Part shown: positions 1-15,506 of the stretch, piece after piece | Numbering within the stretch: the stretch's first letter is position 1 | Layout of the letters: each line of letters begins with the position of its first letter | Assembly: GCA_043819795.1 (NCBI GenBank) | Contig: JBDREN010000146.1 | Location: 1 to 15,506, forward strand | Source of the DNA: Elusimicrobiota bacterium | GTDB taxonomy: Bacteria; Elusimicrobiota; Elusimicrobia; UBA1565 | Direction of reading: 5' to 3' | DNA: 15,506 bases | Program-made: the position numbers and the translations under genes | The notes under the pieces: model-generated | Told to the model about the DNA's origin: nothing | Databases searched by the model: none | The model's input: only the letters and a program-made list of their open reading frames with translations

Positions 1-2
1 AG

Positions 3-45
3 CACCGATTTTCGCGGAGCCCCAACCGTCACGCCGATATAACAC
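3..45 (+). repeat. Left terminal inverted repeat of the IS
   Basis: CACCGATTTTCGCGGAGCCCCAACCGTCACGCCGATATAACAC is the exact reverse complement of 2067-2109. The match extends to 47/48 over 3-50 vs 2062-2109. Confidence 0.96.
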
Positions 46-296
46 CCGGCACTGCAATAGCGTAAGGTGATCCCCGACGGGCCGCGGGCGCGTTTGCCCA
101 GCATCCTCCCCCGGCAACGCATCAGGTGGCATGACGCTTCCGTATTCGTACGCACGGGCATAAAACAAAGGGCGCCATCTCGGCTCGGACCCCACGACCA
201 CGCGATGGGCCCCCTCTCTCCGTCGTAGAAATGCACGCGGACCTCTTCCGACGCCGTCCCGCGGAAATCCGCCGGGCTATGTTTTACGATTATGTA

Positions 297-326
297 TTGA
301 CTTTCATAAACGTCATATAGAATAAT
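297..326 (+). promoter_or_regulatory. Putative sigma70-type promoter of the transposase, probably giving a leaderless or near-leaderless transcript
   Basis: TTGACT at 297-302 lies in an AT-rich patch. Candidate -10 boxes are TAGAAT (318-323, 15-bp spacer) and AATAAT (321-326, 18-bp spacer). The ATG is at 333 with no Shine-Dalgarno motif upstream. Confidence 0.5.
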
Positions 327-332
327 ATCCTC

Positions 333-2051
333 ATGAGCGATGCGACCTTCTTCACCCATCCAAAATCAGACTGGCAGCGGCGCTACGAGGCGCTGCGCGC
401 CTCGTTCGTCGACCGCCTCCCCGCCACCGCGGTGGCCGACCGCTTCGGCTACAAGCCTGGCTATATCCGGCTCCTGCGGCACCTCTTCAGCACGGGGAAG
501 TTCGACTTTCACGAGCCCCCCGAGGAGGGTAAGACGGCGCGTCGCAGAGTTCCCCGACCCGTCCGCGAGAAGATCCGCGCGTGGCGGGAACGACGACTGT
601 CCGCTGGGGAAATCGCGCAACTGCTCTCGCAGGAGAACGTCGAGATCAGCGTCCGCACCGTCGAGCGCGTGCTCGCCGAAGAAGGCTTCCAGAAACTGCC
701 CCGCCGCACCCAGCTCAAGATCGGACTGACGGTCAAGGGCGCGGTGGTCCCAGCGAGAGCCCAAGCCGTCGCCCTAGGCGCTCTCGACGGGAAAGCCTTC
801 GAGTCGGATACGGCCGGGATATTCCTCTTCGCGCCGTTTCTGGCCCAACTCAATTTGGAAGGGGTCGTCCGCGAGGCGGGACTGCCGGGGACCCAGGCTA
901 TCCCCGCTCTGAGCTACCTGCTTTCCTTCCTGGCGCTCAAGCTCGTAGGCAACGAACGCTATGCGCACGTCGGCGATCACTCGTTCGATCCGGGGCTTGG
1001 GCTCTTCGCGGGCCTCAACGTACTGCCCAAGTGCACGGTGATGTCGACCTATTCGTACGGTCTCGACGAGGTGCACATCGAGCGTCTACAGACCGCCTTC
1101 GTCAAGCGGGCGGACAAGCTGGGCCTCTACGGCAAACCGGTCGTCAACCTCGACTTCCACACCGTGCCCCATTTCGGGGAGGAATCGGTCTTGGAGAAGC
1201 ACTGGGCCGGGGCGCGCAACAAGGTGCTCAAAGGCGCGCTGACCCTATTCGCTCAGGACGCCGAGTCCAAACTCATGCTCTACACCACGCCGGACATTCG
1301 GCGATCTGAGGCCGACGACCAGGTCCTCGCGTTCCTTTCATACTGGCGCAAGATCCGACGGGGCGTGGCACCCACGTTCATCTTCGACTCGCGGTTCACC
1401 ACCTACCCGAAGCTGTCGAAGCTCAACGCCGCCGGTGTTAAGTTCATCACCCTGCGGCGGCGCGGCGCGAAGCTCTTGCGCGGCGTGGCCGGTATGGAGG
1501 GGTGGCAGCGCATTCACGTCCCTCACGCCAAACGGAAGTTTCCCAACCCCCTGGTTCACGAGTCGACCGTCCGGTTCCGCGACTACGAGGGTGACATCCG
1601 CCAGGTCATCATGCGCGGCAACGGTCATGAGAAGCCAGCCTTCCTCATCAGCAACGACTTCGATGCCCCTGTCGAGTCGATCGTCGGCGACTATGCCCGT
1701 CGCTGGCGCGTCGAGAATGGCATCGCCGAGGCCGTGAAGTTCTTCCACCTCAACGCCATGTCCTCGCCGATCCTCACCAAGGTCCACTTCGATGTCGCTC
1801 TCACGATGGTCGCCGACACGCTCTACACGATGCTGGCCCGCAAGCTGCGCGGCTTCGAGGACTGCGACGCGCCGAAGCTCTACCGCCACTTCGTGCGGGG
1901 CAAAGGCGCCGTCAGCGTCCGGGGGGGCCGGATCACCGTCGCCTTCCCTCGCCGCGCCCATAACCCAATCCTGCGCGGCGTTCCCTGGAAGAACTTGCCC
2001 GGCACCCTCATCGCCCCCAAAGGCGGCGTACTGACCCTTCGATTCAACTGA
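333..2051 (+). CDS. DDE transposase (572 aa) with N-terminal helix-turn-helix domains
   Basis: Fills the space between the IRs. Candidate catalytic residues are D274 (VNLDFH), D352 (FIFDSRF) and E461 in YARRWRVENGIAEAVK, which resembles the IS4-superfamily Y-x2-R-x3-E-x6-K signature (here x7-K). HTH-like segments lie at ~aa 14-55 and ~aa 72-120. Confidence 0.92.
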   Translation: MSDATFFTHPKSDWQRRYEALRASFVDRLPATAVADRFGYKPGYIRLLRHLFSTGKFDFHEPPEEGKTARRRVPRPVREKIRAWRERRLSAGEIAQLLSQENVEISVRTVERVLAEEGFQKLPRRTQLKIGLTVKGAVVPARAQAVALGALDGKAFESDTAGIFLFAPFLAQLNLEGVVREAGLPGTQAIPALSYLLSFLALKLVGNERYAHVGDHSFDPGLGLFAGLNVLPKCTVMSTYSYGLDEVHIERLQTAFVKRADKLGLYGKPVVNLDFHTVPHFGEESVLEKHWAGARNKVLKGALTLFAQDAESKLMLYTTPDIRRSEADDQVLAFLSYWRKIRRGVAPTFIFDSRFTTYPKLSKLNAAGVKFITLRRRGAKLLRGVAGMEGWQRIHVPHAKRKFPNPLVHESTVRFRDYEGDIRQVIMRGNGHEKPAFLISNDFDAPVESIVGDYARRWRVENGIAEAVKFFHLNAMSSPILTKVHFDVALTMVADTLYTMLARKLRGFEDCDAPKLYRHFVRGKGAVSVRGGRITVAFPRRAHNPILRGVPWKNLPGTLIAPKGGVLTLRFN

Positions 2052-2066
2052 GAGCCCCGGCGCCGT

Positions 2067-2109
2067 GTGTTATATCGGCGTGACGGTTGGGGCTCCGCGA
2101 AAATCGGTG
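2067..2109 (-). repeat. Right terminal inverted repeat of the IS
   Basis: GTGTTATATCGGCGTGACGGTTGGGGCTCCGCGAAAATCGGTG is the exact reverse complement of 3-45 and begins 15 bp after the transposase stop codon. Confidence 0.96.
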
Positions 2110-2330
2110 ATCAGTGCAGTTGACCGTCGCAGATCGCCGAACGTCTGAGACATCTGCTTCTGTCGTTGACGCAGCAAGGACGCTATGCGCGAATAACGCT
2201 CATAAGAACTCTGCGACCGTTCGTTAGAGATCTCGTTAACATCCTTGAGAATGCGTTTGCAGAACCGCTCCAGTGCCGTTTCGTACAGCTTCTTAAACCG
2301 TTTCCAATCCGCCTCGTTAATCGTCCCCAT
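2110..2330 (-). pseudogene. 5' part of a small helical hypothetical-protein gene, interrupted by the IS
   Basis: ATG at 2330 is preceded by AAGAGGA. The natural-looking protein MGTINEADWKRFKKLYETALERFCKRIL...FGDLRRSTALI runs into the IR, which adds TDFRGAPTVTPI and a stop at 2070. From memory it resembles a ~100-aa conserved hypothetical family (ExDWK...ALERFC...DxRRS); this is unverified. Confidence 0.75.
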
Positions 2331-2335
2331 TCTGT

Positions 2336-2342
2336 TCCTCTT
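2336..2342 (-). promoter_or_regulatory. Shine-Dalgarno site of the small interrupted gene
   Basis: The minus strand reads AAGAGGA-ACAGA-ATG. Confidence 0.65.
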
Positions 2343-2349
2343 GTACGCC

Positions 2350-2402
2350 TAATTGAACCGCCCTGTATAGTACAACCGTAATTGAACCGCCCTGTATAGT
2401 AC
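2350..2402. repeat. Perfect 24-bp direct repeat, two copies with a 29-bp period
   Basis: TAATTGAACCGCCCTGTATAGTAC at 2350-2373 and 2379-2402. A degenerate third copy (14/20 matches) lies at 2409-2428. Confidence 0.9.
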
Positions 2403-2482
2403 GACGAATGATTGGAACGGCCCTTATAAATCCTCATAGTATTAACCGGGAAATCGCGGAAATCCAGGCGGGGGAAAATGTG

Positions 2483-2511
2483 TGCTATACGACTTGGGCT
2501 GCGGTATAGCA
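2483..2511. repeat. 8-bp inverted repeat with 13-bp spacer (possible operator or hairpin)
   Basis: TGCTATAC (2483-2490) and GTATAGCA (2504-2511); the stem can be extended outward with G-U pairs. Confidence 0.45.
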
Positions 2512-2745
2512 TGTATATTGGCCTCTGCCTCCCGCTCCGGGGGCGGACGTAATTGCGAGCACTGCGTCCATCCTCACCCCCTGCCTCGAGTGTCCCGGCC
2601 AGGATGCGGCGGCGCGCCTCATGGGGGAGCCGGGCCTGGTGCTCATATAGATTCTAGATATTCCGTGTGACGTCCGCAATGAATGATTGCATTGCTGGCT
2701 ATGCTAATACTGAGCGGGCGGTCAGCTTGCCTTCTTTGAGAATCC

Positions 2746-2896
2746 GGCGTCCGGCTGAAACTTATGAAACTTTTAGAATGGGCAGGCGTGGCATGAGGCG
2801 GTCATGCGTTCGTATCGAAAGCCCTGCGGCCCTGCCGCCGGCACGATGCGGATTGGCCCGCGGCGCCATAAGTTTCATGAGTTTCAGCCTGACGCC
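2746..2896. repeat. 27-bp inverted repeat (25/27) with 97-bp spacer; each arm has tandem 9-bp TGAAACTYW units
   Basis: 2746-2772 is GGCGTCCGGCTGAAACTTATGAAACTT. The reverse complement of 2870-2896 is GGCGTCAGGCTGAAACTCATGAAACTT. Confidence 0.88.
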
Positions 2897-3242
2897 AGAA
2901 CCCGTTTATTGCGTGCGCCGGAGGCGGGACTTGCCGGGGCGAGCCCTGTTCATGGGGGTGGTGAGGACCGGGCCTGCGGGTGGCCCAGATCCGCGGAGGC
3001 AGGGCGTGTCGGAGGCCGACTTACGCATGCAGGAGGCCGAGACCCGAGCGGCGCCCTCTGGGCGACCGCGTCCCTGCCGCCGCGGAGCCTGGGCCAGGAC
3101 CCGCCGGCCGCTAGCGAACGCTTACCATGCGTTCTAGCGCGTCCCCGCTGCACAATGATCGGCCCTGCCGACGGATAGACCGCTTACCGGTCAAGGCTGG
3201 ACGGGCGCCCGACGATCGCGCCGCGGGCAGGGATTCGGGAGG

Positions 3243-6200
3243 CTACGCGGTCTGGCGGGCGGGGGCGGCCGGCTGGTCGATGGGCGCCAGGAGGCTCTCC
3301 GTGCGGCGGCGCAGCCACTCCCACACGGCGGCCAGGAGGGCGGCCATCACCACGGCCGCCGCGGCCCAAGGCAGCCAGGGGAAGCGCTTGAAGGGCGACT
3401 GCTCGCGGCGCTCGCGCCGGCGCTCCTGCTTGAGCTCGTCGGCCAGCTCCTTGAGCCGCCGCTGCTCGGCGAGGAGCTCCTCGCTGAGCCGCTCGAGCTC
3501 GGCCTGCGCCCGGCTCATCTCGGCCTCGAGCGCGCGCTGAGCGCCGATCCGCCAGGCCATGGGATGCGCGGCGCCCCAGAGCTCCCCTTCCTGGCTCCGC
3601 GCCCGGCCCAGCTCCTCGCGCTTGGACGCCAGATCCGACTGCGCCCGCTCCGAGGCCCGCTCGAGCGCGGGGGCCCGGTCGCGCGCCGCGCGCTCCTGGT
3701 CCTCGATGCGCTGCGGGAAGCCCTTCAGGTTCTCGACGATGCGCCCGTACTGGTAGGCCCCGGGCCGCAGGAGCACGCGCCGCTCCACGCGGTCCACGGC
3801 GATGTGGCCGGGGCTGCCCGAGAGCCGCACCGGCCGCTCGCCCGTGTAGGAGTCCGGGTCGGTGGCGACCGCCCCGTCGCGCAGCGCGTCCTCGATGGCC
3901 TCGATCCCGGTCCGCTCGGTGACGCGGGAGGTCTGGTACATCAGGGCGCTCGCGTCGGAGTCGAGGGCCGGGGCCCGGCCGCGGCGCTGCTCGATCCAGG
4001 TCGTCCGGACGCCGCCCTCGAAGTAGGAGAGCACGCCCCGGCTCGCGTTGAGCAGGTCCTCGGTCCGGTGGACGATGGCCCGATCGAGCGACGGCCGCCC
4101 GAAATGGATGTCCTTGTCGTCGCTGCGGGCGTTCTTGCCGTAGATGTTCTGGTGAGGAAGGATCGCGGAGTCGAGCCTCACCTTGTCGGGGAACTGGTTC
4201 GCGTCGAAGTACCAGTTGACGGGATCGGGCAGCAGGTCGAGGATGTCGATGAAGTGGGCGACCTTATGGAGCGGGCCCTGGTGGTTGGTCGCCCCGCCCT
4301 CGAACTTGTACATGTGCGCCCGGCCCAGGAAGTGGTGCTGGTTCGGGTCGCGGCCGGTCAGGAGCTCGACCGGGGTGCGCAGGATGCCGCCGGGGATCTC
4401 GCCGATGATATTGGACCAGTTCGAGAGCTTGGTGCCGTAGCCCTTGGCCTTCTGCTGCTCGCGGCCGGCGTCGGTGAGGCGGGCGATGAAGTACCGGCGG
4501 CTGAGCATGACCGGCAGGCCGTTGGCGCCGGCCGCGGGGTCGATGTAGCGCTTGAGGCGGTAGTTCGGGTCGATCTCGACGCCGCCGTCCACGTAGCGCG
4601 CCGGCCGGCTCTTGCCGTCGGCCGCCGGCGTCACATGCACGTCCTCGATCGTCCATCCCTCGGCGGCCTTCTCCAGGGAGTCCATGTCCCAATAAAGCCG
4701 CACGGCCGAGGCGTCCCGGTCCAGGACCGCCCCGAAGAGCTCGCCGCTGTGCTTGGTCACCGGAGCCTCGGCCAGGCCGATCCGCTCGTCGAGCGCGCCC
4801 CGCCCGAATACGGGGAGCCCGGTCACGCGGGCGAGCCCGCCGCGGGCGTCGAAGTGGAACGCCGTGTCGCGGCTCACGAACAACCGCATCGGGCTCGTGG
4901 CCGAAAGCTCCGCCTGCTCGCGCTCGCGCGACCGCTCATCCACGCCGGCCGCCTCGAGGGCCGCCATGTAGTCCGCTCCCAGGGCCTGCCAGTGGCCCGC
5001 GTGGGCGATCAGGCGGCCGCTGCCCTTGAAAGCGCGCAGGGCCTTGTCCGCCTCGCGACGGGTGGAGAGGTGCGCCTCGTCCAGCTTGTTGAACTTCTCC
5101 AGCTGCGCCGAGAAGGCCCGCTGCGCGGCCTTGTAGCGCCCGTCCTCGACCACGCGCTTGTGCAGCTCGGCCTTCACCCGCGCCTGGTGGTCGGCCTCGG
5201 TCTCGCCGGGAAGCCTCGGAAGCTCCTGCTCGACGTCCCGCTCGAAGCGCGCCCGCGCCTCGGCCTCGATGAGCTGATGGCGCTTGCCCTCGGCGTCGGT
5301 CAGCTCCTTCTGGGCGTCCCGGCGGGCGCGCGCCGCGGCCTCGGCCGCGTTGGCCTTCTCGAGCAGGTTCTGCGCCTGGCGGAAGGTGGCGGGAGAGTTC
5401 TGCAGGGCCTTGACCTCTTGGTCGAACTCCTCCTGGGTCAGGATGAGCACCCGCGGCCGGCCGTCGGCGTCGACGGCGTAGCCGTAGCTCTGGAGCTTCA
5501 CGCCGATCCAGCCCACGGTCCGCGCGCGGCGCTCGTGCTCGGCCGCGTACTCGATCATCTTCGCCACGCCCTTCGGGCCCGCCTCGAGCCGCGCGAAATC
5601 CGCCGCCTCGCCGGCGCCCAGCCGGTCCAGGTGGGCGCTCAGGCTCTCGCGCGTCGGGAAGGCGTCGTGGGAGATGTCCTCGTCCCCGAGGTACAGGATC
5701 GTCTCGACGCCGGCCGGGTCGTCCCAAAGCGACTTGAGCGGATGCCCGGCCGGGCGCAGGCCGGAGCGGTCCGCCTCGCGCGAGAAGTAGAAGGCCCGGC
5801 CGCTCCGGCTGAGCCGCTCGGCCTCCTCGTAGCTCATGCCCCGCGCGCCGCTCCCGTCGAGGCTCACCGCCGCGAACTCGTGCTTCTCGAAGACCTCGCC
5901 CAGCCCCAGGCGGGCCTTGTTCGTCTCGAGCGCCTCCCGTGCGAAGGCGCTCACGGCCGCGGCGGCGTCCACGCCCGCGATCACCTCGTGGCGGACCTTC
6001 TCGCCCGCCCGGGCCTTGAGCCACGTCCGTCCCGACTCGTCGGTCTCCAGGTCCCCGAGCCGGCCCAGCTGATCCCGCGTGTACCACTCCGCCGCGCTCC
6101 AGGTCCGGCGTCCCTGCGCGTCCGTCTCTACCACGGCGTAGAGCGGTGCGAGCCCCGAGACCTCGCCGGAAGCCCAGCGCCCGCGCAGCTCAACGAGCCG

Positions 6201-9200
6201 GCGCAGCGCGTCGGACGCCTCGCGCAGCTGGGGCGCCGGCGCGCGCTCGAAGCGCCGGGCCGCGAGCCGCGCCTCCTCGAGCATGATCAAAGAGTCGATG
6301 GCCAGCATCCCGCGCCCGTGATTGGCCAGCGCCACCTGCCGCCGCAGCGTCTCGCGCACGGAGAGCAGCCCGTTGAGCGACCGGACCATCCGCTCGTTGC
6401 CGCGCACCTCGGGCATGGCGAAGAGCTTCACGACCTCGGCGTCGTAGGCCTCGACCGCCTTGAGGTATTCGTCGAGGGCCGCGTCCCGCATGATGAAGTC
6501 GGTGGGCGAGAGCCTGCCGGAGCCCGCGGACTTGTACTTGTTGCCGACGTAGCTCTCCAGCAGGGCCTGCCGCGACGCGAGCCGCTCGCCGCGCAGGACC
6601 TCGATGCGCTCGAGCGCGCCCCGGACCGCGAAGCGCGTCTCGGCGTCCACGCCGGCCATGGGACCGCGGGGATCGGGAGACGCGTCGAGAGTGAAGACCT
6701 CCTCGATGATGTGCCGGCGTATCCCGCTCAGGTCGGCCATCTCGCTCTGCTGGAAATCGGCCGCGCCCTCGATCCGGCCCTCGAGGTCGCGCATCAGCAC
6801 GCCCAGCACGCTCTGCCGCGAGGCGGGGTCCGCGCGAGCGGCCGAGAGCAGCGCTCCGAGCCGCGCCCGCACCCGCTCGCGGCGGCCTTCCACGTCCGCC
6901 TGCGTCAGGAGCTTGAGCCGCTCGGCGGCGCCGAAGGAGCCGCTGTGCCGCACGATCTCGGCGTCGCGGCGCATCTTCCGGTAGGTCTGGGCCTCGTCGA
7001 GAAGGAGCCGCACGGCCTCGGCGTCGATCCCCGGCGCGCCCCTGAGCGCGGCGCCCAGGCGGCCGGCGAATTCCTCGTCGAGCATCCGGCCGGCCCCGTA
7101 GTCCAGGAGCGCGTCCATCCGGTTCGAGAAGAGCGCGGCGCCGGAGAGCTCCTGCGTGCCGGCCGGGAGATTCAGGAGCCGCTCCTCGGCGTACCCGACG
7201 GCCTCGAGCTCGGTCACCAGCTCGATGAAATCGTTCTTGAGCTGGGCCATGCTCCCGCTGAGCTCGATCCAGGCGCCCACGAGCGCGTCCTGCGCCGAGA
7301 GGAGCTCGTCTTGGTCGATCAGCCCGTCCTGGGCCCTGGCGACGGCCGAGAAGTAGTCCTCCTGGGCGGCCTCCACGAGGGCGTTCTGGCGCTCCACGAG
7401 GGTAGCGCGCTCCTTCACCGAGCTCATCAGGAGGTGCAGCCGCAGCGCCAGCCCCTGCATGCGGCCCTGGCTCTGAAGCTCGCGCCGGACCGAGTCGGAG
7501 AGCACGCGCTCGAGGCCCTGCTCGATCGACCGGGGATCGGGCGCCTCGAAGAACAGTCCGCCCACGCCCTGGGCCCGGAAGATCCCGAAGGCCGCCACCG
7601 GGGTGAAGCCCTTGTAGCTCATCCGCTCGGCGATCACGTCGGCCCGGATCTGGTGGATCAGGCCGTCCTCGTTGCCGAAGGACTCGGGCACGCCGTCCTC
7701 GAAGATCGTCCGGCGGATCTGGTCGATCCGGAGCGCCTCGACCTCGTCCACGAAGCGCTTGGCCACGCGCCGGATGTCCTGCGACTCGCCCGAGCGGTCC
7801 TTCGGCAGGAGCCTGGCGATGTCCGAAACGGTCGTTTCGGCCGGCAGGCCGAGCAGCGCCTTGATGCGGGCGGCCTGGACGTCGAGGCGGCCTTTGATGC
7901 CATGCTTGAAGGTCTCGAAGTCGCGCTCGGCCCGGCTCCCCTGCGGCTCCCGCGGACCCTGGGAGAACTCCTCGGCCCAGCGCAGCAGGCGGACGTTGGT
8001 CTCGAACTGCGAGAGCAGGATGCCGGCGCGGGACCGGGCCGCGGCCGCGTCGTTGCGGTGGACGCGGTCGGCCTTGTCCATGCGCAGCTCCGCCAGGGCC
8101 ATCAGCACCTCGGGCGGGGTCTCCATGCTGCGCATCCGGAACTCCACCCAGCTGTCGATGAAGTGCTCGTTGATCTTGTCGAAGCCGAGCGACGTGTGCG
8201 CGTAGTAGTAGCGGAAGTTCCCGGCCACGCGCCCGCGCCGAAGCTCGGGCTCGAAGGCCTCGACCTCGGGCTCGCGCCCGGCCGACGCCAGGGACTGCTC
8301 GGCGTCCATCAGCGCCTGCTCGAGCTTGTGGTAGCTGCGCGGCAGGGCGTTGGGGCCCTCCTGCGCCGGCGCCTCTCCGAGCCTCGCCAGCGCGGCCCGG
8401 AGGTTAAGACTCTTGGCGCTCCTCTCGATCTCATCGAGGCGGGACGCCGCGTCGGTCCGGCTCTTCGCGGCCTCGCTCGCCTGCTCCACGGCGTCGAGCT
8501 CGGCGTTGAGCTGGGCCCGGCGGGCCGCCAGGTCGCCCTCGTAAGCGCTCTGGGCCCGCTCGGCCTCGAGCGTCTGCACCCGGGCGGCCGCCATCAGGTC
8601 CGGGTCGCCGATGGTCTCCTCCGAAAGGGCCTTCATGAGCCGCCCCAGGGAGCGCACCGCCAGGGAGACGGGCTCGAGGTAGAGCTCCTCGACCTTCATG
8701 CCCTTGTCGATGATGAGCTCGACCGCGCGGGCCACCTTCACGCGGGCGTCGAGGATGGCTCCGTCGGCCGCCTCGGGACGCTTCTGGGCGAGGATCGCCT
8801 CGAGGTCCGCCAGCGCCTGCTCGGCGCTGATGCCGATATGAAGCTCCGCCCCCTCCGGACGCCCGAGAAGGTAGTTCAGGCTCGCCTTAGCCTGCTCGCC
8901 GGCCAGCTGGGTCACGTGCAGTCGGCGGCGGGCCTGGTCCAGCTCGCGCTGCAGGCGCGGGGCCTCGCCCCGGGAGTCGCCATCGCCCGCGCGGCGCTGG
9001 GCGGCGCGCAGGTCCGCCTCGAGCCGCGGGATGATCTCAGCGTTGAGCAGGCGCTCGGCGTCGCGCGCGCGCTCCCAGGTCGCGATGTTCTGGAAGAAGG
9101 AGACGGCCAGGTCGGCCTCGAGCCGGGTCTGGAGGTTCCTGTAGTATTCCTCGTGCTGCTCTCCCTGGGCCTTCTGGAGCTCGGCGAGCTCGGCGCTCTT

Positions 9201-12200
9201 GAGCTCGAAGACCGGGATCGGCGTGACCCCGAAGCCCGTGATGCCGAAGGAGGGCAGCCAGCCCACGCCCGCGGCCGTGAAGTTGTTGCCGATGTGGATG
9301 TCGGCGTAGAACTTCTGGATGCGGTGGGCGTTGGCCCGCGTCATGTGCTCGGCGGCCTGCTGGCGCAGCCCGATCTCCGAGATGCTCCGGGAGTTCCGGC
9401 CGGCGATGTCGAAGGCCTCCTGGAACGAGCCCACGCGCTCGGAGGCGCCGGAGCCCTGGCGCGGCCGGGCGAAGGAGGCGTCGAGCTGCGACCAGCCCGC
9501 CGCGAGCGCGGCCTTGGACTCGGCCCTGAGGATGTTGGAGACGTACCAATGCCACTGCCCGAAGGATTCGCGCAGGCGGCTCTCGGGCACCAGCCCGTTG
9601 CGGTAGGCCCGGATCGCGTCGGCGAGCGCGTCGGCCGAGCGCGCGACCTGGGGGCTCAGGGTCCGGGCGCCGGAGGACCAGAAGCGCGCCTCCGCCAGCT
9701 CCTGGCGGGCGCGGAGGCCGTATTCCTCGTGGACCTCCAGGATCTCCTGGACCGTCGCCTCGCCCTCCAGCTTATAGGCGTTGTTCCGATCGCCGGAGAC
9801 GGGGTCGTAGATCGGCACGCGCAGCGTGACGCCCGCGCCCAGGACCTGGTTCGACAGGTGGTCCTGGATCTGCGTCCCGAAGGAGAGCGTCAGCCGCTCG
9901 ATGAACGGGATCCAGTCCATGAGGTTGAAGGGCTCGGGGCCCATCTGGGCCTCGATCTCGTCCTGGTCGAGCGTGTGCAGCACTTTCCCCAGCCGGTCCG
10001 GCGTCTGAGTGAGCGAGTGGATTTCGGCCAGCAGGGCCTTGAGCTCGCCCGCGCTCAGGTTATCGAAGGGCAGCTCTTCATAAGGAGAGCGCCCCGAAAG
10101 CATGTTGTAGCGGATGCTCGCCTGGTCGAGGCGGAGCTTGGCTTCGCTCTGCTTGGCCGCGCCCTCGCGCCGCAGGGCCTCGGTGGGCGCCCGCTCGGCC
10201 ATGAAGCCGGCCATCTTCAGTTCCCACTGGGCCTGGGCGATCTCGGTCACCGTCTCCTGCCACTGCTTGGTCAAATCGAGCATGCGGAACTGCAGCCGCA
10301 GCGACTCGCGGTAGAGATGCTTCATCTTCGCGTCGATGAGCTGCTTCTGCCCGCGCGTGAGGGTCAAAGACGTGTAGGTCCCCGCGACCGGCCCGCCGCC
10401 GATGGCCCGGTCCGCGGGGGCATCCCCCACCGGGTTGGTCACGAACCCCACCATGCCCTGGATGCGGGTGTTGTCCGCGAAGGCGCCGGCCTTGCGCAGC
10501 TCCCGGATCTCCTTGGCGAGGGTCCCGATGTCCTGCTTGACGAGCTTCATGCCCACGTCGCGCATGAAGACCGCGCGCAGCTCGGAGACCCGGGTGTCGT
10601 CCTCGCCTTCCTTGAAGAAATCGTCGAGCTCCTGGTTGTAGGCCTTGAGCGCGTCGGCGCCCTGGAGGCCCTCGGCCGTGCCCTTGACGACCGAGCTCCA
10701 CAGCTGGCCGAGCGTGAACGAGGAGTTCATGCTGATCGTCAGCCGGTTGGGCCGGCCCACGTAGCGCGATCCGTAGCCCGCCGACACGTTCGAGTAGTCG
10801 CCGAGCTTCTTGGAGGCCTGCAGGTAGTAGGTCCTCGTGTCGCCGAGGATCCGGCCCTCGCCGCTCAGCACGATGCCCTGGTTCGGCAGGGTCATGGACA
10901 CCCGGCCGGAGAGCGTGTTGTACTCGGTGCCCGCCTCCGCGCCGGCCTTCGCCGAGAGCACCATCCACGGCTCGCCGGAATCGTCGCGGAAGGTGAATCC
11001 CTTGAGGACCGTCACGCCGTAGGCGTCCTGGTTGTAGTCGTCGGTCCCTTCCTGGCGGGCCCAGTGGAGGTCCACGGTGAAGGCGTCGTCGGAGCCGATG
11101 AGCCTGGCCACGTCGAAGCTCGGGCCGATCTGCGTGCGCACGTAGCGCTTGTTGTCCCCGCGGGACTCGATGACCCAGTCCTTGTTGAGCTCCTTGTCCA
11201 GGTCCGTGAAGTCGAGGTTCATCTTCTGCATGAAGAACCGCGGGTCGTTGGCGTACATCCGCTGCTGCTCGGCGTTGAGCCGCATGACCTCGGTGAACTT
11301 GAGCGAGGTCTTCGCGCTGCCGCCGAACATGTGGGGCTTGTTGAAGGTGTCCTGGGTCGCGAAGTCCCCGAAGCCCGTCAGCGCGACGTAGAGGCGGTCG
11401 CCGAAGAGCATCATCGCGAAGTCGTCGAAGAGCATCATCCGGCTCTGGCGCGCCGTCGAGTCCATCTTCATGTCCGCCGGGATGTCCTGGAGGAAGCGGT
11501 GGAAGTCGACGTTCAGGTAGTTGACCCAGTTGGAGCCCTGGAGCGACTCGACCTGGACCTCGATGCCCTTGTCGCCGTAGGGGGCGTTGCGCTCGGTGGG
11601 AGGGCTCCCGAACTGGTAGCCGGTCACGCTGATGTTGTTGCCCCAGAGCTGGGCGATGTTGCCCAAGGTCACCCAGTTGCTGGTCTCCAGGGTGTGCGGG
11701 ACCGCGAACTGCGTCTGGTAGACCAGGTAGAATCCGTCGGCGTCCCCGAACTCCAGGATCTGCGAGCCGGGCAGGACGTTCGTCAGCGAGCGCGGGTCGT
11801 CGAGCAGGCGCTGGCGCAGCTCGCCCAGGTCCCTGGTCGAGGAAGCGCGCTTGAGGATGCTGGAGAAGATCGTATCGACGAACCTGCTGAAGTCGCGCTT
11901 CGGCACGATAATGGCCGAGGCGTCGCCATCGGAGCCGGCGGGCAGGTGCCAGCTGCCTCCCTTGATCCTCAGAGCCTCGATGCGCTGGCGCAGGCGCGGG
12001 TCGAGGCTGGCCGGGTCGTCGAGCGCCCTCAGCTCCGCGGCCAGCCTCTGCTGGGAGTCGTCGGTGCGGCCGAGCGTCCACTCCAGGGACTGCTCGGAGC
12101 GCTTGAAGCGGGCCTCGAGGTCCCGGAACCGGATGTTCTGCTCGAGGACCGCCTTCGTCTTGTCCTGGATCTTACGCATGTCCTCGGCCACCCGCTTGAG

Positions 12201-15200
12201 CGCGCTCTCTTCCTTGGGGTTGAGCTGACCGAGCCAATTCTCGACGTCCCGGCGCTGGTCCTGGAGGTCGTCGAAGGTCTTCTTGAGCGCGTCCTTCATC
12301 TCCAGGATGGCGTCGAGCTCGTTGTCGGCCACGGTGCCCGAGTTCTCGTAGAGGTCCCGGGTCGCGTCGTAGTAGGTGCCCATCTGGTCGATGGTCTCGA
12401 AGGAGTCGTTGTCCCAGCCGATCTGGGTGCCCCAGAAATCGATGCCCTCGCGAGTGATCGCGTTGAGCTGGCCGAAGATGCTCAGCTTCCGGTCCACCAC
12501 GGCGTCGGCGGACTCGGTCGTACCGTCGGAGGCGGCGTAGGCGGAGTCCTTATCGAGGTCCGTGAGGGCGTTCTCGAGCCCCGCCTGGGCCCGGGCCAGG
12601 AAGTCCCGGGCGAAGGGGACCTTCACGCTGAGGCTCTCCTCGGCGGCCTCCACCACGCCGTCCGAGTAGAGGAAGCGGGCCACCGCGTAGGCCGCGGCCG
12701 CGCTCTCGAGCTCCTGGTTCGTGGAGGGCACCAGCCGCTTGGCCGTCTCGAGCGCCAGGAGGGCCACCATGGTATTGTCGTCCACCTTGAGCGGATCCTG
12801 CTCGCCCTGGGGGACGGCCATCTCGTCTCCGTCGCCGCCCATGCTCACGGATTCGCCCTTGTCCTTGTACTCGTTGCCGATGTCCGTCAGGAGGTCGCCG
12901 AGGGTCTGGTAGACCTTGTCGTCGATCAGGGCCTTGATCCGGTCCACGCTGGCCTGGCTCTCGGCGTCGATCCCGTCCGGCAGGTTCCACGAGCGCAGGT
13001 TGAAGCGGCCCTCGGTCAGCTGGTCGATCCGCGCCAGGATGCCGTTGATCTCCACGTGCTGGCGGTTGATGTCGCCGGTGCGCAGGCGCTTCTCGGCCGT
13101 GTACTGCGAGATCTTCTTGGGCAGGCTGTAGGGCTGGGGCTGCCCGTAGACGTCTTCCATGTCGGTATTGTTGGGATCGGTGCGCCGCCGGAGGTCGTCG
13201 ATGTGATCGAGCACGCCCTCGTGGTAGCCCTTCTCGTCGGTGTAGCCGTTCAACAGGTCGTTGAACTTGTCGCGCATCGCCCCGATGTTGGCCTCCGCCG
13301 CGGCCGCGTCCCCGTCTTTGGCGCCCCAGGTGGCCAGGGCCCACGGCAGGGTCCGGTCCAGGGCCTTCTCTATTCCTTCATAGAGCGTGATCTGGCCGTC
13401 GAAGAGCTTGGCCCAGGTGTCGCCGGTGGGGCTGTAGGAGTCGATCGTATCCTGCTGGTAGGGGATCGCGTGGGTCGAGATGACGCTCTTCGCCTCGACG
13501 AGCACCGGCTGCAGCCGGTTCAGAAGAGCCAGCTTGCGGTCCACCAGGGCCTGGTTGGCGGCCAGAGACGGAGTGCCTCCCTGCACGAAGGCCACGTCCG
13601 CGTCCACATCGTCGATGACTGCCTGGACCGCCTCCACGACGTTCTCGTAGAGGGCCACGCTCTGAGGGACCGGGGAGGCGAGCGCCTCTTGGATGGTCTC
13701 CACCGTGGCGTCGGCCTTGGACCAGCCGATCACGGCCCGCCCGGCCTGCGGCAGCAGGCGCCCTATAAGGAACAGCGCCATCTTCGCGTTGAAGTTCTCG
13801 GGGGTGAACTCGCTCGGGAAGGTGATCCCCGTGATCTTGTCCGGATAGGCCTCGATCGCGTCCTGCATGGCCTCGAGGTCCCGCCCGGAGAGGGCCGGCA
13901 GGTCCGCGCCGGGCACCACGCTCATGATCTCGGCGGCCGCCGCGTCGATGCGCGCCGTCAGCTGGCCGGCCTCGCCGCTGTAGCGGCTGACGTCGCCCTG
14001 CGCCTCGGCGAGCCTCTTCGGGAGCGAGAGGGGATGCGAGTCGCCGAAGTCGTCGTCCTCGGTGCCCGAGTAGGAGGCGTCCAGGCGGTTGCGGAACTCG
14101 TCGAGGTCCTCCTGGTAGTTCGCCAGCTCGTTCTGCCAGTGGGTCTTGCGCTCCGAGAGCAGCTGCAGCGTCGTGGACGCGTCGGGGTTGGTGACGTTGA
14201 ACTCGGGCTCGCCCGGGACCGCGAGGACCAGCACGCCCGCGAACTCGAGCGGGGCCGAGGCCACGTCGCTCAGGCCGTCGTTCACCGTCTGGATGTAGTC
14301 CTCGATGTCGGCCAGCTTTTCCTGGAGCTCCTTGAGCGAGAGGAAGTCCTCGTCGCCGGGCTTGCCGTTGGTGCTCCACTCGACGAGCTTCGGCAGCTCG
14401 GCCTTGCGCCGGTTGTACTCGCTGAGGGCGTCCCCACTATCGTGCGCGTCCTTGCCGTCGATGTCGCTCAGGAGCGCGCTGACCTCGGTGCGGAAGGCGC
14501 TGATGCGCCGGACCGCGAGCTCCGTCTGGTCCGAGAGCTCCTTCATGTCCTTCTGCGAGGCCGTCTTCTCGGCGATATCGTCGCGGACCTTCTGGCGGAA
14601 CTCCTCGGAGCGCTGCCGGTTGGCCTCGGTCTCGGCGAGGTCCCGGCCGGCCTGGTCCCGCACGCCGCGGATCCTCTCGAGCTTGCGGTCGAGCATCTGC
14701 TGCATCTCGAGCAGGGCCTTCTGCGCGGCGTCGATCGTGTTCAGCGAGAACGCGAGGTCCATGACCATCGCCAGCCGCGAGACGTTCTTGTGGAACTCGA
14801 GCATCTCCCCGCCGCCGCGCCGCTCGCGCAGCGCCAGGTTCCGGGTCCGGGCCACGGCCGCCAGGAGCTTATCGAGCGCGTCGCGGTTGGCCAGCGCCCC
14901 GCGCGTCTCGTCGCGCAGGCCCTCGAGCTCCGAGACGATCGGCTCGATGCGGCCCTGGGCCTCTTCGTCGAGCCGGGTCCGCGGCGCCGGGGCCTTGCGC
15001 CCGTCCACGGGGCCGCGCTTGTAGTCGACCAGGGCCTGCTCGACCGCCTTCATGACCGCGAGCTTCGTGCCGAGGGAGTCCTGATACCCGGGGTTCTCGG
15101 TCTCGGTGGGCAGCAGGCTCTCGTAGTAGGTCTCCAGCTCCTTTAAAGCGCTCAGGACGTCCTTGCCCGCCGCGGGCTTCCCGGCGGCCAGGTCGTGGAT

Positions 15201-15506
15201 CTCGGCCAGCTTCGAGAGGACGTACTCTTCGTCGCGCTTCTCGCCCAGGAGCCGCAGGGTCTCCTGATAGGCCTTCTCCTCGTCGGGGTCTACGGGCTCG
15301 CTGTTCTCATCGAGCCAGGACATGTGCTGCTGCCGGCCGTCGATCTGGGCGTGCAGCAGCTCGATGCGCCCGCGGACGCCCTCGAGCTCGCGCTCGATGT
15401 CGCCGGCGCCGCGCCTGGCCCGCTCGGCCCGGGCCCGCATGGCCTCGGGCGTGTCCAGCTTGAAGCGGTTGTCCTCGCGGCGCGCCGTGTGGCCGGCCGC
15501 GCCCAC
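3243..15506 (-). CDS. Giant multidomain envelope protein (at least 4087 aa, probably 5'-truncated by the window) with helical repeats, a beta-barrel-like block, tandem TolC/OEP-like repeats and a C-terminal TM anchor
   Basis: Uninterrupted 12.26-kb frame ending in TAG at 3243-3245. Third codon positions are strongly G/C-biased, and the amino-acid composition is natural with recognisable structural motifs. The listed GTG start coincides with the window edge and no signal peptide is visible, so the true start is probably upstream. Confidence 0.93.
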   Translation of the reverse strand: MGAAGHTARREDNRFKLDTPEAMRARAERARRGAGDIERELEGVRGRIELLHAQIDGRQQHMSWLDENSEPVDPDEEKAYQETLRLLGEKRDEEYVLSKLAEIHDLAAGKPAAGKDVLSALKELETYYESLLPTETENPGYQDSLGTKLAVMKAVEQALVDYKRGPVDGRKAPAPRTRLDEEAQGRIEPIVSELEGLRDETRGALANRDALDKLLAAVARTRNLALRERRGGGEMLEFHKNVSRLAMVMDLAFSLNTIDAAQKALLEMQQMLDRKLERIRGVRDQAGRDLAETEANRQRSEEFRQKVRDDIAEKTASQKDMKELSDQTELAVRRISAFRTEVSALLSDIDGKDAHDSGDALSEYNRRKAELPKLVEWSTNGKPGDEDFLSLKELQEKLADIEDYIQTVNDGLSDVASAPLEFAGVLVLAVPGEPEFNVTNPDASTTLQLLSERKTHWQNELANYQEDLDEFRNRLDASYSGTEDDDFGDSHPLSLPKRLAEAQGDVSRYSGEAGQLTARIDAAAAEIMSVVPGADLPALSGRDLEAMQDAIEAYPDKITGITFPSEFTPENFNAKMALFLIGRLLPQAGRAVIGWSKADATVETIQEALASPVPQSVALYENVVEAVQAVIDDVDADVAFVQGGTPSLAANQALVDRKLALLNRLQPVLVEAKSVISTHAIPYQQDTIDSYSPTGDTWAKLFDGQITLYEGIEKALDRTLPWALATWGAKDGDAAAAEANIGAMRDKFNDLLNGYTDEKGYHEGVLDHIDDLRRRTDPNNTDMEDVYGQPQPYSLPKKISQYTAEKRLRTGDINRQHVEINGILARIDQLTEGRFNLRSWNLPDGIDAESQASVDRIKALIDDKVYQTLGDLLTDIGNEYKDKGESVSMGGDGDEMAVPQGEQDPLKVDDNTMVALLALETAKRLVPSTNQELESAAAAYAVARFLYSDGVVEAAEESLSVKVPFARDFLARAQAGLENALTDLDKDSAYAASDGTTESADAVVDRKLSIFGQLNAITREGIDFWGTQIGWDNDSFETIDQMGTYYDATRDLYENSGTVADNELDAILEMKDALKKTFDDLQDQRRDVENWLGQLNPKEESALKRVAEDMRKIQDKTKAVLEQNIRFRDLEARFKRSEQSLEWTLGRTDDSQQRLAAELRALDDPASLDPRLRQRIEALRIKGGSWHLPAGSDGDASAIIVPKRDFSRFVDTIFSSILKRASSTRDLGELRQRLLDDPRSLTNVLPGSQILEFGDADGFYLVYQTQFAVPHTLETSNWVTLGNIAQLWGNNISVTGYQFGSPPTERNAPYGDKGIEVQVESLQGSNWVNYLNVDFHRFLQDIPADMKMDSTARQSRMMLFDDFAMMLFGDRLYVALTGFGDFATQDTFNKPHMFGGSAKTSLKFTEVMRLNAEQQRMYANDPRFFMQKMNLDFTDLDKELNKDWVIESRGDNKRYVRTQIGPSFDVARLIGSDDAFTVDLHWARQEGTDDYNQDAYGVTVLKGFTFRDDSGEPWMVLSAKAGAEAGTEYNTLSGRVSMTLPNQGIVLSGEGRILGDTRTYYLQASKKLGDYSNVSAGYGSRYVGRPNRLTISMNSSFTLGQLWSSVVKGTAEGLQGADALKAYNQELDDFFKEGEDDTRVSELRAVFMRDVGMKLVKQDIGTLAKEIRELRKAGAFADNTRIQGMVGFVTNPVGDAPADRAIGGGPVAGTYTSLTLTRGQKQLIDAKMKHLYRESLRLQFRMLDLTKQWQETVTEIAQAQWELKMAGFMAERAPTEALRREGAAKQSEAKLRLDQASIRYNMLSGRSPYEELPFDNLSAGELKALLAEIHSLTQTPDRLGKVLHTLDQDEIEAQMGPEPFNLMDWIPFIERLTLSFGTQIQDHLSNQVLGAGVTLRVPIYDPVSGDRNNAYKLEGEATVQEILEVHEEYGLRARQELAEARFWSSGARTLSPQVARSADALADAIRAYRNGLVPESRLRESFGQWHWYVSNILRAESKAALAAGWSQLDASFARPRQGSGASERVGSFQEAFDIAGRNSRSISEIGLRQQAAEHMTRANAHRIQKFYADIHIGNNFTAAGVGWLPSFGITGFGVTPIPVFELKSAELAELQKAQGEQHEEYYRNLQTRLEADLAVSFFQNIATWERARDAERLLNAEIIPRLEADLRAAQRRAGDGDSRGEAPRLQRELDQARRRLHVTQLAGEQAKASLNYLLGRPEGAELHIGISAEQALADLEAILAQKRPEAADGAILDARVKVARAVELIIDKGMKVEELYLEPVSLAVRSLGRLMKALSEETIGDPDLMAAARVQTLEAERAQSAYEGDLAARRAQLNAELDAVEQASEAAKSRTDAASRLDEIERSAKSLNLRAALARLGEAPAQEGPNALPRSYHKLEQALMDAEQSLASAGREPEVEAFEPELRRGRVAGNFRYYYAHTSLGFDKINEHFIDSWVEFRMRSMETPPEVLMALAELRMDKADRVHRNDAAAARSRAGILLSQFETNVRLLRWAEEFSQGPREPQGSRAERDFETFKHGIKGRLDVQAARIKALLGLPAETTVSDIARLLPKDRSGESQDIRRVAKRFVDEVEALRIDQIRRTIFEDGVPESFGNEDGLIHQIRADVIAERMSYKGFTPVAAFGIFRAQGVGGLFFEAPDPRSIEQGLERVLSDSVRRELQSQGRMQGLALRLHLLMSSVKERATLVERQNALVEAAQEDYFSAVARAQDGLIDQDELLSAQDALVGAWIELSGSMAQLKNDFIELVTELEAVGYAEERLLNLPAGTQELSGAALFSNRMDALLDYGAGRMLDEEFAGRLGAALRGAPGIDAEAVRLLLDEAQTYRKMRRDAEIVRHSGSFGAAERLKLLTQADVEGRRERVRARLGALLSAARADPASRQSVLGVLMRDLEGRIEGAADFQQSEMADLSGIRRHIIEEVFTLDASPDPRGPMAGVDAETRFAVRGALERIEVLRGERLASRQALLESYVGNKYKSAGSGRLSPTDFIMRDAALDEYLKAVEAYDAEVVKLFAMPEVRGNERMVRSLNGLLSVRETLRRQVALANHGRGMLAIDSLIMLEEARLAARRFERAPAPQLREASDALRRLVELRGRWASGEVSGLAPLYAVVETDAQGRRTWSAAEWYTRDQLGRLGDLETDESGRTWLKARAGEKVRHEVIAGVDAAAAVSAFAREALETNKARLGLGEVFEKHEFAAVSLDGSGARGMSYEEAERLSRSGRAFYFSREADRSGLRPAGHPLKSLWDDPAGVETILYLGDEDISHDAFPTRESLSAHLDRLGAGEAADFARLEAGPKGVAKMIEYAAEHERRARTVGWIGVKLQSYGYAVDADGRPRVLILTQEEFDQEVKALQNSPATFRQAQNLLEKANAAEAAARARRDAQKELTDAEGKRHQLIEAEARARFERDVEQELPRLPGETEADHQARVKAELHKRVVEDGRYKAAQRAFSAQLEKFNKLDEAHLSTRREADKALRAFKGSGRLIAHAGHWQALGADYMAALEAAGVDERSREREQAELSATSPMRLFVSRDTAFHFDARGGLARVTGLPVFGRGALDERIGLAEAPVTKHSGELFGAVLDRDASAVRLYWDMDSLEKAAEGWTIEDVHVTPAADGKSRPARYVDGGVEIDPNYRLKRYIDPAAGANGLPVMLSRRYFIARLTDAGREQQKAKGYGTKLSNWSNIIGEIPGGILRTPVELLTGRDPNQHHFLGRAHMYKFEGGATNHQGPLHKVAHFIDILDLLPDPVNWYFDANQFPDKVRLDSAILPHQNIYGKNARSDDKDIHFGRPSLDRAIVHRTEDLLNASRGVLSYFEGGVRTTWIEQRRGRAPALDSDASALMYQTSRVTERTGIEAIEDALRDGAVATDPDSYTGERPVRLSGSPGHIAVDRVERRVLLRPGAYQYGRIVENLKGFPQRIEDQERAARDRAPALERASERAQSDLASKREELGRARSQEGELWGAAHPMAWRIGAQRALEAEMSRAQAELERLSEELLAEQRRLKELADELKQERRRERREQSPFKRFPWLPWAAAAVVMAALLAAVWEWLRRRTESLLAPIDQPAAPARQTA
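3303..3377 (-). other. C-terminal transmembrane helix with basic stop-transfer residues (within the giant CDS)
   Basis: WLPWAAAAVVMAALLAAVWEWL-RRR followed by a 19-aa tail; the only long hydrophobic stretch noticed in the visible protein. Confidence 0.8.
7194..10559 (-). other. Region encoding about six tandem TolC/outer-membrane-efflux (OEP)-like half-repeats (aa ~1650-2771)
   Basis: Recurring helix / beta-hairpin / long-helix pattern with OEP-like motifs: RYNMLSG, GAGVTLRVPIYD, AYRNGLV, SFQEAFDIAGRNS, LNYLLGRP, ALARLG, IKALLGLP, DGLIDQDELLSAQDAL. Confidence 0.68.
10707..11735 (-). other. Region encoding a putative outer-membrane beta-barrel (aa ~1258-1600)
   Basis: About 15 or more short amphipathic strands rich in Gly and aromatic residues: NISVTGYQF, GIEVQVES, YLNVDFHRF, LYVALTGFGDF, FGGSAKTSLKF, FTVDLHWAR, YGVTVLKGFTF, LSGRVSMTL, IVLSGEGRI, YYLQASKKL, VSAGYG, LTISMNSSFTL. 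Confidence 0.62.
12345..14115 (-). repeat. Protein-level tandem duplication of a ~300-350 aa helical module in the giant CDS
   Basis: Colinear motif pairs: DDFGDSHPLSLPKRL / DVYGQPQPYSLPKKI (900 nt apart), GRLLP / KRLVP, IDDVDADVAF / LTDLDKDSAY, QALVDRKL / DAVVDRKL (1047 nt apart), LFDGQITLYE / YYDATRDLYE. Boundaries are approximate. Confidence 0.75.

Follow-up and report, generated by a model that had tools for sequence, protein, structure and literature searches.

The window, a stretch of 15,506 nucleotides that makes up the entire contig C146 of an Elusimicrobiota genome, raises the question of what a single bacterial polypeptide could do that combines a barrel-like block and TolC-like repeats with a hydrophobic C-terminal helix. 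A preliminary description, which guessed the host phylum correctly, had proposed that such a chain might bridge both membranes. We found a conserved single open reading frame (ORF) with a signal-peptide-like start, a barrel-like block and a TolC-derived region. The folds themselves are old; what is new is their arrangement and the apparent system that they form.

One gene across two contigs

The giant ORF on the minus strand is free of stops, and its GC contents of 0.70, 0.44 and 0.96 at codon positions 1, 2 and 3 identify it as the coding frame. The same codon pattern rules out a 3,860-aa ORF on the plus strand, which is an antisense shadow and no gene. The giant ORF is truncated by the contig end and open at its 5' side, where the GTG is merely the first triplet. 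Its start lies on contig C72: the ends of C72 and C146 share a unique overlap that is in frame, and the N-termini of homologs land on the C72 end in tblastn searches, which gives a joined length of about 5,060 aa. Recovery of this upstream contig supplied the start, a signal peptide, a second hydrophobic block and the neighbouring genes (Table 1).

The giant is almost certainly a real, single gene. Among 66 distinct homologous loci, 61 consist of one unbroken ORF in which the sequence from the barrel to the TolC units is uninterrupted, so that the one-gene arrangement described initially is shared by the homologs; the label "partial" is attached to each of the four shorter sequences that match the TolC region, and no stand-alone or naturally split form was found among the homologs. 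Because dozens of genomes show the same colinear arrangement in a single ORF, an assembly chimera is very unlikely. Two DNA read runs yielded short, low-depth pieces, none of which spans the gene. Homologous chains with six repeat-sized units measure 3,500-5,900 aa, and no paralog of the giant was found within the source genome. Neither the whole window protein nor the C72-encoded part matches Pfam or NCBIfam models over cut-off, profiles of every region of the giant found nothing significant among PDB sequences, and a promoter and terminator scan downstream of the gene gave nothing exceeding chance.

Table 1. Features of the giant gene and its product, in N- to C-terminal order; positions refer to the window unless a contig is named.
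Feature	Position	Strand	Residues	Remarks
Giant gene, 5' part, ~980 codons	G000:C72:13840-16787	+		locus L073; 20-nt overlap, tblastn, hydropathy, conservation
Giant gene, 3' part	3243..15506	-		4,087 codons of ~5,060-aa gene
N-terminal rod, helical and charged	14187..15506	-	1-440 of window part	composition
Duplicated helical module, copy 1	13422..14183	-	442-695
Duplicated helical module, copy 2	12378..13310	-	733-1043
Amphipathic helix before barrel, ~105 residues	12024..12338	-	1057-1161	proline/glycine-poor
Probable outer-membrane beta-barrel, ~18 strands	10707..11744	-	1255-1600	alignment A5, conservation, periodicity
TolC-type repeat R1	10071..10589	-	1640-1812	short helical hairpin
TolC-type repeat R2	9471..10043	-	1822-2012	hhalign P 94.5%, E 8e-8
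TolC-type repeat R3	8847..9428	-	2027-2220	hhalign P 96.9%, E 2e-10, full length
Degenerate repeat R4	8352..8831	-	2226-2385	short helices
Putative repeat R5	7839..8345	-	2388-2556	beta-hairpin and two helices, LLGL end
TolC-type repeat R6	7182..7793	-	2572-2775	hhalign P 31.5%, E 5e-4
Helical and alpha/beta domains, ~1,150 aa	3657..7109	-		no known family; kept in anchorless paralogs
C-terminal coiled coil, ~85 residues	3402..3659	-	3950-4035	78% A/E/L/Q/K/R
C-terminal hydrophobic helix, tryptophan-flanked, then RRR	3303..3377	-		conserved in type A homologs

The N- to C-terminal order of modules given in the preliminary description holds in the window protein. In the C72-encoded part, the signal peptide is followed by a low-complexity linker and a conserved domain whose hydrophobic helices lie near positions 714-800 of that part, and 27 of 31 homologs begin with a signal-peptide-like sequence. 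The rod segment, which gave just weak coiled-coil-type matches, is kept, starting near residue 190, across all paralog types. The helical duplication that follows is genuine (hhalign P 99.2%, E 8e-20, between the two copies), and the amphipathic helix ahead of the barrel is detectable also in the distant clade and in Omnitrophota proteins.

Barrel-like block and TolC-derived region

The block ahead of the TolC region is the most conserved part of the giant and contains 12% aromatic residues, versus 6-7% in the other large regions. Among 18 candidate strands, which were chosen by eye, beta-type periodicity exceeds helix-type periodicity in 13, the reverse applies to 4, and one is a tie. The named ESM Atlas clusters nearest to this block, NfrA_C and BcsS among them, are all outer-membrane barrels, at values (0.82-0.84) that lie under 0.9 and provide a lead only. 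The block matches no Pfam family and no solved structure in the PDB. The barrel call made initially is uncontradicted, and patterns and language-model lead make an outer-membrane barrel the probable identity of residues 1255-1600. Omp85/BamA homologs are present in the source genome.

Similarity to TolC is confined to residues 1640-2800, and we delimit the TolC-like region as residues 1640-2775. Compared with 39 ordinary TolCs, 3 of 19 sliding 390-aa windows reached P 88-96%, two reached 11-13% and 14 stayed at or below 1.6%. The ESM Atlas places the region at 0.97 to TolC/OEP clusters. Pfam OEP exceeds its cut-off in the homologs L016 and P0055 and stays below it in the window protein (18.1 vs 22 bits), and the profile of the first module (M1), run against the whole six-frame genome, retrieved the giant itself, one ordinary TolC (E 0.001) and nothing else. 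That the giant contains a TolC-derived region is, from these comparisons, very probable.

The six repeat-sized units differ in how clearly they reveal this origin. In hhalign comparisons with the OEP repeat, where all 14 control windows scored at or below 1.3%, homology is firm for R2 and R3; Pfam OEP also detects R2 in two of eight M1 segments, below cut-off, and R3 in the distant homolog P0055 over cut-off (28.7 bits). It is weak for R1 (P 3.8%; P 51-59% against R3; P 60.5% for R1 of the distant clade) and for R6, where Pfam OEP matches five of eight M3 segments, one of them over cut-off. Profiles do not support it for R4 (P 1.8%, not significant) and R5 (P 0.2%, no profile similarity), and merged profiles still gave no significant similarity for either. 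The TolC call thus stood for part of the region. R5 is assigned by its spacing, hairpin periodicity and end motif only; the distant clade retains this unit (P 86% to R5). R4 contains a single short strand and, where the second would be expected, a conserved amphipathic helix (window 8619-8669) with a helix moment of 0.59 vs a strand moment of 0.31, a pattern shared with the distant clade. Strand hairpins are apparent in R1, R2, R3, R5 and R6, with weak periodicity for R6 and one R3 strand. The helical hairpins of R1, R4 and R5 are shortened; that of R1 spans 88 residues, compared to 106-122 in 76 ordinary repeats. The modules show weak or no resemblance in pairwise comparison, M2 vs M3 and M1 vs M3 not being similar. 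In the distant clade, each of the six units can be matched to its counterpart (P 78-98%) and their order is unchanged, and five of six carry an L-x-G-type end motif. It appears rather probable from these sequences that the six units would form one duct.

Anchors and neighbouring genes

Residues 4044-4062 are the most hydrophobic 19-mer of the protein (KD 1.89) and are followed by WLRRR, so that the C-terminal transmembrane helix with RRR noted initially is present. The only pattern ahead of this helix is W-x-W. Family and PDB profile searches with the ~1,150-aa region before the coiled coil gave no match. The N-terminal hydrophobic block and the C-terminal helix co-occur in 27 of 28 proteins, versus 0 of 14 in an anchorless class that comprises a paralog class and the distant clade and keeps the barrel, the TolC repeats and the C-domain. 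Anchorless paralogs are retained beside anchored ones within the same genomes, and the anchorless L133 occupies the conserved locus. Since these forms keep the core, the anchors are dispensable. The proposed bridging of both membranes thus gains from the signal peptide and the second conserved hydrophobic block and loses from the anchorless forms; for type A proteins, we lean slightly towards an intact chain that would be held in both membranes. In a FastTree tree, eight anchorless proteins form one clade and two others are scattered among anchored ones; because this tree, computed with P0070 left out, is midpoint-rooted and carries a long-branch warning, we draw no order of anchor gain or loss from it.

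The flanks of the giant gene were surveyed in 10 relatives and on C72 (89 neighbour clusters; 40 proteins, mostly from recurring clusters, scanned with Pfam). The scanned flanks contain no membrane-fusion adaptor or RND gene; the sole ABC gene and the sole MFS gene belong to the same relative, G013. Directly upstream, 9 of 10 flanks carry a gene with Y1_Tnp and a DnaA_C-type HTH. Downstream, 7 of 10 flanks have a dCache-HAMP-PAS kinase gene and 4 of 10 have one for LysM-FecR; in the source genome an insertion sequence lies downstream and neither gene is adjacent, and beside type B genes both are absent, save unrelated Ser/Thr kinases in some.

A divergent SecA-like gene, c1, lies upstream of the giant gene and in the same orientation in 7 of 10 fetched flanks and in the source genome (on C72). 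Where a genome holds both genes, c1 is upstream on the same strand in 14 of 29 and on a different contig in another 14; in four genomes c1 is present but no giant was found. The Walker A/motif Ia part of c1 resembles SecA (P 84%, E 7e-6, with the cropped, deeper profile only), the second motor half reaches P 5%, and c1 neither matches Pfam SecA_DEAD nor aligns significantly, as a whole protein in hhalign, with SecA or with the Omnitrophota-labelled P0068; PDB searches with its profile were equally negative. DExD is present in 27 of 27 c1 sequences and other SF2 motifs in 11-27 of 27, depending on the motif. The c1 start is signal-peptide-like, and an ordinary SecA is encoded elsewhere in the source genome. 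The neighbours c2 and c3 have no Pfam or NCBIfam match. No GT2 synthase was found beside Elusimicrobiota giant genes, and a search of the source genome for a glucan synthase (PF02364), run without a positive control, found none.

A possible export role and its alternatives

We tentatively propose that the giant may serve, as one polypeptide, as the outer-membrane exit and periplasm-spanning frame of an undescribed export system. Sec would export the chain, and the N-terminal hydrophobic block and the C-terminal helix with RRR would keep both ends in the inner membrane. Long helical rods would cross the periplasm, the ~18-strand barrel would insert into the outer membrane, and the chain would then re-enter the periplasm, a topology that is self-consistent because the strand count is even and a TolC protomer starts and ends in the periplasm. 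The six units could amount to three unlike protomers and build, within a single chain, one asymmetric TolC-type duct, in which the shortened hairpins of R1, R4 and R5 and the helix-for-strand replacement in R4 could make a lateral opening. No membrane-fusion adaptor would be used; energy and substrate would come from inner-membrane partners, usually the SecA-like ATPase encoded upstream, and the cargo may be a surface macromolecule, either protein or polysaccharide. From sequence, we regard this export role as possible rather than probable. We know of no precedent for BAM inserting two barrels that lie inside a chain with both ends tethered; the giant would allow the handling of such internal barrels by BAM to be studied in a chain fixed to the inner membrane.

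In its textbook form a TolC channel is a homotrimer, and outer-membrane barrels are usually made as proteins of their own, which end near their last strand. Outer membrane factors such as TolC, OprM and CusC (PF02321, OEP) share with the giant a repeat of two strands and long helices, and the two repeats in each ~390-aa module match the TolC-type protomer with its two repeats (PMC8277102). In these factors every repeat has two transmembrane strands, and the 12 strands close a beta-barrel over an alpha-barrel of 12 helices. Whereas these factors are homotrimers of ~450-aa proteins, the giant has three unlike protomer-sized modules per chain, its TolC region is preceded by a barrel and followed by another 1,300 residues, its R1, R4 and R5 hairpins are short, a helix replaces a strand in R4, and an adaptor neighbour is missing. 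Three diverged protomers in one natural chain would show how a symmetric efflux duct can turn asymmetric and specialised. The initial comparison with type I secretion and RND efflux is loose: the giant would share with type I systems and tripartite RND/MFS/ABC pumps an OMF-type duct through which an assembly that spans the envelope opens at the outer membrane, but the scanned giant loci lack a conserved adaptor, RND transporter or secretion ABC neighbour (an ABC gene in 1 of 10), and the conserved neighbour is SecA-like. In synthase-dependent polysaccharide export (BcsA-BcsC, Alg8/44-AlgK-AlgE, PgaCD-PgaA, NfrB-NfrA), a helical periplasmic scaffold is followed by a 16-18-strand barrel. The giant resembles these systems in its helical rod and probable ~18-strand barrel, as does P0070, the one case of a linked synthase, in carrying a GT2-type glucan synthase, but the giant has no TPR scaffold or family match, and its TolC region follows the barrel.

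The same modules could instead form a tether or scaffold without transport, in which the barrel and a degenerate TolC region anchor the outer membrane, the rods act as spacers and the helical anchors are inner-membrane feet. The short hairpins of R1, R4 and R5, the lost R4 strand, the lack of an adaptor or transporter neighbour and a mostly helical chain with co-conserved anchors agree with such a role. We consider it unlikely: conservation is highest in the barrel and the TolC hairpins rather than in the rods, anchorless paralogs persist beside anchored ones, and the glucan-synthase fusion in P0070 suggests polymer export.

Less likely again is a polyprotein, processed after translation into a barrel, TolC-like subunits and pieces anchored in a membrane, which would assemble as independent proteins do. 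It is otherwise hard to see how internal barrels are made, and the tail, which lacks a cytoplasmic domain, has the form of CTERM sorting signals, a transmembrane helix plus a basic cluster, and may itself be cleaved. Cleavage of giant proteins has also been raised for Omnitrophota (10.1101/2023.11.21.568195). Against this, no protease domain was found in the chain and no conserved protease gene in the flanks, no known CTERM model reached cut-off in 10 tails (best GVDTG_CTERM, 13 bits vs 29, in 2 of 10), and the gene is never naturally split, though parts that function separately should readily allow a split.

Slightly more doubtful still, TolC ancestry may extend only to R2, R3, R6 and perhaps R1, so that an oligomer such as a trimer would build a channel from several chains, or no TolC-like channel would exist. 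The failure of R4 and R5 in the profile test and the dissimilarity of M3 to M1 and M2 are consistent with this idea, but six repeat-sized units, five with an L-x-G-type end, are the exact count for one duct, and each is separately conserved as far as the distant clade. A trans-envelope sensor or uptake device, whose barrel would bind a ligand outside the cell or the surface of a host or prey cell and signal via the rods to inner-membrane partners, is improbable: the kinase, FecR and Y1_Tnp-HTH neighbours would suit it, but the first two are lacking beside the source gene and type B genes, and TolC folds in known roles are exit ducts (PMC8277102).

The evidence from Omnitrophota comes from four proteins. 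The barrel block occurs in the giant-type proteins P0068, P0070 and P0074; P0068 combines it in one chain with SecA_DEAD, M23 and LysM, and the Omnitrophota-labelled P0070 with a glucan-synthase domain over the Pfam cut-off, followed by R2, R3 and R6 in that order. P0068 has no predicted transmembrane helix between its SecA domain and the barrel and thus fits the simple topology poorly. Further searches recovered only P0070 itself for P0070 and no homologs of P0074 (lengths 3,283-5,000 covered). Published Omnitrophota giants carry divergent SecA DEAD domains (10.1101/2023.11.21.568195; 10.64898/2026.06.07.730766); searches of these papers by term gave no mention of TolC, OEP or efflux, and the latter reports no credible beta-barrel calls. 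Like those giants, the protein described here is very long, membrane-targeted, from a related phylum and associated with divergent SecA-like motors; in contrast to them, its motor is a separate neighbouring gene and its ~5,000 aa contain no Pfam domain. A module of this kind within Omnitrophota giants would give those proteins, or what they produce, a concrete route across the outer membrane. More speculatively, Elusimicrobiota and Omnitrophota might have a common, undescribed secretion system with a portable one-chain outer-membrane module, in which an ~18-strand barrel is joined to an asymmetric pseudo-trimer of TolC type whose lateral opening is gated by a helix, the same polypeptide ties the module to the inner membrane, and a SecA-derived motor or a fused glycosyltransferase feeds the duct. 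If so, this would be the first known case both of a natural TolC channel made from one chain and of a protein that sits integrally in the two membranes through two barrels and two inner-membrane anchors. Within one order of free-living Elusimicrobiota the module is nearly universal, and searches of small-genome lineages did not find it.

Gene extent and integrity

The host genome comprises 4.99 Mb in 241 contigs, one of which, C146, is the complete window. The base composition of the giant minus-strand reading frame follows a coding-type pattern, by which a long plus-strand ORF was rejected as a gene and recognized as its antisense shadow. The giant frame is open at the contig end. In tblastn searches, the N-terminal parts of seven of nine homologs tried matched the end of another contig of this genome, C72; the other two were paralogs that lack membrane anchors (see below). 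The last 20 nt of C72 are the first 20 nt of the C146 gene strand, the join is in frame and the 20-mer is unique; the assembly contains 55 end-to-end contig overlaps of this kind, of varied lengths. We infer the join from overlap, frame and homology and predict a full protein of 5,063 aa, counted from the first ATG listed in the table, although a start about 14 codons further downstream is possible. The giant gene is real and extends beyond the window. Recovery of the upstream contig, proposed in the preliminary description, provided a start, a signal-peptide-like sequence and neighbouring genes.

The view that all modules belong to one gene held up among homologs. Of 71 loci examined, five were duplicates, and every detected module lies within one ORF in 61 of the remaining 66; in three of the five broken loci there are N gaps and in two the frames overlap, and none of the five is broken between barrel and TolC units. 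Homologs could be aligned with the window protein at 28-53% identity over as many as ~4,070 residues, and among 8,000 scored candidates only four shorter proteins with the TolC region were matched, each labelled partial. Given these colinear homologs and one-ORF loci, a chimera is very unlikely and the gene is not a split one.

The barrel region was matched in 33 of 41 genomes from the host's own family and order, and its profile in 67 of 401 genomes of the phylum Elusimicrobiota: 10/11, 49/57 and 2/3 in the three families of its own order, 4/4 and 1/1 in two families beyond it, and none in the remaining families, including three large ones (0/121, 0/58 and 0/60). Among 1.84 billion representatives, 87 proteins matched; ten distant matches examined fell into seven clusters labelled Elusimicrobiota or without name and three labelled Omnitrophota.

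Modules of the giant protein

Features of the giant gene and its surroundings (residues counted from the first codon of the giant ORF in the window; R1-R6, six TolC-repeat-sized units at residues ~1640-2775, with hhalign probability against a single-repeat OEP profile; L073, locus of the gene's 5' part on C72)
Feature	Location	Strand	Description
DDE transposase	window 333-2051	+	572 aa; N-terminal HTH; Pfam DDE_Tnp_1, 31 bits
ORF without family	window 2070-2330	-	86 aa; low-GC stretch
Direct repeat	window 2354-2403		22 nt; just upstream of the 86-aa ORF
Giant ORF	window 3243-15506	-	4,087 codons; GC3 0.96
First ATG	C72:13840
Hydrophobic helices	about 714-800 of C72 part		preceded by conserved arginines
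Duplicated modules	residues 442-695 and 733-1043		P 99.2%
Long amphipathic helix	residues 1057-1161
Putative barrel block	residues 1255-1600		aromatics and glycine abundant; 18 candidate strands
Similarity to ordinary TolCs	residues 1660-2850
R1			3.8%
R2			94.5%
R3			96.9%
R4			1.8%
R5			0.2%
R6			31.5%
c1, SecA-like	L073:3199-11061		2,600 aa
ORF resembling giant's start	L073:11259-12566		436 codons
c0, HUH + HTH	L073:12718-13632		RAYT/IS200-like domain fused to DnaA_C-type HTH

A signal-peptide-like start, with basic residues and a hydrophobic core, was found by our own heuristic (not SignalP) in 27 of the 31 homologs whose 5' end is closed; of the four failing the rule, two are frameshifted and two fall just short of it. 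The C72 part continues with a low-complexity linker and a conserved domain of ~470 aa. The five longest homologs (L016, L021, L023, L030 and L033; 5,400-5,650 aa) carry an additional N-terminal insertion without a Pfam match, which in four of them includes more hydrophobic helices around residues 290-580.

The putative barrel block is the most conserved part of the giant. It matched no family and no solved structure; its nearest named clusters in the ESM Atlas are exclusively outer-membrane barrels (0.82-0.84, which the tool grades as a lead only).

The TolC region as a whole matches TolC/OEP clusters in the Atlas at 0.97, and profile similarity to 39 ordinary Elusimicrobiota TolCs is limited to this part of the protein. 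Pfam OEP, the TolC repeat family, matches 6 of 33 aligned homologs and is found in some homologs for each of three ~390-aa modules. In the single-repeat test, each of 14 control windows stayed at or below 1.3%. R1 is similar to R3 (51-59%), and a clade of remote homologs contains all six units in the same order (78-98% to their near counterparts), its R1 scoring 60.5% with the OEP repeat; even with merged profiles, R4 and R5 failed to match OEP. We regard two units as firm and two as probable, the other two being based on spacing and motifs. An ordinary TolC protomer has two repeats and the duct three protomers (PMC8277102), so that six units, the number for one duct, would make up a single-chain duct. 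If formed, this duct is predicted to be asymmetric, and a gap in its side or a wall of mixed alpha/beta structure could be present: from second strand to end motif, R1, R4 and R5 measure 88, 73 and 95 residues, compared with 106-122 in 76 ordinary repeats, and R4 has a segment of helical periodicity in place of the second strand (0.59 vs 0.31), also visible in the distant clade.

Membrane anchors and possible function

Although conserved, the C-terminal helix with its basic tail does not occur in every homolog. In a count of ORFs that are distinct, unbroken and complete at the 3' end, 27 of 28 that have the N-terminal hydrophobic domain also carry the tail, as do none of 14 complete ORFs that lack this domain. 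Six 5'-open ORFs without the N-terminal domain were not counted, and one of these carries the tail. The rule for calling a tail was defined with the sequences already in view and was loosened once, and related sequences are not independent. The tail matched no known sorting-signal model. Since the anchorless forms (3,500-4,200 aa) retain signal peptide, rod, barrel, TolC units and C-domain, the core probably works without anchors, which would be an optional layer; several genomes contain both types. The sequence observation of the preliminary description is confirmed and its interpretation partly supported: the proposed bridging of both membranes gained a second, N-terminal anchor for this gene, but the anchorless forms retain the core with neither anchor.

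We consider the giant most likely, though tentatively, to provide an export system with its exit in the outer membrane and with the frame that spans the envelope. The signal peptide would be cleaved off, the N-terminal helices and the C-terminal helix would sit in the inner membrane, the rods would cross the periplasm, and the barrel and single-chain TolC duct would lie in the outer membrane. Both ends of an even-stranded barrel lie in the periplasm, as do those of a TolC protomer, so this topology is consistent if the helices of the N-terminal block are even in number. Alternatively, the giant could be a tether without transport, which appears unlikely, or, with lower probability, a polyprotein that is processed; an oligomer using only some of its units is less probable than either, and a sensing device is improbable.

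Two Omnitrophota-labelled proteins bear on the export reading. The partial P0068 combines the barrel block with SecA_DEAD, M23 and LysM in one chain, and P0070 (6,932 aa) joins it, followed by R2, R3 and R6 in order (18%, 52% and 94%), to a Pfam 1,3-beta-glucan synthase domain (77 bits, cut-off 37). These fused domains, and the separate SecA-like gene near the giant in Elusimicrobiota, suggest that the barrel/TolC module may serve inner-membrane motors or polymerases.

With its OEP-derived repeats, the giant may work partly like an outer membrane factor; it belongs neither to the homotrimeric factors nor to type I or tripartite systems. The Bcs, Alg, Pga, Nfr, BAM and CTERM systems formed further background to this comparison. 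A search of the openly accessible literature, in main texts for two giant-protein preprints, found neither a single-chain TolC nor this protein family described. The searched texts of four giant-protein papers (10.1101/2023.11.21.568195, 10.64898/2026.06.07.730766, PMC12057145, PMC11573180) do not mention TolC, nor do those of the second, a 2026 preprint, mention OEP, PF02321, efflux or porin. The arrangement is unlike any described system that we found.

Neighbouring genes and genomic surroundings

Gene order on C72 is identical to that in the upstream flanks of relatives. Among ten such flanks, c0 (Y1_Tnp and DnaA_C-type) precedes the giant in nine, c1 (2,500-3,100 aa) and the exported c2 (~1,100 aa) each in seven; a sensor kinase gene follows in seven, and none of 40 scanned neighbour proteins is an adaptor or RND protein. 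c1 begins with a signal-peptide-like sequence, contains a hydrophobic segment around residue 667 and carries SF2 motifs ordered as in SecA, whose profile it matches at P 84% in the first part and 5% in the second. In 29 relatives with both genes, c1 lies upstream of the giant in 14, sharing its contig and strand, downstream in one and on other contigs in 14; four relatives have c1, and the giant was not found in them. c1, present in 34 of 41 genomes, combines an N-domain of periplasmic type with a SecA-like motor that is very divergent and interrupted by a ~700-aa helical insertion.

c0 lies immediately upstream of the anchored gene in nine of ten relatives and in 28 distinct loci, and none was seen beside anchorless genes; such a constant location points to a regulator or nuclease that has been domesticated, rather than to a mobile element. 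The 436-codon ORF is a truncated duplicate inserted between c1 and c0: it resembles the giant over the latter's first ~250 residues, with signal peptide and linker, and has two hydrophobic helices at its end. The transposase of the window is an insertion sequence downstream of the giant gene, close to the contig end.

Ten more open frames of 6,300-12,300 codons occur in this genome (contigs C218, C15, C19, C230, C2, C38, C56, C105, C156 and C82); none matches the barrel or TolC-unit profiles, and some may be antisense shadows. Several anchorless genes (L039, L040, L041, L047 and L134) adjoin genes for exported TPR + Ser/Thr kinase proteins, arranged in arrays in three loci.
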